From positions 3,808,001 to 3,872,000 of the forward strand of contig OZ251997.1 of NCBI GenBank assembly GCA_965247095.1: a stretch of DNA of 64,000 nt, written 5' to 3'. Within the stretch, counting starts at the first letter, position 1, and each line of letters starts with the position of its first letter. The DNA is from Candidatus Multivorans sp. (GTDB lineage Bacteria; Acidobacteriota; Thermoanaerobaculia; Multivoradales; Multivoraceae). The translations under genes were made by a program, and so were the position numbers. The notes below the pieces were generated by a model. That model was given only the letters and a program-made list of their open reading frames with translations. It searched no databases and was not told the DNA's origin. This document shows, in pieces, positions 1 through 64,000 of this stretch.

Positions 1-552
1 TTCGATCTCGCGGCGGGCCCGCCGCAGGTTCGTCTTCACGGTTCCGAGCGGCATGCCGGTGATCTCAGCGATGTCACGGTAGGGCAGCTCCTCCTTGAAC
101 CGCAGCAGCACGACCAGGCGGTACTCCGGCCGGAGGGCGGCCACCGCCGCTTCCAGCGCGGCCGCCAGCTCATGCCTCTTGGCCAGAGTATCGGCGGCCT
201 CGGCCCGCTCGTCCGGAGTGCGGTCGAGGATCGAGGACTCGTCGGGGTCGCTGCTCTCGATCGGTGTCGTGGGCAGCTTCTTTCGCCGCAGATGGTCGAT
301 CGACGCGTTGCTTGCGATCTTGAACAGCCAACTCGCGAAGCGCCGCCGCGGGTCATAGCGGGCGAGGGCCAGCCAAGCCTTGACGAAAACCTCCTGGGTG
401 ACGTCCTCGGCGATGCCGTGGTCCCGGACCATGCGCACGACCAGGCTGAAGACCGGGCGTTGGTAGCGCTCGACCAGGATCTGGAAGGCGCGCTCCGACC
501 CTTCGACGGCTTCAGCTATGAGCGCGACTTCATCTTTCTGCCGATGCGTCAA
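1..552 (-). CDS. ECF RNA polymerase sigma factor, 3' end outside window
   Basis: Manual translation from TTG at 552: region 2 AEDVTQEVFVKAW...FASWLFKIASNASIDHLR; region 4 LPYRDIAEITGMPLGTVKTNLRRAR. Missing from ORF track because it runs off the edge. Confidence 0.9.
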   Translation of the reverse strand, partial: MTHRQKDEVALIAEAVEGSERAFQILVERYQRPVFSLVVRMVRDHGIAEDVTQEVFVKAWLALARYDPRRRFASWLFKIASNASIDHLRRKKLPTTPIESSDPDESSILDRTPDERAEAADTLAKRHELAAALEAAVAALRPEYRLVVLLRFKEELPYRDIAEITGMPLGTVKTNLRRARREIE

Positions 553-553
553 G

Positions 554-603
554 GTTTCATCCGTGCGCTCGATGACTCGCGCCCGGAGTGGTTCGCGGGT
601 GGC
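554..603. repeat. Palindromic repeat family C, degenerate copy
   Basis: CATCCGTGCGCTCGATGACTCGCGCCCGGAGTGGTTCGCGGGTGGC aligns to the reverse complement of part of 55201-55278. Confidence 0.7.
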
Positions 604-679
604 AGTGTGGCATGCATGGTTGCGCCGCCAAACCCGTCGCGGACTCCGTGTTTGCCCCCAGCCCCCACCTCCCCACGAC

Positions 680-728
680 CTTGCGCCTCAGAACTCACTC
701 TATTGCGTCCTGCGGCGCAAGCTCCTGG
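680..728. repeat. Palindromic repeat family A, degenerate copy
   Basis: CTTGCGCCTCAGAAC-loop-GTCCTGCGGCGCAAGCTC resembles 22686-22740. Confidence 0.65.
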
Positions 729-747
729 GTGCCCGTATCATTGCCGC

Positions 748-1755
748 GTGAAACACGGGGGCGATCACACAGGCGCCGGGGACTACGGAGAACTGGCGGC
801 TGCGGTTCGGTCGGTGCGGATTGCCGGCCGGGTGACGCGGCATCTGCAGCAGTCGCTCCAGGGGTCCTTCCTGACCAAGAAGGACCGTTCGCCGGTGACG
901 GTCGCCGACTACGCGGCGCAGGCACTGGTCAGCCTCACCCTGCCGGGCGGGGAGGCCATCGTGGGCGAGGAGACCGCGGCGGCGCTCGAAGGCGTCGAGG
1001 GAAGGGAAGCTCTGGACAAGGTTGTGGCCGCGGTCCGGTCCGAACTGCCCGATGTCACTGCCGACGAGGTGCGAGCCGCGATCGACCGCTGCTCGGATCC
1101 GGGGGGCGCGAGCGGGAGGTTCTGGGTCCTCGATCCGATCGACGGCACGAAGGGATTCGTGCGCGGCGACCAGTACGCGATCGCCCTGGGTCTGATGGAG
1201 GACGGCGAAGTGGTCGGCGGTGTGCTCGGTTGCCCGAACCTGCCCTCGCCCGCTGGCCGGGGTTGCCTGTTCGTCGCCGCCCGGGGTCGGGGCGCGTGGG
1301 AGCTGCCGTTCGATGAGGACAAGGGAACACCGCGGCGCATCGGAGTTTCGGCGGTTGCCGCGTCGGGCGACGCCGCCTTCTGCGAGTCGGCCGAAGCGAT
1401 GCACTCGGACCACGATCGGCACGCCCGGATCGCGACGCGGCTCGGGGTCACGGCCCCTCCCGTGCGCATGGACAGCCAGTGCAAGTATGGGGCGATCGCC
1501 CGTGGCGATGCCTCGATCTATCTCCGATTGCCCTCGTCCAGGACCTATCGGGAGAAGATCTGGGACCACGCGGCCGGCTTCATCGTGGTGTCCGAAGCCG
1601 GTGGCGCCGTGACCGACGCCTACGGCCGTAGTCTGGACTTCAGCCTGGGGCGGACCCTGGACGGGAATCGTGGCGTCGTGGCGACCAACGGCCTCCTACA
1701 CGGCGTGGTTCTGGATGCGGCGGCCGCGGTGCTGCCACAGAACCCGGAACTCTGA
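748..1755 (+). CDS. 3'(2'),5'-bisphosphate nucleotidase (HAL2/CysQ-like, inositol monophosphatase family)
   Basis: [19 protein letters not shown] and EKIWDHAAG motifs; GTG start inferred. Confidence 0.9.
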
Positions 1756-1771
1756 GACGGGATCCTTCCTC

Positions 1772-2887
1772 TTGGCTCCCAACGAGACCCTGCTTGTGAC
1801 CGGCGGCGCCGGTTTCATCGGCTGCAATTTCACGGCCAGGGCACTGGCCGAGGGTTCGTGTCGGGACAGCCGCGTCGTCGTGTTCGACAAGCTGACCTAT
1901 GCCGGCAGTCTCCTCAACCTGGAGCCGGTTGCGGACGATCCGCGCTACCGGTTCGTGCAGGCGGACATCGCCGATCGCGACGCGGTCCGGCGAGTCTTCG
2001 CCGAGCACCGGCCGACGGCGGTCCTCAACTTCGCGGCCGAGAGCCACGTCGACCGCTCGATCGACAGCCCGGGCGACTTCGTCCGGACCAACATCGGCGG
2101 CACGTTCGAACTGCTCGAAGCCGCCCGGGGCGCCCTCAGCGGCCAGTCGGAGGGGGAGCGAGCAGCCTTTCGGTTCATCCATGTCTCGACCGACGAGGTC
2201 TTCGGCAGCCTCGGCGACGAGGGACGGTTCCACGAACACACGCCGTACGACCCGAGTTCGCCCTACTCGGCCTCCAAGGCAGCGGCGGATCACCTTGTGC
2301 GCGCCTACGGTCGCACCTACGGCCTGCCGGCGATCGTGACCAACTGCTCGAACAACTACGGTCCGTACCAGTATCCCGAGAAACTGATTCCGGTGATGAT
2401 CCTGAACGCGGTGGAAGGGCTTCCCCTGCCGATCTACGGCGAGGGCGCGAACGTCCGGGATTGGCTTCACGTGGACGATCACTGCGCCGGTCTGCTCACG
2501 GTGCTGAGGCGCGGCGAACCGGGCCAGAGCTACAACCTGGGCGGCGACGAGGAACGAACGAACCTCGAAGTCGTCGAGGCGGTCTGTGCAGCGGTCGAGG
2601 CGGAGTTCCCGGCCGCGCGGAACACCGCGCTTGCCGCCAGGGGGATCGGGAGCTACCGGCAACTCGTGACCTTCGTTGAAGACCGGCCCGGTCACGACCA
2701 CCGCTACGCGATCGATCCCACGAAGGTGCGGCGCGATCTGGGATGGACTCCGCGGCACGACTTCGAGAGCGGTCTGCGCGCGACGGTGCGCTGGTACCTG
2801 GATCACCGCGACTGGTGCGAGGCGGTCGCCCCCGGCGCCTCGAGGAACCGGATGGGCGTAGGGCAGCGCCTGACGGCGGCGACATGA
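1772..2887 (+). CDS. rfbB: dTDP-glucose 4,6-dehydratase
   Basis: [36 protein letters not shown]; TTG start inferred. Confidence 0.95.
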
Positions 2888-3771
2888 GTCCGCTACGGGG
2901 AATCCTGCTCGCGGGCGGCACCGGCACCCGGCTCCATCCGGTGACTCGCGCGGTCAGCAAGCAGTTGCTGCCGGTGTACGACCAGCCGATGATCCACTAC
3001 CCGCTGTCCAGCCTGATGATCGCCGGCGTGCGGGAGATCCTGGTCATCACGACGCCGCACGACCAGCCCGCTTTTGTGCGCCTGCTGGGCGATGGCAGCG
3101 ACCTCGGCCTCGAGCTGTCCTATGCCGTGCAGGAGGCGCCGAAGGGCATCGCGCAGGCGTTCCTGATCGGCGCCGAACATCTGCGCGGGGCCAGGGCGGC
3201 TCTCGCGCTGGGCGACAACATCTTCCACGGCCACGGGCTGGCCCAGGTGTTCCAGCGGGCCGCGGAGCGAAATGCGTCATCGCCGGGTGCAGTGATCTTC
3301 GGCTACCGGGTCCGGGATCCCGAACGGTACGGCGTGGTCGAGTTCGATGACGAGCGGCGCGTGATCGGTCTGGAGGAGAAGCCGGCAGCGCCGAAGTCGC
3401 CCTACGCCGTACCGGGTCTGTACTTCTACGACGAGCGGGTGGTCGGACTGGCCAAAACACTCGAGCCGTCAGCGCGCGGCGAGCTGGAGATCACCGATCT
3501 GAACCGGCTCTACCTGGCCGAGAGCACGCTACGGGTCGAACTCCTCGGGCGTGGCGTCGCCTGGCTCGACACGGGGACGCACGAGGCGCTGCTTCAGGCC
3601 AGCAACTTCATCCAGGCGATCGAGGAGAGACAGGGGTTGAAGGTCGCCTGCCTGGAGGAGGTGGCGTACCGCATGGGTTACATCGACGCGGACGAGCTGA
3701 GCCGTCTGGCGGAGTCCACCAACGACGCCTACGGCCGCTATCTGAGCCTCGTCCTGGAGGAGGAGCGTTGA
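2884..3771 (+). CDS. rfbA: Glucose-1-phosphate thymidylyltransferase
   Basis: [29 protein letters not shown]; ATGA overlap with rfbB. Confidence 0.95.
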
Positions 3772-4334
3772 GCGCGCCGCCCAGGGTTCATCCGACCGGG
3801 TTGCCCAGCGTGGTGATCGTCGAACCCGCGGTTCATCGGGACGGCCGCGGTTTCTTCCTGGAGAGCCACAACTCGTCGACCTTCGCTGAGTCCGGCGTGG
3901 AAAGGCCGTGGGTTCAGGACAACCACTCGCGATCCGGCCGCGCCACCCTGCGCGGGCTCCATCTTCAATGCCGCCGGCAGCAGACGAAGCTCGTTCGCGT
4001 CACCCGTGGCGAGGTCTTCGACGTTGCTGTCGATGTCCGGCGCGGTTCCCCGTCCTTCCTGGGCTGGACCGGTTGCGTGCTGTCGGAGGACAACTTTCGC
4101 CAGCTCTACATTCCGCGCGGCTTCGCTCACGGCTTCTGCGTGATCAGCGAGACCGCCGATGTGCAGTACAAGTGCGACGACTACTACGACCGGGACGACG
4201 AACTCTCGATTGCCTGGGACGATCCCCAGATCGGGATCGACTGGCCGGTGGACGAGCCGCGGCTTTCGGACCGCGACCGGGCGGCGCCTACCGTTGCGGG
4301 ATGTCTTGAGCAGTTGCCGACGTTCTCGCATTGA
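3768..4334 (+). CDS. rfbC: dTDP-4-dehydrorhamnose 3,5-epimerase
   Basis: DGRGFF, QDNHSRS, TLRGLH, GFAHGF. Confidence 0.95.
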
Positions 4335-4341
4335 GTCGGAT

Positions 4342-5706
4342 GTGTTTCGAGCGGCGCCCTTGACGGATCGGGACGGCCTGAGGGCCGCCGACCGCGATCA
4401 GCTCGAGGCGCACGGTATCGGCGTCGAGGAAGCACGGCGGCAACTCGCGTTCCTGCGCGATCCGCCGCCGAAGACGAAGCTCGCACGCCCGGCCCGGATC
4501 GGCGACGGCATCCTCACTCTGCCTGAAGGCGTCGAGGCCGTCCGCCTGGCCGAAGAGGGGCGATCCGCCTCGCGGGCGGGCCGCCTGATTCGCTTCGTGC
4601 CGGCGTCCGGCGCGGCATCGCGGCTGTTTGCGGAACTTCGAACCGCCCAGGCCGCCGGCTTTGCCGTGAACGACCCGGTCCTGGCCCGTTTCGAGAACGC
4701 CCGGCCCAGTCTTCCCTTCGACTGCGGTCCGTCCGAGCTCCTGGACCGCTACGGCGACGCGCCCAAGGCCCTGATCCCCTTCCACAGGTACGCCGGCGGC
4801 GAGCAGCGGACCGCGCTGGAGGAACACCTGGTTGAGGCGGCTGCTCTCATGGGCGGCCGCGGCTCGGCGGCGATCCACTTCTCCGTCGCCGTCCGTCACC
4901 GGCCGGCATTCGAGGCGCTGCTCGGTGACCGGCTGCCGGTGCTCGAGCGGCGGCTGGGATGCCGCTTCGACGTCACGCTGTCCCACCAGTCGCCGGCTAC
5001 CGACAGTATTGCGGTCGACGCGGATGGAAAGCCGTTCCGGATTGCGGACGATCCGGCAGCGCCATTGCTGGTGCGGCCCGGAGGCCACGGCGCACTGCTT
5101 CGCAATCTCCAGTCTCTGGCCGATCGGGGCTTCGAGCTGATCGGGGTGAAGAACATCGACAACGTCCAGCCCGAGAAGGCCCAGGGCGCGTCGGTTCGAG
5201 CCATGCAGATCCTTGCCGGAATGGCGCGGGAACTGGCGCGGGGTTCGGGCCGGCCGGCCAGGGTCTGCGGCGTCGTTCCTGCCGTCGGCACGGCCGGCGG
5301 CGGTCCCTTCTGGGTTCACGAAACCTCGGGCGCCTCGGCACTCTTGGGCGGACTGCGGCTTCAGATCGTCGAGACCTCCCAGATCGACCTGGAAGACGGG
5401 GAGCAGGCGGCGATTCTGACTCGGTCCACGCACTTCAACCCGGTGTTCCTGGTCTGCGCGGTGCTGGCCCCCGGCGGTGGGGCGTACCGGCTGGAGGACT
5501 ACGTCGACCACAACGCCAGCTTCATCGTTCGCAAGAGTCATGGCGGCCGGGAACTGATCGCACTGGAACGTCCCGGTTTGTGGAACGGATCGATGGCTGG
5601 TTGGGAGACGCGGTTCGTGGAGCTGCCGAGCGAGATGTACACGCCGGTGAAGACCGTATTCGATCTCGCCGGCGCGGAACATCAGTGCGGAGGAGATGAC
5701 CGATGA
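4342..5706 (+). CDS. DUF4301 family protein (nucleotide-sugar pyrophosphorylase-like fold)
   Basis: FVPASGAASRLF, RPGGHGALLRNL, KNIDNV, THFNPV, ALERPGLWNGSM. Confidence 0.8.
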   Translation: MFRAAPLTDRDGLRAADRDQLEAHGIGVEEARRQLAFLRDPPPKTKLARPARIGDGILTLPEGVEAVRLAEEGRSASRAGRLIRFVPASGAASRLFAELRTAQAAGFAVNDPVLARFENARPSLPFDCGPSELLDRYGDAPKALIPFHRYAGGEQRTALEEHLVEAAALMGGRGSAAIHFSVAVRHRPAFEALLGDRLPVLERRLGCRFDVTLSHQSPATDSIAVDADGKPFRIADDPAAPLLVRPGGHGALLRNLQSLADRGFELIGVKNIDNVQPEKAQGASVRAMQILAGMARELARGSGRPARVCGVVPAVGTAGGGPFWVHETSGASALLGGLRLQIVETSQIDLEDGEQAAILTRSTHFNPVFLVCAVLAPGGGAYRLEDYVDHNASFIVRKSHGGRELIALERPGLWNGSMAGWETRFVELPSEMYTPVKTVFDLAGAEHQCGGDDR

Positions 5707-6428
5707 ACGAAGCTCCCGAGGCCTCGGAGGCCAGGAACACGAAGACGAGGCTCGCCATCCGCGCGGCCGTGGTGGTTGCCCTGATCGCGGCGCTCCTTCT
5801 GTTCGGCCGACGCGTAGCTGGCTACCTGCCCGAGTTCAGCGCCTGGGTCGACGGGCTCGGCCTTTGGGGGCCGGTCGTGTTCGTGCTCGGCTACGCCATC
5901 GCTACCGTGGCGTTCATTCCGGGCTCCCTGCTTACCCTCGCGGGCGGCGCGATCTTCGGTCTCGGCCAGGGCACGGCGTTTGTGTTCGTCGGCGCCTGCC
6001 TGGGGGCCACGGGCGCCTTCCTGGCGTCGAGGTACATGGTCCGGGGAGCGATCGAACGGCGCGTCGCCGCGGAACCGCGTTTCGCCGCAATCGACCGGGC
6101 GGTGGGGCGTGAAGCGTTCAAGATCGTTCTGTTACTGCGACTCACGCCGGTTGTCCCCTTCGTGTTGCTGAACTACGCCCTGGGGCTGACGAGAGTGAAG
6201 CTGAGCCACTATGTGCGCGCCTTCATCGGCATGCTCCCCGCAACCGTGCTCTACGTGTACTACGGCAAGGCGATCGGCGATGTGGCTGAAGTCGCGGCCG
6301 GCGTTGGCGAGGAGCGGAGCTGGGGGGACTATGCCGCCGGGGCCGTTGGGCTGGTCGCTACGATCGCGGTGATTGCAATCATTGTCCGCATCGCCCGCCG
6401 CGCGCTCCGAGAGGAGGTGGGCGAATGA
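5703..6428 (+). CDS. TVP38/TMEM64 (DedA/SNARE-associated) membrane protein
   Basis: IPGSLLTLAGGAIFG, LLRLTPVVPFVLLNYALG; multiple TM helices. Confidence 0.9.
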   Translation: MNEAPEASEARNTKTRLAIRAAVVVALIAALLLFGRRVAGYLPEFSAWVDGLGLWGPVVFVLGYAIATVAFIPGSLLTLAGGAIFGLGQGTAFVFVGACLGATGAFLASRYMVRGAIERRVAAEPRFAAIDRAVGREAFKIVLLLRLTPVVPFVLLNYALGLTRVKLSHYVRAFIGMLPATVLYVYYGKAIGDVAEVAAGVGEERSWGDYAAGAVGLVATIAVIAIIVRIARRALREEVGE

Positions 6429-7951
6429 CGAGGCCGGAATTGCTCCGGGAGAGTCACCACGACCGGGAACTCGCGGCGCGGGTGTCCCCCGACGACTGGA
6501 CGAACCCGGCCCCCGAAGGCCGGTACCACCTGGTCGCGATCGGGGCCGGCACTGCCGGTCTGGTGACGGCGATCGTGGCCGCGGGTCTGGGCGCCAAGGT
6601 GGCGCTGATCGAGCGCCGGCTCATGGGCGGCGACTGCCTGAACTTCGGCTGTGTCCCGTCGAAGGGCGTGATCGCCGCGGCGCGGCGGTGGAACGCCGGC
6701 CGCGCCGATCCCGAGTTCGGGGCGCCGGGGGCTGGTCGCGCGGGCGATTTCGGCGCGGCAATGGAGCGCATGCGCCGGATCCGGGCGGCGATCAGCCAGG
6801 ACGACGCGGCCGAGCGCTTTCGTGACGCCGGGGTCGATGTCTACCTGGGCGAGGGCAGATTCCTGTCCGACCGCGCAGTCGCGGTGACCGGTCCTGCGGG
6901 CGACCGCGAGCTGCGCTTCCGCCGCGCTGTCGTCGCCACCGGTGCGCGCCCCCAGGCGCCGCCGATTCCTGGTCTCGACCGGTGCGACTACCTGACCAAC
7001 GAGACGGTCTTCTCGCTCACCGAGCGACCCGAGCGGCTGGCCGTCATCGGCGCCGGCCCGATCGGCTGCGAGCTGTCCCAGGCCTTCGCGCGGCTCGGCA
7101 GCCGGGTGACGACGTTCGACCTTCTACCCGGCATCCTCCCGCGAGAGGATGAGGACGCGGCGGCTCTGGTTGAGCAAGCCCTCCGGCGGGACGGGGTCGA
7201 GTTGGCGCTCGGTGTCCGGATCGAGGAAGTCGCGCCTCATGAGGGAGGCTTCCGCCTGGTCTACCTCGACAGCGACGGCGGCCGCCGCGGGACGAGTTGC
7301 GATGAACTCCTGGTTGCCGTGGGCCGAACGCCGAACATCGAGGGCCTGGGGCTTGAGGAGATCGGTGTCCGTTGCGATGCGACCGGCGTCCAGGTCGACG
7401 CGAAGCTGCGGACGACGAATCCCCGCATCTACGCTGCCGGCGACGTCACACCGGCGCCCAAGTTCACCCACCTGGCGGACGCCCATGCCGGTGTTGTCAT
7501 CCAGAACGCCCTGTTCTTTCCCACCGCCCGCGCCGACCGGCTGGTCGTGCCGCGGTGTACGTACACCTCGCCGGAGGTGGCGCACGTCGGCCTGGACCGG
7601 CAGGAGGCGGAGCAACGTGGCATCGCCGTCGACGTGGTCGACGTAGCCCTGGAAGAGAACCACCGCGCCCTGCTCGACGGCGAGGAGGAGGGGTTTCTGC
7701 GGGTTCTGCTTCAGCGGGGCAGCGACCGCGTGCTTGGCGCCACGGTGGTGGCGGCCGGCGCCGGCGATCTGATCGCGCCGCTCACGCTGGCCGTAACTCA
7801 CGGTCTCGGTCTTTCGAAGTTCACTTCGACCATCCTGCCGTATCCGACCCGGGCGGAGGTGCTCAAGAAGGCCGCGAACCAGTGGCGCAGGACGAAGCTG
7901 AGTCCTACCGTCCAGGGCCTGTTGGCGCGTTGGTTCCGCTGGATCGGTTGA
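6425..7951 (+). CDS. Pyridine nucleotide-disulfide oxidoreductase (mercuric reductase-like, not MerA)
   Basis: GAGTAG, GGDCLNFGCVPSK, GAGPIG; no C-terminal Cys-Cys. Confidence 0.85.
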   Translation: MTRPELLRESHHDRELAARVSPDDWTNPAPEGRYHLVAIGAGTAGLVTAIVAAGLGAKVALIERRLMGGDCLNFGCVPSKGVIAAARRWNAGRADPEFGAPGAGRAGDFGAAMERMRRIRAAISQDDAAERFRDAGVDVYLGEGRFLSDRAVAVTGPAGDRELRFRRAVVATGARPQAPPIPGLDRCDYLTNETVFSLTERPERLAVIGAGPIGCELSQAFARLGSRVTTFDLLPGILPREDEDAAALVEQALRRDGVELALGVRIEEVAPHEGGFRLVYLDSDGGRRGTSCDELLVAVGRTPNIEGLGLEEIGVRCDATGVQVDAKLRTTNPRIYAAGDVTPAPKFTHLADAHAGVVIQNALFFPTARADRLVVPRCTYTSPEVAHVGLDRQEAEQRGIAVDVVDVALEENHRALLDGEEEGFLRVLLQRGSDRVLGATVVAAGAGDLIAPLTLAVTHGLGLSKFTSTILPYPTRAEVLKKAANQWRRTKLSPTVQGLLARWFRWIG

Positions 7952-7961
7952 GCCGCTCGAG

Positions 7962-9251
7962 CTAGAGGTGGCGCCGGCGCGGGCTGCGCCGCCGCCTTCG
8001 TCTCCGCGGCGCCGGTCGCTTCGTGGTGTCGGCTGGGCTTCGGGACGGCGCGGACTCGGCGATCCCCCGCCAGTGTTCGAGTGCCTCACCGCCGCCGCCG
8101 GTGGCAGACGAGAGCAGGGCGAAGAGTTCCACCGCGGGACCGAAGGCCTCTCGGCGGACGAGGTTGTGAACGGTCTTCGGGCTGTGGTTCGGTTCGCACA
8201 GGCGCTGGAATGTCTCCAGCGTCCGCATGATCCGGCCGCGGCGCTCGGCGGAGAGCGCGAAGCGGGTACTGAAGTCGGCCACGACATCGTCCACGAGTCG
8301 TTGCAGGCGCCGGCGCTGGACTCCTTCCCCGCCGGCCTCCAGGCGCTCTCTGCCGACCACGACCCGTGGCAGGAGCAAGGTCGACAGCAGCGCTTCAAGC
8401 GGCACTTCCGGCCCGGTGTTGACGCGTTCGTCAAGTTGCTCCGCGAGTTGGGAGAAGCCGTCCCTCTCGGTGCCCGTCCCCCGCACTTCGTCGACCTCGG
8501 GCAGAACGACCGGGAGCAGGCCCGAGCGCCGCATCCAGTCGAAGGTCGCGGCGCTCCGGCCGCTCGACAGGAGCTGGATCAACTCCTCGATCAGGCGGTG
8601 CGGCGAGGCCTTGGCCATGTCCCGGCGGTGCTCGAAGGCGGCGGCAAGGGTCTCGTTCTCGATCTCGAAGTCCAGGCGCGCCGCGAATTCGCAGGCCCGC
8701 AGCATGCGGACCGGATCCTCGCGGTAGCGCAGGTTGGGATCGCCGATCACGCGGATGCACCCGCGATCGAGATCCTCAAGGCCTCCCACATAGTCGACGA
8801 CGGCGCGGTCGGAGGCTCGGTAGAGCAGGGCATTGATGGTGAAGTCGCGTCGGAAGGCGTCCTGTCTGGGTGTGCCGTAGGTGTTGTCGCTGGTTACCAG
8901 GAGCTCGCCGGGCGAACGGCGTTGATGATCGGGATCCGGCGCGCCGCGGAACGTGGACACCTCGACCACCTCGTCGCCGAACCAAACGTGAGCGAGGCGA
9001 AAGCGCCGGCCGATGATCCGGGAGTTCCGGAATAGCCGCCGCACGTCCTCGGGGCGCGCGTCGGTGACGACGTCGTAGTCCTTCGGTGCGCGTTGTAGCA
9101 TCAGATCGCGCACGCTGCCGCCGACCAGACCGGCGTTCCGGCCAGCCTGATCCAATCTCCGCAGCACCTTCTGGGCGCCCGGAGAGATATGCCGCCACGA
9201 GATCGGGTGCTCGGAACGCGGCAGTATCGTGGCCGCGGCCGGCGCTTCCAT
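7962..9251 (-). CDS. pcnB: Poly(A) polymerase I
   Basis: VGGSVRDL, KDYDVVT, IIGRRFRLAHV signature, RRDFTINAL, EDPVRMLRA, Arg-rich tail. Confidence 0.9.
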   Translation of the reverse strand: MEAPAAATILPRSEHPISWRHISPGAQKVLRRLDQAGRNAGLVGGSVRDLMLQRAPKDYDVVTDARPEDVRRLFRNSRIIGRRFRLAHVWFGDEVVEVSTFRGAPDPDHQRRSPGELLVTSDNTYGTPRQDAFRRDFTINALLYRASDRAVVDYVGGLEDLDRGCIRVIGDPNLRYREDPVRMLRACEFAARLDFEIENETLAAAFEHRRDMAKASPHRLIEELIQLLSSGRSAATFDWMRRSGLLPVVLPEVDEVRGTGTERDGFSQLAEQLDERVNTGPEVPLEALLSTLLLPRVVVGRERLEAGGEGVQRRRLQRLVDDVVADFSTRFALSAERRGRIMRTLETFQRLCEPNHSPKTVHNLVRREAFGPAVELFALLSSATGGGGEALEHWRGIAESAPSRSPADTTKRPAPRRRRRRRSPRRRHL

Positions 9252-9360
9252 CGGATCAGGGTATCAACGGACGCCGGTTGCGGCGCCGCCTGGTGCGGTG
9301 GAGGCCCGTGATGCGCCCGTGGCGGCCCCCTTTGGATCGTGCAACGATCGGGGTGTGTCT

Positions 9361-12300
9361 GTGCGGGTAGCGTCAACTCGGATCGGCCCGTGTCCGGTGG
9401 CGGTGTGCCTGCTCATCGCGTTCCAGTCGGTCTCCACGGCCGCCGTCCGCGCGGACGATCTGTTTCTTCCGGCCGGCCCGTCGAGCGAGCAGACGAACGG
9501 CGCCCGTGCGGCGGCTTCCACCTCGGCGACGCCCGAGCTCCTGGGCGCGACGCTTCGCCGCCGGCTCGCGCGGATCGACCGGCGCCTGCTCGACGAGGCG
9601 CGCGCGACTGCCGCACGGGGCGGGAACGCCGAGGGTCTGATCGACCTGAACCTGTTCGACGACGCATCCTTCGCGGCCGTCGGTCTCAGCGCCGCGCCGA
9701 CGTCGTCCGGATACTCCGTGTCCGGGCAGCTCGACGGTGTGCCTTTCGGCATGGTCACCCTGGTGGTCAACGGGGACGTCATCGTCGGCACGGTGCGGGC
9801 TCTCGGGGAGACCTACACGATCCGTTCGGCCGGCGGCGGCGACATCGAGATACGGCAGACCGATGAAGGGGCGTTGCCTGAATGCGCCGGACCGCGGACG
9901 GCGCCGCCGGTCGAGGCCGTCGCGCCTGAGGCCGGCGCGCCTGGGACCGACGTGGCGGAGGCCTCGGTCAGCATCGGAACCACCAGCGATCCTTCGCAGA
10001 TCGACGTCCTGGTCGTCTACACCACGGCGGCGAAGGATGCGGCCGGTGGAGAAGACGCGATCGAAGCGACGATCGATCTCTGGTTCGCCGAAGCGAGCGG
10101 TTACTTCACGGCCAGCGGCGTCGACCTGCATATCCACCTGGCGCACATGGAGGAACTGGACTACATGGAGACCAGGTCGTCCTACGAATTGACCCCCCTT
10201 CGTCTCACGGAGGACGGCATCATGGACCGCGTGCACGCGATGCGCGATGCCGTCGGCGCGGATGTGGTCCATCTGGTCGAGCGGTGGGGAAGCTCAGGTC
10301 GCTTCAGGTACTGCGGGCTTGCCTACCTCCTGGAGGACGTCGACACTTCTTTCGCGCGCTATGCGTTCGGCGTCACCGTGCTCAGTTGCGGCAGCTCGGT
10401 GTTCGCGCACGAGCTCGGTCACAACATGGGTCTCAACCACGACCGCTACGCCCATGACGTGGCCCTCGACTCCGGCCTGACCAACAAGCCGACCAACTAC
10501 GCCTACGGCTATGTCAATCAGGCGGGGCTCGAATCGGGTTCTGCGGCAACGAGGCGGTGGCGGACGATCATGGCCTACGGCACGCAGTGCTCTCACGCGG
10601 GAGTTTCGGGCTGTTCGCGCGTGGGCCGGTTCTCGAATCCGGGCCAGACCCGTTCCGGCGATCCGCTCGGCGTCTGGAGCAATGGGAATGCAAGTGCCGT
10701 CACCGGCCCGGCCGACGCCAGCTTGACCCTCAACGGCACCCGCGCGACGGTGGCGGCGTTCCGCTCGCCCGGCACGAATCCCGCGGTTGTGTCGTTGAGG
10801 CGCCGGCAACCGGCGGAGGAGAAGACGAACGGCAGCACCCTTGGCTGGCGGCTGGCGTTCAATCGCGACGTGAAGAACGTGACGAGTGGGGACTTCGAAC
10901 TCGCGGGTTCGGGTCTCAGGACCACGACCCTGACGGTAACGGCGAAGACCGGTAGCCAGCAGATCTACGACATCGATGTAACGGCGGGGTTGAGCGCCTT
11001 CAACGGGGAAGTGACGCTCGGTTTCGCGGCTGGGCAGAACATCCTGGATCTATCGAACAGGGCGCTGGACACGACCTGGCCCGCTGCCGCGGAACGGACC
11101 TACACGCTGGATCATGCCGCACCTTCGCCTGCGATCGCTCCCTCGAGCGCGAGCAGTTCACCGTTTGTGGCGACGATCCGCTTCGCGGAGGACGTGGAGG
11201 ACTTTGCCGTGCCGGCGACGTGACCGCGACGAACGCCACCGTAGCTGCCCCGTCGCGGTCCGACCCGCGCACCTACACCGTGCAGGTCACGCCCACCACC
11301 ACCGGTGCTTCGACAGTCACTCTGACCGTCCCCGCGGACGCCGCGAAGGACATCGTGGGCAACCAGAGCGTCGCCGCTTCCCAGGCCGTTGCCTACGACC
11401 CCGCGACCACTGTGTCGCTGGCGGTCGCCGGACTGTCGAACGGGTCGATCGCGGAGAACGCGACGTGGACGTCTGCCACGCCTTCGGTCACTGGAAGCCC
11501 GGTGGGAACGGTGTCGTGGACCAAGGAAGGGACCGACGCCGGCCACTTCGAGATCGCTGGGGCGACGGGCGTTCTCACTCTTCCGGGACGGGACTTCGAA
11601 GAGCAGGCCGACGCGAACGGCGACAACGAGTACGAGGTGACGGTGAGGACAACCGACGCCAACGGCAACTCGGCCACGGCGCAGGTCACGGTGACCGTGA
11701 CCGATGCGGTGGAGGCGAGGGACCTTCGCGTCTCCCACGCGTTCAGCCGCAAGGTTCCGGAAACCCGGAGTTACTCCGAGAGACCGTCGCTGAGGCCGAA
11801 TGTCGTCTGCCCCGATGTTTGCAAGGTCGACGAGGGTCCGGTCGGCGCGGTGACTTGGTCCAAGACGGGCGCCGACGCCGCCCTATTCGACCTCGACACG
11901 AGTTCGGGCGACTTGTCGCTCGAGGCGAAGGACTTCGAGAACCCGGTGGACACGAACACCGACAACGACTACGAGGTGACCGTGTCGGCCACCGATTCTG
12001 ACGGCAACAGCGCCAGCAAGGACGTGACGGCGAGGGTGACCAAGGGACCTCCCCGCTGGCTCTCCATCTCGGGCCTTTCGTCCGAGATCGTAGAGGAGAA
12101 CAGCGCCTGGACCTCCGGAACGCCGCCGGCCGCGGGCGCCGACGGCAGCGTGGTCTGGACGAAGGAAGGGTCGGACGCGGCTCGGTTCTCGATCGGATCG
12201 GGGACCGGCGTGTTGACGCTAGCGGCTCAGGACCGCGCGAACCCCATTGACGCAGACCAGGACAACGCCTACGAGGTGACCGTGCGAGCCACCGACGGGG

Positions 12301-13079
12301 TAGGCAACTCCGGCGCCGTTGGGATCACGGTGACCGTTACCGACCTTCCGCCGCCGCCGCCGCCACCACCTCCGCCACCTCCGCCACCACCTCCGCCACC
12401 ACCTCCACCGCCACCGCCACCAGACGACGATGACGACGACTCCGTTCCTCCGGTGGCGGCGTTCGCGGTGGAGGGAGCGACCTGCGACGCCGACCTGTGC
12501 CGGGCAGTCACCGGGGAGGCGGTGGGGTTTGTGGACACGAGTTCCGGGATCGTGCGCTCGCGGCGCTGGGAGTTCGGCGACGGGAAGATGTCTCGGTCTC
12601 GCAGGCCGGAGTACGCCTGGTCGTCGCCTGGCTTCTACGAGGTCACGCTGTGGGTGAGCGACGGGGTGACCGAGTCGACGGCGTCGCAGGTGTTCCTGGT
12701 CGAGGCTGCGGCGCCTCTGGGTTCCTGCGTGGCGGACGCGGAGACGCTCTGCCTTCAGGATTCCCGTTATGCCGTGGCCGTTGAGTGGCGCAAGGCGGAC
12801 GGCGAGAGCGGCGCCGGCAGCGTGGTCCACTCAGGAACGAACGACTCGGGTCTGTTCCGGTTCTTCGACCGAGACAACTGGGAGATTCTGATCAAGGTGC
12901 TCGACGGCTGCGCGCTGAACGGCCACGTGTGGGTCTTCGGAGCGTCGACGACGGACCTGGGGTACCGGATCGAGGTGACCGACACGGTGACCGGAGTAGT
13001 GCGGGAGTACCAGAACGAGCCCGCCAGGGCCGCGCAGGCGATCACCGACGCTACGGCGTTCCAAGCGTGCGCCCGCTGA
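9361..13079 (+). pseudogene. Secreted reprolysin-like (M12) metallopeptidase/adhesin with Ig-like, cadherin-like, poly-Pro, PKD and Cys-bracketed C-terminal domains, split by a frameshift near 11210
   Basis: Signal peptide, HELGHNMGLNHD plus Met-turn TIMAY; the Ig-like repeat FAEDVEDFA continues as AGDVTATNAT in the frame of ORF 11220-13079; DFE..D..N.YEVTV cadherin-type motifs. Confidence 0.75.
12348..12422 (+). repeat. CCN tract encoding 25 consecutive prolines
   Basis: Mixed CCG/CCA/CCT run of 75 nt, followed by D6. Confidence 0.95.
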
Positions 13080-13189
13080 CGGCGCACGCATGGTTCACGG
13101 CTGGTGCGCGAAGCGCGCCAGCCGGGTTCCCCGGCGGCTGCGAGCCGTAGCGGTCTTCGCCCCGCACCTCGTGCGCCCGCTGACGGCGC
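13066..13189. repeat. Palindromic repeat family C copy with a duplicated 20-bp unit
   Basis: CGTGCGCCCGCTGACGGCGC at 13066-13085 and 13170-13189; 13066-13134 aligns to the reverse complement of 55201-55270. Confidence 0.75.
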
Positions 13190-13210
13190 TGACTGGTAAG
13201 CTGCGCCGCC

Positions 13211-14332
13211 GTGGGCGCCTTGGACGGACTTCGGGTTCTCGACCTGTCGCGGCTTGCCCCCGGGCCGTACTGCTCGATGCTGCTCGCCGACATGGGGGCG
13301 GACGTGTTGCGGGTCGACAACGCGGTCGGCGGACCGGTCCGATCCGGCGACATGCTGTCGCGGAACAAGCGCAGCATCGCGCTCAACCTGAAGACGGCGG
13401 ACGGCCAGCGCATCCTCCACGAACTGGCCGCGGAGGCGGATGTCTTCCTGGAGGGCAACCGGCCCGGCGTCTGCGCCCGGTTGGGTTGCGACTACGCGAG
13501 TCTTTCGGCGATCAATCCCCGTCTCGTCTACTGCTCGCTTACCGGCTACGGTCAGAGCGGGCCGATGGCGCAGGCCGCCGGGCACGACGTGAACTACATC
13601 GCACTCGCCGGCGTTCTGTCGCAGATCGGCAACGGCCGGGAACCGCCCCTGCCTCCCCTCAACCTGGTCGCCGACTTCGGCGGCGGCGGGCTGATGGCGG
13701 CCTTCGGCATCCTCTGCGCCCTGTTCGAGCGGGAGCGATCCGGCCGCGGCCAGTACATCGACGCCGCGATGATCGACGGAGCGGCTTCCCTGATGGCCGT
13801 GCACTTCGCGCAGAAGGGCGCCCGCTCGACGCCGGGCACAGGGCTCCTCGGCGGGGGTGCGGCCTTCTACCGCTGCTATGAGTGCAAGTGCGGCGGCTAC
13901 GTCTCTGTCGGCGCGATCGAACCGCAGTTCTTCGCCGCGCTGTGCGAAGGAACCGGCGTCGATGTCGCTGACGAGCAGATGGACACCGACCGCTGGCCGG
14001 CGCACATCGATGCGTTCCGGCGCGCCTTCCTGACCCGGACCCGCGACGAATGGGCCGGGGTGTTCAGCGAGCTCGACGCCTGTGTGTCGCCGGTGCTCGA
14101 CCTCGACGAGGCGCCGCGCCATGCGCACAACATGCAGCGGGGAACCTTCCCGATCGGTCCGGACGGAGAGATTCACATAGCGCCCGCACCGCGCCTGGAC
14201 AGGACGCCCGGCGACCTCCGCCGGCGCGAACCGCGGATGGGCGAACACACCGGAGAGGTCCTTCAGGGTCTCGGTTACAGCGCCGGGGAGATCGAAGGAC
14301 TCCAACAGAACGGAGCGATCCTGAGAACATGA
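13211..14332 (+). CDS. CaiB/BaiF family protein, alpha-methylacyl-CoA racemase-like
   Basis: LADMGADVLRV, RNKRSIALNLK, GHDVNY and NLVADFGGG. Confidence 0.85.
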   Translation: MGALDGLRVLDLSRLAPGPYCSMLLADMGADVLRVDNAVGGPVRSGDMLSRNKRSIALNLKTADGQRILHELAAEADVFLEGNRPGVCARLGCDYASLSAINPRLVYCSLTGYGQSGPMAQAAGHDVNYIALAGVLSQIGNGREPPLPPLNLVADFGGGGLMAAFGILCALFERERSGRGQYIDAAMIDGAASLMAVHFAQKGARSTPGTGLLGGGAAFYRCYECKCGGYVSVGAIEPQFFAALCEGTGVDVADEQMDTDRWPAHIDAFRRAFLTRTRDEWAGVFSELDACVSPVLDLDEAPRHAHNMQRGTFPIGPDGEIHIAPAPRLDRTPGDLRRREPRMGEHTGEVLQGLGYSAGEIEGLQQNGAILRT

Positions 14333-14850
14333 ACGAACCACGTACCCACGATGGTCCACCTGCCGACGGCGCGGGCAGAGTCTTCGAGGACTTCGAGGTC
14401 GGCCAGGTCTTCCGTCACGCCCTGGGGCGGACGGTCACGGAGGGCGACAACGTCTGGTTGACGATGATCACCCTGAACCCGAACCCGATCCACTTCGATC
14501 GCGAGTACGCGGGTCAGACGGAGTGGGGGCAGCCCCTGGTCAACTCCTGCTTCACCCTCTCCTTGGTCACCGCGCTGACCGTCGCCGACCTGTCCCAGAA
14601 CGCGGTGAACCTGGGTTGGGACCGGGTCCGTCTGCCGCACCCGGTGTTTGAAGGCGACACGCTGTATGCCCAGAGCGAGGTGCTCTCCGTTCGCGAGTCG
14701 AAGTCGCGCCCGCACCAGGGCATCGTGGGCTTCCGCACGATCGGCTACAACCAGACCGGCCGGCCGGTGATCACGTTCGACCGCACGATTCTCGTGTACC
14801 GCCGCGGCCACATGCCGGCGAAGCCGGTCCGCCCGGCGCTGCGCGCGTAG
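14329..14850 (+). CDS. MaoC-family (R)-specific enoyl-CoA hydratase
   Basis: FEDFEVG, GDN..NPNPIHFD, PVFEGDTL; ATGA coupling to the upstream gene. Confidence 0.88.
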   Translation: MNEPRTHDGPPADGAGRVFEDFEVGQVFRHALGRTVTEGDNVWLTMITLNPNPIHFDREYAGQTEWGQPLVNSCFTLSLVTALTVADLSQNAVNLGWDRVRLPHPVFEGDTLYAQSEVLSVRESKSRPHQGIVGFRTIGYNQTGRPVITFDRTILVYRRGHMPAKPVRPALRA

Positions 14851-14874
14851 CCGGGACTGCGGCCCGCCCCGGCG

Positions 14875-16140
<1,266 letters not shown>

Positions 16141-16264
16141 CGCTGCTGTCTACCCCTTGACCCTTCCCGGTATTCGATTCACTTGGCGCGCGTCGGGGGC
16201 GGAGTGTAGCAGCCCGGAGCCGCCGGTTTGCGGTCGCGCGATCGGGGTGTTGACGAAGGTTGGG

Positions 16265-17122
16265 TCAGAACCTGAACCGGAGATCCACGGCGGTTTGAAG
16301 GCCGCCACCGCCGATTGCCACCGTCCCGCCGCTCGGGGCGTCGAGATCGATCGAGGCGTCGCTGAAGCGAACGACTCCGCCCAATCCGGTGCTCTTGCTG
16401 AAGTAGTAGGCGACGTCGATGCCGAGGTGGTACCCGATGGCGCTGCCTGATGCTTTCCGGTGTTCGACGCCGGCGTAGTTCGCCGTGTCGAAGGGGTAGG
16501 TCTGATCGAAGCGAACGGCGGTCGCCAGGTCATAGTCGACGTCGATCTGGGAAGGACCGGCGAACAGGGCGACCTGGACCTTCTCGCCGTCCCGAACGAG
16601 CCACTTCAACGAAAGGTGAATGGCCGTCTCATCGCGTGAGAGGCCACGGCTCCTGCCTTCGACAGTGCGCGGACTTCCGAACAGGAAGGGGTGTGGCAAC
16701 CGACCCACGATGTCCGCCTGGTCGGAGAGCGAGGACTGGGACCAGGTGAGCCCGAGCGCCAGTGGACCGCGCAGGCGGAGGCCAAGGGATGCCTCGTAGA
16801 GAGAGGCGTCGCCGCCCACGTAGTCGGCGTCGAACTCACCCTGCTCGGAACCGAACAGCCTGTGGTCGAAGGTGAAGGTCCCGGACGGAGCGTCGTTGGT
16901 CGACAGCAGGCCGCCGCCCAGGGTGACGGACCAGCGGTCCCGGGCCGCTTCGCCATTCTCGGACTCGGTGGAAGCGACCGTATCCTCCTGCGGCGCGTCG
17001 GCTTGCGCGGCAAGGGGCGCCGTCGACCAGGTCAGGAGCAGGAGGGCCAGACCCATCGAGAGCCGCAGCCGACGGCTGTTCCTTGTTGGCGTCTTCAGAT
17101 TCATTGCCTGGTTCTTCCTCAT
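16265..17122 (-). CDS. Outer-membrane beta-barrel protein
   Basis: Signal peptide, alternating amphipathic strands, C-terminal LRFRF (BAM signal). Confidence 0.75.
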   Translation of the reverse strand: MRKNQAMNLKTPTRNSRRLRLSMGLALLLLTWSTAPLAAQADAPQEDTVASTESENGEAARDRWSVTLGGGLLSTNDAPSGTFTFDHRLFGSEQGEFDADYVGGDASLYEASLGLRLRGPLALGLTWSQSSLSDQADIVGRLPHPFLFGSPRTVEGRSRGLSRDETAIHLSLKWLVRDGEKVQVALFAGPSQIDVDYDLATAVRFDQTYPFDTANYAGVEHRKASGSAIGYHLGIDVAYYFSKSTGLGGVVRFSDASIDLDAPSGGTVAIGGGGLQTAVDLRFRF

Positions 17123-17126
17123 CGGT

Positions 17127-18974
17127 TCAAAGTCCCACTGCCGTCAGCGCCTGATCGATCGCCGTGTGGGCGGAGCTTCCGGCGCCGTGAAGGTCCACGG
17201 CCGCCTGTCGGATGGCGATCGCCATCGTCTGGAAGTTGGCCAGGGGCGACGCCAGGTCGACCAGGGCGCGGAAGAACGCCTGCTCGACCTGAGTCCGGTT
17301 GGCGCCGCCGACCCCCTGGACCGTCCGACCGCTCGAGGCGTGCGTTCCACCCTCGATCGCCAGGTAGAAGGCGTGGCTCAGGATGGTGGAGTTCCAGTGG
17401 ACCCCGGAGTAGCCGTCGATTGCACGGCGGAACCAGCGATTGTCCTTCCTGCCGAAGCGTGTGTAGCGGATCAGGTTCTCGCCCACCAGGGCCACGACGA
17501 AACGGAACTCCTGTCCGACGGCGTCCGGATAGGTGAAGGGACCGACGGTAGCCTCGCGGGGCGTGTCGATCCGACGCACAGGGAATTCCATGTCCTCGCC
17601 GTTGATGTAGTCCGCGCGCAGCAGCCCGTCGCCCGGCGGATGGACCGCGAACTCGACCGCGGTGCCGATCATGTCCGAGTACGCCTCGTTGATCGCACCG
17701 CCATGGGCCATGAACAGAGCGAAGCGGCCGCTGCGAGAGGTGGTGGGGTTCCCGTCCTCGTCGAAGCAGAGATACGGCGCCACGACGTCGCCCGAAAAGT
17801 CGTCCGGGAAAGTGTGGGAGTCGCCGCAGCGAATCACCTCATCCGACACCCTGAAGCTCGATGGTCCCAGGGTGAACAGGTGCTGGCCGATCAAGGGCAG
17901 ACCGGTGCGCGTGGTCAGAGCGGAGTAGGTGACGCCGTGCATGAACTCGTGCGCCACGACGTCCAGGGGAACGAACGGCGTGCCGTCGGGCGTTTCGCCG
18001 AACCCGAGGGCGCCGGCGCCCTGCGGCCCGAACGGCGCCGAGAGGAAGAAGGCGTTGACGAACTCCTCGATGTTGACGATGGAGAAGATGCGACCGTCCT
18101 GGCCGTCCAGTCCCCGCCATCCCTGGCTCTTGAAGAGGTAGTCGTAGGTCAGGCCGATGTGAGCGTGACCGTCGACGACGGCCGGGCTCGACCACTCGTT
18201 GTCGTCGTCCGCCGCGACCGCCTCCTCCCAGGCCGGCGAAGGCACGAGCAACGGGAAGACGTTCAAGAAGTCGCCCTGCGCGTCCAGGGTCACGGTTTCG
18301 GCCGGACGGAGTCGATCCCACGCTTCGTAGCCCTGCCCCGTGTTCCAGGCGCTCAGCTTCTGCGGCGCGCCGGTGATGCCCGAGCCGAAGCCGACCGCGC
18401 TCTCGGCGTACACGTGGTCGAGCCGGTGCACGAGTTCGCCGCTATGGGCGTCGATGAACCAGGTCCGGTGGTCCTGCATCGGCGCGTTCCAGGTGAGCAC
18501 GAGCCTCCCTAGCGCGGTCGGGAGGATGACCAGGCTCGGCGGTTCGGATGTCGCCGGAGCGGTATCTGCAATCTCCGCCATTCGGGCCAGGGCGGCTTCG
18601 GCCCGCATGCCCGGATCGGTGTCGACGTCGACATCGCTGAAGATGGTGCCGAAGACCGATACCGTCGCCCCGTTGGCCCGCTGTCGGGTAAGGCCGGCGC
18701 CATGGACCGGTACACCGCGGTGGACCTGACGGAAATGCTCGTGAAGACGTCCCGGCAACTGGCGGTCCGGCTGCGCCGATACCAGCGCAAGTTCGCCGGT
18801 ACGGGTCTTCTCGGCGATCAGGGAGTCGACACGGACCATGTCCGGAATGTCGGCGGGCGTCGACGTGATGGCGAATACCCGCGTGTCGGAAGCGGGTGCC
18901 GGCTGTGCCTGCAGCGTGCTGCCGGCCAGGAGCAAACCCATCGATAACGCGACGAACGTGCGGACTCGTACCAC
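17127..18974 (-). CDS. M4 (thermolysin) family metalloprotease with propeptide
   Basis: Signal peptide, FRQVHRGVPV propeptide, VNAFF, HEFMH, GAINEAYSD, GVHWNS. Confidence 0.9.
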   Translation of the reverse strand: MVRVRTFVALSMGLLLAGSTLQAQPAPASDTRVFAITSTPADIPDMVRVDSLIAEKTRTGELALVSAQPDRQLPGRLHEHFRQVHRGVPVHGAGLTRQRANGATVSVFGTIFSDVDVDTDPGMRAEAALARMAEIADTAPATSEPPSLVILPTALGRLVLTWNAPMQDHRTWFIDAHSGELVHRLDHVYAESAVGFGSGITGAPQKLSAWNTGQGYEAWDRLRPAETVTLDAQGDFLNVFPLLVPSPAWEEAVAADDDNEWSSPAVVDGHAHIGLTYDYLFKSQGWRGLDGQDGRIFSIVNIEEFVNAFFLSAPFGPQGAGALGFGETPDGTPFVPLDVVAHEFMHGVTYSALTTRTGLPLIGQHLFTLGPSSFRVSDEVIRCGDSHTFPDDFSGDVVAPYLCFDEDGNPTTSRSGRFALFMAHGGAINEAYSDMIGTAVEFAVHPPGDGLLRADYINGEDMEFPVRRIDTPREATVGPFTYPDAVGQEFRFVVALVGENLIRYTRFGRKDNRWFRRAIDGYSGVHWNSTILSHAFYLAIEGGTHASSGRTVQGVGGANRTQVEQAFFRALVDLASPLANFQTMAIAIRQAAVDLHGAGSSAHTAIDQALTAVGL

Positions 18975-19123
18975 TAGCTACCCCCCCTATTTGGTAGTGT
19001 GCCGACGGCGCAAGCGGCGGGTCCTATGGGACAGCTCCTGCGCTGATCGGGACAGGCCAGAGTTGCGCGATCCCTCCATGGTGTGGCGGAACGTCAACTC
19101 CCTGTGTCGGGCCTACCGACATT

Positions 19124-19808
19124 CTACACGCCACGCTTCTCGGCGCCCCACAGCGTCTTGTGAAGCTGCATTGAGACCCGTGCCGGAAGTCGGTCTTCGA
19201 GCACCCAGGAGGCGAGTTCGGCAGGTTCCAGGGCATCCCAGACCGGCGACAGGTGGACGGTGCAGCGGCAGTCGATTCGGTGCTCAAGGATCACGTCCCG
19301 AGCCCACTCGTAGTCGCCGCGGTCCGCGAGCACGAGCTTCACCTCGTCGGTCGAACGGAGCTCGTCGATGTTCGGCCAGTGGTTGTTCGCGGCCTCGCCG
19401 CTTGCCGGGCATTTCAGGTCGACGATCCGCCTCACCCGCGAATCCACGCCTGAGATGTCGAGTCCGCCGCCGGTCTCGAGCAGAACTACCAGTCCCCGGT
19501 CGCAGAGTCCGCTCATCAGGGGATGAACGCCGGGTTGGAGCAGGGGTTCGCCGCCGGTGACTTCCGCCAGCGGGCAGTCGTAGGTCAGCACCTCCGCGAT
19601 GATGTTCTCGACGCGCATCCACGCGCCTTCGTAGAAGCTGTACTCCGTGTCGCACCAACTGCATCGCATCTGACAGCCGGTCAGGCGCACGAGGACGCAG
19701 GGGCGGCCCGCGAAGGTCGATTCGCCCTGAAGCGAGTAGAAGATCTCGTTGATCTTGAGCCGCTCGCGCTCAGGCAGCGCGGCGACCGGGTCGACCTGGT
19801 GGAGTCGA

Positions 19809-19825
<17 letters not shown>
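19124..19825 (-). CDS. queE: 7-carboxy-7-deazaguanine synthase-like radical SAM protein
   Basis: EIFYSLQGE, RLTGCQMRCSWCDT, TGGEPL, QLHK. Confidence 0.88.
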
Positions 19826-22547
<2,722 letters not shown>

Positions 22548-22685
22548 GTGCCTGTTTCCGTAGTTTCCGGCGCGGCGCCGGGGCGTTTGATGTGCAGTCG
22601 AGGTCGCGGGCCGGCTTCGACCCGGTTGGCGACAAGCGCCCCGAAACGCCTCGCCAGCTCGGAGTTTCGGCCCATCCCGTTCTCA

Positions 22686-22740
22686 CTAGAGCTTGCGCCG
22701 CGGAACTTGGCTTCGCTACGTTCCGCGGCGCAAGCTCTAG
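22686..22740. repeat. Palindromic repeat family A: perfect 21-bp inverted repeat bounded by CTAG
   Basis: CTAGAGCTTGCGCCGCGGAAC-N13-GTTCCGCGGCGCAAGCTCTAG between divergent acnA and yqgE. Confidence 0.9.
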
Positions 22741-22825
22741 ACTACCCAAAGCGCCGCCGGCGTCAGCGCCTGCGGTCCCGCGCGCGGCCCCCCGTCGACC
22801 CCGCACCGGCGTGTAGAGTCCCGCC

Positions 22826-23416
22826 ATGTCCGGGCTGGATGACCTCGAGACGCCGAGTCTGCTGATCGCCATGCCCCAGGTTCTGGATCCGTTCTTCTTT
22901 CGGGCGGTCGTCCTGCTGGCGGCGCACGAGGAGGGCGGCGAGGGAGGAAGTCTCGGCTTCATCGTCAATCGTCCGAGTCAACTCAAGGTCGACGAAGTGT
23001 TGCGGGAACTCGATATCGAGTGGCTGGGCGGCTCGGAGGCGACGGCCTTCGTCGGTGGCCCGGTGCAGCCGGAGGTGGGTACGGTGCTGCTGTCTCTGGA
23101 CGGCTTGACCGGCCTGGAAGCGGACGGGATCACCCAGATCGCGCCGGGCGTGGGCGCGACGCAGAACATCCTCGCACTGCGGACGCTGGCGCGCCGCGCT
23201 CCGGACCGCATGCGGCTTCTGCTCGGTCACGCCGGTTGGGCGCCGGGCCAGTTGATGCAGGAGGTCAGTCGCAGCGACTGGTTGACGGCGCCGGTGGAGG
23301 AGGCGATCGTGTTCTCGCCCGATCCGGTCGACGCCTGGTCGACCGCGCTCGCCACCCTGGGGATCGATCCGGGGGCTCTGCCGAGCTGGACCGCCGGCGA
23401 CGGCGCCTCCAACTAG
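22826..23416 (+). CDS. yqgE: YqgE/AlgH family protein
   Basis: LLIAMP..DPFF, GFIVNRP, GGPV, GHAGWAPGQL. Confidence 0.9.
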   Translation: MSGLDDLETPSLLIAMPQVLDPFFFRAVVLLAAHEEGGEGGSLGFIVNRPSQLKVDEVLRELDIEWLGGSEATAFVGGPVQPEVGTVLLSLDGLTGLEADGITQIAPGVGATQNILALRTLARRAPDRMRLLLGHAGWAPGQLMQEVSRSDWLTAPVEEAIVFSPDPVDAWSTALATLGIDPGALPSWTAGDGASN

Positions 23417-23486
23417 CGGCTGCTAGGAGTCGAGTCGCGGCGTCCGCGCCGCGCTGACGCACAGGAAACAGGGCTTGTTCCATACA

Positions 23487-23586
23487 AGCTTGCCCGGCAG
23501 AACGATCTGACCTGGGAACGCGGGCATCCTGCCCGCATCCGGCGCGAAGCGCCGGCCTCCGGGAGTTCTGCCGGGCAAGCTCCTAG
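23487..23586. repeat. Family A inverted repeat enclosing a family B REP-like unit
   Basis: 17-bp arms AGCTTGCCCGGCAGAAC / GTTCTGCCGGGCAAGCT around CCTGGGAACGCGGGCATCCTGCCCGCATCCGGCGCGAAGCGCCGG (23511-23555). Confidence 0.85.
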
Positions 23587-24101
23587 CAGCCGGTGGAGCC
23601 GAAGCCGCCGTCGTTGCGCCGTCCGGCGACAGGACGTGCGCCGAGCGTGTCGTCGTCGCGGAACGCGATCTCCGGCACGGCGGCGACCACCATCTGGGCC
23701 AGCCGTTCGCCGCGCTCGATCGCGATCGGGCGCTGCCCGAGGTTGACGAGCAGCAGCTTGACTTCGCCCCGGTAGTCGCTGTCGATCGTGCCGGGAGCGT
23801 TGAGCACGGTCAGGCCCCGCCGGTAGGCGAGTCCGCTGCGCGGCCGGACCTGGGCCTCGTAGCCCGGCGGCAGGCCGAGGATGAGGCCGGTTGGAATCAG
23901 GGCGCGGGCGCCGGGTTCGATCCGGACCGCAGCGTCGACGGCGGCGCGCAGGTCGTACCCGGCACTGCCGGCCGAGACGCGTTCGGGCAGTCCGGCAGAG
24001 TGCGGTAGCTGGCGGATGCCGATGGTGACGGGGGGAGTGTCTCGCTGGCGTCCTTCAGTCGCCCGGTCGGGTGGTTCCGGCGCCGCGGGTCGCCCGGTCA
24101 A
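23583..24101 (-). CDS. dut: dUTP diphosphatase
   Basis: [31 protein letters not shown]; TTG start overlapping the upstream stop is inferred. Confidence 0.93.
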
Positions 24102-25012
24102 CGGTTGCGTTCTCGGTTGCGCTCTCCCGGCGCGGACCCGTCCTGGACCTTGCTGTTCTCGAGCAGGCCGGGCGGAAAGGGTTTGCCGATCCACTCGCTG
24201 GTCAGGCGCGGCGGCGGGCGGCCGTCGGTGACGTTGCCGGGCCTGAGCTGGATCAGTTCGCTGGTGAAGTACCAGCTCTCGTAGTCTTCCTGGCCACCCC
24301 AGACGCGCATCGAGGGGCCGGGCGTGGCGCTGTAGACGCCCAGGATCGGTCCGACTGTCGGTCCTTCGCCCTCCTCTTCGTTCGGAGGCGGTACGGCGGT
24401 CAGCGCGCCGCCGCCGGCGCCGCCGGCCGCACCGGCATTGGTCGTTCCGGCCCTTCGGGCGCGGCGGTTCTCCTGCTGGCCGGCATTGCTTGGAGCTCCC
24501 TGCATCAGCAGGCCCCAGCGCCCCTCCTCGTCCATCGGGTTGGGCCACAACTGCCGGATGACTCGCGGTTTGACCTCGATGAGTTCTTCGAGCGCCGTCG
24601 GCAGGCGCCCCTGGCGGACCCGGAACAGGCGGATCGCCTCGGCGTACTGCAGCCCACGGAAGATCAGCTCCGCTTCCTTCTCCCTCTTCGCCCAACTGCT
24701 CCAGTACGGCAGTGCCGCCGCGACCGCGATGTTCATCACCGTGATCAGAACGGCGAGCACAACGAGGTTGTAGCCGGCCTCGGAGGATCGGTCCGCGGGG
24801 CCAGGAGCTTGGGCCGCGGAGCGCCCCGCCCCTGCGCCGCGGAAGCCTGACGGCTTCCGCCCTGTGCCGCGGAAGCCTGACGGCTTCCGCCCTGTGCCGC
24901 GGAAGCCTGAAGGCTTCCGCCCTGGGAACGCGGGCGTCTCGCCCGCATCCGGTGCGAAGCGCCGGTCTGTAAACCAGCGCCGGAGACGGGACACCAGGTC
25001 ACCAATCGGCAT
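24098..25012 (-). CDS. Minor pseudopilin (GspK-like, no Glu+5) with repeat-expanded leader
   Basis: AG|[43 protein letters not shown]. Confidence 0.75.
24831..24965. repeat. Three tandem 30-bp hairpin units plus a family B REP-like unit
   Basis: CCTGYGCCGCGGAAGCCTGAMGGCTTCCGC x3 (9-bp stem), then a 41/45 match to 23511-23555. Confidence 0.92.
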
Positions 25013-25433
25013 AGGCTCCGCCCTCCAGCGAGTTCTCCTCCGAACCGGAGTGGACGTCCTCGATGCCGGGATCGCCGAAGGGTGAGAGGTCGGTCTCAGC
25101 CCAGGGGTCCTCGTCGGAGAGGGCGGGAAACTCGGCGAAGACCTCCACCCAGGTGTCGTTGCTGCGGGTTATCGGGTCCAGCGGGATCACTCGCAGGTAC
25201 TCCTCTTCAACGAGGGCCTGGAGGCTCGGCGGATAGTGCCCCTTGTCCGCGTGGTGCTGTTCGATGGCGTCGCGCATGACCCGGAGGTTCTGCTTCAGCG
25301 CCGCCTCCTGCGCCCGTCTCGGCGCGTTCTTCAGTAGCGGCACCGCGATGGCGGCAAGGATGCCGATGATCGCCATGACGATGATCAGTTCCAGCAGGGA
25401 CATGCCGCGCTGGCCCATGATTCTTCGGTTCAT
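24999..25433 (-). CDS. Type II secretion pseudopilin (GspG-like)
   Basis: RG|MSLLELIIVMAIIGILAAIAVP, YPPSLQALV, IPLDPIT. Confidence 0.9.
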   Translation of the reverse strand: MNRRIMGQRGMSLLELIIVMAIIGILAAIAVPLLKNAPRRAQEAALKQNLRVMRDAIEQHHADKGHYPPSLQALVEEEYLRVIPLDPITRSNDTWVEVFAEFPALSDEDPWAETDLSPFGDPGIEDVHSGSEENSLEGGAYADW

Positions 25434-25434
25434 G

Positions 25435-25914
25435 TCACCACTCCAGGTATGGAACGCGGTTCAGGCCGACGCCCTCGGAGAGGGAGTAGACGTCGTAGAC
25501 GTTCTCTCTTCCCCAATTCGTTTCGTCCGGGTCGTCCTGGTAACTCCGCAGCCCCCACTCCGCCTCGCCGGTCATCGGGTCGACAGGAATACGGCGCAGG
25601 AAACGGATCTCGCCGTCGGCCTGACCGATCAACTGGATCGGCTCGACCAGGATCTCGATTTCACTCGGGTAGCCGTCGGTTCCGATCTCGATCGGAATCA
25701 GGCCGACATCGCTGTAGCGCTTGTGTTCGTCGATCGCGTTGCGCAGCATGCGCAGGTGCGACCGGAGTTCGGCCTCCTTGATCCGTTTGTTCGTGTAGGT
25801 GGCGGTGGGCAGGGCGACGGCCGCCAGTGTGAGCATCACGGCGCACACCGTGATCAGTTCCACCAGGGTGTACCCGGCTCGGCGCCGCAGGCCGCCTGGG
25901 GTCGTCAGGTTCAA
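25435..25914 (-). CDS. Type II secretion pseudopilin (GspG-like)
   Basis: AG|YTLVELI, FLRRIPVDPMTG, VYDVYS. Confidence 0.9.
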   Translation of the reverse strand: MNLTTPGGLRRRAGYTLVELITVCAVMLTLAAVALPTATYTNKRIKEAELRSHLRMLRNAIDEHKRYSDVGLIPIEIGTDGYPSEIEILVEPIQLIGQADGEIRFLRRIPVDPMTGEAEWGLRSYQDDPDETNWGRENVYDVYSLSEGVGLNRVPYLEW

Positions 25915-28310
25915 GCGACCGTCTCCGGTCCGCCTCGGTCCGGCGGCTCGACGTCGCGGATCTCGATCTCCAGCGGACGCACGGTCGGCGCCGGCAGCGC
26001 TTCGAGTTCGGGACCCCTTGGCTTCGCCTGCTCGACCGCGATCGTTGCCCTGCCGGGACCTACCGCCCGCACCTCGAGAGCCAGCAGGTGGCCTCGTCCG
26101 GCCACACCCGCCTGATCGCCCAGCCGGCTGAGGCCGACGATGACCGTGCCCGGTGTCGAGCTGTCGGTCATCAGGGAGATCTCGCTCGGGTCGCCCAGGA
26201 AGGACTCGGCCTTGACCGCGGTCACCTCGATCCGCTCCGGGTCGTACCGGAGCCGCAGCGGCAGGTGGGAGAGCGGAGTGCGGGCCCTGATGTCCAGGCG
26301 CGCTTCGAAGCTGTCGCCGACCGTCACGCGCAGCGCTTGGGGCGCGAAGGAGAGCTCGATCTCGGCGTTGGTCCGCGCCGACGACGGCCGGAAGAGAGCT
26401 GGAACGATCGCGGGCGGTCTCTCGAGCAGACCGGCGTTCTGGAGCGGGCTGCCCGGCGGCGGGACGAGCTCGACGCCCAGAGGGGGCTGGTCGTCTCCTT
26501 CCTCGCCCGTGTCGGCTTCGGGTGCCGCGTTGCGCAGGCCCGGCGGCAGCCGGTCCTCCAGTTGCTGCCGCGTCTCGTCGCTCTCATCCGGCGGCTCGTC
26601 GAACGGACCGTCGATCCCGGAGTCGATCCGCGGACTCGAGCCCCGGAAGACGACGTTCTGCTCCGTGCCGACCCAGATCGGCGCCAGGTCCTGTTCGGTG
26701 ATGTCCGCCCGACGGATGATGTGCGGCGTCAGGGTGAGCACGATGTCGGTGCGCCTGTTGTCGCTCCCCTTCTTGGAGAACAGGCGGCCCAGCACCGGGA
26801 TCTCCGACAGCCCGGGGATCCCGTTCTGGGTGTTCGACTCGTTGGTGCGGATCAGCCCTGCGAGGAAGTTCGTCTCGCCGTCGCGCAGCCGGATGCTGGT
26901 CTTGATGTTGCGGCTGCCGATGATCGGCTGGTCGCCGATCTGGCCGCTCAGGTCGCTGACCTCGATCTCCAGGTCCAGGGAGATCTCCTCATTGTGGTGG
27001 ACGCGGGGTGTGATGTCCACCTGGATGCCCACGTTCTGGTACTGGTAGGACGTGATGGGCACCACGTTGCTGCCCGCGGTGTTCGCGGTGTTGAAGCTGG
27101 TCACCGGGATCGGGACCCGGTCGCCGATCGAGAACGAGCTCTTTTCTCCTTCCGTGATCCGCACTTGCGGCTTGGCCAGCGTCTGCGCGTCGGTCGATCT
27201 CTTCACGAAGTCGAACAGGAAACCGGGCACGCTGAGCACCCAGTTGTTCTGATTCAGCGATGCGACGTCCGACATCCTGAGCGGCACGTCGTCGCCGCCG
27301 ATGTCGAGGCTGATGCCGAGGGTGTTCGCGTCCAGCGAAAGGCCCAGATTCTGGAGTTTCGTGGTGTTGATCTCCAGCAGCTCGACGTCGATGACGACTT
27401 CGGCCTTCGCCTTGTCGCTCTGCTCGATGATCCGCTCCGCGACCTTGACCTTTTCGACGCTGTCGAGCATGACGATCGCGTTCAGCCGTTCGTTCGCGGC
27501 GATGAACCGGGTCGCAAGCAGGCTGCGCAGAATGGTCATCACGTCCTTTACGTCCGAGTTCGAGAGGAAGAAGGTCTGGATGATCCGGTCCTCATACGCC
27601 TGGCGGTTCGCGGGCGTGTTCTGCAGGATCATGATCGTCTGTTCGTCGAGCACCTTGTAGAAGTGCCCCAGGGTCTGCATCAGGATCTCGAGGCCCTCCA
27701 GCGCGGTCACCTCCCGCAGCTCGATGGGGCTGGAGAGCGGTGCATCCCGCAGGCGGGGATCGAACACGACGTTGAACCCGAACGCCTGCCCGATCGCGCG
27801 GTAGATCTCCATGAACGTCGCGTTCGGGAAGTCGAAAGTGATCGGCTCGTCGGAACGCGGACTCAAGACCGGCGGCATCGGCTCGGCGCCGCGGGTCTCC
27901 TCCTTGAGCTGGGAGATGGTCTTCGACCCGCGCCCCCTGCTCTCGATCCGGATCCGGATCTTCTCCAGTTCGGTGAGGGCGTACTGGTTCGTCGGGTCGA
28001 GCTGCACGGCGCGCTGAATCTCCAGCAGCGCGTCCCGGTCCCGGCCGACCTCCTGCAGTTTCCTCCCCTGCTCGAAGTGGGCATGGGCGGCCTGGGTCTT
28101 GGCGCGCAGCAGACCGGCCCGGTAGCGGAGGTCCGAGGGATCGGCCGTGACCAGTTCCATGTAGCGGAGGACGGCGGCGTCCCAGTCGCCGGCGACTTCC
28201 GCGTGTTGCGCTTCGCGGAAGCTCCGGTAGCCGCTACAGGAGGCGAAGACGACCAGAAGCGAGAGTGCCAGCGCCGGAGCGCGCAGCCGTTTTCCGTTTC
28301 GTTCTTTCAT
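25911..28310 (-). CDS. Secretin (GspD-like) lipoprotein with N-terminal TPR and C-terminal cohesin-like domain
   Basis: Lipobox VFASC, IDVELLE, IGDRVPI, GIPGLSEIPVLGRLF; start could instead be 28334. Confidence 0.88.
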   Translation of the reverse strand: MKERNGKRLRAPALALSLLVVFASCSGYRSFREAQHAEVAGDWDAAVLRYMELVTADPSDLRYRAGLLRAKTQAAHAHFEQGRKLQEVGRDRDALLEIQRAVQLDPTNQYALTELEKIRIRIESRGRGSKTISQLKEETRGAEPMPPVLSPRSDEPITFDFPNATFMEIYRAIGQAFGFNVVFDPRLRDAPLSSPIELREVTALEGLEILMQTLGHFYKVLDEQTIMILQNTPANRQAYEDRIIQTFFLSNSDVKDVMTILRSLLATRFIAANERLNAIVMLDSVEKVKVAERIIEQSDKAKAEVVIDVELLEINTTKLQNLGLSLDANTLGISLDIGGDDVPLRMSDVASLNQNNWVLSVPGFLFDFVKRSTDAQTLAKPQVRITEGEKSSFSIGDRVPIPVTSFNTANTAGSNVVPITSYQYQNVGIQVDITPRVHHNEEISLDLEIEVSDLSGQIGDQPIIGSRNIKTSIRLRDGETNFLAGLIRTNESNTQNGIPGLSEIPVLGRLFSKKGSDNRRTDIVLTLTPHIIRRADITEQDLAPIWVGTEQNVVFRGSSPRIDSGIDGPFDEPPDESDETRQQLEDRLPPGLRNAAPEADTGEEGDDQPPLGVELVPPPGSPLQNAGLLERPPAIVPALFRPSSARTNAEIELSFAPQALRVTVGDSFEARLDIRARTPLSHLPLRLRYDPERIEVTAVKAESFLGDPSEISLMTDSSTPGTVIVGLSRLGDQAGVAGRGHLLALEVRAVGPGRATIAVEQAKPRGPELEALPAPTVRPLEIEIRDVEPPDRGGPETVA

Positions 28311-28323
28311 ATCCTTGAGGCCC

Positions 28324-28920
28324 TCAACTGCCATTCGGTCGACCGCCGATCTCCAGTCGCACCGCCGGTTCGTTGGGGAAGCCCACGAACACCAGGTCGA
28401 CCGACTCGTAGCCGATCCGTTGTACTTCGAACTGGTCCTTGACCAGGTCGCCCTCGAGCGCGTTGTAAATCTTCGCCCCGTCCGAGAACACGGCGACCGG
28501 ATCGGCGTCGCGTCCCAGGGTGCCGAGATAGACGAAGTCGACCGCGGGAGGCCGCGGGCCGAGCGGCTGCGGCGCCGGGGGCGCCGGCTTCGGTCTCTCC
28601 GGGACGACGGGCTGAACGGGTTGCGGCTCGGGCGCCGGAAGCGTCGTTTCGGGAGTGGCCCGCTCGGAAGCCGGTTGGCTGTCGAACGACCAGGGGTCGC
28701 GCGCCGCCATGCCCTCCGGCGGCGGCTCGTCCAGGATGTGCGCGGCCAGCTCCACGACCTCGATCGTGGACGAGCGCAGATCGGCAGAGGTGGTGCGGAC
28801 AAAGCCGGTGCCGCCACCGAACGAGGGAAGATAGCGCCAGCCGGCGATCAGCACGAGGACCGCGAGGATGCCCAGCAGCAGGGGCCGTCGCCGGTTCGAT
28901 CCGGTTTCAGCGGCGCTCAT
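28324..28920 (-). CDS. PilP/GspC-like assembly protein
   Basis: N-terminal TM, RDPWSF, Pro-rich linker, small beta domain; operon position. Confidence 0.65.
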   Translation of the reverse strand: MSAAETGSNRRRPLLLGILAVLVLIAGWRYLPSFGGGTGFVRTTSADLRSSTIEVVELAAHILDEPPPEGMAARDPWSFDSQPASERATPETTLPAPEPQPVQPVVPERPKPAPPAPQPLGPRPPAVDFVYLGTLGRDADPVAVFSDGAKIYNALEGDLVKDQFEVQRIGYESVDLVFVGFPNEPAVRLEIGGRPNGS

Positions 28921-29495
28921 GCTCCCGCCCCCTGACTTGTCGCTCTGGACTCGCCGTCGGAGAACAGGGTCGACAGACGCAGGTCGATGCGCAGGTTCGG
29001 AGTCGCTTCGCTCAGGCTGATCGACTCGAGGACGACGAACGTGTCCGTCGTCTCGAGTTGGTTGATCAGCCGCCGCAACTGGGTGTAGTTCCCTTCGACC
29101 GTGAACACGAGCGACTTCTCGACCAGCCCGTACTGCTCCAACTGCTCCTCGGGGTACGAGATCGAGCCCGGGGGGAGCCCGGAGCGGTCGGCGAGATCCT
29201 TGACCTCGCGGATGAGGTCGGTCAGCCGTTCCCGCTCGGTGGCGAAGCCCTCGCGGTAGAGGCTCGCCACGCGGCTGCGCGTCGCCTCGACGGTCGCCAC
29301 CTGGCCTTCGCGGCGAGCCATCTCCTGAGTCGTGCGCGTGCGCAGGTTGCCCACTTCGGCGATCTCGTCCTCCAGCGCCTGGAAGCGGCCCGCGTAGACG
29401 CCGCGGTATGTCGACAGCAGGCCCGCGTTGATCACACACAGGCCCACACCGATCCAGAACCAGATGCGCAGGCGCCATACTCGCCGGCGGCTCAT
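28917..29495 (-). CDS. PilO/GspM-like protein
   Basis: TM, coiled coil, VEGNYTQLRRLINQLE. Confidence 0.8.
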   Translation of the reverse strand: MSRRRVWRLRIWFWIGVGLCVINAGLLSTYRGVYAGRFQALEDEIAEVGNLRTRTTQEMARREGQVATVEATRSRVASLYREGFATERERLTDLIREVKDLADRSGLPPGSISYPEEQLEQYGLVEKSLVFTVEGNYTQLRRLINQLETTDTFVVLESISLSEATPNLRIDLRLSTLFSDGESRATSQGAGA

Positions 29496-30166
29496 GGCTG
29501 TCCCTCCATCGGCGCTGCCTTCTCTCCGGTGGCCGCCGTGTCCACGGCGGCTTCGGGCTCGCCTGCAGCCGTCGCCGGCGTGTAGGCGACGGCGATCGTG
29601 AAGTCGAGCGGGCCGGAGTCCTGACGGCTTTCGTGCCGCAGCTTCGGACCGTGGAACGAGGGGTGTTCGAACAGAGAGTCGATCAACTCGTGCAGGCCCT
29701 CGTCATTCTGGGCTTCGCCGCTGATGTCGAGCATCACGCGCGCGGCAACGTCCGGCCCCGGCTCAGTCCGTCGCCTGCGGCTCCTCTCGCTTGCTTGGGG
29801 CGCGAGGCTGCGGAGCCGTGTGTTCCATGGCAGCACCTGTTCGATGTCGGTGAAAAGCCGACCCCAGGGGAAACGCCGATCCGCGATGCGCTCGTTCAGG
29901 AACGCGACCTCGCGGTTCTGGGACTGCAGATCGAGGCGCGCGAGCTCCGAACCCAACCGGTCCAGTTCGGCGCCATCGGCGGCAAGCTGCTGGCGCAGCT
30001 CGGCGAGTTCGGCGCGAGCGTCGGCGGAGCCGGTGAGATAGCCCCAGTACAGCACCGCGTTGAGCGCCAGGAGGGCAATCCCGAGCGCCCACAGCAGCGC
30101 GGTCAAGCGCCGCCAGGGACGGCGGTTGACGAACGGGCGGGCGGCCAGGTTGAACGCGTTCTTCAT
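29492..30166 (-). CDS. PilN-like protein
   Basis: NLAARPF, TM, coiled coil, PWGRLFTDIEQVLP. Confidence 0.8.
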   Translation of the reverse strand: MKNAFNLAARPFVNRRPWRRLTALLWALGIALLALNAVLYWGYLTGSADARAELAELRQQLAADGAELDRLGSELARLDLQSQNREVAFLNERIADRRFPWGRLFTDIEQVLPWNTRLRSLAPQASERSRRRRTEPGPDVAARVMLDISGEAQNDEGLHELIDSLFEHPSFHGPKLRHESRQDSGPLDFTIAVAYTPATAAGEPEAAVDTAATGEKAAPMEGQP

Positions 30167-31138
30167 GTCCTCACCGTCAGCGAGGCGCCAAGCATCGGCA
30201 GCGCCTGCTGCACGCCGATGTCCGGGGTCGCAGGACCGGTGCCGAGGGTTCCGTTGCCGTCGAGAACGCGAGCCGGCAGCCCCAGACCCTCTTCGAGCCG
30301 GTCGCGCCAAACGCCGCGAGCCTCTTCGGCGGCCAGCATCAGGGCGTACCCCGGCAGGGTTCGCTCGGCGCCGAACAGCTCGCGCTCCTCGATGAAGTTC
30401 CGGGTCAGTCGCAGGTCGCGCACGGCCAGGTTGGAGGCGACGGAGGATTCCAGTTCCGGGTCGATGCTCTTGTATCGGAAGAGAGCTGGGCCCTCCTCCG
30501 CGTGCGCGAGCAGGGAGTAGCCGTCACGATGGGCGACGAGGAGCAGGAAGGGGCCCGAGTCGCCCTGAAGCCGAGCAATGCCGTCGGCAGCGCCCAGGCT
30601 CTCGTTCGTGACCGTGCCGATGTGGATTCCGGCGCCTCTGAACGAGTCTTCGATCTGAGCCAGGACGTGTTCGACGCCGAAACCGATCAGGAAGCGCGTA
30701 GCGCCGTTGCCGGCGGCGCCCACCCGCCTGCCGCGCACGCGGAGTTCTTCGACCCGGAAAGGTACCTGCTTGCGGAGCTTGAAGCGCAGGGTCTCTTCTC
30801 GCAGGAGCGGCTTCCTGGGAACCTCTTCGAGTTCGGCGAAGGTCAGCCGGAGCCAGCGGTCGGGGACGACCAGGGCGGCGCGTGCGACCGGCTCTCCAAT
30901 GGCGGTATCGGCGGCCTGCTGAAGTTCGGCGACCACTTCATGGAACTGGGCGGGCGCCCGCAGCGGTCCGCCCAGCGCGCCTTCCTGGAAGGTCTCGGCC
31001 GGCAGCTCCCGTCGTCGGACGGCCTGCAGCTCCGGGGCCGATCCGTCCTGGCGCAGGAAGTGCGCCAGGACGAGTTCGCGCTCGTCGAGCAGGAACACCG
31101 ACGCCGGCCCCCGAGGGTCGTCGAGGCCGACCAGGCGT

Positions 31139-32838
<1,700 letters not shown>

Positions 32839-32839
<1 letters not shown>

Positions 32840-34080
32840 CAGCCCTGCACCTGTCCGAGCACGCTGAACAGCGGCAGATACATGGAAAGGACGAGCAGCG
32901 CGATGGTGAAGCCCATGACCACCAGCATCACCGGCTCGATCAGGGAGAGCAGCCGCTCGGTACGGGTCTCGATGTCCTCGTCGAGAAAGTCGGAGACGCT
33001 GTTCACCATTTCGTCCAGCGCTCCGGTCGCCTCACCGACCTTGACCATGTCGATGGCGAGATCGGTGAACACTTCGGATTCCTCGAGCGCGGTATGGAAG
33101 GCCGCACCCTCCCGGATCCGCGGCCCGAGCGCCACGGCTCGTCGGTGGAGAAACCTGTTCGTGACCGCGGAAGCCGAGGTGTCGAGCGCCGCGGCCAGTG
33201 GCAGGCCACCGTGTAGCAGAGTGGCCAGGGAGCGGCAGAACTCGGACAGCGCGAAGCGGTGGAGGATCGGTCCGATGATCGGGAGCCGCAGCTTCAGGCG
33301 GTCGACCATGGCGCCGAGACGACCGCTGTTTCCCACTCTCCAGGCGGCCCAACCGCCGATCGCCGCCGCGGCGAGGAAGACCAGTGTGGTCGGATTGCGC
33401 AGCAGTTGGGACAAGCCGAGCAACGTCTGCGTAATCCAGGGCAGGTCGAGGTCGAGGGCCTGGTAGAACTCCTCGAAGCGCGGCATGACGAAGAACATCA
33501 TCACTGTCACGATGCCGGCCGACAGGCAGACCAGCAACGCGGGGTAGAAGAGCGCGCTGACCACGCGCTTGCGGGAACTGGTGACCAGTTTGAGTTGCCG
33601 GACGTAGCGGCGGATCACCCGCTCCAGCCCGCCGCTCTGCTCGCCGGCCTTGAGCATCGACGCGTAGATCGGCGGGAAGGCGCCGCCGGTGGCGGCGAAC
33701 GCCTCGGAGAGTTCCTCGCCGCCCTCGACCCGCTCCTTGATCTCGCCCAGCGCTTCCTTGAACTCGGCGTTGCGCTGCCGTTCGTGCATCAGCTCCAAGC
33801 ACTGGAGCAGGGGCAGTCCGGCGCCGAGCAGGCCGGCCAACTGTTGATTGAAGACCAGGAAGTCCTGACCGGGGATCGTCTTGCGTGAGCTGCCCTGCAA
33901 GGCCGCCGAGGCCGGTCCCAGCAGCGATCCCAGCATGTTCTGCAGGCCGCGGCGCCTGATCTCGAAGACGTGGAGTCCGCGGCGCTCGATCTCGCGCCGC
34001 GCGCTGCGGAGATCCGGAGCCTCGTGAATCTGCTCGACGATGCGGCCGTCGGCAGTGCCCAGCCGGCAGACGAACTGCAT
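32839..34080 (-). CDS. GspF/PilC inner-membrane platform protein
   Basis: LLGAGLPL, AGEQSGGL, VGEATGAL, IEPVML, MYLPLF. Confidence 0.93.
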
Positions 34081-34093
34081 GATCGGACCGGCC

Positions 34094-34813
34094 CTACTCG
34101 CCGGCGCCCAGGCTGTCTTGCTGGGATGGCCGGACGGTTACTGCGACCACGAGGCCGCTGGAGCTCGAGCCCCGGTACGGCAGCGCCAGCACCAGGGGCT
34201 TGCCGACCCAGACGTTCAGATGGCCGTTGAAGACGCCCTCGTCCAGAGCGTCGCCGCGGCTGCGCTCGATCTCGACGCCGTACAGCTTGACCCGGCGGTC
34301 GAGCAGCACGGTGCCGACCCGGAAGCCGAGCCGGAACTCGGCGCCGATCTCGAACCGGACGTCCTCTCCCTCCATGGCCTCGAAGTGGCCTTCGCCGAGC
34401 AGCCGGTAGCTCGTGAAGGGCAGCCAGTTGCGCAACTCGTCGGTGAGCTGCGCGGGCAGTTCGGATCGCGGATCGCTGCTGCCGCGGCGCGACGCTTCGA
34501 GAATGAAGATCTCGAACTCGATCTGACGGCGGGGGTGATCGAAGTCGCGCAGCAGAGCCAGCAGGTGCTCGAGGACGCTGCTCGCGTCTCTCAGCACGAG
34601 GGTGTTCGTCGCGCGTCGCAGTTCGATCGTGCCGTGAGGCGACATCTCGCCCTGCATCCACTCCAAGGCGTCGTCGGCGCGCTGATGTTGGAGCGTGAAC
34701 GCATGGCGGATCTGCGTCTCGGCCTCCTGCTGCGCGGCGAGGGAGACCCCGAGCAGCGTCAGGGCGGCCACGGCCAGGGCGATTCGCGCACCCGCGGAAG
34801 GCGCCGCCGTCAT
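34094..34813 (-). CDS. Exported protein with secretin N-domain (NolW)-like segment
   Basis: Signal peptide; FTLQH..ADD...TNTLVLRD...LLRDFDHPRRQI. Confidence 0.55.
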   Translation of the reverse strand: MTAAPSAGARIALAVAALTLLGVSLAAQQEAETQIRHAFTLQHQRADDALEWMQGEMSPHGTIELRRATNTLVLRDASSVLEHLLALLRDFDHPRRQIEFEIFILEASRRGSSDPRSELPAQLTDELRNWLPFTSYRLLGEGHFEAMEGEDVRFEIGAEFRLGFRVGTVLLDRRVKLYGVEIERSRGDALDEGVFNGHLNVWVGKPLVLALPYRGSSSSGLVVAVTVRPSQQDSLGAGE

Positions 34814-35376
34814 GGCGCGACCTCCGTGACCACGAGGACCACATCGAGGCTGGAGGCGAGGCCGTCGCCGGTGCGCTGGAACACACGCATCGGCTCGTCG
34901 CCGAGCGGCTCCACGAGCGGGGCCATGGCGACATGGGCCGGGAGGCTCAGCTCGGAACCCAGGACATCGCTCGCCGGCGGCGCGGTTTCCGGCCAGAGCA
35001 GGAAACTCAGGCCGAGCGCCGCGGCAGCAGCACCCGCTGCCAGCACCGACGCGATGGGCATCCGGCGGCGGGCGGTCCGCGCCGCGTTGAGCCGCTTTTC
35101 GGTTGCGCGCCCCTCCAGTTCGAGCAGGACCCGCTTGCGGAGTTCGTCGACTTCGTGGGCCATGTCGGTCCGGTCACGAGCGCCGGTGAAGTAGCCGCTG
35201 AAGGCGAGCAGCGGGTCGATCTGGAGCGAGACTGCGCGGCAGGGCCCGCAATCCGCCCGGTGGCGGAGGGCGTGTTCCCAGGCGCGGTCCACGGCCGCGG
35301 CGCCGACATCGGGGCTCCGTTCGGCGTCCTCGCGCCCGCGGACGAGCGCGGCCCAGTCCGGGCAGGCGGTAGTCAT
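34810..35376 (-). CDS. Putative zinc-binding (ZAS) membrane anti-sigma factor
   Basis: HRADCGPC (HxxxCxxC) plus a TM helix, coupled to the ECF sigma gene. Confidence 0.7.
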   Translation of the reverse strand: MTTACPDWAALVRGREDAERSPDVGAAAVDRAWEHALRHRADCGPCRAVSLQIDPLLAFSGYFTGARDRTDMAHEVDELRKRVLLELEGRATEKRLNAARTARRRMPIASVLAAGAAAAALGLSFLLWPETAPPASDVLGSELSLPAHVAMAPLVEPLGDEPMRVFQRTGDGLASSLDVVLVVTEVAP

Positions 35377-36083
35377 GAGCGTTCCTCGATCCCGGCATGC
35401 TGGACCCGGGCGTGTTGGGCGTATTCGGGGTACCGCTTCAGCAGTTCCTCGCGGAGTTGCCGGCGGCTGTTGAACAGATGGTTGCGGACGGTAGAGGGGC
35501 GAATGCCGAGGATGCGAGCGATCTCCTTGCCCTTCAGCCCCTCCATCTCGCGCAGCACGAAGACCGCGCGCTGCTTGTCGCTCAGAGTCGACGCCAGCTC
35601 ATGAAACACGGACTTGATCTCTCGTTCGGACAGGTTCTCGAGCTGCCGTGAAAAGGCTTCGCCGCTCTGGTGCTCGTGCTGCAACTGGAAGCCCTGCAGC
35701 GAGCGGATGCGGGACGAACGGGAGCGCAGGTGGTCGATCGCCAGGTTGGAGACGATGCGGTAGATCCAGGTGTTCGGGCTGTAGCGTTGGTCGAAGCGTT
35801 GGCGTGAGTCCCAGATCCGCAGGAAGGCGATCTGCACGATGTCGCGCGCGTCCTCCCGGTCGCCCACCATGCTGGTCGCCATGTGCAGCAACTGGGCGCC
35901 CTTGCGACGCATCAACTCATCGAGCGCGAGTTCGTCGTCACTGCGCATGCCCTCCAGCAGTTCGAGATCGGACGCCTCGGACCACGCCACCTTGCGCTGA
36001 CGGCGCGAATAGGCGATCGTCAGACCGCTCCGTGGAGGATCTTCGCGTGGCGGTTCCATGCGGATGACTTGCGCGGATCTCAT
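35373..36083 (-). CDS. ECF RNA polymerase sigma factor
   Basis: DARDIVQIAF, TWIYRIVSNLAIDHLR, EIARILGIRPSTVRNHLF. Confidence 0.92.
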   Translation of the reverse strand: MRSAQVIRMEPPREDPPRSGLTIAYSRRQRKVAWSEASDLELLEGMRSDDELALDELMRRKGAQLLHMATSMVGDREDARDIVQIAFLRIWDSRQRFDQRYSPNTWIYRIVSNLAIDHLRSRSSRIRSLQGFQLQHEHQSGEAFSRQLENLSEREIKSVFHELASTLSDKQRAVFVLREMEGLKGKEIARILGIRPSTVRNHLFNSRRQLREELLKRYPEYAQHARVQHAGIEERS

Positions 36084-36094
36084 GCCTCGCTGTT

Positions 36095-36123
36095 GATACG
36101 GAGACCCGGGGCAAAGCGTCCAA
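36095..36123 (-). promoter_or_regulatory. Candidate ECF autoregulatory promoter
   Basis: TTGGAC-N17-CGTATC upstream of the sigma gene; resembles the SigW-type TGAAAC-N16-CGTA consensus. Confidence 0.35.
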
Positions 36124-36249
36124 AGACTGCGCTTCGAGGAACCTGGACGCTCTCCGCCCGGCCGCGACGACGACTGGAGGCGGCGGAATTATACTCCTGG
36201 ACCGGTGCGGTCCCGATCAGACGCCTCGTTTCCGGCCGCTCTTCAAAGC

Positions 36250-37530
36250 ATGTGGTTCCTCTACCAGCTCGCGATGGCGGCAGGGCTGGGCGTGGCGGCG
36301 CCGGTGCTGTTGGCCCGGCGAGGCCGTCACTATCTGGAGACCTTGCCGGCCCGGCTCGGCCGGTTGCCGGAGGCCCGAGGGGTGCGGCCGCTGTGGCTCC
36401 ACGCCGCCTCCGTCGGCGAGACCGCGGTCGCGGCGACCCTGGCCCCGGCCCTGCCTGCGGACCTCGATCTGCTGGTGACCACCGTCACGCCCACCGGTCA
36501 GGCGGCGGCGAAGAAGCACTTCATGCCGCTGGCCACGGGTGGCCGCAGTGTCGTCGTCACCTACCTGCCGTTCGACCTGGGTCCGTTGGTGTCCCGGTTC
36601 CTGGACCGGTACTCGCCGCGGGCCCTGGTGCTGCTTGAGAGCGAACTCTGGCCGCTCGTGCTGCGGAGTTGCGGCCGGCGTGGGATCCCGGTGGCCGTAG
36701 TCAACGCCCGCGTCAGCGACCGCAGCTTCGTCCGCATGAGGCGCGCCGGGCGTCTGTGCCGGCGGACGCTGCTCGATCCGGTCAGCCGCTTCGGCGCCCA
36801 AAGTCCTCAGGACGAGGATCGGCTGCGGCGCCTGGGCGCTTCGGGGCAGGCGGTATCGCTGACCGGCAACCTGAAGTTCGACACTCCGGAACCTGCGCCG
36901 GCCGCCGGCCTGGAGGAAGCCTTGGGCCGGCTCGCCGCGGGCCGGCCGATTCTGGTCGCCGGCTCGACCATGTTCGGCGAGGAGGGAACCGTCCTGGATG
37001 CCTTCGAGCGGCTGGGGCGCGAAGCGATGCTGGTTCTCGCGCCCCGCCATCCGGAGCGTTTCGACGAGGTCTGGCGCGAGGTCGAGCAGCGATCCCTGCC
37101 GGCACTGCGCCGGCGCCGCATGCAGTCGGCAGCAATGGGTGAGCCCCCGGCGGCGCCGGTTCGAGTCGTGCTGCTCGACTCTCTGGGCGAACTCGCCTCC
37201 ATCTACCGGTTGGCGTCCGCGGCGTTCATCGGCGGTTCGCTGGTCCCGACCGGCGGACACAATCCGATCGAGGCCGCGCGCTTCGGCGTGCCGGTGATCG
37301 TCGGCCCATCGATGGAGAACTTCCGGCGCATGGCCGACGACTTCGAAGCCGCGGGCGCCCTGACGGTGGTGCGGGACGGCGAGGCCCTTGCCTCCTCCTG
37401 GCGCCGCCTGCTGGAGCGGCCCGGCGAAGCGGCGGAGCAGGGCCGGCGGGGGTTCGAGATCGTCGACCGGAACCGCGGCGCGGTCAAGCGGTCGGTCCAA
37501 CTGCTCAGCGAACTGGTGGACCTGGGGTGA
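36250..37530 (+). CDS. waaA: 3-deoxy-D-manno-octulosonic acid transferase
   Basis: WLHAASVGE, ESELWP, GNLKFD, APRHPERF, GGHNPIE. Confidence 0.95.
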   Translation: MWFLYQLAMAAGLGVAAPVLLARRGRHYLETLPARLGRLPEARGVRPLWLHAASVGETAVAATLAPALPADLDLLVTTVTPTGQAAAKKHFMPLATGGRSVVVTYLPFDLGPLVSRFLDRYSPRALVLLESELWPLVLRSCGRRGIPVAVVNARVSDRSFVRMRRAGRLCRRTLLDPVSRFGAQSPQDEDRLRRLGASGQAVSLTGNLKFDTPEPAPAAGLEEALGRLAAGRPILVAGSTMFGEEGTVLDAFERLGREAMLVLAPRHPERFDEVWREVEQRSLPALRRRRMQSAAMGEPPAAPVRVVLLDSLGELASIYRLASAAFIGGSLVPTGGHNPIEAARFGVPVIVGPSMENFRRMADDFEAAGALTVVRDGEALASSWRRLLERPGEAAEQGRRGFEIVDRNRGAVKRSVQLLSELVDLG

Positions 37531-38537
37531 AGGTGACCCGCAGTCCCTGGCAGCGCTTCTACGGCTGGGCGCACAGCCGGCGCCGGCGCTACTGGGCGAC
37601 CCGCTCCGAGAGCCTGAATCGGCCCACGGTGAGCGTCGGCAACCTGCACTGGGGCGGCAGCGGCAAGACGCCGACGGTGATCGCCGCGGCTTGCGGTTTG
37701 ACTGCTCAGGGCCCCTCCGGGCCCGGTCTCCGCGTGGCCGTGCTTTCGCGTGGCTACCGCCGGCGGGGCAGCGCGCCGCTCGTCGTCAGTCTCGGCGACG
37801 GCCCCCTGGTCACCGTCGAGGAGGCGGGCGATGAGCCGCTCATGATCGCCGACCAGGCGCCGGGCGTAGCCGTCGTCGTCGGCGCCGACCGCCGCGCGGC
37901 TGCCGCGCTGGCGCTAGGCCGCGACCCGGCCATCGACGTCTTCGTCCTCGACGACGGCTTCTCCCATGTCCGGGTGCGCCGCGACGTCGAGATCCTGACC
38001 TTCCCGGCTACGGACCCGTTCGCCGACGGCCTGCTGTTGCCGGGCGGTCGTCTGCGGGAGCCTCTGGCCATGGCGCGCCTGGCCGATGCCGCGGTGCTCA
38101 CCGGCCTCGAAGCGAGCGACGAACCGCTGGACGACTTCGAGCTGACCCTGCGCTGGCACGGCTTCGCCGGCAGGGTGTTCACCTCGACGCTCCGTGGCGA
38201 AGTCGTAGGCGGTCCGTTACCCAGCCGCCCCCTGCTGCTCACCGGCGTTGCCCGCCCGGAGCGCGTTGCCCGCACCGCGGCGGCCGCTGGCCTCGAATGC
38301 GTGGACCACCTCCGCTTCCCCGACCACCACAGCTACCCACAACGTTCGCTCAGCACCATTGCAGCAGCCTGCACCCGCCACCGCTGCGACGCTGTCCTCA
38401 CGACCTCCAAGGACGCGGTCAAGCTGCGTGGCCGGCTGCCCGAAGGCGCGCCGCCGTTGCTGGAACTCAAGGTCGAAGCCGAGATCGACGGTGTGTTCCT
38501 GCCCTGGCTCTTGGATCGGCTGCAAGGCTGCGGGTAG
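37527..38537 (+). CDS. lpxK: Tetraacyldisaccharide 4'-kinase
   Basis: SVGNLHWGGSGKTP, SRGY, GDEP, LDDGF, FPDHH, TTSKDAVK. Confidence 0.95.
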   Translation: MKVTRSPWQRFYGWAHSRRRRYWATRSESLNRPTVSVGNLHWGGSGKTPTVIAAACGLTAQGPSGPGLRVAVLSRGYRRRGSAPLVVSLGDGPLVTVEEAGDEPLMIADQAPGVAVVVGADRRAAAALALGRDPAIDVFVLDDGFSHVRVRRDVEILTFPATDPFADGLLLPGGRLREPLAMARLADAAVLTGLEASDEPLDDFELTLRWHGFAGRVFTSTLRGEVVGGPLPSRPLLLTGVARPERVARTAAAAGLECVDHLRFPDHHSYPQRSLSTIAAACTRHRCDAVLTTSKDAVKLRGRLPEGAPPLLELKVEAEIDGVFLPWLLDRLQGCG

Positions 38538-38548
38538 ACGCGGACCTT

Positions 38549-38797
38549 ATGAGGAACCTCGAAGTCGAGGCGAAGCGGCAACAATCTTCCGCCTCAGAAC
38601 TGGCGGGAGAGGCGATCGAGGTCATGCTGCGCAGTCGCGCCGAGAAGCGCGCGGCGATACGCGCGGCAATCAGGGAAGCCGAAGCGGGATCGTTCGTGTC
38701 CGAGAAAGCGATGAACGACTGGGTGTCGTCGTGGGGCACCGATTCGGAGACCCCGGCGCCCGAGCCTGATGTGTTGCCCCGTTCTCGTGATCGGTGA
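38549..38797 (+). CDS. RHH/CopG-type antitoxin, probably 5'-truncated
   Basis: SASELAGEAIE...AIREAEAGSFVSEKAMNDWVSSW; GTGA coupling to the toxin. Confidence 0.65.
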   Translation: MRNLEVEAKRQQSSASELAGEAIEVMLRSRAEKRAAIRAAIREAEAGSFVSEKAMNDWVSSWGTDSETPAPEPDVLPRSRDR

Positions 38798-38950
38798 AGC
38801 TCGTTTTCCTGCCGGCCACACGCGCTGACTTGGCGTGGTGGATGCGCAGCTACTACGCTCGGATCTTCCCGGATGGAGCAAGGCACGCTGCCGAGGCCTC
38901 CTTCCCCGCTTGTGAATTGCCTCGAGGCTATCCGGCCCTAGGCCCGGATA
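38794..38950 (+). pseudogene. RelE/ParE toxin N-terminal fragment
   Basis: MKLVFLPATRADL..MRSYYARIFPDGARHAA..YPALG, then similarity is lost. Confidence 0.6.
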
Positions 38951-38972
38951 CTTCACCGAGTCCGCGTGACGG

Positions 38973-39251
38973 GCGCTTGAGGCTCTGCGCGAGGACAGAC
39001 CGCTGTCGGAGATTGCGGCCCGTCACAAGACCACCGGCCGAAGGGAGAGAGCGCGGAGCATCCGGAGCGTTTCGGCCTTATCCGTACCTGCTCAAGGGCC
39101 TGAAGATCGAGCGCTCGCACTCGCCGCTTGGCGGCAGCACACCTAGCGAGGAATACCGCGAAGACCGCCCGGACGCGGCCGTCAGGCACCAGCCGGCAAC
39201 CCCGGACGATCGGCAGAATCCAAGTCTTACACAGCCCCGGCGACGGCTGTT
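38973..39251 (+). mobile_element. Internally deleted IS3-family relic; right end continues at 42274-42337
   Basis: Spliced fragments ALEALREDRPLSEIAARH (OrfA), PYPYLLKGLKIER (OrfB) and HSPLGGSTPSEEY (OrfB C-terminus); IRR-like CTGTCCAACGAACCTGGATCACCCA at 42313-42337. Confidence 0.65.
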
Positions 39252-39305
39252 TGAGCTTGACCCGTTTTGGTGGACACCTCATTCTTGGAAGAGGAGGTAT
39301 CCACG

Positions 39306-39614
39306 ATGTCGAGAAGAAGGAGCCGGTACCCAGCAGAGTACCGGCAGCAGATGGTGGATCTGGTCCGGTCCGGGCGGAGCCCGGACCAACTAGCCCGCGA
39401 GTTCGAGCCGTCAGCGCAGTCGATCCGGAACTGGGTCGCCCAGGCGGACCGGGACGAGGGTCGCCGCAGCGACGGGAGCACGACGGCGGAGCGTGAGGAG
39501 TTGCGCCGTCTGCGCCGGGAGAATCGCCGGCTGCGGGAAGAGCGGGAGATCCTGGCAAAAGCAACGGCCTGGTTCGCTCGGGAGACGGAACCGAAGGGGT
39601 CTTCCGGTTCATGA
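39306..39614 (+). CDS. IS3 OrfA
   Basis: HTH plus EELRRLRRENRRLREEREILAKATAWFA; GAGGAGG RBS. Confidence 0.9.
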   Translation: MSRRRSRYPAEYRQQMVDLVRSGRSPDQLAREFEPSAQSIRNWVAQADRDEGRRSDGSTTAEREELRRLRRENRRLREEREILAKATAWFARETEPKGSSGS

Positions 39615-40261
39615 GAGCGCACCAGGCCGAGTTCCGCGTCACGACGATGGCCCGCGTGCTCGGCGTCTCCACGAGGGGGTTCTACGCCTGGCTGAAGCGC
39701 CCGCGGTCGGCCAGGGAGAAGTCGGACACCGCTCTCGCCGAGCGGGTGCGGGCGATTCACGAACGGAGCCGAGGGACCTACGGGGCGCCGAGGATTCAGG
39801 CTGAACTGGCCGACTGTGGGTTCGCAGTGAGCCGCAAGCGCGTTGCCAGACTGATGCGAGAGTCCGGCCTGGCGGGCATCAGCCGCCGCAAACGGCCGAC
39901 GACGACCCGTCGCGCCGCTTCGGTTCGCCCGGCGCCGGACCTCGTTGATCGGCAGTTCGTGGCTGAGGCCCCGGATCGACTGTGGGTCGCGGACATCACT
40001 TACGTTCCGACGCTTGCCGGGTTCGTGTACCTGTCGATCGTCCTGGACGTATTCAGTCGGCGAATCGTCGGCTGGGCCATGAATTCTTCTCTGGCAACCG
40101 ACCTCGTGCTCAGCGCTCTGGAGATGGCGATTGCCCAGCGGCGACCCGAGTGCGTGATCCACCACTCCGATCAAGGCAGCCAGCTTGGGTTCAAGGGATC
40201 GTCGCAACGCTTGGACGTCCAGGTCCGGTTCCGGTCCTCCTACGGGCGGAGTCTATTGGTT

Positions 40262-40450
40262 AGCCGTCGCCGGGGCTGTGGGAGGTGTGGGAAACGCGGA
40301 GGTCCTCCGGAGCGTTTTCCAAGCGGCTGCGGAAATCGCCTCAGCGATTTCCGAGGGGCCTGTGGGAGAGCTGTGTGAAGCGGGCGGGGGCCCGGGGGCT
40401 TTGCACAGCTCTTCCACCAGACCCGGCAGACGCGACACCTTCCACAGCCC
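40262..40450 (+). ncRNA. Candidate structured non-coding RNA (or ssDNA) module, multi-branch fold
   Basis: 16-bp closing stem plus three internal hairpins; all five non-Watson-Crick stem pairs seen are G-U on the + strand. Confidence 0.55.
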
Positions 40451-40533
40451 TCCGGGACCGGCCGGGCGCATGGATCGAAGGCGTGCTCCCTGGCGGTCAG
40501 ATTCGATTGGAATCCCCGGTCGTTCTCAGCCGC

Positions 40534-41904
40534 CTACGTGTGTACGAGCTCCTCAAAGACTTCGGCAGGCGTTCTCCAGCCGAGTGTCTTGCGGGGTCGG
40601 CTGTTGAGGGCGAGCGCGACCGCGGAGAGGTCGTCGCTGGAGTATCTGACCAGGTCAGTGCCCTTCGGGAAGTACTGGCGTAGCAGCCCATTGGTGTTCT
40701 CGTTGGTGCCCCTCTGCCAGGGGCTTTGCGGATCGCAGAAGTAGATCGCGATTCCGGTGTCGACGCGGAGTTGAGCGTGTTGAGCCATCTCGGCGCCCTG
40801 GTCCCAGGTCAAGGATCGCCGGAGGTGCTCGGGCAGCGTCGTGATCGACGCCGCGATCGCGTCACGGACGGCTTCTGCGCCGTGCCCGGCGAGCGCCGGC
40901 CCGTTCTTCACCCTCGATTCGTTGCCGTGGCCTTCCATACGGGGCAGGTGCAGCAGCATTGTGAAGCGCGTAGTCCGTTCGACGAGGGTGCCGATCGCTG
41001 AGCTCTCGAGCCCGACGATCAGGTCACCTTCCCAGTGGCCCGGTACGGCCCGGTCGCCGGCTTCGGCGGGGCGTTCGCTGATCATGATTCCCGGGGTCAC
41101 AAACTTCTTGCCTGACCTCCGAGTACGCGCACGCGGCACACGTAGCGCTCGCCCGGTTCGCAGGCACGCGACGAGCTCGCGCTTGAGGGCTCCTCGACCT
41201 TGGATGTAGAGCGCTTGGTAGATCGCCTCGTGAGAGATCCGCATCGACTCATCATGAGGAAAATCGATGCGAAGCCGATTCGAGATCTGCTCCGGGCTCC
41301 ACGACTTCGCCCAACGCCGATCCTGGCGGCGACCGTGCCGACGGCCAATCCAACGCACAGCCGGACCGGGTACCGGCTCCCCGTCAGGCCTTGCGATCAA
41401 GCCGGCGAGGCGGTCCTGCACGTACTCACGCAAGGCGTCGTTCGCGGCAAGCTTGGAGACCTTCGGCCGGCTGGCGCGCCGCTCCGCGTGCCACTGGGCA
41501 GTCGTCGCTCGATAGGCGACGCCACCACTTCGAGTCGACGCGTTGCGGCGCAGCTCCCGCGAAATCGTCGACGGTGAACGGCCCATGCGTCGGGCGATTT
41601 CACGTACCCCAATGTGCTGAGCGTGAAGGATGGCGATCTCTTCCCGCTCGGCCAACGACAGATAACGCCCCGACACTGGAGCCAACGAAATAGGCGGCAT
41701 TCCGCCAGCTTCCCTGAACCATCTCGATCCGACTGCCTGCGACACTCCAGCTTCCCGTGCAGCATCCTCGGTGGACGCCCCACGAACGATCGCCTCCCAG
41801 AAGCGGACCCGATCCTCGCGATGCGCTGTCGAGGGACGGCCCGGCGACCACATCTGCCCACGCATCTCACGAATCGCACGCCTACGCTTACCAACTCCCA
41901 TCAC
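40534..41904 (-). CDS. IS30 transposase
   Basis: RSPSTISRELRRN, WSPEQIS, GHWEGDL, WDQGAEM, SPWQRGTNENTNGLLRQYFPKG. Confidence 0.96.
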   Translation of the reverse strand: MMGVGKRRRAIREMRGQMWSPGRPSTAHREDRVRFWEAIVRGASTEDAAREAGVSQAVGSRWFREAGGMPPISLAPVSGRYLSLAEREEIAILHAQHIGVREIARRMGRSPSTISRELRRNASTRSGGVAYRATTAQWHAERRASRPKVSKLAANDALREYVQDRLAGLIARPDGEPVPGPAVRWIGRRHGRRQDRRWAKSWSPEQISNRLRIDFPHDESMRISHEAIYQALYIQGRGALKRELVACLRTGRALRVPRARTRRSGKKFVTPGIMISERPAEAGDRAVPGHWEGDLIVGLESSAIGTLVERTTRFTMLLHLPRMEGHGNESRVKNGPALAGHGAEAVRDAIAASITTLPEHLRRSLTWDQGAEMAQHAQLRVDTGIAIYFCDPQSPWQRGTNENTNGLLRQYFPKGTDLVRYSSDDLSAVALALNSRPRKTLGWRTPAEVFEELVHT

Positions 41905-42371
41905 GAAACACCTCCATCACGAGATGTTGCGACGACCAGTTGAATCCACCCAGTACACTTCACTGACGTTCGGGAACCGCTGCCGCGATGCCGGCATCGC
42001 ACTCTCGATGGGTTCCGTCGGAGATTGCTACGACAACGCCATGGCCGAGAGCTTCTTCGCCAGCCTCGAGTGCGAGCTGCTCGACCAGACAACGTTCCGA
42101 AATCACGCCGAAGCGAAGGCGGAACTCTTTCGCTACATCGAGGGCTGGTACAATACCCATCGTCGCCATTCCGCGATCGGACAACGCTCACCCGTCAACT
42201 TCGAAGAGGCGTACCGAGAGGCCGCCTGATTCCCTAAACACAAACTGTCCACGAAACCGGGGCAACTCCAGTTTGACCAACCAGGGGAGTACACGTTGGC
42301 CCAGCGGCCATACTGTCCAACGAACCTGGATCACCCACTCTATGTAGTGAGCCACTAACTGAGCCACTACA

Positions 42372-43929
42372 TCACCAGCGTAGTCCCATACAGAGATGAG
42401 CCTGAAGGGGGGTCCTCCGGGAGTTGCGCCGAGAGAGTGGGGCGGGGCGGGTTTCAGGGCTGCTGATCGAAGCGAAGCAGAGATCAGCACCAGGGACCAG
42501 CGGTAGCGCGGGAACCGCGAGCCGCAGTCGAGATGCACTGAAGGGCGAGACGGGGAGGTTGGGCTGTCCGCTCATGCGACAGTTGCCTCGCGGCGTCGGA
42601 TTTCGGCGAAGAGTGCGATGAGGGCCTCCTTGACGGCGCTCGCGGCGGCGAGGTCGTCGAGTGCCAGAGCCTGCTGGTCGAGCTGCTCGAAGGTGACGCC
42701 GGGTCGCAGGCAGAGGGCGGCGCCGTCGAGCGACTTGAGCTTGAGGTAGGGCGTGGTGACCTTGTCGAAGGGATAGGTCTTGCGGATGCGTCCCTTCGCG
42801 TCGGTGGTCTCGACGGGGAAGTGGCAGGGCCGGTGGTAGTTGAGGAACGGAGCGAGCACGTCGCGCAGGAAGTCCTTGACGAGGGCGGCATGCCGCCGGG
42901 GAATGTGGTCGTAGCCGAGGTAGCGCCGCACCACCGAGGCGTTCTTGCTCTCGACCAGGGCGTTGTCGTTGCTGCGCCTCGGGCGGGACTTGGTGAACTC
43001 CTCGATGTGCAGCTTGCGCAGCAGCGCGGCCACCCGGTGGTTGATGTACTCGGAGCCGTTGTCGGCGTGGAAGCCCCGGATGATGAACGGGAAAGCCTCG
43101 ATCGATCCTTCCAGGGCCGGAACCAGGAAACGCTCCGAAATGCCTTCTACAGCGGCCACGAACTCGTACTGCGTGACCTCGTCCACGAGATTGATCTCGT
43201 ACAGACCCTTCTCCCCGTCCAGGTCGCCCTGATGGACCGAATCCACTCGCAGAAAGCCCGGCCGACCCGCGGGATGAGGCTTGCGACGCTCTCCGATCTG
43301 TACCTTCGTCGACCGCGTCCTGACCACCACAAGGCGCCGCCGCCGGTACGTGGTCGACTCGCGAAGCCGGTACAGATGGCTGTTCGAGAGACCCGCCAGA
43401 CGCTCGAACCGCACATCCCCGAACACCGCGTACTGGCGCTGCATCATGCGCCGGGTCACCGCGCCGCACAGACCGCCCAGGGTCTCGTCCACCTCGGCCA
43501 GCAGGCCGATGTCCGCCTTCGTGTAGCGCCGGGGAAACGGACGCTTCGGACCCCGGCGCCGGTCCTCGATGCGCCCCGTCTCCCGGTACTGGAAGATCAA
43601 CCGCGCGATCTGCGCCCGACTGAACCCCGTCACCTTGATCAGAAAGCGCCGCACCAGCCCCTTGTCCGGCCTCGACAGCCGAACGTAGCGCGAACGCACC
43701 AGAACCCGCCGCACGAAACCGTACGCATCGGCACGCTTCACGAAGCGGAAGTCGACCGGCGCGCTGCCGGCCATGAAGTCGCGGACCTCGTCCAGGGTCC
43801 GCAGCCGTTCGATATCGAGTCGCAAGATCATCCTCCAATGATCCCCAACCCACTCTCAGGCTCATCTCTCGTGGGATTGACATGACTCCTTCAGGCTCAT
43901 CTGTCATGGGACAAGGCTTCACCTTGACA
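42372..43929 (-). mobile_element. ISNCY/IS481-like element with repeated end motifs; one boundary uncertain
   Basis: Left end TGTCAAGG at 43929; TCAGGCTCATCT twice in 43856-43902 and once inverted near 42394-42405. Confidence 0.7.
42572..43831 (-). CDS. DDE integrase-domain transposase
   Basis: RVDSVHQGD, FHADNGSEYIN, NDNALVESKN, FLNYHRPC. Confidence 0.9.
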   Translation of the reverse strand: MILRLDIERLRTLDEVRDFMAGSAPVDFRFVKRADAYGFVRRVLVRSRYVRLSRPDKGLVRRFLIKVTGFSRAQIARLIFQYRETGRIEDRRRGPKRPFPRRYTKADIGLLAEVDETLGGLCGAVTRRMMQRQYAVFGDVRFERLAGLSNSHLYRLRESTTYRRRRLVVVRTRSTKVQIGERRKPHPAGRPGFLRVDSVHQGDLDGEKGLYEINLVDEVTQYEFVAAVEGISERFLVPALEGSIEAFPFIIRGFHADNGSEYINHRVAALLRKLHIEEFTKSRPRRSNDNALVESKNASVVRRYLGYDHIPRRHAALVKDFLRDVLAPFLNYHRPCHFPVETTDAKGRIRKTYPFDKVTTPYLKLKSLDGAALCLRPGVTFEQLDQQALALDDLAAASAVKEALIALFAEIRRREATVA

Positions 43930-43951
43930 CCGTTTTCTGGCATGCTATACT
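43924..43951 (+). promoter_or_regulatory. Hybrid sigma70 promoter
   Basis: TTGACA (last 6 nt of the IS)-N16-TATACT with extended -10 TG. Confidence 0.65.
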
Positions 43952-43963
43952 AACCCGCATACC

Positions 43964-43997
43964 CAACCGGAGGCCCTCCACAACCGGAGGCCCTCCA
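43964..43997 (+). repeat. 17-bp tandem duplication containing the RBS
   Basis: CAACCGGAGGCCCTCCA x2 just before ATG 43999. Confidence 0.9.
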
Positions 43998-43998
43998 C

Positions 43999-44595
43999 AT
44001 GAAGAAAGACAGTTGGTACCGTGTCCCGCTCCTAAGTGGGCTGTTCTTTGCCCTGCTCATCGTTGGAATGCCGGGAGTGCCTACCGCAACACCGGCTGTG
44101 GCCGAAGAAGTCAAGTGCCCGGCACCCTGCAACTACATTACGGTGATAGGAGCCTTTGTTCCCGTTCACAAGATTCTGATAACATATTCACAGCTCTTGT
44201 CGGCCCTGCCCGGCAGTACTAGATCGATTCTGAGTGACCCGCTTGGCAATCTGATGGGTGGCTTCACCGGGCCAAATATGATTAACCCGGATTTGTCACA
44301 TCTGCAAATGATATCGCCAAAGGTCATCTGGAAGGCTAGCGGCGGCACGCCGGCGAGTTTTTGTCGTCGTCTGGAGGCGTACGACAAGAGCGGCAAGAAG
44401 AACCTGGCGCTAGTTGGGCTGCTTGCGGCCACCGCGCTGTTTGGTCTGGCTCTAACACTCGACCAGGCGGACAAAATGAAGTTGACACCGCAAGATAAGA
44501 AGACTATAAAAATAGCATTAGGCCTAATTGGGTCAAGTGCAGCTGGCTACGCCACACTAAGAGCGGCCTGTAAGCAAATGGGTCACGGATGGTAG
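43999..44595 (+). CDS. Secreted hypothetical protein with two C-terminal hydrophobic helices
   Basis: RBS, Sec signal ending AVA-EE, lower GC than flanks, 4 Cys. Confidence 0.7.
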   Translation: MKKDSWYRVPLLSGLFFALLIVGMPGVPTATPAVAEEVKCPAPCNYITVIGAFVPVHKILITYSQLLSALPGSTRSILSDPLGNLMGGFTGPNMINPDLSHLQMISPKVIWKASGGTPASFCRRLEAYDKSGKKNLALVGLLAATALFGLALTLDQADKMKLTPQDKKTIKIALGLIGSSAAGYATLRAACKQMGHGW

Positions 44596-44786
44596 AGGAT
44601 GGTTTAGGCGCGCCACGGATGTCAGTATGGCCTGGCGTCTCGGCGGTGGCGTTTGTCTTCGCGGCAATGATCTTCCTAATAGAAGTATTTCCTTCCTTGT
44701 ACGTGGCCGTAGGTGGCGGCATGTTAATGGCTGTCGCCCCGTTCATTGTGTCGTTCATTCGGCGTCGACGGTCAAAGCGGGACTGA
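44589..44786 (+). CDS. Small membrane protein; frame stays open past TGA to 44909
   Basis: Two TM helices plus RRRR; overlaps the upstream stop. Confidence 0.55.
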   Translation: MVEDGLGAPRMSVWPGVSAVAFVFAAMIFLIEVFPSLYVAVGGGMLMAVAPFIVSFIRRRRSKRD

Positions 44787-44912
44787 GGAACAGGCTGTGA
44801 CGGAGTCGGAGTCGGTGACTTGGCCAACATATTGGTGTTGCTTTTCATCGACCTCCTCGCCGTGTGGAAGGCAACCGAGGCTTCTTTGGATTTGTTGTTC
44901 TTGAGCTAGCAA

Positions 44913-47258
44913 ATGGCAGAGCGACGCAATGATCATCTCAGGCCGTGCTCGCTGGCCGGAGAACATGAAGAAAGTCGCGGGTTCGTCGGGACGACGTTGT
45001 TGGTCCTGGTCCTGAGCTTGGCGTTAGGGTCTAAGTCCGGACTCGATGCCCAAGGGATGGGTCGCGTCGAGTTGTCAGTTCAGGTGAGTGCGTCCGTTGC
45101 AGGGGCAGACGCGCCCCCCAGGGAGGTGGTACTTGAGGTGGCCGATCCGGCCACGCGAGAAATACTGGCTTCCTACGTTATCGAGGCGACGATCGGTGAG
45201 GATCAGTTTGCGATAGACGTGTCTGCTCTGGAGTCGCGGTCCGGCTGGCTTGTGTTGGCGCGAGCGCCAGGCTGGTGGAGCCCCGCGGTGCACGTTGCGG
45301 TTGACGCGCGCGAGGCGGCGTTGACGCTAGTCCGCGAGGGCGTGGTCCGGTTTGCGTTGGACGGTGCCGGGGCCGACCTTCGGGCGGAGGACATTTGGAT
45401 CGTAGGTAGGATTCACAATAGGAACAGACGTCGGGCTGGCGCGATGTACGAGGGGATATACAGCGGGCCTTGCGAGAGCGATCTTGATTCAAACAGGCGC
45501 GAGATTCGGATAGCCTGTCCGTTCGCCCGCGATGAGGTTGCCGATCTTCGGATCAGCATGGGCCCTTTCCTGCCCTTGACGCGTTCGGATGTGCCAATCG
45601 CTGCGGACACCGACCTTGGCATCGTCGAAGCGGTCAGAGGGGCAAGCATAAGCGCTCGCTTGGCTTCGGGCGAAGCTCTGGGGCAGGAGTTCGCTTTGCT
45701 CCCCGACGCTTCCCTGGCGCTACCGTGGTCTGGGTGGAGCGATGCCGGAGGTTTCTTCAAGTTCGAAGGGCTGAACCGCGGAAGCTACGAACTGCGTCTG
45801 GCGGGTTCCCGGGACGACAGGTGGCCAGTGCGCATCCGGTCGTTGGCCGACATCGTCTACCTTGGTGAGCTCGTATCGCCGGCAGGCAGCCTGCTGACGG
45901 TCTCGTTAAGATTGCCCTTAGTCGAGCTTGACGGCCTGATACCCATGGTTCGGCCGGTCGCGTTGAGCACGACCGGCGCGGTCGAATGGCATGGTGCGAA
46001 GGCCGGGCCGCAGGAGGTGCGACCGGTGGGCTCGTTCATTTGGCGGGGTCTGCGCTCGGGCGACTATGAACTTCTGGTCGAGGACGATCGAGGCAACCGT
46101 TGGTACCGAGAGTTGATTGAACTCACCGGCAGCGACCACGTCGACGTCGCACTTCAGGCCGTGCCGCTTCGCGGCCGCATCGAGCGCGGTTCGGAACCTC
46201 TAGACGACGTCATCGTCTGGTTTGGTGCGTTGTGGGGTACGGAACGGATCGCATTCGCCGCCGACGACAACGGCCGGTTCGGCGGTCTGCTCCCACGGGA
46301 GGGTTATTGGAGCGTCGTAGTAACGCCGAGCCTCGCTTGCGATCCATGCGATAATGGATGGTACGAGGATACTTGGCACAACCTTGGTAGGCGCGAAGCG
46401 AGCGAGGCCGGTATCATAGAAGTCCGAGAATCCTCCGACGGCATTGCGCGCGTGACGATCAGGTTGCCAAGCAGCGGAGTCTCCGGTCGGGTTGTAAGTG
46501 TGAACTTGGCGGGCGGAACGTCTTCGCCGGCGGAGGGCGTTCGTGTCTGGGTAAAGGCCGTGCACAAGGAATCGGAACCCACCGCAACCCTAGTGTCGCC
46601 GACCTCTTGGCTGAGGGAAACTGCGAAACGAGGGACTCTTGAGGTAAGCGGCCTGCCGGCTGGCGGGTACGAGATCCATGCCGAGGCGCGGATTGGCGAG
46701 CGCGTACTCCGGTCGGCGACACAGCAGCTTCAGGTCGCCGAGCACGAGTGGATCGAAGATCTGGAACTGCGACTGGAGAACCGACGGGCACTACGTGTCG
46801 TAGTCCGTGCAGGCACATTTCCGGTTGGCAGTGCTTGGACCATTGCCAACCCGACGACCACTCCCTCCGAGGTCTCGATCGTGAAGACGCGTAGCGACGG
46901 AGGTGCCAAGCACTGGTTGCCGATGTCGACGCAGCGAGTCGACGTGGTGATTCTGGCGGATGGTCTCGGAAGCGTTGGCAGGCGTTTCGAACTGCCGGAG
47001 CACGGACCCATTGAAGTCGAACTCCGTGAAGCGCGCGGTGACTTGCGAATTCCGTTGGGGAAGATCGGCGCAGTCGTTACTCCTGGAGGTGTCGCGATTC
47101 CGATGACGACATTCCTTTCCTTCGGGCAGGTCCGCCGCGACGGTTTTGCCTGGATTGTAGACGGCCTCGCACCCGGTAGCTACCTGTTCTGCCCGGTATC
47201 TGGAGCCTGCAAGACTGCCGAGGTCGTGCCCTGGGCGGAGAGCAGAGTCGCGGAGTGA
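44913..47258 (+). CDS. Large exported beta-sandwich (carboxypeptidase-regulatory-like) repeat protein
   Basis: Signal/TM segment; repeated GL..G.YEL motifs (GLNRGSYEL, GLRSGDYEL, GLPAGGYEI, GLAPGSYL). Confidence 0.7.
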   Translation: MAERRNDHLRPCSLAGEHEESRGFVGTTLLVLVLSLALGSKSGLDAQGMGRVELSVQVSASVAGADAPPREVVLEVADPATREILASYVIEATIGEDQFAIDVSALESRSGWLVLARAPGWWSPAVHVAVDAREAALTLVREGVVRFALDGAGADLRAEDIWIVGRIHNRNRRRAGAMYEGIYSGPCESDLDSNRREIRIACPFARDEVADLRISMGPFLPLTRSDVPIAADTDLGIVEAVRGASISARLASGEALGQEFALLPDASLALPWSGWSDAGGFFKFEGLNRGSYELRLAGSRDDRWPVRIRSLADIVYLGELVSPAGSLLTVSLRLPLVELDGLIPMVRPVALSTTGAVEWHGAKAGPQEVRPVGSFIWRGLRSGDYELLVEDDRGNRWYRELIELTGSDHVDVALQAVPLRGRIERGSEPLDDVIVWFGALWGTERIAFAADDNGRFGGLLPREGYWSVVVTPSLACDPCDNGWYEDTWHNLGRREASEAGIIEVRESSDGIARVTIRLPSSGVSGRVVSVNLAGGTSSPAEGVRVWVKAVHKESEPTATLVSPTSWLRETAKRGTLEVSGLPAGGYEIHAEARIGERVLRSATQQLQVAEHEWIEDLELRLENRRALRVVVRAGTFPVGSAWTIANPTTTPSEVSIVKTRSDGGAKHWLPMSTQRVDVVILADGLGSVGRRFELPEHGPIEVELREARGDLRIPLGKIGAVVTPGGVAIPMTTFLSFGQVRRDGFAWIVDGLAPGSYLFCPVSGACKTAEVVPWAESRVAE

Positions 47259-47334
47259 TGCAAGGGGGATCGGCATTGCCGGCGCGGTGGTTCCCAGGAC
47301 GCGGCGGGAGTCCGCTTGGGCCTGCTCTTCCGAC

Positions 47335-48741
47335 TCAGGCGAACGACCGCCCCCCGATCACGGCCCAGATGATCCACAGGATCGCGATCGGGCAGACGTA
47401 CCGGAGCAGCACGCGCCAGATGGGATACCACCGGCTGACTTCGCCGTGGCCCTGGGCGAGTTCCTCTCGTGACGCGCGGCCGGTCAGGAACCAGCCGATG
47501 AAGAGGGCTGTCATCAGGCCGCCGAGGGGCAGGATCCAGTTCGACACGGTGTAGTCCATCGTGGCGAAGAAGCCTTCGGTGCGTTCGCCGAACGGCGCGA
47601 AGGAGGAGAGGGCGCCGCTGGCGCCGAGCGAGAGGGCGGAGGGGATGCCGAAGGCGAAGATGGCGCCGCCGGTGACGAGGCAGGCGTTGCGCCGGCTGAA
47701 ACCGCGACGGTCGATCAGGTAGGAGGCGACCGTCTCGAGCAGGGAGATGGTCGAGGTGAGGGCGGCGAAGGCGACCAGCATGTAGAACAGCGGCGCCAGG
47801 ACCACGCCCAGGGGCATCTCGTAGAACATGCGCGGCAGGGTGGTGAACAGGATCGTGGCGCTCTTGCCGAAGGTGGTCGCCCGCTCGGCGGCGTCGACGC
47901 TGAAGATGATCGAGAACATGATGATGCACGCCATGATCGCGATCAGGGTGTCGAGCAGGCTGATCGCGACGGCGCTCTTTGCAATCGACTGCCGCGACGT
48001 CATGTAGGAGCCGTAGGTGAGCATCGCGCCCATGCCGACCGAGAGGGTGAAGAACGCGTGGCCCACCGCCTCGAGCAGTCCGTCGGCGGTGATCGGGCCG
48101 ACATGGAAGAGGAAGCGGATCGCCTCGCCGAAGCCGGGGCTCCAGAACGAGTTGACGACGAGCAGGAGCAGGATCGCTCCGAGCACCGGCATCAGGATCT
48201 TGGTGACGCGCTCGATGCCTTCGCGAACGCCCAAGGTGACGACGCCGACGGTGACGACCATGAACAGGGCGTGGAAACCGATCTGGAGCGGTCCGTTGGC
48301 CAGGAAGCCGCTGAAAGCCTCTCCCAGCGCCTGACCCTCCTTATCGAAGCCCCGGACCGACCAGCTCAGGCACTGGCCGAAGTAGTAGACGGTCCAGCCG
48401 GCGATCAGCGCGTAGTAGGAGAGCAGGATGAAGCTGCCGGTGACGCCGAGGGCCCCGACCGCGCCCCATGCACGGCCTCCCAACGTGTTCTTCGCAGCCT
48501 TGATGAAGGCGCCGACCGGACTCTGCCGTGTACGCCGCCCGATCACGAGTTCGGCCATCATGATCGGCAGGCCGATCAGGGCGATCGCGACCAGGTAGAC
48601 GAGGACGAAGGAGCCGCCGTCGTTGGCGTAGGTGATGTACGGGAACTTCCAGATGTTGCCGAGCCCGATCGCGGAGCCGACGGCGGCGAAGATGAACCCG
48701 AGTTGACCGAACCTGCCGCGTCCGTTGGTGCCGTTTGCCAC
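47335..48741 (-). CDS. Sodium-dependent transporter, neurotransmitter:sodium symporter family
   Basis: GSAIGLGNIWKFPY, AFFTLSVGMG, FAALTSTISLLE; GTG start with GGAGGG RBS. Confidence 0.93.
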   Translation of the reverse strand: MANGTNGRGRFGQLGFIFAAVGSAIGLGNIWKFPYITYANDGGSFVLVYLVAIALIGLPIMMAELVIGRRTRQSPVGAFIKAAKNTLGGRAWGAVGALGVTGSFILLSYYALIAGWTVYYFGQCLSWSVRGFDKEGQALGEAFSGFLANGPLQIGFHALFMVVTVGVVTLGVREGIERVTKILMPVLGAILLLLVVNSFWSPGFGEAIRFLFHVGPITADGLLEAVGHAFFTLSVGMGAMLTYGSYMTSRQSIAKSAVAISLLDTLIAIMACIIMFSIIFSVDAAERATTFGKSATILFTTLPRMFYEMPLGVVLAPLFYMLVAFAALTSTISLLETVASYLIDRRGFSRRNACLVTGGAIFAFGIPSALSLGASGALSSFAPFGERTEGFFATMDYTVSNWILPLGGLMTALFIGWFLTGRASREELAQGHGEVSRWYPIWRVLLRYVCPIAILWIIWAVIGGRSFA

Positions 48742-48828
48742 GCTAGTTCCCTCCCCTGGGCGCCGTCTCTTGGTGGCGGCGGTGGGCATGACCGCCCTGC
48801 CTGCCGCCGGATAGCGTAGCGGAGTCCG

Positions 48829-51800
48829 CTACGGCCGGGCCGAAACGGCGCGACCGAAAGCCGTCGCCCCTTGGAAGGGCGACTCCGGCCCGACGACCCG
48901 CGTCAGCCAGCGCTCGCGGTAGGCGTCGAGTTCGGGCGTCCGCGGATAGCTCTCGCCGGGTGCTGTGGGATACCCGGACATCGCCTGGAAGGGCAGCGGC
49001 AGGTTGCTGTCCGCCTTCCAGGTGTTGCGGTCGGCGTCCTTGTCCCAGCCGAAACTCTCCAGGAAGACGGTGCGGGTATAGCCGGGCTTGGGGGGCTTAA
49101 GGCCGCGGGCGTCGAAGCGCAGGCGGATCTCGTCGCCGGGGCCGATCACGACCTGGCGGTCGTCGACGGCGGTCAGGAGTTCGCGGACGTCGCCGAAGCG
49201 CGTGTAGCGGCCGGGGAAGGGCAGCCACGGGGACTCGGTGCTCGTGCGCTGGTAGTCGAACAGGTGCGGACCGTTGGGGGCAGGCCTGGTCTGGGTCGAG
49301 AACCCGCGGTAGGCCAGTTCGGCCGTGGCCGTGTCGAGACGGGCCTGGACGACGACGTCGGCGCCGCCTGTTCCGCCCATGTCCGTGCTCCAGGCGACCT
49401 TGTCCCAGTGCAGCCAACGGGTGGTGACGATCCGCAGTCTGGTGGCGCCCGTGGGCAGCGGCGGCGTGTCGACGATCATCGTCTTCGTCTTGCCGGGGGG
49501 GAAACCCATCGGGTCGAGCAGCGGCCGCCAGCCGTCCGCGGTCTCGACCTCGAGCCGGGTCATGACCATCTGCAGGTCGCCGTGCTCCACCGCCTGGGCG
49601 ATCGCGAGATTCAGGCTCGCGTCGGCCGGGAACACCCAGCCGTCGAGCCACAACCGGACCGGCTTCCCCGGCGCTTCGCCGAGGTCGAAGGTGAAGGCCC
49701 AGGGCTCGGCGGCGTGGCCCTGGTAGCGCGAGCGCTCGTAGCCGTCGGCGTAGACCTCGTCCCGGGCCCGGACCCGCCCGGTCACGTCGCGGCCGCGGCC
49801 ATCGGTGGCGTGGACTACCGGGCGGATTCCGGCGCTGGCCACCACTGCGTCGGGCGGGCGGTCGACGTGCCCCTGGCCCGGCACGATCCTCAGGTTGCTG
49901 GCGACCGACACGTCGTCGCGGTGATCGACCACCCAGAGCCGCGCGCGGTCGAAGTAGGCGGCCTCCCACAACTCCTCGGTGATCCGCAGGTCGTAGAAGC
50001 CGTCGCGCGGGGCGGCGCCGTCGACCCGGACCAGCTCGTCGGGGTCGTAGCCGTTCCAGACCCCGTCCGCGAGGGGCATGCCCAGCGGGGCGCCCCACAG
50101 CAGGTCGGTGACGAAGGTGATCTTGTCGCCGTCCCAGGTGTAGAGGAACGGGCAACTGCCCTTGAGCACCTGCTCTTCGACGATGGTCTGGTTTCGGCCC
50201 GGCGCCAGGCGGTTCTGCGGCACGCCGTTGGCCCAGACGACGCGGATCAGATCGGCCTGCCTGCGGTTGCCGAGGCCGATGTGGGTGACCTCGCGGTCGA
50301 CCTCGAAGTACTGGTACGCCCGGCCCGACCTGACCTCGATCGTCGTGCCGCGGCCGAAGACGTTGTTCTTCTGGCTCGCCACGTCGAGACCGACCAGGCG
50401 GACGCGCAGCCAGTTGTTCTCCGAGCCGTCCAGGTTCTCGATCCGGTAGAGGCCGGTACCGCCCGCGGCGACGAGGTCCTGGTCGCCGTCCTCGTCGAGA
50501 TCAGAGGCTCGGACGGCCACAAACTGAGGGTCGCGGGGCAGGCCGGTGACGCGGGCGAGGCGGAAGTCGAGCGCCTCCGGGCCGGAGTCCGAGGTCTGGG
50601 TGAGCACCCGCAGTTCGCCTTCCGCGACCAGGGCGAGATCGAGCCGGCCATCGTTGTCGGCGTCGAGAACGGCCAGGTCGGTGGCGCCCTCCGGCAGCGC
50701 GGCCGAACCGGGGCTGAGGGGGAAGGGCGCCACCGCCCCGTCCTCATTGCGCTTCAGGATGACCGTCGAATCGCCGGCGAGCAGGAACTCGGGCACCCCG
50801 TCGCGGTCGAGGTCGGCGGTTCGTACGACCCGCACCGGCGCTCCTGTGGTCAAGGCGCTCGCTGCCGGCTCGTCGGCGCTCACGAGGCTGATCAGCCTCC
50901 CGAGCAGACCGCGGCTGGGCGCGGGCGGGGTTCTCTCCGCGAACCGGCCTTGCCGGAGATTGTCCAACCACAGGACGCCCTCGTCGTGCGCGAGCAGCAG
51001 GTCCGTGTCGCCGTCGCGGTCGGCGTCGGTGGCCTGGAGGTGGTGGTACCGGCGCGCCTCGACTTCGGGCAGCGCCTGCCGCCCCAGGGCCTCAAGGGGG
51101 CCCTCGAACACTTTCTCGCCCGACACGTTCCTCAGCAAATCGGGCACGCCGTCCGCTCGGGCCACCGCGAGGTCGAGGTCGCCGTCGCTGTCGAAGTCGA
51201 TCAGGTCGGCCGCGGTTGCGGCCAGCGAGCCAGGCAGGAACCGGTCGCTGGCGTCCCCGAACCGGGGCGTGTCGTCGACCTGCCAGACGGCCAGGGGATC
51301 GCCGACCGAAATCAGGTCGAGCCGTCGGTCGTTGTCGGCGTCGCCGACCACGAGGACCTGGGCGCCGGTCTCGGGGGCGGCGCCCGGTGTGGCGTATCCG
51401 GTTGCCGCCCGCCGCAACTCAAGGCGTGCCCCCGCACCATCCGGGCCGCGGGCGCTCGCCACGCGGGCCATGTCGGGCCGGTCGTCGCCGTCGAAGTCGG
51501 CGACTTCGAGGGCCCGGCCCGAGGTGGGTGCGTTGTCGATCCGGGTGGCCCGGAAGCGGGCGGGACTTGCGGGGCCGAAGTCCTCGCCCGGTTCCTCGTC
51601 TTCGAAGCGCTCGACGGGAATGCCCCGGATGTTCGTGTAGACCTCGGCCAGGCTGCTGTGCCAGCCGGGGGTTTCGAGCAGGACGTTCTTGATCCGGGGA
51701 GCAAAGCGGCGGGCGCGCTCCATGTCGTCGGCCTCCAGCGCGTCGAGGACCTCCCCGAGCACCCGCTCGGCGATCGGCCGGGCCTGCCAGATCAACTCCC

Positions 51801-52383
51801 GCACCCGCAGGTAGTCATCGCTTGCCCGCCCTCGGTCGCCGTCCGCAAGCGCCTCGGCGCCGCTCAGGAGCAGGACGACCAAGTTGTCGGGCCGCAGGCG
51901 CCGCAGCCGGTCCACCGCGTCCCGCCGATCGGCTTCGGCCTCGTCACCGGTCATGATCTCGGCGTGCCGGAAGAGCGCGTACTGCGTCTCGGGATCGTCG
52001 GGCGCTGCGCGGGCGGCGCGGCGATAGTCCGCGAGCGCATCCTCGTTGCGGCCGTTCGTCCATCGCAGGATTTCGGCGCGGATGAGCAGCAGGTCGGCCC
52101 GGTCGCCGCCCAGTTCCAGGGCCCGGTCGATCGCCGCCAGCGCCTGCTCGTGCCGGTCCTGTCGCAGCAGGGCTACGCTCAAGTTGGCGTGGCCGAGGGG
52201 TTCCTCCGGCAGCAGTTCGATCAGCCGCCGATAGGTGGTTTCGGCTTCCGTCGCCTGCTCGTTCTCGAGTTGGGCGTAGCCGAGGTTTCGCAGGCGCACC
52301 ATCTCTTCGGACGGTTGAGCGCACGCGGCTGCGGCGGCGGCGAGCGCGGCGAGAACGAGAACGGCTGGGAGTTTGCGGAGCAT
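48829..52383 (-). CDS. TPR + FG-GAP + ASPIC/UnbV (CRTAC1-like) lipoprotein
   Basis: Lipobox AAAC, TPRs, repeated DxDxDGxxD, HIGLG..VWANG, GSCPFLYTWDG. Confidence 0.85.
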   Translation of the reverse strand: MLRKLPAVLVLAALAAAAAACAQPSEEMVRLRNLGYAQLENEQATEAETTYRRLIELLPEEPLGHANLSVALLRQDRHEQALAAIDRALELGGDRADLLLIRAEILRWTNGRNEDALADYRRAARAAPDDPETQYALFRHAEIMTGDEAEADRRDAVDRLRRLRPDNLVVLLLSGAEALADGDRGRASDDYLRVRELIWQARPIAERVLGEVLDALEADDMERARRFAPRIKNVLLETPGWHSSLAEVYTNIRGIPVERFEDEEPGEDFGPASPARFRATRIDNAPTSGRALEVADFDGDDRPDMARVASARGPDGAGARLELRRAATGYATPGAAPETGAQVLVVGDADNDRRLDLISVGDPLAVWQVDDTPRFGDASDRFLPGSLAATAADLIDFDSDGDLDLAVARADGVPDLLRNVSGEKVFEGPLEALGRQALPEVEARRYHHLQATDADRDGDTDLLLAHDEGVLWLDNLRQGRFAERTPPAPSRGLLGRLISLVSADEPAASALTTGAPVRVVRTADLDRDGVPEFLLAGDSTVILKRNEDGAVAPFPLSPGSAALPEGATDLAVLDADNDGRLDLALVAEGELRVLTQTSDSGPEALDFRLARVTGLPRDPQFVAVRASDLDEDGDQDLVAAGGTGLYRIENLDGSENNWLRVRLVGLDVASQKNNVFGRGTTIEVRSGRAYQYFEVDREVTHIGLGNRRQADLIRVVWANGVPQNRLAPGRNQTIVEEQVLKGSCPFLYTWDGDKITFVTDLLWGAPLGMPLADGVWNGYDPDELVRVDGAAPRDGFYDLRITEELWEAAYFDRARLWVVDHRDDVSVASNLRIVPGQGHVDRPPDAVVASAGIRPVVHATDGRGRDVTGRVRARDEVYADGYERSRYQGHAAEPWAFTFDLGEAPGKPVRLWLDGWVFPADASLNLAIAQAVEHGDLQMVMTRLEVETADGWRPLLDPMGFPPGKTKTMIVDTPPLPTGATRLRIVTTRWLHWDKVAWSTDMGGTGGADVVVQARLDTATAELAYRGFSTQTRPAPNGPHLFDYQRTSTESPWLPFPGRYTRFGDVRELLTAVDDRQVVIGPGDEIRLRFDARGLKPPKPGYTRTVFLESFGWDKDADRNTWKADSNLPLPFQAMSGYPTAPGESYPRTPELDAYRERWLTRVVGPESPFQGATAFGRAVSARP

Positions 52384-52517
52384 GGCTTGTAGCGGCCTGT
52401 GCGGTCTGTGGCGGCGCAATGCTACGCCTCCTGTGTTTTTCCGGCGCCTGGTTCACGGGCGTCTCGCCCGCATTCGGCGGGGACGGAGCCGGGACGGCAA
52501 CTAGAGTAGTCGCCGCC

Positions 52518-55199
52518 GTGACCGCCAAGCGCCTCTTTCTGATCGACGGGTACTCCACGATCTTCCGGGCCTTCTACGCGATCCGGGGATTGTCGACCTC
52601 CGCGGGCGAGCCGACCAACGCGATCTACGGCTTCATCAACATCCTGCGCAAGCTGCTGCGCGACGAGGAACCGCCGCTCCTCGGCATCGCCCTCGACGTC
52701 GGGCGCGCCACGGTGCGTACGGAGGCCTACGCCGAGTACAAGGCGAACCGGGCGCCGATGCCGGAGGACCTGAAGGCGCAGATGCCGGCGATCCGCCGGG
52801 CGATCGAGGCCTTCCGCATCCCGATCCTCGAGCTGGAGCGCTACGAGGCCGACGATGTGCTCGGCACCCTGGGCAAGAAGGCGGAGGAGGCGGGCTACGA
52901 CGTCACCATCGTCAGCGCCGACAAGGACCTGTTCCAACTGGTGAGCGACCGGGTGTCGATGCTCCACACCGGCCGCGAGAAGATCTATGACCCGGCCATG
53001 GTCGAGCAGGACTTCGGCGTACCGCCGGGGCAGGTGGTCGATGTCCTCGCCCTGGTCGGCGACCCGGTGGACAACGTGCCCGGGGTGCCGGGGATCGGCG
53101 CCAAGGGTGCGCAGACCCTGGTGCGCGAGTACGGGACCGTCGAGGCTCTTCTGGAGGCGGCGCCCGAGCTCAAGCGCAAGGCGTACCGCGAGGGACTTCA
53201 GGAACACGCGGAAAAGGCCGTGCTGTCGAAGGAGCTGGTCACGATCCACACGGATCTCGATGTCCCCTTCGATCCCGAGGCACTCACGATGGAGGCGCCG
53301 GACTACGAGGCGCTGGCGGAGTTGTGCCGGGAGTTCGAGTTCTGGAGCCTGCTCAAGGAGCTCGAGGGCGAGAGCGGCGGCCCGGAGATCGAGCCGGCCA
53401 TCGTTCTTCAGACCGTCGAGGCGTTCGAGGAGGCGGCGTCGGACCGGTGTTCCCGGATCGCGGTCGGCGTGGTCTTCCGGCGCGGTGGCGTGCCGGTGGG
53501 GCTGTCGTTTGCGCCGGTCGCGGGCAAGGCTGACGGGGAGGGTGAAGGGGCCGCGGAGATCGGCCGGGCCTGCTTCGCGGACTTCGGGCGTCCCGGCCTG
53601 CGGGAAGCCGTGGCGGCGAAGCTGCGGGCGTGGCTCGCCGACCCCGCCCTCGAGCTGATCGGGCACGACCTGAAGGAAGTCGTCCGCCTCTGTCCGCACC
53701 GGGAGGGCCGGCCGAGGGTCGCCGCGCGCCTGGTCGACACGATGCTGATGGCCTACCTCGTCCACTCCGCGGTGCGCAGCTTTGGGCTGGCGACGGTTGC
53801 CTTAGACCGCCTTTTCTACAAGGCCACGACGCCGGCGGACGCAGGGTTGGGCGATCAGACGGCGGCTCTCGGCGACGACACCGGTCTCGGCGTGTACGCG
53901 GCCGAACAGGCGGTGCTGCCCGCTCTGATCCTCGAGGCGCTTGCTCCGCAGTGGGAGGAGACGCCGGGGGCGCGTGAGGTCTACGAACAGGTCGAGGCGC
54001 CCCTGCTGCCGGTGCTCGCGGCGATGGAGGAGGAGGGCATCGAACTCGACAGCGGCGTTCTGTCCGACATGTCGCGCCGCCTCGAACTCGACGCCGGCGA
54101 CCTGGCGGAGGAGATCTTCGACCTCGCCGAGGAGCGGTTCAACATCCTGTCGCCGCAGCAGCTCGGCGTCATCCTGTTCGAGAAGCTGGGGCTCCCGGTG
54201 CTCGGCCGCACCCGCAAGACGAAGAAGTACTCGACCGGCGCCGACGTCCTGGAGCAGCTCGCGCAGCGCGGCCACGACCTGCCGGCGAAGGTGCTGCACT
54301 ACCGCGAGCTGACCAAGCTCAAGTCGACCTACGTCGACGCGCTGCCGGATCTGGTCGCAGACGACGGCCGCCTCCACACCCGCTACCACCAGGCGGTGGC
54401 GGCCACCGGCCGGCTGTCCTCGCACGACCCGAACCTGCAGAACATTCCCATCCGCACCGACCTTGGGCGCGAGGTGCGCCGCGCCTTCCGCGCCCGCGAC
54501 GGCTACCAGCTCCTGGTGGCCGACTACAGCCAGATCGAGCTGCGGGTGCTCGCGCACATCTCGGGCGACGAGACGTTGACCTCTGCGTTTCGTCGCGGCG
54601 ACGACATCCACCGCTCGACCGCGGCCACGGTGTTCGGCGTGTCGCCGGCCCTGGTCACCGACGAGCAGCGGCGGGCCTCCAAGACGATCAACTTCGGGAT
54701 CATCTACGGCATGAGCGCCTTCGGCCTCGCCCGCGCCCTGGGCATCGCGCGCGGCGAAGCCCAGAAGTTCATCGACGCCTACTTCGAGCGGTTTCCCGGC
54801 GTGCGCACCTACACCGAGCAGACGCTGGCGCAGGCCGAGGAGGAGTTGCGCGTCGAGACGCTCTACGGCCGGGTCCGCTACCTCCCGGACATCAAGAGCC
54901 GCAACCGCGCGGTGCGGGAGAACACGCGCCGGATGGCCGTCAACGCCCGCATCCAGGGCACGGCCGCGGACCTGTTGAAGCTGGCCATGATCGCCGTCGA
55001 CCGCCGGCTGCGCGCGGAACTCGAAGCCGCGCGGCTGCTCTTGACCGTCCACGACGAACTCGTGCTCGAGGCGCCCGCCGGCGCCATCGACGACGTCGCC
55101 GGAGTAGTCAGGGAAGAGATGGAGGGAGTCGCCGACCTGAGCGTGCCCCTGGTCGTCGATGTCGGCACCGGCCCCGACTGGTACGACGCGAAGGCGTAG
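52518..55199 (+). CDS. polA: DNA polymerase I
   Basis: LIDG..FRAFYA, EADDV, TGRLSS..PNLQNIP, ADYSQIELR, TVHDEL. Confidence 0.97.
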   Translation: MTAKRLFLIDGYSTIFRAFYAIRGLSTSAGEPTNAIYGFINILRKLLRDEEPPLLGIALDVGRATVRTEAYAEYKANRAPMPEDLKAQMPAIRRAIEAFRIPILELERYEADDVLGTLGKKAEEAGYDVTIVSADKDLFQLVSDRVSMLHTGREKIYDPAMVEQDFGVPPGQVVDVLALVGDPVDNVPGVPGIGAKGAQTLVREYGTVEALLEAAPELKRKAYREGLQEHAEKAVLSKELVTIHTDLDVPFDPEALTMEAPDYEALAELCREFEFWSLLKELEGESGGPEIEPAIVLQTVEAFEEAASDRCSRIAVGVVFRRGGVPVGLSFAPVAGKADGEGEGAAEIGRACFADFGRPGLREAVAAKLRAWLADPALELIGHDLKEVVRLCPHREGRPRVAARLVDTMLMAYLVHSAVRSFGLATVALDRLFYKATTPADAGLGDQTAALGDDTGLGVYAAEQAVLPALILEALAPQWEETPGAREVYEQVEAPLLPVLAAMEEEGIELDSGVLSDMSRRLELDAGDLAEEIFDLAEERFNILSPQQLGVILFEKLGLPVLGRTRKTKKYSTGADVLEQLAQRGHDLPAKVLHYRELTKLKSTYVDALPDLVADDGRLHTRYHQAVAATGRLSSHDPNLQNIPIRTDLGREVRRAFRARDGYQLLVADYSQIELRVLAHISGDETLTSAFRRGDDIHRSTAATVFGVSPALVTDEQRRASKTINFGIIYGMSAFGLARALGIARGEAQKFIDAYFERFPGVRTYTEQTLAQAEEELRVETLYGRVRYLPDIKSRNRAVRENTRRMAVNARIQGTAADLLKLAMIAVDRRLRAELEAARLLLTVHDELVLEAPAGAIDDVAGVVREEMEGVADLSVPLVVDVGTGPDWYDAKA

Positions 55200-55200
55200 C

Positions 55201-55310
55201 CCTCGGAACCCGGGTGGCGCGATTTGCGCCACCCGTGAACCACTCCGTGCGCCCGTCATCGGGCGCACGGATGGAACGCGGGCGTCTCGCCCGCATCCGG
55301 CGCGGAAGCT
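55201..55310. repeat. Composite palindromic element (family C + family B) between convergent genes
   Basis: Hairpins CGGGTGGCGC/GCGCCACCCG, CCGTGCGCCCG/CGGGCGCACGG, GCGGGC/GCCCGC. Confidence 0.85.
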
Positions 55311-55314
55311 CGCT

Positions 55315-56343
55315 CTACCCGCCCCTGAGCGCCGGGATCACCTGCTCGCCGTACGCCGCGAGCGTGCCTTCCTTGTCGTCGTGCATCAGGTAGACGGCGA
55401 AGTGGTCGACGCCCAGCGACTTCAGTTCCCGCAGCTTCTCGATGTGGGCTTCCGCCGGGCCGAGCACGCACAGGCGGTCGACGATGCCGTCGGGCACGAA
55501 CTCGGTGTCCGGGTTGCCGCTGCGGCCGTGGTGCGAGTAGTCGTACCCCTGACGCTGGCGAATGTACTCGGCGAGTGCGTGCGGGACCTTCGAGTCGTCC
55601 TCGCCGTAGCGCATGACCAGGTCGTGGATGTGGTTGCCCACCATGCCGCCGAACCAGCGCAACTGGTCGCGCTGATGCGCGAGGTCGTCGCCGACGTAGG
55701 CCGGCGCCACCACGCAGACCGTGATCGCGTCCGGATCGCGCCCCTCGTCCTCGGCCGCGTCCCGCACCGCCTGCAGTGTCCACTCCAGGATCTTCGGGTC
55801 GGCCAGTTGCAGCACGAAGCCGTCGGCGTGGCGGCCGACGACGTCGAGCGCCTTCGGACCGTAGGCAGCCACCCAGATCGGTAGTTCCGAGCCGGCCTCG
55901 CTCCGCCACGGGATGCTGACCGAAGTGCCACCCAAATCCGCCTCGCGCCCCGCGAACAGCGCCCGCATGACTCCCATCGCGTCGACCACGGCCGAAAGCG
56001 GCGCCGGTCGTCGGCCGATGTAGCGCAGCGCCGAATCGCCTCTGCCCATAGCGCAGGTCGTCCGCCCGGGGTACATCGAGTCCAGGGTGGCAAACAGCGA
56101 CCCGAGCACCGTCACGTCCCGGGTGCCCGGGTTCGTCACCATCGGGCCGACCGCCATCCGCTCCGTGCGTGCCAGGATCTGCGAGAAGATGACGAACGGC
56201 TCCGGCCACAGGACGTGGGAGTCAAACAGCCAGCAGTGCTCGAAGCCGCGGCTCTCGGCCATGACTGCAAGTTCGACGACGCGGTCAATCGGCGGGTCGG
56301 GTTGGAGGACCAGGCCGAAGGACATCCGGTCGATGGTGGTCAT
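55315..56343 (-). CDS. LLM-class oxidoreductase, putatively F420-dependent (TIGR03842-like)
   Basis: FDSHVLW, GPMVTNPGTRD, GRGDSA, RWFGGMVGNH, YLMHD. Confidence 0.85.
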   Translation of the reverse strand: MTTIDRMSFGLVLQPDPPIDRVVELAVMAESRGFEHCWLFDSHVLWPEPFVIFSQILARTERMAVGPMVTNPGTRDVTVLGSLFATLDSMYPGRTTCAMGRGDSALRYIGRRPAPLSAVVDAMGVMRALFAGREADLGGTSVSIPWRSEAGSELPIWVAAYGPKALDVVGRHADGFVLQLADPKILEWTLQAVRDAAEDEGRDPDAITVCVVAPAYVGDDLAHQRDQLRWFGGMVGNHIHDLVMRYGEDDSKVPHALAEYIRQRQGYDYSHHGRSGNPDTEFVPDGIVDRLCVLGPAEAHIEKLRELKSLGVDHFAVYLMHDDKEGTLAAYGEQVIPALRGG

Positions 56344-56394
56344 GGCCTTGCTCCCTCCATTGGGGCAGGTTAGCAGCCGGCATGGTGCTCTAGT

Positions 56395-58361
56395 CCGAAG
56401 TTCTGAGCTTCAAGTCGTGAAATCGCCTGTAGTGGTGGGCGTTTTCAGTTGTTCGGCGGTGTCTTGTACTGGGTACGTCGACTTCAGGGGCGGATGCCGA
56501 GTAGTTTGAAGGCTTCGTTCTGGAGTGGAGTGGGCCGTGCGAGGACGTCGGCGGTGGAGTCGGCCTTGCCGTGCATCCGCACGCGGTTTCGGGTCAGCGT
56601 GGCCAGGTCGGCGAGCAAGGTCTGGAAGCTGTGGACGGGGAGTCCGTCGGGGGTCCTCCGGGAGTTGGCCTTGGTCATTGCCTCGTGCGACCTTCGCGCG
56701 GGATCGACGGGCGACTCGCGTTGGTCGTCGCGGCGTTGGTCGTCGAAGAGGAGGGGCGCCAGGGTCCGGCGCATGTGCCACTCGACGTAGTAGGCGAGCA
56801 TGCAGAGGAAGACGTGGGCGCGTACCCTCGAGGCTAGGCGATGGTGGACGGGGCGCACTTTGAGGTCGACGCTCTTGTAGGAGCGGAAGGCGCGTTCGAC
56901 GCGGCTGAGGCTCTTGTAGGCGCGGACCGCATCGGCTGCCGGCAGTTCGTCTTCGGGGACGTTGGTGCGGATGACGTAGAAGCCGTCGAGAGCGGCTTCC
57001 TCGGCGATGCGCGCCTCGTTGCGGCGGTATTGGAAGCCGTCCTCTTCGATCTCGACCTCGAAGTGCTTGCCGGCCTTGTAGGCGCCCAGGGCGCGGTCCG
57101 CGCGCACGGCGATGGCGTCCTTGCCGCGCAGGGGGTTCTTCTTGCGCCGCGTCGCCGCAACGACGGCGTCGAGCTTGCGCTCGGTGGATTCGAGAAGCTC
57201 CTGGCGCTTGCGGCCGCGTTCCTCCGCCAGAAGCGGGTTCCGGCACACCACGAGGCGCTCCTTGGGGTACAGCTCCGGGACGCTGATCTCGGCCATCTTC
57301 CGCTGGTCGAAGAGCGACAGTTGCAGGTGGCCTTCCTGGGCCAGCGTCCTGATCGCCGGCGCGCGCAGGGCGCTGATCCAGGACAGGCCCGCGGGGTCGA
57401 GGTCCTCGCGGATGCGCGCGTCGGTGATCAGGCCCCGGTCTGAGACCATCACGATCCTCTCCAGCGAGAAGCGGTCGCGGAGCTTCTGCACCTGGGCGTT
57501 CAGGGTCGTCGGATCGGCCGTGTTGCCCTCGAATACCTCGACCGCGACCGGGCATCCGTCCCGGCTGCAGAGCAGGCCGAAGACGATCTGGACCTTGCCT
57601 CTCTTCTTGTCCCTGGAGTAGCCGTGCCTGGCCAGCGTGCACTTCCTGCCCTCAAAGTAGACCGAGGTCACGTCGTAAAGCACCAGCGAGCCGTCTTCCA
57701 GATGCCGCCGGGCAAGAGTCCGCTCGATGCGCGGCTGTCTTTCGAGCAGCCAGTCCATGGCGCCGTAGAGTTCGTCGGCCGAGGCCTCCTGCACGCCGAG
57801 TTCCTCGCCGAGGGTGTGGCTCATGGTCTCGCTCGCGAGTCCGCGGGCGGTGGCGAGCTTGGATCGCGGCTCGAGGATGCGGGCCGCGATCATGGCCAGC
57901 GCCAGTGCCCGTTCGCGCGAGGGCCGTCGGTCGAGGAGTCGTTCGATGCCGAGGCTTCGGGCCACGCCGAGGACGGCGGCGACATGGCCGTGCGGTCTGG
58001 CGCGCAGGATTTCGAAGGCGGCCTCGAGCGAAGGCAGGGCGACTCCTCCCTTGAGCAGGGTTCTGAGTCCTTCGACGAGTTGGTCGGGCCACTTGGAGAG
58101 GTTGGCGAGAGTGCGTTTCTTGACCTTTCCGTCCTGTCGGTAGGACTCTCTCAGCAGGACGGCGGGTGGTGAGTTTCGGTTGGGTACCCGTTCGATGTAC
58201 ATGGCTTCTCATTGTAGACGCAACCATTCAGACTGTCTACATGCCACGAGATCCTTACATGGCTACCACTGGCAGAAAACAGGGGCGGCCCAACACCCGA
58301 AAACCCAAGCACTGCAACGCCTCTCGACGACGAGGAGGCCCCAGGAGCCTCAGAACTTCGG
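56395..58361 (-). mobile_element. IS1634-family element
   Basis: Perfect 13-bp IR CCGAAGTTCTGAG; 6-bp TSD TCTAGT (56389-56394, 58362-58367). Confidence 0.92.
56484..58202 (-). CDS. IS1634 transposase
   Basis: LYDVTSVYFEG, GYSRD, VSDRG, VERAFR, RVRAHVFLCMLAY. Confidence 0.93.
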   Translation of the reverse strand: MYIERVPNRNSPPAVLLRESYRQDGKVKKRTLANLSKWPDQLVEGLRTLLKGGVALPSLEAAFEILRARPHGHVAAVLGVARSLGIERLLDRRPSRERALALAMIAARILEPRSKLATARGLASETMSHTLGEELGVQEASADELYGAMDWLLERQPRIERTLARRHLEDGSLVLYDVTSVYFEGRKCTLARHGYSRDKKRGKVQIVFGLLCSRDGCPVAVEVFEGNTADPTTLNAQVQKLRDRFSLERIVMVSDRGLITDARIREDLDPAGLSWISALRAPAIRTLAQEGHLQLSLFDQRKMAEISVPELYPKERLVVCRNPLLAEERGRKRQELLESTERKLDAVVAATRRKKNPLRGKDAIAVRADRALGAYKAGKHFEVEIEEDGFQYRRNEARIAEEAALDGFYVIRTNVPEDELPAADAVRAYKSLSRVERAFRSYKSVDLKVRPVHHRLASRVRAHVFLCMLAYYVEWHMRRTLAPLLFDDQRRDDQRESPVDPARRSHEAMTKANSRRTPDGLPVHSFQTLLADLATLTRNRVRMHGKADSTADVLARPTPLQNEAFKLLGIRP

Positions 58362-58428
58362 TCTAGTGTGCCACGATGGACAGGGTCGCCGGTGGCGCGG
58401 CCGGCCGGGCATGCGAAGTGAGGGCGAT

Positions 58429-59547
58429 ATGCGGATTGGCATTCCCACGGAGATCAAGACGGACGAGCACCGGGTCGCGATTACACCGTCCGGCGTTGGC
58501 GCGTTCGTGGCGCGCGGCCACGAGGTGGCGATTCAAGCCGGCGCGGGCGTGGGCAGCGCGATCCCGGACGACGCGTTCCGGCGGGCGGGCGCTTCGGTGG
58601 TCGAGGGGGCCGATGCGGTCTGGGCACAGTCCGAGATGATCCTCAAGGTCAAGGAGCCGCTCGAACCGGAGTTCGAGTTCATGCGCCGCGGGCAGATCCT
58701 CTTCACGTATCTCCACCTGGCCGCGTCGGAGGAGTTGACTGCGCGGCTGCTCGAACGGCGGGTCGTGGGCATCGGCTACGAGACGGTGCAGCTCGCGGAC
58801 GGCGTTCTGCCGCTGCTGGCGCCGATGTCGGAGGTGGCCGGGCGGCTGTCGATTCAGGCCGGCGCCGCGTCGCTCGAGCGGCTGGCCGGCGGCAAGGGGC
58901 TGCTGCTGCCCGGGGTCACCGGCGTGCGCCGGGGACGGGTCACGATCATCGGCGCCGGTGTCGTGGGGTTGAACGCCTGTGTGGTCGGCGTCGGCTTCGG
59001 CGCCGACGTCACGATCCTCGACATCGATCCCCGGCGGCTGAGCTATGTGCGCGACGTGGTCCAGGGCCACGTGACGACGCTGATGTCGAACGACGCGAAC
59101 ATCGAGGGCGCGGTGGCTTCGGCCGATCTCGTCGTCTGCTCCGTGCTGATTCCGGGCGCCCGCACGCCGCGCCTGGTTACCCGCGCCCACCTGGCGCGGA
59201 TGGAGCCGGGGTCGGCGCTGGTGGACGTGGCGGTCGACCAGGGCGGTTGCGCCGAGACAAGCCGCCCGACCACCCACCGCGATCCGCGCTACGTCGAAGA
59301 AGGGGTGATCCACTACTGCGTCTCGAACATGCCCGGCGCCGTCCCCCACACCTCAACCTACGCGCTAACCAACGCGACGATGACCTATGCCTTGGAGATC
59401 GCCGACCGCGGCTGGCGAGCGGCGGCGGAACGCGACCCGGCCCTCGCCGCCGGCGTCAACGTCGTCGAGGGACAGGTGACCCACCAGGCGGTCGCCGCCG
59501 CCCACGGCCTCGACTGGTCGCCCCTCGAAGGACGGGGCGGAGGCTGA
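58429..59547 (+). CDS. ald: Alanine dehydrogenase
   Basis: [42 protein letters not shown]. Confidence 0.95.
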
Positions 59548-59569
59548 CGGGGGGGCGGCGACCGGCTCG

Positions 59570-60240
59570 GAACTGGTCTCCGCTGATGCGCCAGGTCGTC
59601 GCCGACGTAGGCTGGCGTCACCACGGAGACCGTGGTCGCGGCCTTCGTCCTCGGACGCGTCCCGTACCGCCTGCAGCGTCCACTCCAGGATCTTCGGATC
59701 GGCCAGTTGCAGCACGAAGCCGTCGGCATGACGGCCGCCCGTGTCGAGCGCCTTCGGGCCGTAGGCCGTGACCCAGATCGGTAGTTCCGAACCTGCGTCG
59801 TTTTGCCATGGGATGCTGACTGACGTGCCACCCCGATCGGCCTCACGGCCCGCGAACAGCGCCCGCATGACTCCCATCGCGTCGACCACGGCCGAAAGCG
59901 GCGCCGGCCGCCGGCCGATGTGGCGAAGCGCCGAATCGCCCCGGCCCATGGCGCACGCCGTGCGCCCCGGGTACATCGAGTCGAGCGTCGCGAACAACGA
60001 CGCGAGCACCGTCGTGTCGCGCGTGCCCAGGTTCGTCACCATCGGTCCGACGGCCATCCGCTCCGTGCTCGCCAGGATCTGCCAGAAGATGACGAACGCC
60101 TCCGGTCACAGTACGTGTGAGTCGAAGAGCCAGCAGTGGTCGAACCCGCGGCCCTTGGCCATGACCGCGAGTTCGACGACGCGCGAGATCGGCGGGTCGG
60201 GTTGGAGGACCACGCCGAAGGACATCTGGTCAACGTTTGC
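59570..60240 (-). pseudogene. Decayed paralog of the 55315-56343 LLM gene
   Basis: Close match; TGG>TGA at 60106-60108, small deletions/frameshift near 59630, 3' part missing. Confidence 0.9.
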
Positions 60241-60603
60241 CTAGTCGTGGTCCAACTGAGGCATACGAAGTCAGGCTAGCAGAGACGACGCTCTGGCCCC
60301 GTGCCGATCACTCAAGCACAGGACAGGCCTCTCTCAGCCTTCAACGGGCCTACCGAACCTAATGGTCGACCGCGATAGTGCGTCATCGTCTGGAGGAACC
60401 GAGAGACCGTCTCGGCGACGGAGAGAGTGGCCTCGAAGTCCCCCGGCAAGGCGGAACGACCACCTTCCCCGGAACTTCACGAGAAGGTCACGGAAGATTG
60501 CAGCCCGAGGCCGCCCCAGGGAATCGCAGTTGTAGTTCCCTTCGTGAAGAGCCACCCACTGCCGAGTTGAGAGTTGCCACTGGCGGCGGGCACGCGGTGG
60601 CGG

Positions 60604-60632
60604 TTGACGTTGAGCTGCCCAATGTCTATCTT
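60604..60632 (+). promoter_or_regulatory. Candidate sigma70 promoter of the KTSC-OLD operon
   Basis: TTGACG-N17-TATCTT. Confidence 0.5.
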
Positions 60633-60764
60633 GTGCTGTCCGTTGCGCGCCCCTCAACAGTTGAACCGCGAAACGCGCGTCACGGCCTACCGACTCTTGA
60701 AAACGCCTCGCCCCTCGTGTCCTTCGTAGCAGGGAGTCACGTCTGGCAGAGTAAGGAGCCTCCA

Positions 60765-60977
60765 ATGTGCCGAATCCCAGTCGTTTCCAGTAGTCTGTCT
60801 TCCGTGGGCTTTGACCCGATAGAGCGTACCTTGGAGATAGAGTTCCATGGAGGGCGTGTCTATCGCTACTTCGCCGTTCCAGTAGCGGAGTATGACGGTC
60901 TCATGCATTCCTCCTCGAAGGGCAAGTACTTCAACGTGAACATCAAATATCGATACCGTTTCTCTCGTGTCGAGTGA
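60765..60977 (+). CDS. KTSC domain protein
   Basis: VSSSLSSVGFD..TLEIEFHGGRVYRY..VP..YDGLM.SSSKGKYFN; AAGGAG RBS. Confidence 0.9.
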   Translation: MCRIPVVSSSLSSVGFDPIERTLEIEFHGGRVYRYFAVPVAEYDGLMHSSSKGKYFNVNIKYRYRFSRVE

Positions 60978-61144
60978 ATTCGATGTTCATCTCTCAAGTC
61001 AGTGTCAGGAACTTTCGGTCGGTTCTGGACGAGACACTCTCCTGCGACCGTCTCACCGCACTCGTCGGTAGGAACGGCGCTGGGAAGTCGTCGTTCCTAC
61101 GAGCACTGGAGTTGTTCTACGATCCGTCGGCGACGGTGAGCGAT

Positions 61145-62420
61145 CAGTGCTGTCCCACAAACTTCAGCGCAGTGCGAGTTGAGTCTGTGCGTTTCTGGGA
61201 TCAGGGGGTCCGCTCCGGGGTTCGAACAGGTCCAGGAGCGGTCTTCGCGCGAACAGGTTGAGTTGCAGGAGGCGCAGGATTTCGCTCATGGTCCAGGACA
61301 TCTTGTTGACGAACTTCAGGTAGGCGAGCAGGAGATGCACGCACATGGCGATCCAGATCTGGGTCATGACGGCATTGCGCGAAGTGCCGACGAAGCTCTT
61401 GATGCGCAGGTTCTGCTTGATCCACTTGAAGAAGGTCTCGATCTGCCAACGCTGCTTGTAGATGGCCGCGATGGTCTTCGGAGCGAGCCTGAAGTTGTTG
61501 GTGAGGAACGCGTAGAACTTCTTCGTGTCGGGGTCGCGATAGCCGACTCGACGCAGCGGAATCGGACACCGGGCGCGGCCTCTGACGCTGGTCAACTCGA
61601 TGATCTGGTCCGAGGTCACGCCCGTCCCAGGCGCGAACGACCGCCGCTCTCGAACCGCGTACTTGATCTTGCGCTTCAGCCGAGTGACCAGGAAAACCCC
61701 TTGTGCATCAAGGGATTTCAGCCACTCGAAGTCGAGGTACAGCCGGTCCGCAGCGACGATGCTTCCCTTCGGCAGACGAAGGGACCGCGCCACCTCAACG
61801 TCCGACCCCTTGCCGTCCGTGACTTGCAGGAACGCCGGCAGAAAGCCTTCGTGGTCCAGCCCCACGTGGAGCTTCAGCGCCCCCTTCGTCGTGCGGTACT
61901 GCGCCCACGGAAACAGCTCCAGGCACAGGTCCACGTACGTCGCATCCAGCGAGAACAGCTTGTTGTGGAACCGGAACCCGTGCCCCGGCGCCGTCGTACG
62001 GCATCGCGCCAGCAAACGACCGAACAACGCCTCGTAGAGACCGGAGGGCTGCTTCTCGTTGACGCGCGCCAGCGACGACCGGGCCACCCGGCCCACGCCA
62101 AGGTGGTAGAGCTTGTGAGCCTGCGCGTCCAGGTTCGACACGATGTCGCGCAGGCTGCACCGCCCGGAAAGCTGGGCCGTCGCCATCGCTACGAACTGGC
62201 TCCAGCGGCTCATCGAGCGCAGCTTGCGTCCCCTGTGGTGCCTTCCCGCCTCCCGCTCGAACTCATGTCTCGACACCAGCTTGAGGAACTGACCGAGTAC
62301 GGTACCATTGTGCGCCATGGGTCTGGATCTCCTTGCCGTCATTGGCTTTGTGTGAAAACCAATCATACGACAGGGCACGATTCAGACCCATCCTGACCCT
62401 CCGTTTGTGGGACAGCACTG
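61145..62420 (-). mobile_element. IS4-family element
   Basis: Perfect 18-bp IR CAGTGCTGTCCCACAAAC; 9-bp TSD GTGAGCGAT. Confidence 0.95.
61164..62318 (-). CDS. IS4 transposase (DUF4372 N-terminus)
   Basis: LDAT, KLH, ADRLY, YKQRWQIETFFKWIKQ (YREK motif). Confidence 0.93.
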   Translation of the reverse strand: MAHNGTVLGQFLKLVSRHEFEREAGRHHRGRKLRSMSRWSQFVAMATAQLSGRCSLRDIVSNLDAQAHKLYHLGVGRVARSSLARVNEKQPSGLYEALFGRLLARCRTTAPGHGFRFHNKLFSLDATYVDLCLELFPWAQYRTTKGALKLHVGLDHEGFLPAFLQVTDGKGSDVEVARSLRLPKGSIVAADRLYLDFEWLKSLDAQGVFLVTRLKRKIKYAVRERRSFAPGTGVTSDQIIELTSVRGRARCPIPLRRVGYRDPDTKKFYAFLTNNFRLAPKTIAAIYKQRWQIETFFKWIKQNLRIKSFVGTSRNAVMTQIWIAMCVHLLLAYLKFVNKMSWTMSEILRLLQLNLFARRPLLDLFEPRSGPPDPRNAQTQLALR

Positions 62421-63910
62421 GTGAGCGATGGAGATTTCTATGCGGAGAAGACAGATCGAGAAATCCAGATTGCGGTGACGTTCTCGGAGCTTTCGGCCTC
62501 CGCGCGCAACCTCTTCAGGTACTATCTCGATGGCGATACCCTAACAGTGACGCGCGTGTTTAGGCAGGGGGTGGGTGGCAAGGGCGCGACCTATCACGGA
62601 GTTCGCCGGCAGCATAGCGGCTTCAGCGAGGTTCGGGCGGCGACTACGAAGCAGGAAACCAGGCGGCGGTACGCGGCTCTGCGGAAAGAACCTATGTACG
62701 CGGACCTACCCGCGGCCAAGTCCGCTGATGCTGCTCGGGCGGCCCTCGGCGCCTGGGAAGATGAGAATCCAGCTTCTTGCTGTCCGATGCGAGACGAAGG
62801 CCAGTTCTTTGGCTTCACAGGTGTGGGGCGGGGATACCTAGGTCGACATACGCGCTACATCAGGGTGCCCGCTGTCCGGGACGCCCTTACGGACGCAACT
62901 GAGGGCCGAGGTTCGTACCTTACCGAGATCATGAACCTAGTCACGCGTAGCGCGCTCTCGGAACGTGCTGACATCGAGGGCTTTCGGCGTGATATGCAGG
63001 CCAAGTATGAGGAACTGCTGGATCCCGCGGGCCTCCCGGAACTGATGGACCTCGGGAAGCGCCTGACGACAACGTTGTCTCGGTATGCGCCAGAGGCTCA
63101 TGCCACGCTGACATGGTCCGGCTTTACGCCGATTCCGATCGGGATGCCCGTGGCGGAGGTTCGCCTTTGCGAGGACGGCTACGAATCGCCGGTAGACCAA
63201 ACGGGTCACGGTCTTCAGCGGGCGTTCATCTTCACCATGCTTGAGCAACTGGCCGGTTCCAAGGACCAGCCGGTCGCTGACCTTGAGGCAGGCGTCCAGG
63301 CCGAGGGCATCCCCAACGTGGTTTTCGCGATCGAGGAGCCGGAAATCTACCAGCACCCGGGGCGGCAACGGCACTTGGCTTCTGTGTTGCTCAAGCTCGC
63401 CGAAGGCTCCGTCGCGGGCGTGGCTGGGAATACCCAGGTGATCTACACAACGCACGCACCCCTCTTTGTTGGCTTGGATCGATTCGATCAGGTAAGAGTG
63501 CTCAGCAAGAGAAACGTCGAGGGGGGCGGACCGGCGGCGACTGCCGTGGCCGCTGTCACTCTTGAAGAGATTGCTCAGCGGTTGGCTTGCCTCTACAGGC
63601 GAACTCCGGCGACCCACACGTCCGACAGTCTTCGGCCCCGAATGCAGGCAATCATGACGCCGTGGATGAACGAGGGTTTCTTCGCGGATGTGGTAGTGCT
63701 AGTAGAAGGGGAGGCCGACCGCTTGGCGCTTCTGGCAGTGGCGGCTGCGCAAGGGTGTGATCTGGAGGCGCTCGGCGTTTGTGTCGTTCCGTGCGGTGGG
63801 AAACACAGCATGGATCGCCCGGCCGTTGTGTTCCAATCTCTCGGTATTGAGACATATCTGGTTTGGGACAACGACAGAGGCGGGGGCGAGTCCCTCTCTG
63901 CCAACGTACG

Positions 63911-64000
63911 TGACACAGCGGCCATCCCGTTGAATAGTGGAGGGCACACGTTGGCAAGGAGGATCAATGTCAAGACGAGAGCAGAGGTTTGGCGGCGGCT
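63911..64000 (+). mobile_element. Possible left end of a further IS (IS3-like)
   Basis: TGACAC start, AGGAGG plus out-of-frame ATG at 63967 (MSRREQRF); OLD-like sequence appears to stop here. Confidence 0.35.

Follow-up and report, generated by a model that had tools for sequence, protein, structure and literature searches.

Several described systems come close to the arrangement reported here. REP/BIME sequences and REPINs, the high-copy extragenic palindromes that RAYT (Y1) transposases mobilise and that are linked to a RAYT gene, are short, GC-rich and imperfectly palindromic, have a conserved 5' head, occur in many copies and fold on one strand, and some insertion sequence (IS) families interact with them. 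MITEs and transposase-less derivatives residing in ISs are small and non-coding, have inverted-repeat arms and are distributed patchily among close relatives. The single-strand origins (sso), G4-type sites and ssiA are multi-hairpin folds, 100-200 nt long and specific to strand and orientation, which form exchangeable cassettes common to unrelated replicons; we know of no insertion sequence that carries a single-strand origin, and our literature search found none. The IS-borne module described below shares each of these properties with the system concerned. Finally, IS3-family elements of the IS1397/ISKpn1 type insert into palindromic units, and IS110 elements are targeted by a bridge RNA.

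The window, a stretch of 64,000 nt of a 4.6-Mb genome (G000), contains the sequence CACAGCCCCGGCGACGGCT at 39230-39248 on the forward strand. It is the exact reverse complement of 40262-40280, as the original prediction had stated, and a repeat search of the window recovered the pair as a 19-nt inverted repeat with 100% complementarity. The prediction was also right in placing the first copy against a target duplication: the 19-mer stops exactly at the GTT of 39249-39251, which is repeated at 42271-42273. Very probably the locus is a nest of ISs, in which the two 19-mers are independent copies of the conserved box of a structured module and the first of them abuts the target duplication by chance. 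The features of the nest are as follows.

38972..39248, + strand: left part of a decayed IS3-family relic (blastn blocks against an intact relative, L033; copy boundaries from L034 and L035)
39230..39248, - strand (module orientation): box copy 1 in the 3' end of the relic, a box only, with no hairpins
39249..39251, no strand: left target duplication GTT of the younger IS3, its sequence belonging to the relic (GGCT-GTT-TGACC)
39252..42270, + strand: younger IS3-family element with TG...CA ends, beginning TGAGC (Pfam HTH_Tnp_1, HTH_21, rve, rve_3/rve_2)
39306-39611, + strand: orfA of the younger IS3
39611-40183 and 41951-42229, + strand: orfB of the younger IS3, divided by the IS30 insertion
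40180-40183 and 41950-41953: direct repeat CCAG of the IS30, a duplication that could be 3 or 4 bp
40184..41949, - strand: IS30-family element of 1,766 bp (Pfam HTH_38 and rve)
about 40184-40208 and 41926-41949: inverted repeats of the IS30, about 25 bp, from the repeat search
40262..40280, + strand: box copy 2, the 5' edge of the IS30 module, 78 nt inside the IS30 terminus
40262..40453, + strand: multi-hairpin module of about 190 nt in the 3' non-coding region of the IS30, reading inward from the IS30 end and antisense to the transposase
40534-41904, - strand: IS30 transposase (Pfam HTH_38 and rve)
42271..42273, no strand: right target duplication GTT of the younger IS3, directly after its ...CTCCA end
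42273..42341, + strand: right end of the relic, severed by the younger IS3 (end coordinate approximate)

The younger element has the overlapping orfA (HTH) and orfB (rve DDE), the TG...CA ends and the 3-bp duplication of the IS3 family, and the element within it has the single long HTH_38 and rve transposase, the inverted repeats of about 25 bp and the short target duplication of the IS30 family. The relic is placed in the IS3 family by fragment homology alone, to a 1.34-kb intact relative with orfAB, onto which its blocks 38972-39035, 39030-39058, 39058-39113 and 39108-39247 map in order (blastn). It has lost the first ~117 nt and most of orfA and orfB; translations of its pieces gave orfA-like and orfB-like fragments, and such pieces are present in 20 of the 42 genomes of the genus. 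Its right end resumes at the second GTT, where 42273-42335 match positions 2018-2080 of the intact relative at 83%, the end of the relative coming 6-9 nt later. Before the younger IS3 arrived, the end of the relic would have read uninterrupted ...CACAGCCCCGGCGACGGCTGTTTGACCAACC...

An uninterrupted copy of the younger IS3 (1,252 bp, 99% identical) lies at 4018438-4019689 of the same genome and is surrounded by unrelated DNA. Among contigs from four other samples that were compared with the locus, one joint was firm: contigs from two of the samples join 40179 to 41950, omitting 1,770 nt with 4 shared letters, and represent the younger IS3 without the IS30. The 99%-identical IS3 without an IS30 indicates that the IS30 arrived separately. 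Elsewhere in the genome there is a second, 100% identical IS30 copy (468084-469846) and a second IS3::IS30 composite (467761-470780). The order of events is that an old IS3 relic was struck in its 3' non-coding end by the younger IS3, with duplication of GTT, and that the IS30 later entered the orfB of the latter.

The 19-mer has two matches in the window at up to 2 mismatches, against 0.01 expected, and none of 100 dinucleotide-preserving shuffles had two or more. In the whole genome there are 3 copies at 0-1 mismatch (the relic flank and the two identical IS30 copies), 4 at up to 2 mismatches and 18 at up to 3, so it is not a common genomic word. Every close copy lies inside an IS; the genome-wide search that the prediction had proposed thus did not show the 19-mer to be frequent in non-IS contexts. 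The complementarity is confined to 19 nt, as the next letters on the IS30 side are GTT and not AAC, and in the complete identity 18 letters belong to the consensus and one is a variant that both copies share. That they face each other simply follows from each module reading inward from its own IS end and from the opposite orientation of the two elements. The coincidence itself is therefore ordinary, a product of nested insertion sequences and a shared repeat. Two other explanations of the pair were discarded. The two 19-mers with the GTT are not arms of one hairpin into whose loop an insertion fell, the IS1397 pattern: what separates them, the left part of the IS3 plus 78 nt of the IS30, is not a mobile unit, and the right target duplication lies at 42271. 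Nor are they Tn3-type repeats, although the arms begin GGGG: the relatives conserve 10 nt further out, and there is no 5-bp duplication.

The prediction had named homology- or RNA-guided choice of target as a less favoured alternative, to be checked by the complementarity of the flanks of IS3 insertions with and without the IS30. The module of the IS30, as DNA or RNA, would then pair with the chromosomal 19-mer and steer the IS3::IS30 composite to it. An exact complementarity of 19 nt ending precisely at the target duplication is what one would cite for such guidance; it brings to mind guide-target pairing of the kind seen in IS110 bridge-RNA targeting, and an IS3-family element adjoining a small hairpin-forming sequence also recalls IS1397 and ISKpn1. 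However, of 29 left flanks in the lineage of the younger IS3, only that of the window itself has a box within 80 nt (at most 4 mismatches, either strand), which leaves target guidance unsupported and distinguishes the locus from both of these systems. Unlike the IS110-type recombinases, the IS3 and IS30 transposases here are DDE enzymes according to Pfam, and we know of no guide used by DDE transposases. Moreover, the second composite has no such flank, the IS30-less copy in unrelated DNA points to a separate arrival of the IS30, and the 19-mer of the flank is already present in insertion-free relatives of the relic. Guided targeting is thus extremely improbable. The younger IS3 came to lie next to a box by chance of insertion, as did no other insertion of its lineage among the 29.

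The inference favoured in the prediction was that the 3' end of the relic had once borne the same structured module. One half of it stands, since the 19-mer is native to the relic lineage: all 15 loci of intact relatives in the same genus have a box at the same position with 16-18 of the 19 letters identical, and read ...TTTTC-CACAGCCCCG[G/A]CG[A/G]CGGC[G/T], followed by 72 nt to the right terminus. The other half is not borne out, because beyond the box these relatives have word-like vestiges only (CTGTGGAAAAC, CTGCGGAAT), with no closing arm and no hairpins. Their scores with our search model of the family, R1, are 19-24 bits against 54-76 bits for full modules; the relic copy itself scores 16.6 bits (E 0.43) and likewise has no hairpin module. 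As hairpins are missing, calling it the same module depends on a likeness of 19-25 nt. In the relatives the box shares sequence with the final codons of orfB, read in two different frames, and is kept only modestly better (16-18 of 19 letters) than its surroundings (81-85%). A decayed module in the relic lineage is plausible. It is very unlikely, on the other hand, that gene conversion or template switching copied the 19-mer from the IS30 module into the relic or the other way round, which would account for the exact identity. The two copies do lie inverted 1 kb apart, and their identity extends to the terminal T/A, where most relatives of the relic have G. But the relatives natively match at 16-18 positions and one of them (L044) also ends in T, so that one variant in common calls for no special event; the likeness also breaks off sharply at 19 nt.

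The module itself has a common plan. Its box, with the consensus CCGYCGCCGGGGCTGTGG, is the outer 5' arm of the family and is carried by both 19-mers; the outer helix is closed by ...CCACAGCC and encloses one to four hairpins of the form CTGTGGGAAAC...GTTTTCC (GGGAAAC...GTTTTCC). The alignment of the family has a conserved start at the box, and matches in 12 other genomes begin at query positions 77-81, that is at 40262-40266. The IS30 module of the window, whose arms were also found as inverted repeats, has the box, the outer helix and the hairpins and scores 70.2 bits with R1; 40273-40288 is predicted to pair with 40435-40450 around three hairpins, with fold z-scores of -5.9 (+ strand) and -4.3 (- strand). 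Across the family 91.8% of the cells at paired positions are paired, and 13 of 36 pairs have changed on both sides, against 7.0 in shuffles (none of 500 reached 13) and 2-7 when the pairing was slid along the alignment. On the inward-reading strand there are 56 G.T/T.G against 4 A.C/C.A combinations among 612 cells, and all 17 of 17 modules have their lower fold energy on that strand, also with DNA parameters. Since G.T pairs are kept only on the inward-reading strand, the module probably acts as a single strand; the strand-specific wobble and fold bias are compatible with DNA and RNA alike. Reading GGGAAAC-N17-CGTT as an ECF-sigma promoter was dropped, because it fits only the first hairpin of the IS30 module and the short hairpins do not match.

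In this genome there are 6 strong module copies, 2 in IS30 and 4 in IS21, all inside those elements. R1 found the family in 74 of the 151 genomes sampled from the order and in 33 of the 151 from the phylum, counts which lean towards box-bearing members as the model was built with the box. The carriers are IS21, IS3, IS30, IS110, IS256 and IS481-like elements and also one DUF222 gene. The contention that a structured module is common to unrelated IS families is therefore borne out, as at least six families carry a box-initiated one. It lies within the IS between terminal repeat and gene and points inward from the end closest to it, 78 nt inside the IS30 here and 72 nt from the terminus in an IS110 of G010. 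Among module-bearing loci of five genomes, 19 of 22 IstB loci had it downstream on the opposite strand and all 18 IS110 loci had it upstream on the same strand, both of which are inward; in IS110, IS256, IS481 and at istA it stands in sense orientation between the end and the start codon. A replication-strand bias of the IS110 copies in G010 was set aside as inseparable from ordinary gene-orientation bias. In the same five genomes no own module was found in 30 ISL3 loci or in 30 IS256 loci. None of 59 loci of IS4/IS5-type, IS630 and IS66 elements had an integral one. As IS256 carries the module elsewhere, presence goes by lineage, and its absence from the IS4/IS5-type, IS630 and IS66 loci is weak evidence. 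Modules from the IS21 elements of this genome share 81-88% identity with those of IS110 elements in the same genus, against 59-66% with IS21 modules of other genera. Modules thus group by host lineage in sequence comparison and not by IS family, which suggests that they are exchanged between IS families within a host lineage.

To judge from our searches the module looks undescribed. A full-text literature search found no paper describing it, and a typical module used as a blastn query had no match in a plasmid collection. A search of a public genome collection with an 18-nt box pattern is no census: about 9 of the 120 matches listed were real by eye, most being chance occurrences in coding DNA. 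In Rfam 15 (window positions 38500-44000, E<=1) the module was covered only by a chance-level match to mir-1228 (25 bits against a threshold of 88), and seven carrier loci gave no match at E<=0.1. What is at hand is one single-strand-specific structured module, inside at least six unrelated IS families and apparently exchanged between them; of the genomes sampled, roughly half in one actinobacterial order and roughly a fifth in the phylum contain it.

It differs from REP/BIME sequences and REPINs in lying inside ISs and not between host genes, in a copy number that tracks the carrier IS (6 here), and in consisting of nested copies of one hairpin word; it is neither a high-copy extragenic palindrome nor linked to a RAYT. 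No RAYT was found beside a module, and the sole Y1_Tnp-like match of the genome (34.9 bits, 2898256-2898492) is far from every copy. From MITEs it differs in that no target duplication or parent transposon was found, that its arms pair with wobble on one strand only, and that its orientation to the end of the host IS is fixed. The module could nevertheless be a selfish miniature palindrome or a recombination-spread segment riding in ISs without benefit to them, an explanation that we regard as rather unlikely. It occurs patchily within IS families, has anywhere from 1 to 4 hairpins, and is missing from IS30 relatives at 59% and 71% protein identity; a few copies adjoin non-IS genes (hsdM, an ABC transporter, an epimerase), in G013 the left end of an IS110 has a module with no transposase gene found nearby, and the genome does encode the one Y1 transposase-like protein. 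However, neither a target duplication nor an empty/filled pair was found for the module alone: none was seen at its 40262/40453 edges, and the module-less IS30 relatives differ across the whole 3' region and so offer no precise empty site. The constant inward reading, the place that it takes between terminal repeat and gene in six IS families, the kept wobble pairs and the covariation speak for a fold under selection. Were it a passenger after all, it would be a new kind of repeat living only inside mobile elements.

A function in RNA is likewise doubtful, in our estimate. A transcript entering the IS from outside or from a circle-junction promoter would fold into a junction that blocks, ends or stabilises it, the module being a read-in insulator or a leader of transposase mRNA. 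The constant inward orientation, the sense position between end and start codon in IS110, IS256, IS481 and at istA, the G.U pairs, covariation and conserved junction letters would suit this, and some tips are CUUG or UCCG tetraloops, which are stable RNA loops. Against it, simple scans found no terminator or promoter in the module, it matches no Rfam family, and at the ends of IS3, IS21 (istB) and IS30 only antisense read-in would be affected. A further objection comes from the hairpin tips: GCGNAGC occurs in 22 of 38 modules, 28 times on the inward strand and twice on the other, and according to a review (PMC13037366) DNA mini-hairpins of this kind are far more stable than their RNA counterparts and are present at the primase sites of phages G4, St-1 and alpha3, in ssiA and in the single-strand promoters of N4.

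We tentatively prefer to see in the module a portable single-strand DNA signal of copy-out transposition, although we would put its chances below even. It would fold in the strand of DNA that becomes circular and is displaced as a copy-out-paste-in element replicates from the donor, and would serve there for the initiation or the protection of the complementary strand, much as single-strand origins do in rolling-circle plasmids and primase sites in ssDNA phages. The strand-specific fold that defines a single-strand origin is present, all 17 modules favouring the inward strand, and the carrier families, apart from the IS3-like IS481, are all on the list of circle-forming families in bioRxiv 10.1101/2023.06.07.543989. 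The more specific proposal of a portable single-strand origin, swapped as a cassette by circle-forming IS families within a host lineage and having the box as its conserved basal arm, is possible but still more tentative. Several observations do not sit easily with a single-strand signal. GCGNAGC is missing from the tips of the IS30 module in the window. None of the 30 ISL3 loci had a module of its own, although that family forms circles. Recombination by IS110 elements is conservative as far as known, and what use they would have for a replication signal is not obvious. An inward-reading RNA function matches the orientation rule equally well.

Should the module prove to be a host-factor or priming signal for copy-out, it would be the first accessory cis element common to several IS families and would give a handle on the conversion of the single-strand circle to duplex, an open step in copy-out-paste-in transposition. 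In either case it is a practical marker of IS ends and a source of assembly breaks in actinobacterial genomes. The remaining contig joints from other samples are weak, with a side of only 26 nt, and give hints only: one would be an IS30 relative with the 330-nt 3' region replaced by 17 letters, and the other, of low depth, keeps 40249-40274 and skips 40275-40479.

The 19-nt sequence CACAGCCCCGGCGACGGCT at 39230-39248 is, as the original prediction stated, the exact reverse complement of 40262-40280, and it stops exactly at a GTT. At up to two mismatches, the window contains two copies (0.01 expected), while none of 100 shuffles gave two. In the genome as a whole (4.62 Mb, 67.7% G+C, one contig), three copies were found with at most one mismatch, namely the 39230 copy and the single copies within two identical IS30 elements; the numbers are four at up to two mismatches and 18 at up to three. 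The GTT abutting the 39230 copy occupies 39249-39251, an IS3-family element then begins with TGAGC at 39252, and its last letters, ...CTCCA at 42270, are directly followed by a second GTT. This younger IS3 lies in an older IS3-family relic and is itself interrupted by an IS30 element:

39306-39611, IS3-type orfA (Pfam HTH_Tnp_1)
39611-40186, left part of the IS3-type orfB (Pfam HTH_21, rve)
40184-41949, IS30 element, inverted repeats roughly 40184-40208 and 41926-41949
40537-41904, minus strand, IS30-type 456-aa protein (Pfam HTH_38, rve)
41951-42226, right part of the IS3-type orfB (Pfam rve_3, rve_2)
about 42341 (approximate), right end of the relic

CCAG is present on either side of the IS30 element (40180-40183 and 41950-41953), and orfB reads ...DQGSQ-YTSL... 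again once the element is taken out. An uninterrupted 1,252-bp copy of the IS3, 99% identical, is located at 4018438-4019689 of the same genome (G000), and in contigs of two other samples 40179 is joined to 41950, as in an IS3 without the IS30. The second IS30 copy (G000 468084-469846, 100% identical) lies within another IS3 copy (88% identical), its insertion point in orfB being the same and its relative orientation reversed; an opposite-orientation insertion was also seen in a contig of a third sample. In both IS3 copies (the window's and G000:C1:467761-470780), whose mutual identity is only 88%, the site is between ...GGCAGCCAG and TACACT.... These insertions point to a strong preference of the IS30 for one site within IS3 orfB.

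Host DNA is conserved among relatives to about 38937, with IS3-family fragments beyond. Compared with an intact 1.34-kb relative (three copies, 99.9% identical, in genome G035), the relic retains, in order, the blocks 38972-39035, 39030-39058, 39058-39113, and 39108-39247, and beyond the younger IS3, 42273-42335 aligns at 83% with the last 70 nt of this relative. In all 15 relative loci (seven genomes) the place of the 19-mer, hereafter the box, is held by CACAGCCCCG[G/A]CG[A/G]CGGC[G/T], 16-18 of 19 letters being identical, with TTTTC before it and 72 nt after it to the ...CCTCA terminus; this marks the 19-mer as native to the relic. The younger IS3 inserted into the relic's end, the GTT duplication being relic sequence (GGCT-GTT-TGACC). 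The 19/19 identity consists of 18 consensus letters and one shared variant; the coincidence is thus explained and ordinary. The box of the relatives overlaps about the last nine codons of orfB and is read in two frames in two subfamilies (...FPQPRRRRAA and ...FSTAPATAAAA) whose proteins are 80-83% identical; whatever maintains it acts on nucleotides. The idea that the relic once carried the same structured module as the IS30 is supported for the 19-mer and merely plausible for the module as a whole; the relic box alone gives 16.6 bits with R1, the covariance model of the module family.

The conserved host DNA (38549-38937; 78-83% in relatives) includes an antitoxin-like ORF and a ParE/RelE-like ORF (MKLVFLPATRADLAWW...). 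The toxin-like ORF near 38937 is apparently truncated by the relic, its ParE/RelE likeness being read by eye; the antitoxin-like ORF has no Pfam match.

Among 29 left ends of the IS3 lineage, surveyed in 27 loci of the genus (L386-L415), a box was found within 80 nt of only one, the window's own (up to four mismatches, either strand), and the other own-genome copies of this IS3 have unrelated flanks. Homology- or RNA-guided target choice, the less favored alternative of the original prediction, thus gains no support. Insertions into the ends of other IS are common in these genomes, and the adjacency of the IS3 and the box is a single event. In five of the 29 flanks GTT immediately precedes the TGAGC terminus, which suggests a mild GTT preference of the lineage, nothing more. 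The uninterrupted own-genome copy has GTT on the right side only, without a matching duplication, suggesting that at least one IS3 copy has recombined.

Between the terminal repeat of the IS30 element and the stop codon of its transposase lie 330 nt that fold far better than shuffles (z -5.9 on the plus strand, -4.3 on the minus). Relatives were detected by DNA search in 13 of 61 related genomes, with matches starting at query position 77-81, that is, at the 19-mer, and conservation across the aligned copies is sharp at the start, ..CCGTCGYCGGGGCTGTGGGAGCTGTGGGAAACGCG.. This identifies 40262-40280 as the outer 5' arm of a discrete module, 40262-40453, in which the outer helix pairs 40273-40288 with 40435-40450. 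In the module family, single-sequence folds close the outer helix around one to four hairpins in 27 of 29 members. Pairing statistics were computed for 17 two-hairpin members from IS21, IS110, IS256, IS3, and other contexts (612 cells). Standard pairs occupy 91.8% of the cells versus 85.1% in shuffles, and two-sided changes were found at 13 of 36 pairs versus 7.0 +/- 1.3 in shuffles (0/500 reach 13; slid controls give 2-7). Wobble occurs at fixed places (G.U in 16/17 members at one pair and 12/17 at another), with 56 G.T/T.G cells versus four A.C/C.A cells, and the inward strand folds better in all 17 modules, with RNA and DNA parameters alike. This one-sided wobble and the better fold of the inward strand argue that the module is selected as a single strand, RNA or DNA, rather than as a duplex. 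An RNA role, as insulator or leader, would accord with selection on a single strand, as would action as DNA, and we consider it rather unlikely.

The module is absent from IS30 relatives: three copies at 59% protein identity finish about 15 nt past the stop codon, and one relative at 71% has another palindrome in the 3' region. A weak contig hint, its shorter side only 26 nt, is of an approximately 92%-identical relative with 17 letters in place of the whole 330 nt. Low-depth contigs with sides of only 26 nt (sequencing runs X5, X6, and X10; 40209-40540) contain candidate IS30 variants, in one of which 40249-40274, including the first half of the box, is kept and 40275-40479 is skipped.

R1 was built from 13 sequences and covers the box and the first hairpin; as the family was collected with this box-containing model, box-less relatives are missed. 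The genome of the window contains six strong copies, in two IS30 and four IS21 elements, the latter with the module on the strand opposite to istB, directly downstream of it and inside terminal GTGAGCCAC repeats (distance approximate). Of 151 genomes sampled evenly across the order, 74, including that of the window and one unpublished genome (G168), had an R1 match at E 1e-4 or better (64/127 good-quality genomes, 40/63 genera, up to 29 copies), and in a phylum sample 33 of 151 genomes and 30 of 106 genera, including the window's genome and an unpublished one (G220), had a match at E 1e-6 or better; both samples are draws in which kin are not independent. In many fragmented assemblies of the order sample, matches lie very often about 20-200 nt from contig ends: the carrier elements frequently cause assembly breaks in these genomes.

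Carriers, assigned from Pfam domains of neighboring open frames rather than curated IS names, are as follows:

IS21: module downstream of istB, antisense; in one case upstream of istA, sense
IS3 and an rve element: module downstream, antisense
IS256, IS110, and IS481-like: module upstream, sense
DUF222 gene: one carrier

The prediction of a structured module common to unrelated IS families is thus borne out, with IS3, IS21, IS30, IS110, IS256, and IS481-like carriers. As a common rule, the box forms the outer edge and the module points inward from whichever IS end is nearest; in genome G010 the IS110 boundary, read from three copies, is 72 nt beyond the box. The module is present in 22 of 30 IstB loci of five module-rich genomes (19/22 downstream on the opposite strand) and in 18 of their 30 IS110 loci (18/18 upstream on the same strand). 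In the same genomes no own module was found in IS4/IS5-type (30 loci; one adjacent match without counterpart in sister copies), IS630-type (21 loci), IS66 (8 loci), ISL3 (30 loci; three matches, all from adjoining IS21), or IS256 elements (30 loci; one adjacent match). As the module does occur in IS256 elements of other genomes, its presence follows lineage, and these absences are weak evidence. A few copies adjoin ordinary genes (hsdM, ABC transporter, epimerase). Two contexts (L178 in G098, L183 in G078) are not obviously IS: a DUF222 gene with a full module about 400 nt upstream, and hsdM, a type I restriction-modification methylase gene, with one just upstream. In genome G013 (L008, L018), the 72-nt IS110 left end and the module occur together in several copies (compare L184 in G010 and L191 in G028), with no IS110 transposase domain in scanned ORFs within 1.5 kb; possibly they are IS110 derivatives without a transposase that retain the module.

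Own-genome IS21 modules share 81-88% identity with IS110 modules from four congeneric genomes and 59-66% with IS21 modules of other genera, and one IS256 module shares 77-82% with modules borne by IS21 and with others. By these identities modules appear to group by host lineage, not by carrier family, the pattern that exchange among IS families inside a lineage would give. A purely selfish passenger is another reading of the module, about as probable as an RNA role and likewise rather unlikely. Rfam 15 has no family for the module, PLSDB plasmids gave no match, and the listings and abstracts from a full-text literature search contained no description of a structured module common to IS families; the module appears to be undescribed.

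Any function has to explain single-strand action, the inward orientation at either end, the place between terminal repeat and gene, helices conserved in sequence and pairing, and the six carrier families, of which IS481 is IS3-like. All but IS481 appear in a published list of circle-forming families that presumably use copy-out-paste-in, a pathway outlined there as attack by the 3' end of one IS end on the same strand at a point beyond the other end, after which the freed 3'-OH of the flank primes replication into the IS (bioRxiv 10.1101/2023.06.07.543989). Following this outline, the circularized strand would be displaced from the replication-entry end and would itself have to be copied; by our geometric argument, an inward-reading module would be on the displaced strand, in its first-displaced part. 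It could then be a portable signal for complementary-strand initiation or protection. Counted against this reading are IS110, thought to recombine conservatively, the absence of the module from the sampled ISL3 loci, and the absence of GCGNAGC tips from the window's IS30 module. Hairpin tips with GCGNAGC occur in 22 of the 38 distinct modules; the inward strand has the motif 28 times (N = C 17, G 6, A 3, T 2) and the other strand twice. According to a 2026 review, GCGNAGC and GCGNNAGC form extraordinarily stable DNA mini-hairpins, with considerably less stable RNA counterparts; such sequences bind SSB poorly and are located where primase starts on phages G4, St-1, and alpha3, in the ssiA of a broad-host-range plasmid, and in phage N4 single-strand promoters (PMC13037366). 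With the circle-forming carriers and the displaced-strand geometry, these tips lead us to favor the initiation or protection signal, tentatively and at clearly less than even probability.

Just past the relic end, 42340-42391 contains GTGAGCCAC and CTGAGCCAC words resembling the terminal repeats of the own-genome IS21 elements. Next, at 42392-43902, is a further element, which has inverted repeats (AGAGATGAGCCTGAAGG...) and encodes, on the minus strand, an rve protein of 419 aa, and a perfect 17-bp tandem duplication lies at 43964-43997.

Follow-up and report, generated by a model that had tools for sequence, protein, structure and literature searches.

An IS30-family element and its 3' non-coding region

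The window analysed here, 64,000 nucleotides of a chromosomal contig of Candidatus Multivorans sp., contains a complete insertion sequence (IS) of the IS30 family that has inserted into the orfB gene of an IS3-family element (Table 1). A second copy in the same genome is 100% identical over 40183-41951, and the target duplication of 2 bp is AG in the window (40182-40183 and 41952-41953) and CA at the second copy. The IS30 family is recognised by a transposase with HTH and DDE domains, by terminal inverted repeats and by a target duplication of 2-3 bp. In addition to its 2-bp duplication, the element in the window has inverted repeats of 23 nt that are 83% complementary (40186-40208 and 41926-41948) and a transposase with the Pfam domains HTH_38 (E 2.1e-19) and rve (27.8 bits, under the Pfam cut-off of 32.6). 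Relatives of this transposase are encoded in 599 of 600 candidate stretches from public genomes.

Between the right terminal inverted repeat (IRR) and the transposase stop codon, 84 nt downstream of the stop and antisense to the transposase, lies a multi-hairpin cassette at 40262-40450. The IRR is the sole part of this 3' non-coding region that matches other IS30 relatives (6 of 80 loci). No Pfam family was found in the open reading frames 40253-40471 (- strand, 72 aa) and 40185-40607 (+ strand, 140 aa).

Table 1. Coordinates of the IS30 element, the cassette and associated features in the window.
Feature	Position	Strand	Basis or remark
Isolated perfect copy of the leader and first outer-stem bases	39230-39248	-	19 nt, 100%; E 0.003 in whole genome
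Complete IS30-family element, 1768 bp, cassette carrier	40184-41951	-	Delimited by the second, 100% identical copy and by junctions against an intact IS3 copy
Right terminal inverted repeat (IRR)	40184-40208		Partner at 41926-41951
Spacer, IRR to cassette	40209-40261	+	AT-richer box GAGTCTATT at 40251-40259
Unpaired 5' leader, family consensus CGTCGCCGG	40262-40272	+	Conserved in family alignment
Outer (closing) stem, 5' arm	40273-40288	+	Fold; helix 1 of the family model
Hairpin 1, TGGGAAACGC ... GCGTTTTCCA	40288-40321	+	Arms 40288-40297 and 40312-40321; G-T wobble 40291/40318
Hairpin 2, CGGAAATCGC ... GCGATTTCCG	40330-40353	+	Arms 40330-40339 and 40344-40353; pairing perfect
Hairpin 3, long, extra	40364-40415	+	Arms 40364-40381 and 40398-40415; three wobble pairs; long form only
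Outer stem, 3' arm	40435-40450	+	Fold; inverted-repeat match to the 5' arm
IS30-family transposase gene, 456 aa	40534-41904	-	Pfam HTH_38, rve

Anatomy of the cassette

The segment 40265-40450 is predicted to fold into an outer stem of 16 pairs, complementary at 15 of the 16 positions, that encloses three hairpins. The predicted stems are near-perfect, with loops of 3-5 nt, and large internal loops are absent both from this copy and from the family members described below. There are exactly five non-Watson-Crick pairs, each of them G-T or T-G on the + strand (40282/40441, 40291/40318, 40366/40413, 40376/40403 and 40377/40402), and these same positions therefore become A-C on the - strand. For 40255-40460, RNAfold gave -128.8 kcal/mol on the + strand (z -7.67), a stability reached by none of 200 dinucleotide shuffles, and -113.9 kcal/mol on the - strand (z -7.14), a difference of 15 kcal/mol in favour of the former. 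Folding beyond chance on both strands is to be expected of palindromic DNA. An earlier, sequence-only reading of this locus had described a closing stem with three hairpins, the five wobbles with their strand assignment, a fold favouring the strand antisense to the transposase, and a place in the IS30 3' non-coding region; a script check found all four stems at the coordinates given, the wobble assignment proved exact, and the strand preference and the placement inside 40184-41951 were both borne out.

In IS21 and IS256 carriers, boxes of the form GAGTGTA(T/C), similar to GAGTCTATT, precede the cassette by 10-45 nt, and in those with IS256 the box seems to be placed in the terminal repeat. Neither GAGTCTATT nor the GAGTGTA(T/C) box can be read as a -10 element. 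The isolated copy of the leader at 39230-39248 lies 4 nt outside the left end of the IS3 element and is probably a remnant of another cassette copy.

A covarying and strand-asymmetric family

The cassette is a member of a family with a common architecture, in which the unpaired leader is followed by an outer stem around two to four hairpins. The outer stem is present in all the family members that were read, and the number of hairpins differs among copies through duplicated units; a third or nested hairpin, as in the window, is also found at loci L084, L085, L086, L088, L096 and L109. One imperfect palindrome, CTGTGGGAA...TTTCCACAG, underlies every stem and includes a conserved G-U wobble; this motif at the base is conserved while the distal parts of the stems covary. 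The conservation of one motif across the phylum, repeated in every stem, suggests either recognition by a protein or recent spread from a single source.

Covariation, which the sequence-only reading had proposed as a check together with a covariance model, is strong. In an RNAalifold alignment of 17 short-form copies from different genomes, 13 of the 34 pairs show compensatory changes. In an alignment of 57 covariance-model hits (55 of them distinct), pairing is retained in 97.6% of cells and changes on both sides are seen in 24 of the 34 pairs, counts that overstate the number of independent events since the model itself guided the alignment and many of the copies are relatives of one another. 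None of 500 shuffles of this alignment reached any of the five measures, and sliding the partner columns by 1-3 lowered pairing to 37-55%. In the family model, compensatory changes affect 9 of the 13 pairs of the outer stem (helix 1) and 9 of the 11 pairs of hairpin 2 (helix 3), and the wobble position of hairpin 1 (columns 29/76) is G-U in 50 of the 55 distinct members.

The strand preference is likewise a property of the family. The + strand is the more stable in all 54 distinct copies compared (mean -73.2 versus -58.1 kcal/mol), and it scores 80-110 bits with the covariance model, the - strand 25-43. G-U or U-G cells number 132 versus 11 for A-C or C-A, or 41 versus 11 once the two columns with a G-U majority are left out. 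This asymmetry is unable to separate RNA from DNA, as G-T wobbles are tolerated in folded single-stranded DNA too.

Searches for a known counterpart returned nothing convincing. Within the element, Rfam 15 (39000-43000, E<=10) gave only mir-1228 (25 bits versus 88) and mir-197 (19.9 versus 74), which are noise, and seven family loci (20,315 bases) gave no match at E<=1. Our search of open-access papers found no published description of the cassette, although one may exist elsewhere. The sequence-only reading had suspected a discrete, strand-specific and undescribed module, and to this extent its suspicion holds. With high confidence, we identify the locus as a copy, in the long form with three hairpins, of a modular cassette that has spread through unrelated mobile elements within one phylum.

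Carriers, polarity and distribution

The covariance model detected the cassette in 27 of the 57 genomes from the window's family and in 30 of 151 from across the phylum (29 of 150 without one unpublished genome, G248); blastn detected it in 69 of 201 relatives. It was absent by covariance model from all 43 IS30 relatives of other phyla, and blastn in distant mode, with the short form and the window copy as queries, found no match in a plasmid collection. The window's own genome has six copies, all inside ISs, four in IS21 and two in IS30 elements. Elsewhere in the genomes searched the number does not exceed 51, the high-copy genomes G026, G040 and G024 holding 16-51.

Tabulation of the carriers, also proposed by the sequence-only reading, showed the cassette in the subterminal non-coding DNA of IS21, IS3 and IS30 elements, and beside IS481 and IS256 transposase genes, IS110 and DUF222-HNH genes. 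IS21 elements, IS110-adjacent units and IS3 elements are the commonest, and other families of the phylum supplied further IS3 and IS21 carriers with the same arrangement. Among 53 loci, the nearest neighbour was a mobile-element gene in 38 and an ordinary host gene in four, and 11 had no identified neighbour. In all 38 of the former loci the mobile-element gene lies on the 3' side of the cassette's + strand, whichever strand that gene is on (IstB - 18, IS110 + 14, IS3 - 1, IS481 - 1, IS256 + 2, DUF222-HNH + 2). The more stable strand thus reads 5' to 3' inward from the nearby terminus toward the gene of the carrier, being antisense to the gene at 3' ends, and sense and upstream of it in the IS256, IS110-adjacent and DUF222 contexts. 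By copy comparison, the distance of the cassette from the terminus is 78-81 nt for IS30, 105 nt for the IS21 of this genome (2585 bp, with the cassette ~20 nt after the istB stop), 50 nt for the IS3 elements of G268 and G281, and ~245 nt for the IS21 of G214. In the IS110-adjacent units the IS110 boundary lies ~40 nt from the cassette, which is outside the IS110 element. Matches of an IS3 OrfB seed to the cassette in tblastn were an artefact of a stop-to-stop open reading frame in the seed that crossed a cassette.

Separability and conservation

The cassette can be separated from its carriers. In G026, an IS21 copy and an IS110-bearing repeat unit are 89% identical over exactly the 109-nt module and share nothing else, which marks the module as exchangeable between mobile elements, and solo units of 200-210 nt that lack a transposase exist in G040 and G175. 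A clean empty site was found neither among eight aligned relatives of the IS21 right end nor among 18 hits in five genomes to the IS3 right end, all of which carry the cassette or a degraded version of it; examples of degradation are a partial deletion (L214) and a replaced middle (L220).

Pairwise identity among six intact cassettes of one IS21 lineage, whose members are 72-100% identical at the DNA level, is 0.87, compared with 0.79 for the IRR, 0.71 for istB coding sequence, 0.61 for the spacer and 0.36 for adjoining non-coding DNA. Compensatory changes in the stems are seen within this lineage as well.

A related IS30 element in G048 (L095) has kept the leader and lost the hairpins. A CCGGG direct repeat flanks the hairpins in the window and is single in this hairpin-less relative, a single comparison that may fit slippage deletion of a palindrome as well as target duplication; with the conserved leader still present there, the state of L095 may be a deletion. 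An inner relic of the IS30 right end at ~40506-40530 looked plausible by eye against locus L004, and its score was matched by 68 of 500 shuffles for the left repeat (IRL) and 188 of 500 for the IRR, so this candidate was rejected.

Search for transcription signals

A consensus scan of 40100-40700 found no sigma-70-type promoter on either strand. No hairpin-plus-U-tract terminator was found on either strand of the same interval, and the other copies that were read likewise have no run of U after the cassette; termination, if any, would therefore be non-canonical. The scan thus gave no match to the simple terminator that the sequence-only reading had set against its own interpretation. Of the words sampled from the stretch, only 5-8% are present in RNA-labelled sequencing runs, and contigs of 148-195 nt from such runs cover 40249-40455, which indicates presence only, without strand, ends or level. 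Two contigs join 40208/40209 to 40540/40556 and represent IS30 forms without the whole 330-347-nt extension. A candidate pairing of the + strand at 40184-40470 with the 5' end of the transposase mRNA (duplex energy -60.8) was equalled by 95 of 200 shuffles and was set aside.

Discussion

On sequence grounds, the cassette is a previously undescribed, strand-specific element, present near one end of many unrelated ISs of the phylum and always directed inward. Its function is something we only infer, and the readings below differ in whether the folded strand would be RNA or DNA and in whether it would serve the IS or itself.

In the reading that we prefer, the cassette would act in cis as a structure of the single-stranded + strand, most likely as RNA arising from transcription that enters the IS through the flanking DNA or the terminal region. 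Such RNA would fold into a block of several hairpins, of great stability, and so shield the IS from transcription that originates outside it. Alternatively, it may form the stable 5' domain of an inward transcript, which would be antisense to the 3' end of the transposase gene in IS30, IS21 and IS3, and would constitute a 5'-UTR in IS256. In the window, the target would be + strand transcripts running from the IRR (40184) toward the 3' end of the transposase gene. A plain insulator needs no phylum-wide conserved motif repeated in every stem, which counts against insulation. We hold this RNA mechanism, as insulator or antisense, tentatively, at somewhat less than an even chance; the complete account, in which the identity of the cassette is blended with the mechanism, comes close to even without reaching it.

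Antisense control in ISs is exemplified by IS10 (RNA-OUT), IS30 and IS200, in which stable stem-loops take part in the control. The cassette resembles these RNAs, which form stem-loops opposite the transposase strand and limit transposase expression. They offer a precedent for regulatory RNA borne by an IS (PMC8450116). The statement of the sequence-only reading that no ncRNA is established for IS30 was imprecise on this point, PMC8450116 naming IS30 with IS10 and IS200 for inhibitory antisense RNA. The known RNAs are each confined to one IS and overlap the stretch of mRNA under their control, whereas the cassette lies outside the coding region, has sense orientation in certain carriers and is missing from other IS30 elements.

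The next reading to be weighed is that of a selfish miniature element, similar to a MITE or a REP, which rides in dispensable IS DNA and whose hairpins serve its own mobility through an enzyme acting in trans. REPs lie outside genes on the chromosome, where they number in the hundreds, and are associated with RAYT (Y1) transposases. With REP/BIME elements the cassettes have in common the imperfect palindromes, the conserved motif at the stem base and the covarying distal stems. They also resemble them in composite clusters, strand asymmetry and service as landing sites for the IS110 family, and the IS110 target site ~40 nt beside the cassette has its parallel at REPs of Pseudomonas (PMC12288879, PMC8450116). 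REPs are mainly extragenic and independent of mobile elements, whereas 38 of 53 cassette loci adjoin a mobile-element gene, the cassettes lie mostly inside ISs, and their copy numbers are modest. A Y1 transposase (PF01797; RAYT/IS200-type) was present in two of five genomes, one each in G000 and G028, and absent from the high-copy G026, G040 and G024, so the partner enzyme that this reading calls for was not found.

The comparison with MITEs is similarly divided. Like these, the cassette is short and non-coding, folds into long hairpins, has solo units and possesses in its outer stem a 16-nt terminal inverted repeat. In contrast to MITEs, neither a duplicated target site, apart from the ambiguous CCGGG repeat, nor a matching autonomous element came to light. 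Moreover, its inverted repeat covaries as a stem would rather than being conserved like a transposase binding site, and the leader is on one side only.

A selfish RNA gene carried along by an IS has its precedent in ssr9 of ISPpu9, an IS110-family element of Pseudomonas putida; ssr9 is a non-coding module of ~180 nt beside the transposase gene inside the IS (PMC12288879). It is present in some IS copies, absent from others and also found solo, and is hence a separable unit (PMC12288879, PMC8450116). In these accounts ssr9 belongs to one IS in one species group, is a demonstrated transcript with its own promoter and is bounded by IS end boxes, whereas the cassette is common to at least five transposase families across the phylum, is defined by self-similar hairpins and is known here from DNA sequence.

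In favour of a selfish element are thus a discrete unit common to unrelated elements, hairpin units that vary in number and are duplicated, the solo units, and the CCGGG repeat that flanks the hairpins here and is single in the IS30 of G048. The same repeat is equally explained by slippage deletion, with the leader remaining in the hairpin-less copy; moreover, there is no clean pair of filled and empty sites among the IS21 or IS3 relatives, nearly all copies travel within an IS (all six in the window's genome), and the cassette is the best-conserved non-coding part of the IS21 lineage, which is unexpected for a neutral passenger. On balance we regard this explanation as unlikely, if still deserving attention.

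The folded + strand may also be DNA. The families that carry the cassette transpose through circular copies, in what is called copy-out-paste-in. Single-strand initiation or primosome sites and the single-strand origins of plasmids are orientation-dependent, multi-hairpin structures of 100-200 nt formed by one folded DNA strand. According to this reading, the cassette would be a signal of this kind for a replicative step of transposition, at which the second strand of the circle is initiated by primosome assembly: replication entering from the nearby end would displace the strand that runs inward 5' to 3', that is, the + strand, or use it as lagging-strand template. The use of copy-out-paste-in by IS30 (PMC9333248) agrees with such a signal, as do a polarity fixed to the nearest IS terminus and not to the gene, a position within 50-250 nt of that terminus, a strand asymmetry compatible with folded DNA, and a multi-hairpin build with one motif per stem that fits recognition by a conserved host protein. 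The orientation-dependent build is shared with the single-strand initiation sites, with no known relation in sequence; those sites have been described for phages and plasmids, and our search of open-access literature found neither a report of one within an insertion sequence nor a link between copy-out-paste-in and primosome sites. The argument is one of position, and copies also occur beside DUF222-HNH genes, beside host genes and beside, not inside, IS110. In five single-contig genomes, with the origin taken as dnaA, the terminus assumed opposite and two genome lengths rounded, the + strand was on the lagging-strand template in 36 copies and on the leading in 56 (binomial p 0.047), which runs opposite to the idea of a chromosomal lagging-strand bias, although this count concerns chromosomal and not transposition-linked replication. 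We consider a single-stranded DNA signal distinctly improbable.

One may further speculate that the cassette is an accessory cis-module shared by ISs that transpose through circles. The folded strand near the IS end would be recognised by a conserved host protein and would load the replication or priming machinery during copy-out or, as protein-bound RNA, set the rate of transposition; by raising the success of its carriers it would have been passed among at least five transposase families. This broader proposal is a long shot.

An ordinary terminator, or a stabiliser of the 3' end of the transposase mRNA, would make the - strand the functional one. The position behind the stop codons of the transposase in IS30 and of istB in the genome's IS21, and the strong fold of the - strand as well, are in line with this, but the - strand is the weaker in all 54 copies, the conserved wobbles are A-C mismatches there, the U-tract is missing from 40100-40700, and beside IS256, IS110 and DUF222 genes the cassette precedes the gene in sense orientation, all of which makes the explanation very unlikely.

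Hardly credible, finally, is the guiding role raised by the sequence-only reading, in which an IS30-encoded RNA comparable to the IS110 bridge RNA or the IS200/605 omega RNA would direct the transposase: a structured, strand-specific non-coding element in a transposon end and the striking target specificity of this IS30 lineage, for a single site in IS3 orfB, would suit it, but IS30 relatives at 91% identity (L003 and L004) use the same IS3 site with no cassette, the cassette is found in none of 43 IS30 relatives and is carried by IS21, IS3 and IS256 elements with unrelated transposases, and complementarity to the IS's own 5' end does not exceed that of shuffles. The bridge RNA (or seekRNA) of IS110 has two internal loops that match target and donor DNA, whereas the nearly perfect stems of the cassette leave no programmable internal loop, and the carrier transposase is an IS30-type DDE enzyme, not a DEDD recombinase; omega RNAs adjoin tnpB or iscB, whereas the IS30 transposase is the only gene in the carrier, with no TnpB or IscB. 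The same distribution, with other IS families dominating and a related IS30 lacking the hairpins, overturns the earlier view of a function specific to, or encoded by, IS30. The attC sites of integrons, single imperfect hairpins with extrahelical bases that adjoin gene cassettes and an integron integrase, are presumably unlike the present cassette, in which near-perfect hairpins inside an IS meet in a three-way junction.

The usual description of an insertion sequence comprises a transposase gene and two ends. To this the present family adds a structured element of 100-190 nt that covaries strongly, keeps a fixed polarity, is spread across the phylum and exceeds the non-coding DNA around it in conservation. 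In practical terms, the motif is missing from Rfam, is a good marker of IS ends in high-GC genomes and accounts for some contig breaks in draft assemblies. If unrelated ISs have repeatedly kept such an accessory structure, they would share a common, unrecognised step, in which the IS is shielded from host transcription, controlled by antisense RNA or replicated as a transposition intermediate; otherwise, the cassette would be a tiny parasite specialised for life inside other parasites. Should the reading as a cis-module be true, the cassette would be the first functional module known to serve bacterial insertion sequences irrespective of family, and the replication step of copy-out-paste-in transposition, at present poorly understood, would become easier to approach.

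A strand-specific hairpin cassette shared across insertion sequences

The cassette at 40262-40450 lies in high-GC DNA, and all checkable details of the sequence-only reading of it (the outer stem, the hairpins and the five wobbles) are correct. All five non-Watson-Crick pairs are G-T or T-G on the + strand in a scripted check. Folded with RNAfold, the + strand reaches -128.8 kcal/mol (z -7.67), which none of 200 shuffles matched, and the - strand -113.9 kcal/mol (z -7.14). The parts of this copy are listed in the table together with those of its IS30-family carrier.

Features of the window copy of the cassette and of its IS30 carrier
Feature	Position	Strand	Basis
Unpaired leader AGCCGTCGCCG	5' part of 40262-40450	+	sequence reading
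Outer stem, 16 bp	40273-40288 with 40435-40450	+	sequence reading, scripted pairing check
Three hairpins within the outer stem	40288-40321, 40330-40353, 40364-40415	+	sequence reading, pairing check
IS30 transposase ORF	40534-41904	-	HTH_38 (E 2.1e-19) and weak rve match
Inverted repeats of IS30	40186-40208 and 41926-41948		
IS30 insertion junctions	40182-40184 and 41951-41953; second copy, G000:C1:468082-469849; 91%-identical relative, L004 4380-4410		

When 40209-40510 was compared by blastn with 201 related genomes, 69 matched, chiefly in the leader, an outer-stem arm and hairpins 1-2. The 29 loci that were read share a leader CGTCG(C/T)CGG and an outer stem GGGCTGTGGGAGCTG / CAGCTTCCACAGCCC; inside it are between two and four hairpins, all following the scheme TGGGAA-stem-loop-stem-TTTCCA. 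Cassettes come in short (~100 nt) and long (140-190 nt) forms, and certain hairpin units are duplicated or nested. The Rfam search that the sequence-only reading had proposed, run on 39000-43000 of the window and on seven family loci, matched no family to the cassette, and no match was found in a plasmid collection.

The covariation check proposed in the same reading gave a positive answer. In the consensus of 17 short forms, 13 of 34 pairs have compensatory changes. A covariance model (R1) returned 57 hits, 55 of them distinct, in which 97.6% of cells pair and 24 of the 34 pairs change on both sides, in an alignment that is fitted to the model and in which many copies are kin. None of 500 shuffles reached these values, and sliding the partners reduced pairing to 37-55% of cells. 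The strand-specific fold is likewise borne out: all 54 distinct copies compared have the more stable fold on the + strand, with a mean difference of 15 kcal/mol. G-U cells outnumber A-C cells by 132 to 11; at two positions in the stems, 50 and 41 of the 55 sequences have G-U, and outside these two columns the counts are 41 and 11. These counts point to one strand, the + strand, as the functional form; the asymmetry does not discriminate RNA from DNA.

Elsewhere in the window, 19 nt on the - strand (39230-39248) repeat the leader and first outer-stem bases perfectly, 4 nt beyond the left boundary of the IS3 into which the IS30 is inserted. Unrelated sequence follows it, and it may be a remnant of another cassette. 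A 21-nt near-copy of the same stretch occurs at G000:4167531-4167551 in the window's own genome.

Distribution and polarity

The model matches 27 of 57 genomes in the window's family, each carrying between 1 and 51 copies, and 30 of 151 across the phylum; among these 30, G248 is an unpublished genome. Of the six copies in the window's genome, two are in the IS30 copies and the other four in a 2585-bp IS21-family element (G000:C1, around 3046686, 2645633, 1203881 and 175920). This element has terminal repeats of ~60 nt that contain GGAAAGTGAGCCAC twice, and in each copy a short-form cassette lies ~20 nt past the istB stop; the copy at 175920 adjoins a truncated IS3.

We surveyed 53 loci with the cassette set on the + strand, identifying neighbours by seed-protein tblastn and Pfam. 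Just 3' of the cassette, istB lies on the - strand in 18 loci; an IS110-type gene is on the + strand in 14; the other mobile genes are IS3 orfB (-, 1), IS481-type (-, 1), IS256-type (+, 2) and DUF222-HNH (+, 2). Ordinary host genes adjoin four, and the remaining 11 have no identified neighbour or too short a contig. In all 38 loci that have a mobile-element gene, it is on the 3' side of the + strand, and IS3 and IS21 carriers from distant families of the phylum have the identical layout. By copy comparison, the cassette is internal to its carrier: it starts 105 nt from the terminus in the IS21 of the window's genome, 50 nt in the IS3 of G268 and G281, and ~245 nt in the IS21 of G214. As a rule, then, the more stable strand runs 5' to 3' inward from whichever IS end is closer, and is thus antisense where the cassette follows the last gene (IS21, IS3, IS481 and IS30) and sense where it precedes the gene (IS256).

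Several arrangements were seen around individual cassettes. In one locus (L102 1481-1581 and flanks) the IS3 orfB frame stays open through the entire cassette, lengthening the C-terminus by ~50 residues; this read-through produces spurious tblastn hits between cassettes. In another (L107 1480-1580 and 1717-1817) tandem cassettes 137 nt apart precede a DUF222-HNH gene. The cassette is often preceded, at a distance of 20-60 nt, by a pyrimidine tract CCTCCTTTC (e.g. L088, L091, L087, L100, L145; window 40238-40246). This tract is similar to the 16S rRNA 3' end and, read as its complement, gives a strong Shine-Dalgarno sequence directed at the IS end.

Next to IS110 the situation is different: the cassette belongs to a repeat unit of ~210-285 nt (L173-L177 in G040, L164-L166 in G026) that also occurs without IS110. 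In both genomes the IS110-family elements have the target GCCGGAGTC^CC, ~40 nt beyond the cassette on its 3' side. In G040, where the unit measures ~210 nt, the cassette is thus part of the IS110 landing site; in G026 the whole IS110-bearing unit is bounded by the inverted repeat GCGCGGCAGAACT. The ~190 nt from insertion point to start codon at the IS110 left end leave room for a bridge RNA; an Rfam search of one such locus (L137) found no match.

The IS30 carrier

The ORF at 40534-41904 has the make-up of an IS30 transposase, HTH_38 with a weak rve match. Comparison with an intact IS3 copy fixes the element at 40184-41951 with a 2-bp duplication, so the cassette is internal to it, on the antisense strand, starting 78-81 nt from the right terminus, with 84 nt between its end and the transposase stop. 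The genome has another copy of the element, 100% identical across 40183-41951. The two are inserted in different IS3 copies (88% mutual identity) in opposite orientations, with duplications AG and CA, at one site in orfB, the codons of the catalytic-region motif DQGSQ|Y (GGCAGCCAGTAC). Two 91%-identical relatives in other assemblies (L003, L004) occupy the same site, which suggests that this lineage targets another IS's transposase gene sequence-specifically.

The cassette is not a feature of IS30 elements in general. We assembled 80 IS30 loci from public genomes of many phyla, with transposases 63-91% identical; blastn of the 3' non-coding region matched the terminal repeat alone, in 6 of 80, and the covariance model matched none of the 43 loci searched with it. 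The 91%-identical relatives have their terminal repeat immediately after the gene, and a relative in G048 (L095) shares the extended 3' region of the window copy, leader included, and lacks the hairpins.

In contigs of two marine-sediment runs labelled as RNA libraries (X1, X2), 40208/40209 is joined to 40540/40556. These are IS30 forms that skip the 330-347 nt with the cassette, the terminal repeat directly following the transposase gene; other short contigs of these runs contain the cassette. Within the transposase coding region, a weak Rfam match to the Streptomyces sRNA Scr2736 (41011-41073, - strand; 32.1 bits, gathering score 43, E 0.0085) is probably due to chance.

Possible functions

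The candidate we rank first, tentatively, is that the cassette acts as RNA. Transcripts that reach into the IS from outside or from its terminal region would adopt the very stable + strand fold, which might block or trim them; alternatively, the fold could be a stable 5' domain for an inward RNA, in the window's IS30 one that is antisense to the 3' end of the transposase gene. Antisense RNAs are in use by ISs, IS30 among them, according to passages of PMC8450116. Counting against an RNA, neither a consensus promoter nor a U-tract terminator was detected at the cassette region, nor any complementarity of this region to the transposase 5' end.

It is less likely that the cassette is a selfish hitch-hiker riding in insertion sequences. 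Solo units do exist and CCGGG flanks the hairpins of the window copy, but no partner enzyme was found, the Y1 transposase is absent from the high-copy genomes, and IS21 and IS3 relatives yielded no clean empty site. Attractive but rather improbable is a single-stranded DNA role in replicative transposition, argued from position: the carrier families are presumably those making circular copies through a replicative step, and replication coming in at the nearby end displaces the strand that reads inward. A protein partner is suggested by the conserved motif that recurs in the stems. Orientation relative to chromosomal replication (36 versus 56 copies) is of no help. Distribution and strand asymmetry contradict both a plain terminator of the transposase gene, which is very improbable, and the guiding role for IS30 raised by the sequence-only reading, which is even more so.

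Whichever role applies, the cassette is a separable unit. In G026, IS21 copies and IS110-bearing units share 89% identity across exactly the 109 nt of the cassette and nothing beyond. In the IS21 lineage of the window's genus (72-100% identity; six intact cassettes, two further copies degraded), pairwise identity is 0.87 in the cassette, 0.79 in the terminal repeat, 0.71 in the istB 3' coding sequence, 0.61 in the spacer and 0.36 in the next non-coding stretch. This pattern of conservation argues that the cassette benefits the carrier IS, or, as a minimum, that copies losing it do not spread.

Among known elements, structured repeats of the REP/BIME type, MITEs and the ISPpu9 module ssr9 come closest. 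Unlike REP/BIME, the cassette is not mainly extragenic and shows no association with a RAYT; with MITEs it shares the inverted repeats; and, in contrast to ssr9, it is common to several transposase families. The sequence-only reading is confirmed as an observation and supported in part as an interpretation: the element is real, conserved and strand-specific and, within the reach of our searches, undescribed, and it is not specific to IS30. On these comparisons, and with no matching Rfam family, the cassette is best classed as a structured repeat that has either specialised for the ends of insertion sequences or been recruited by them.
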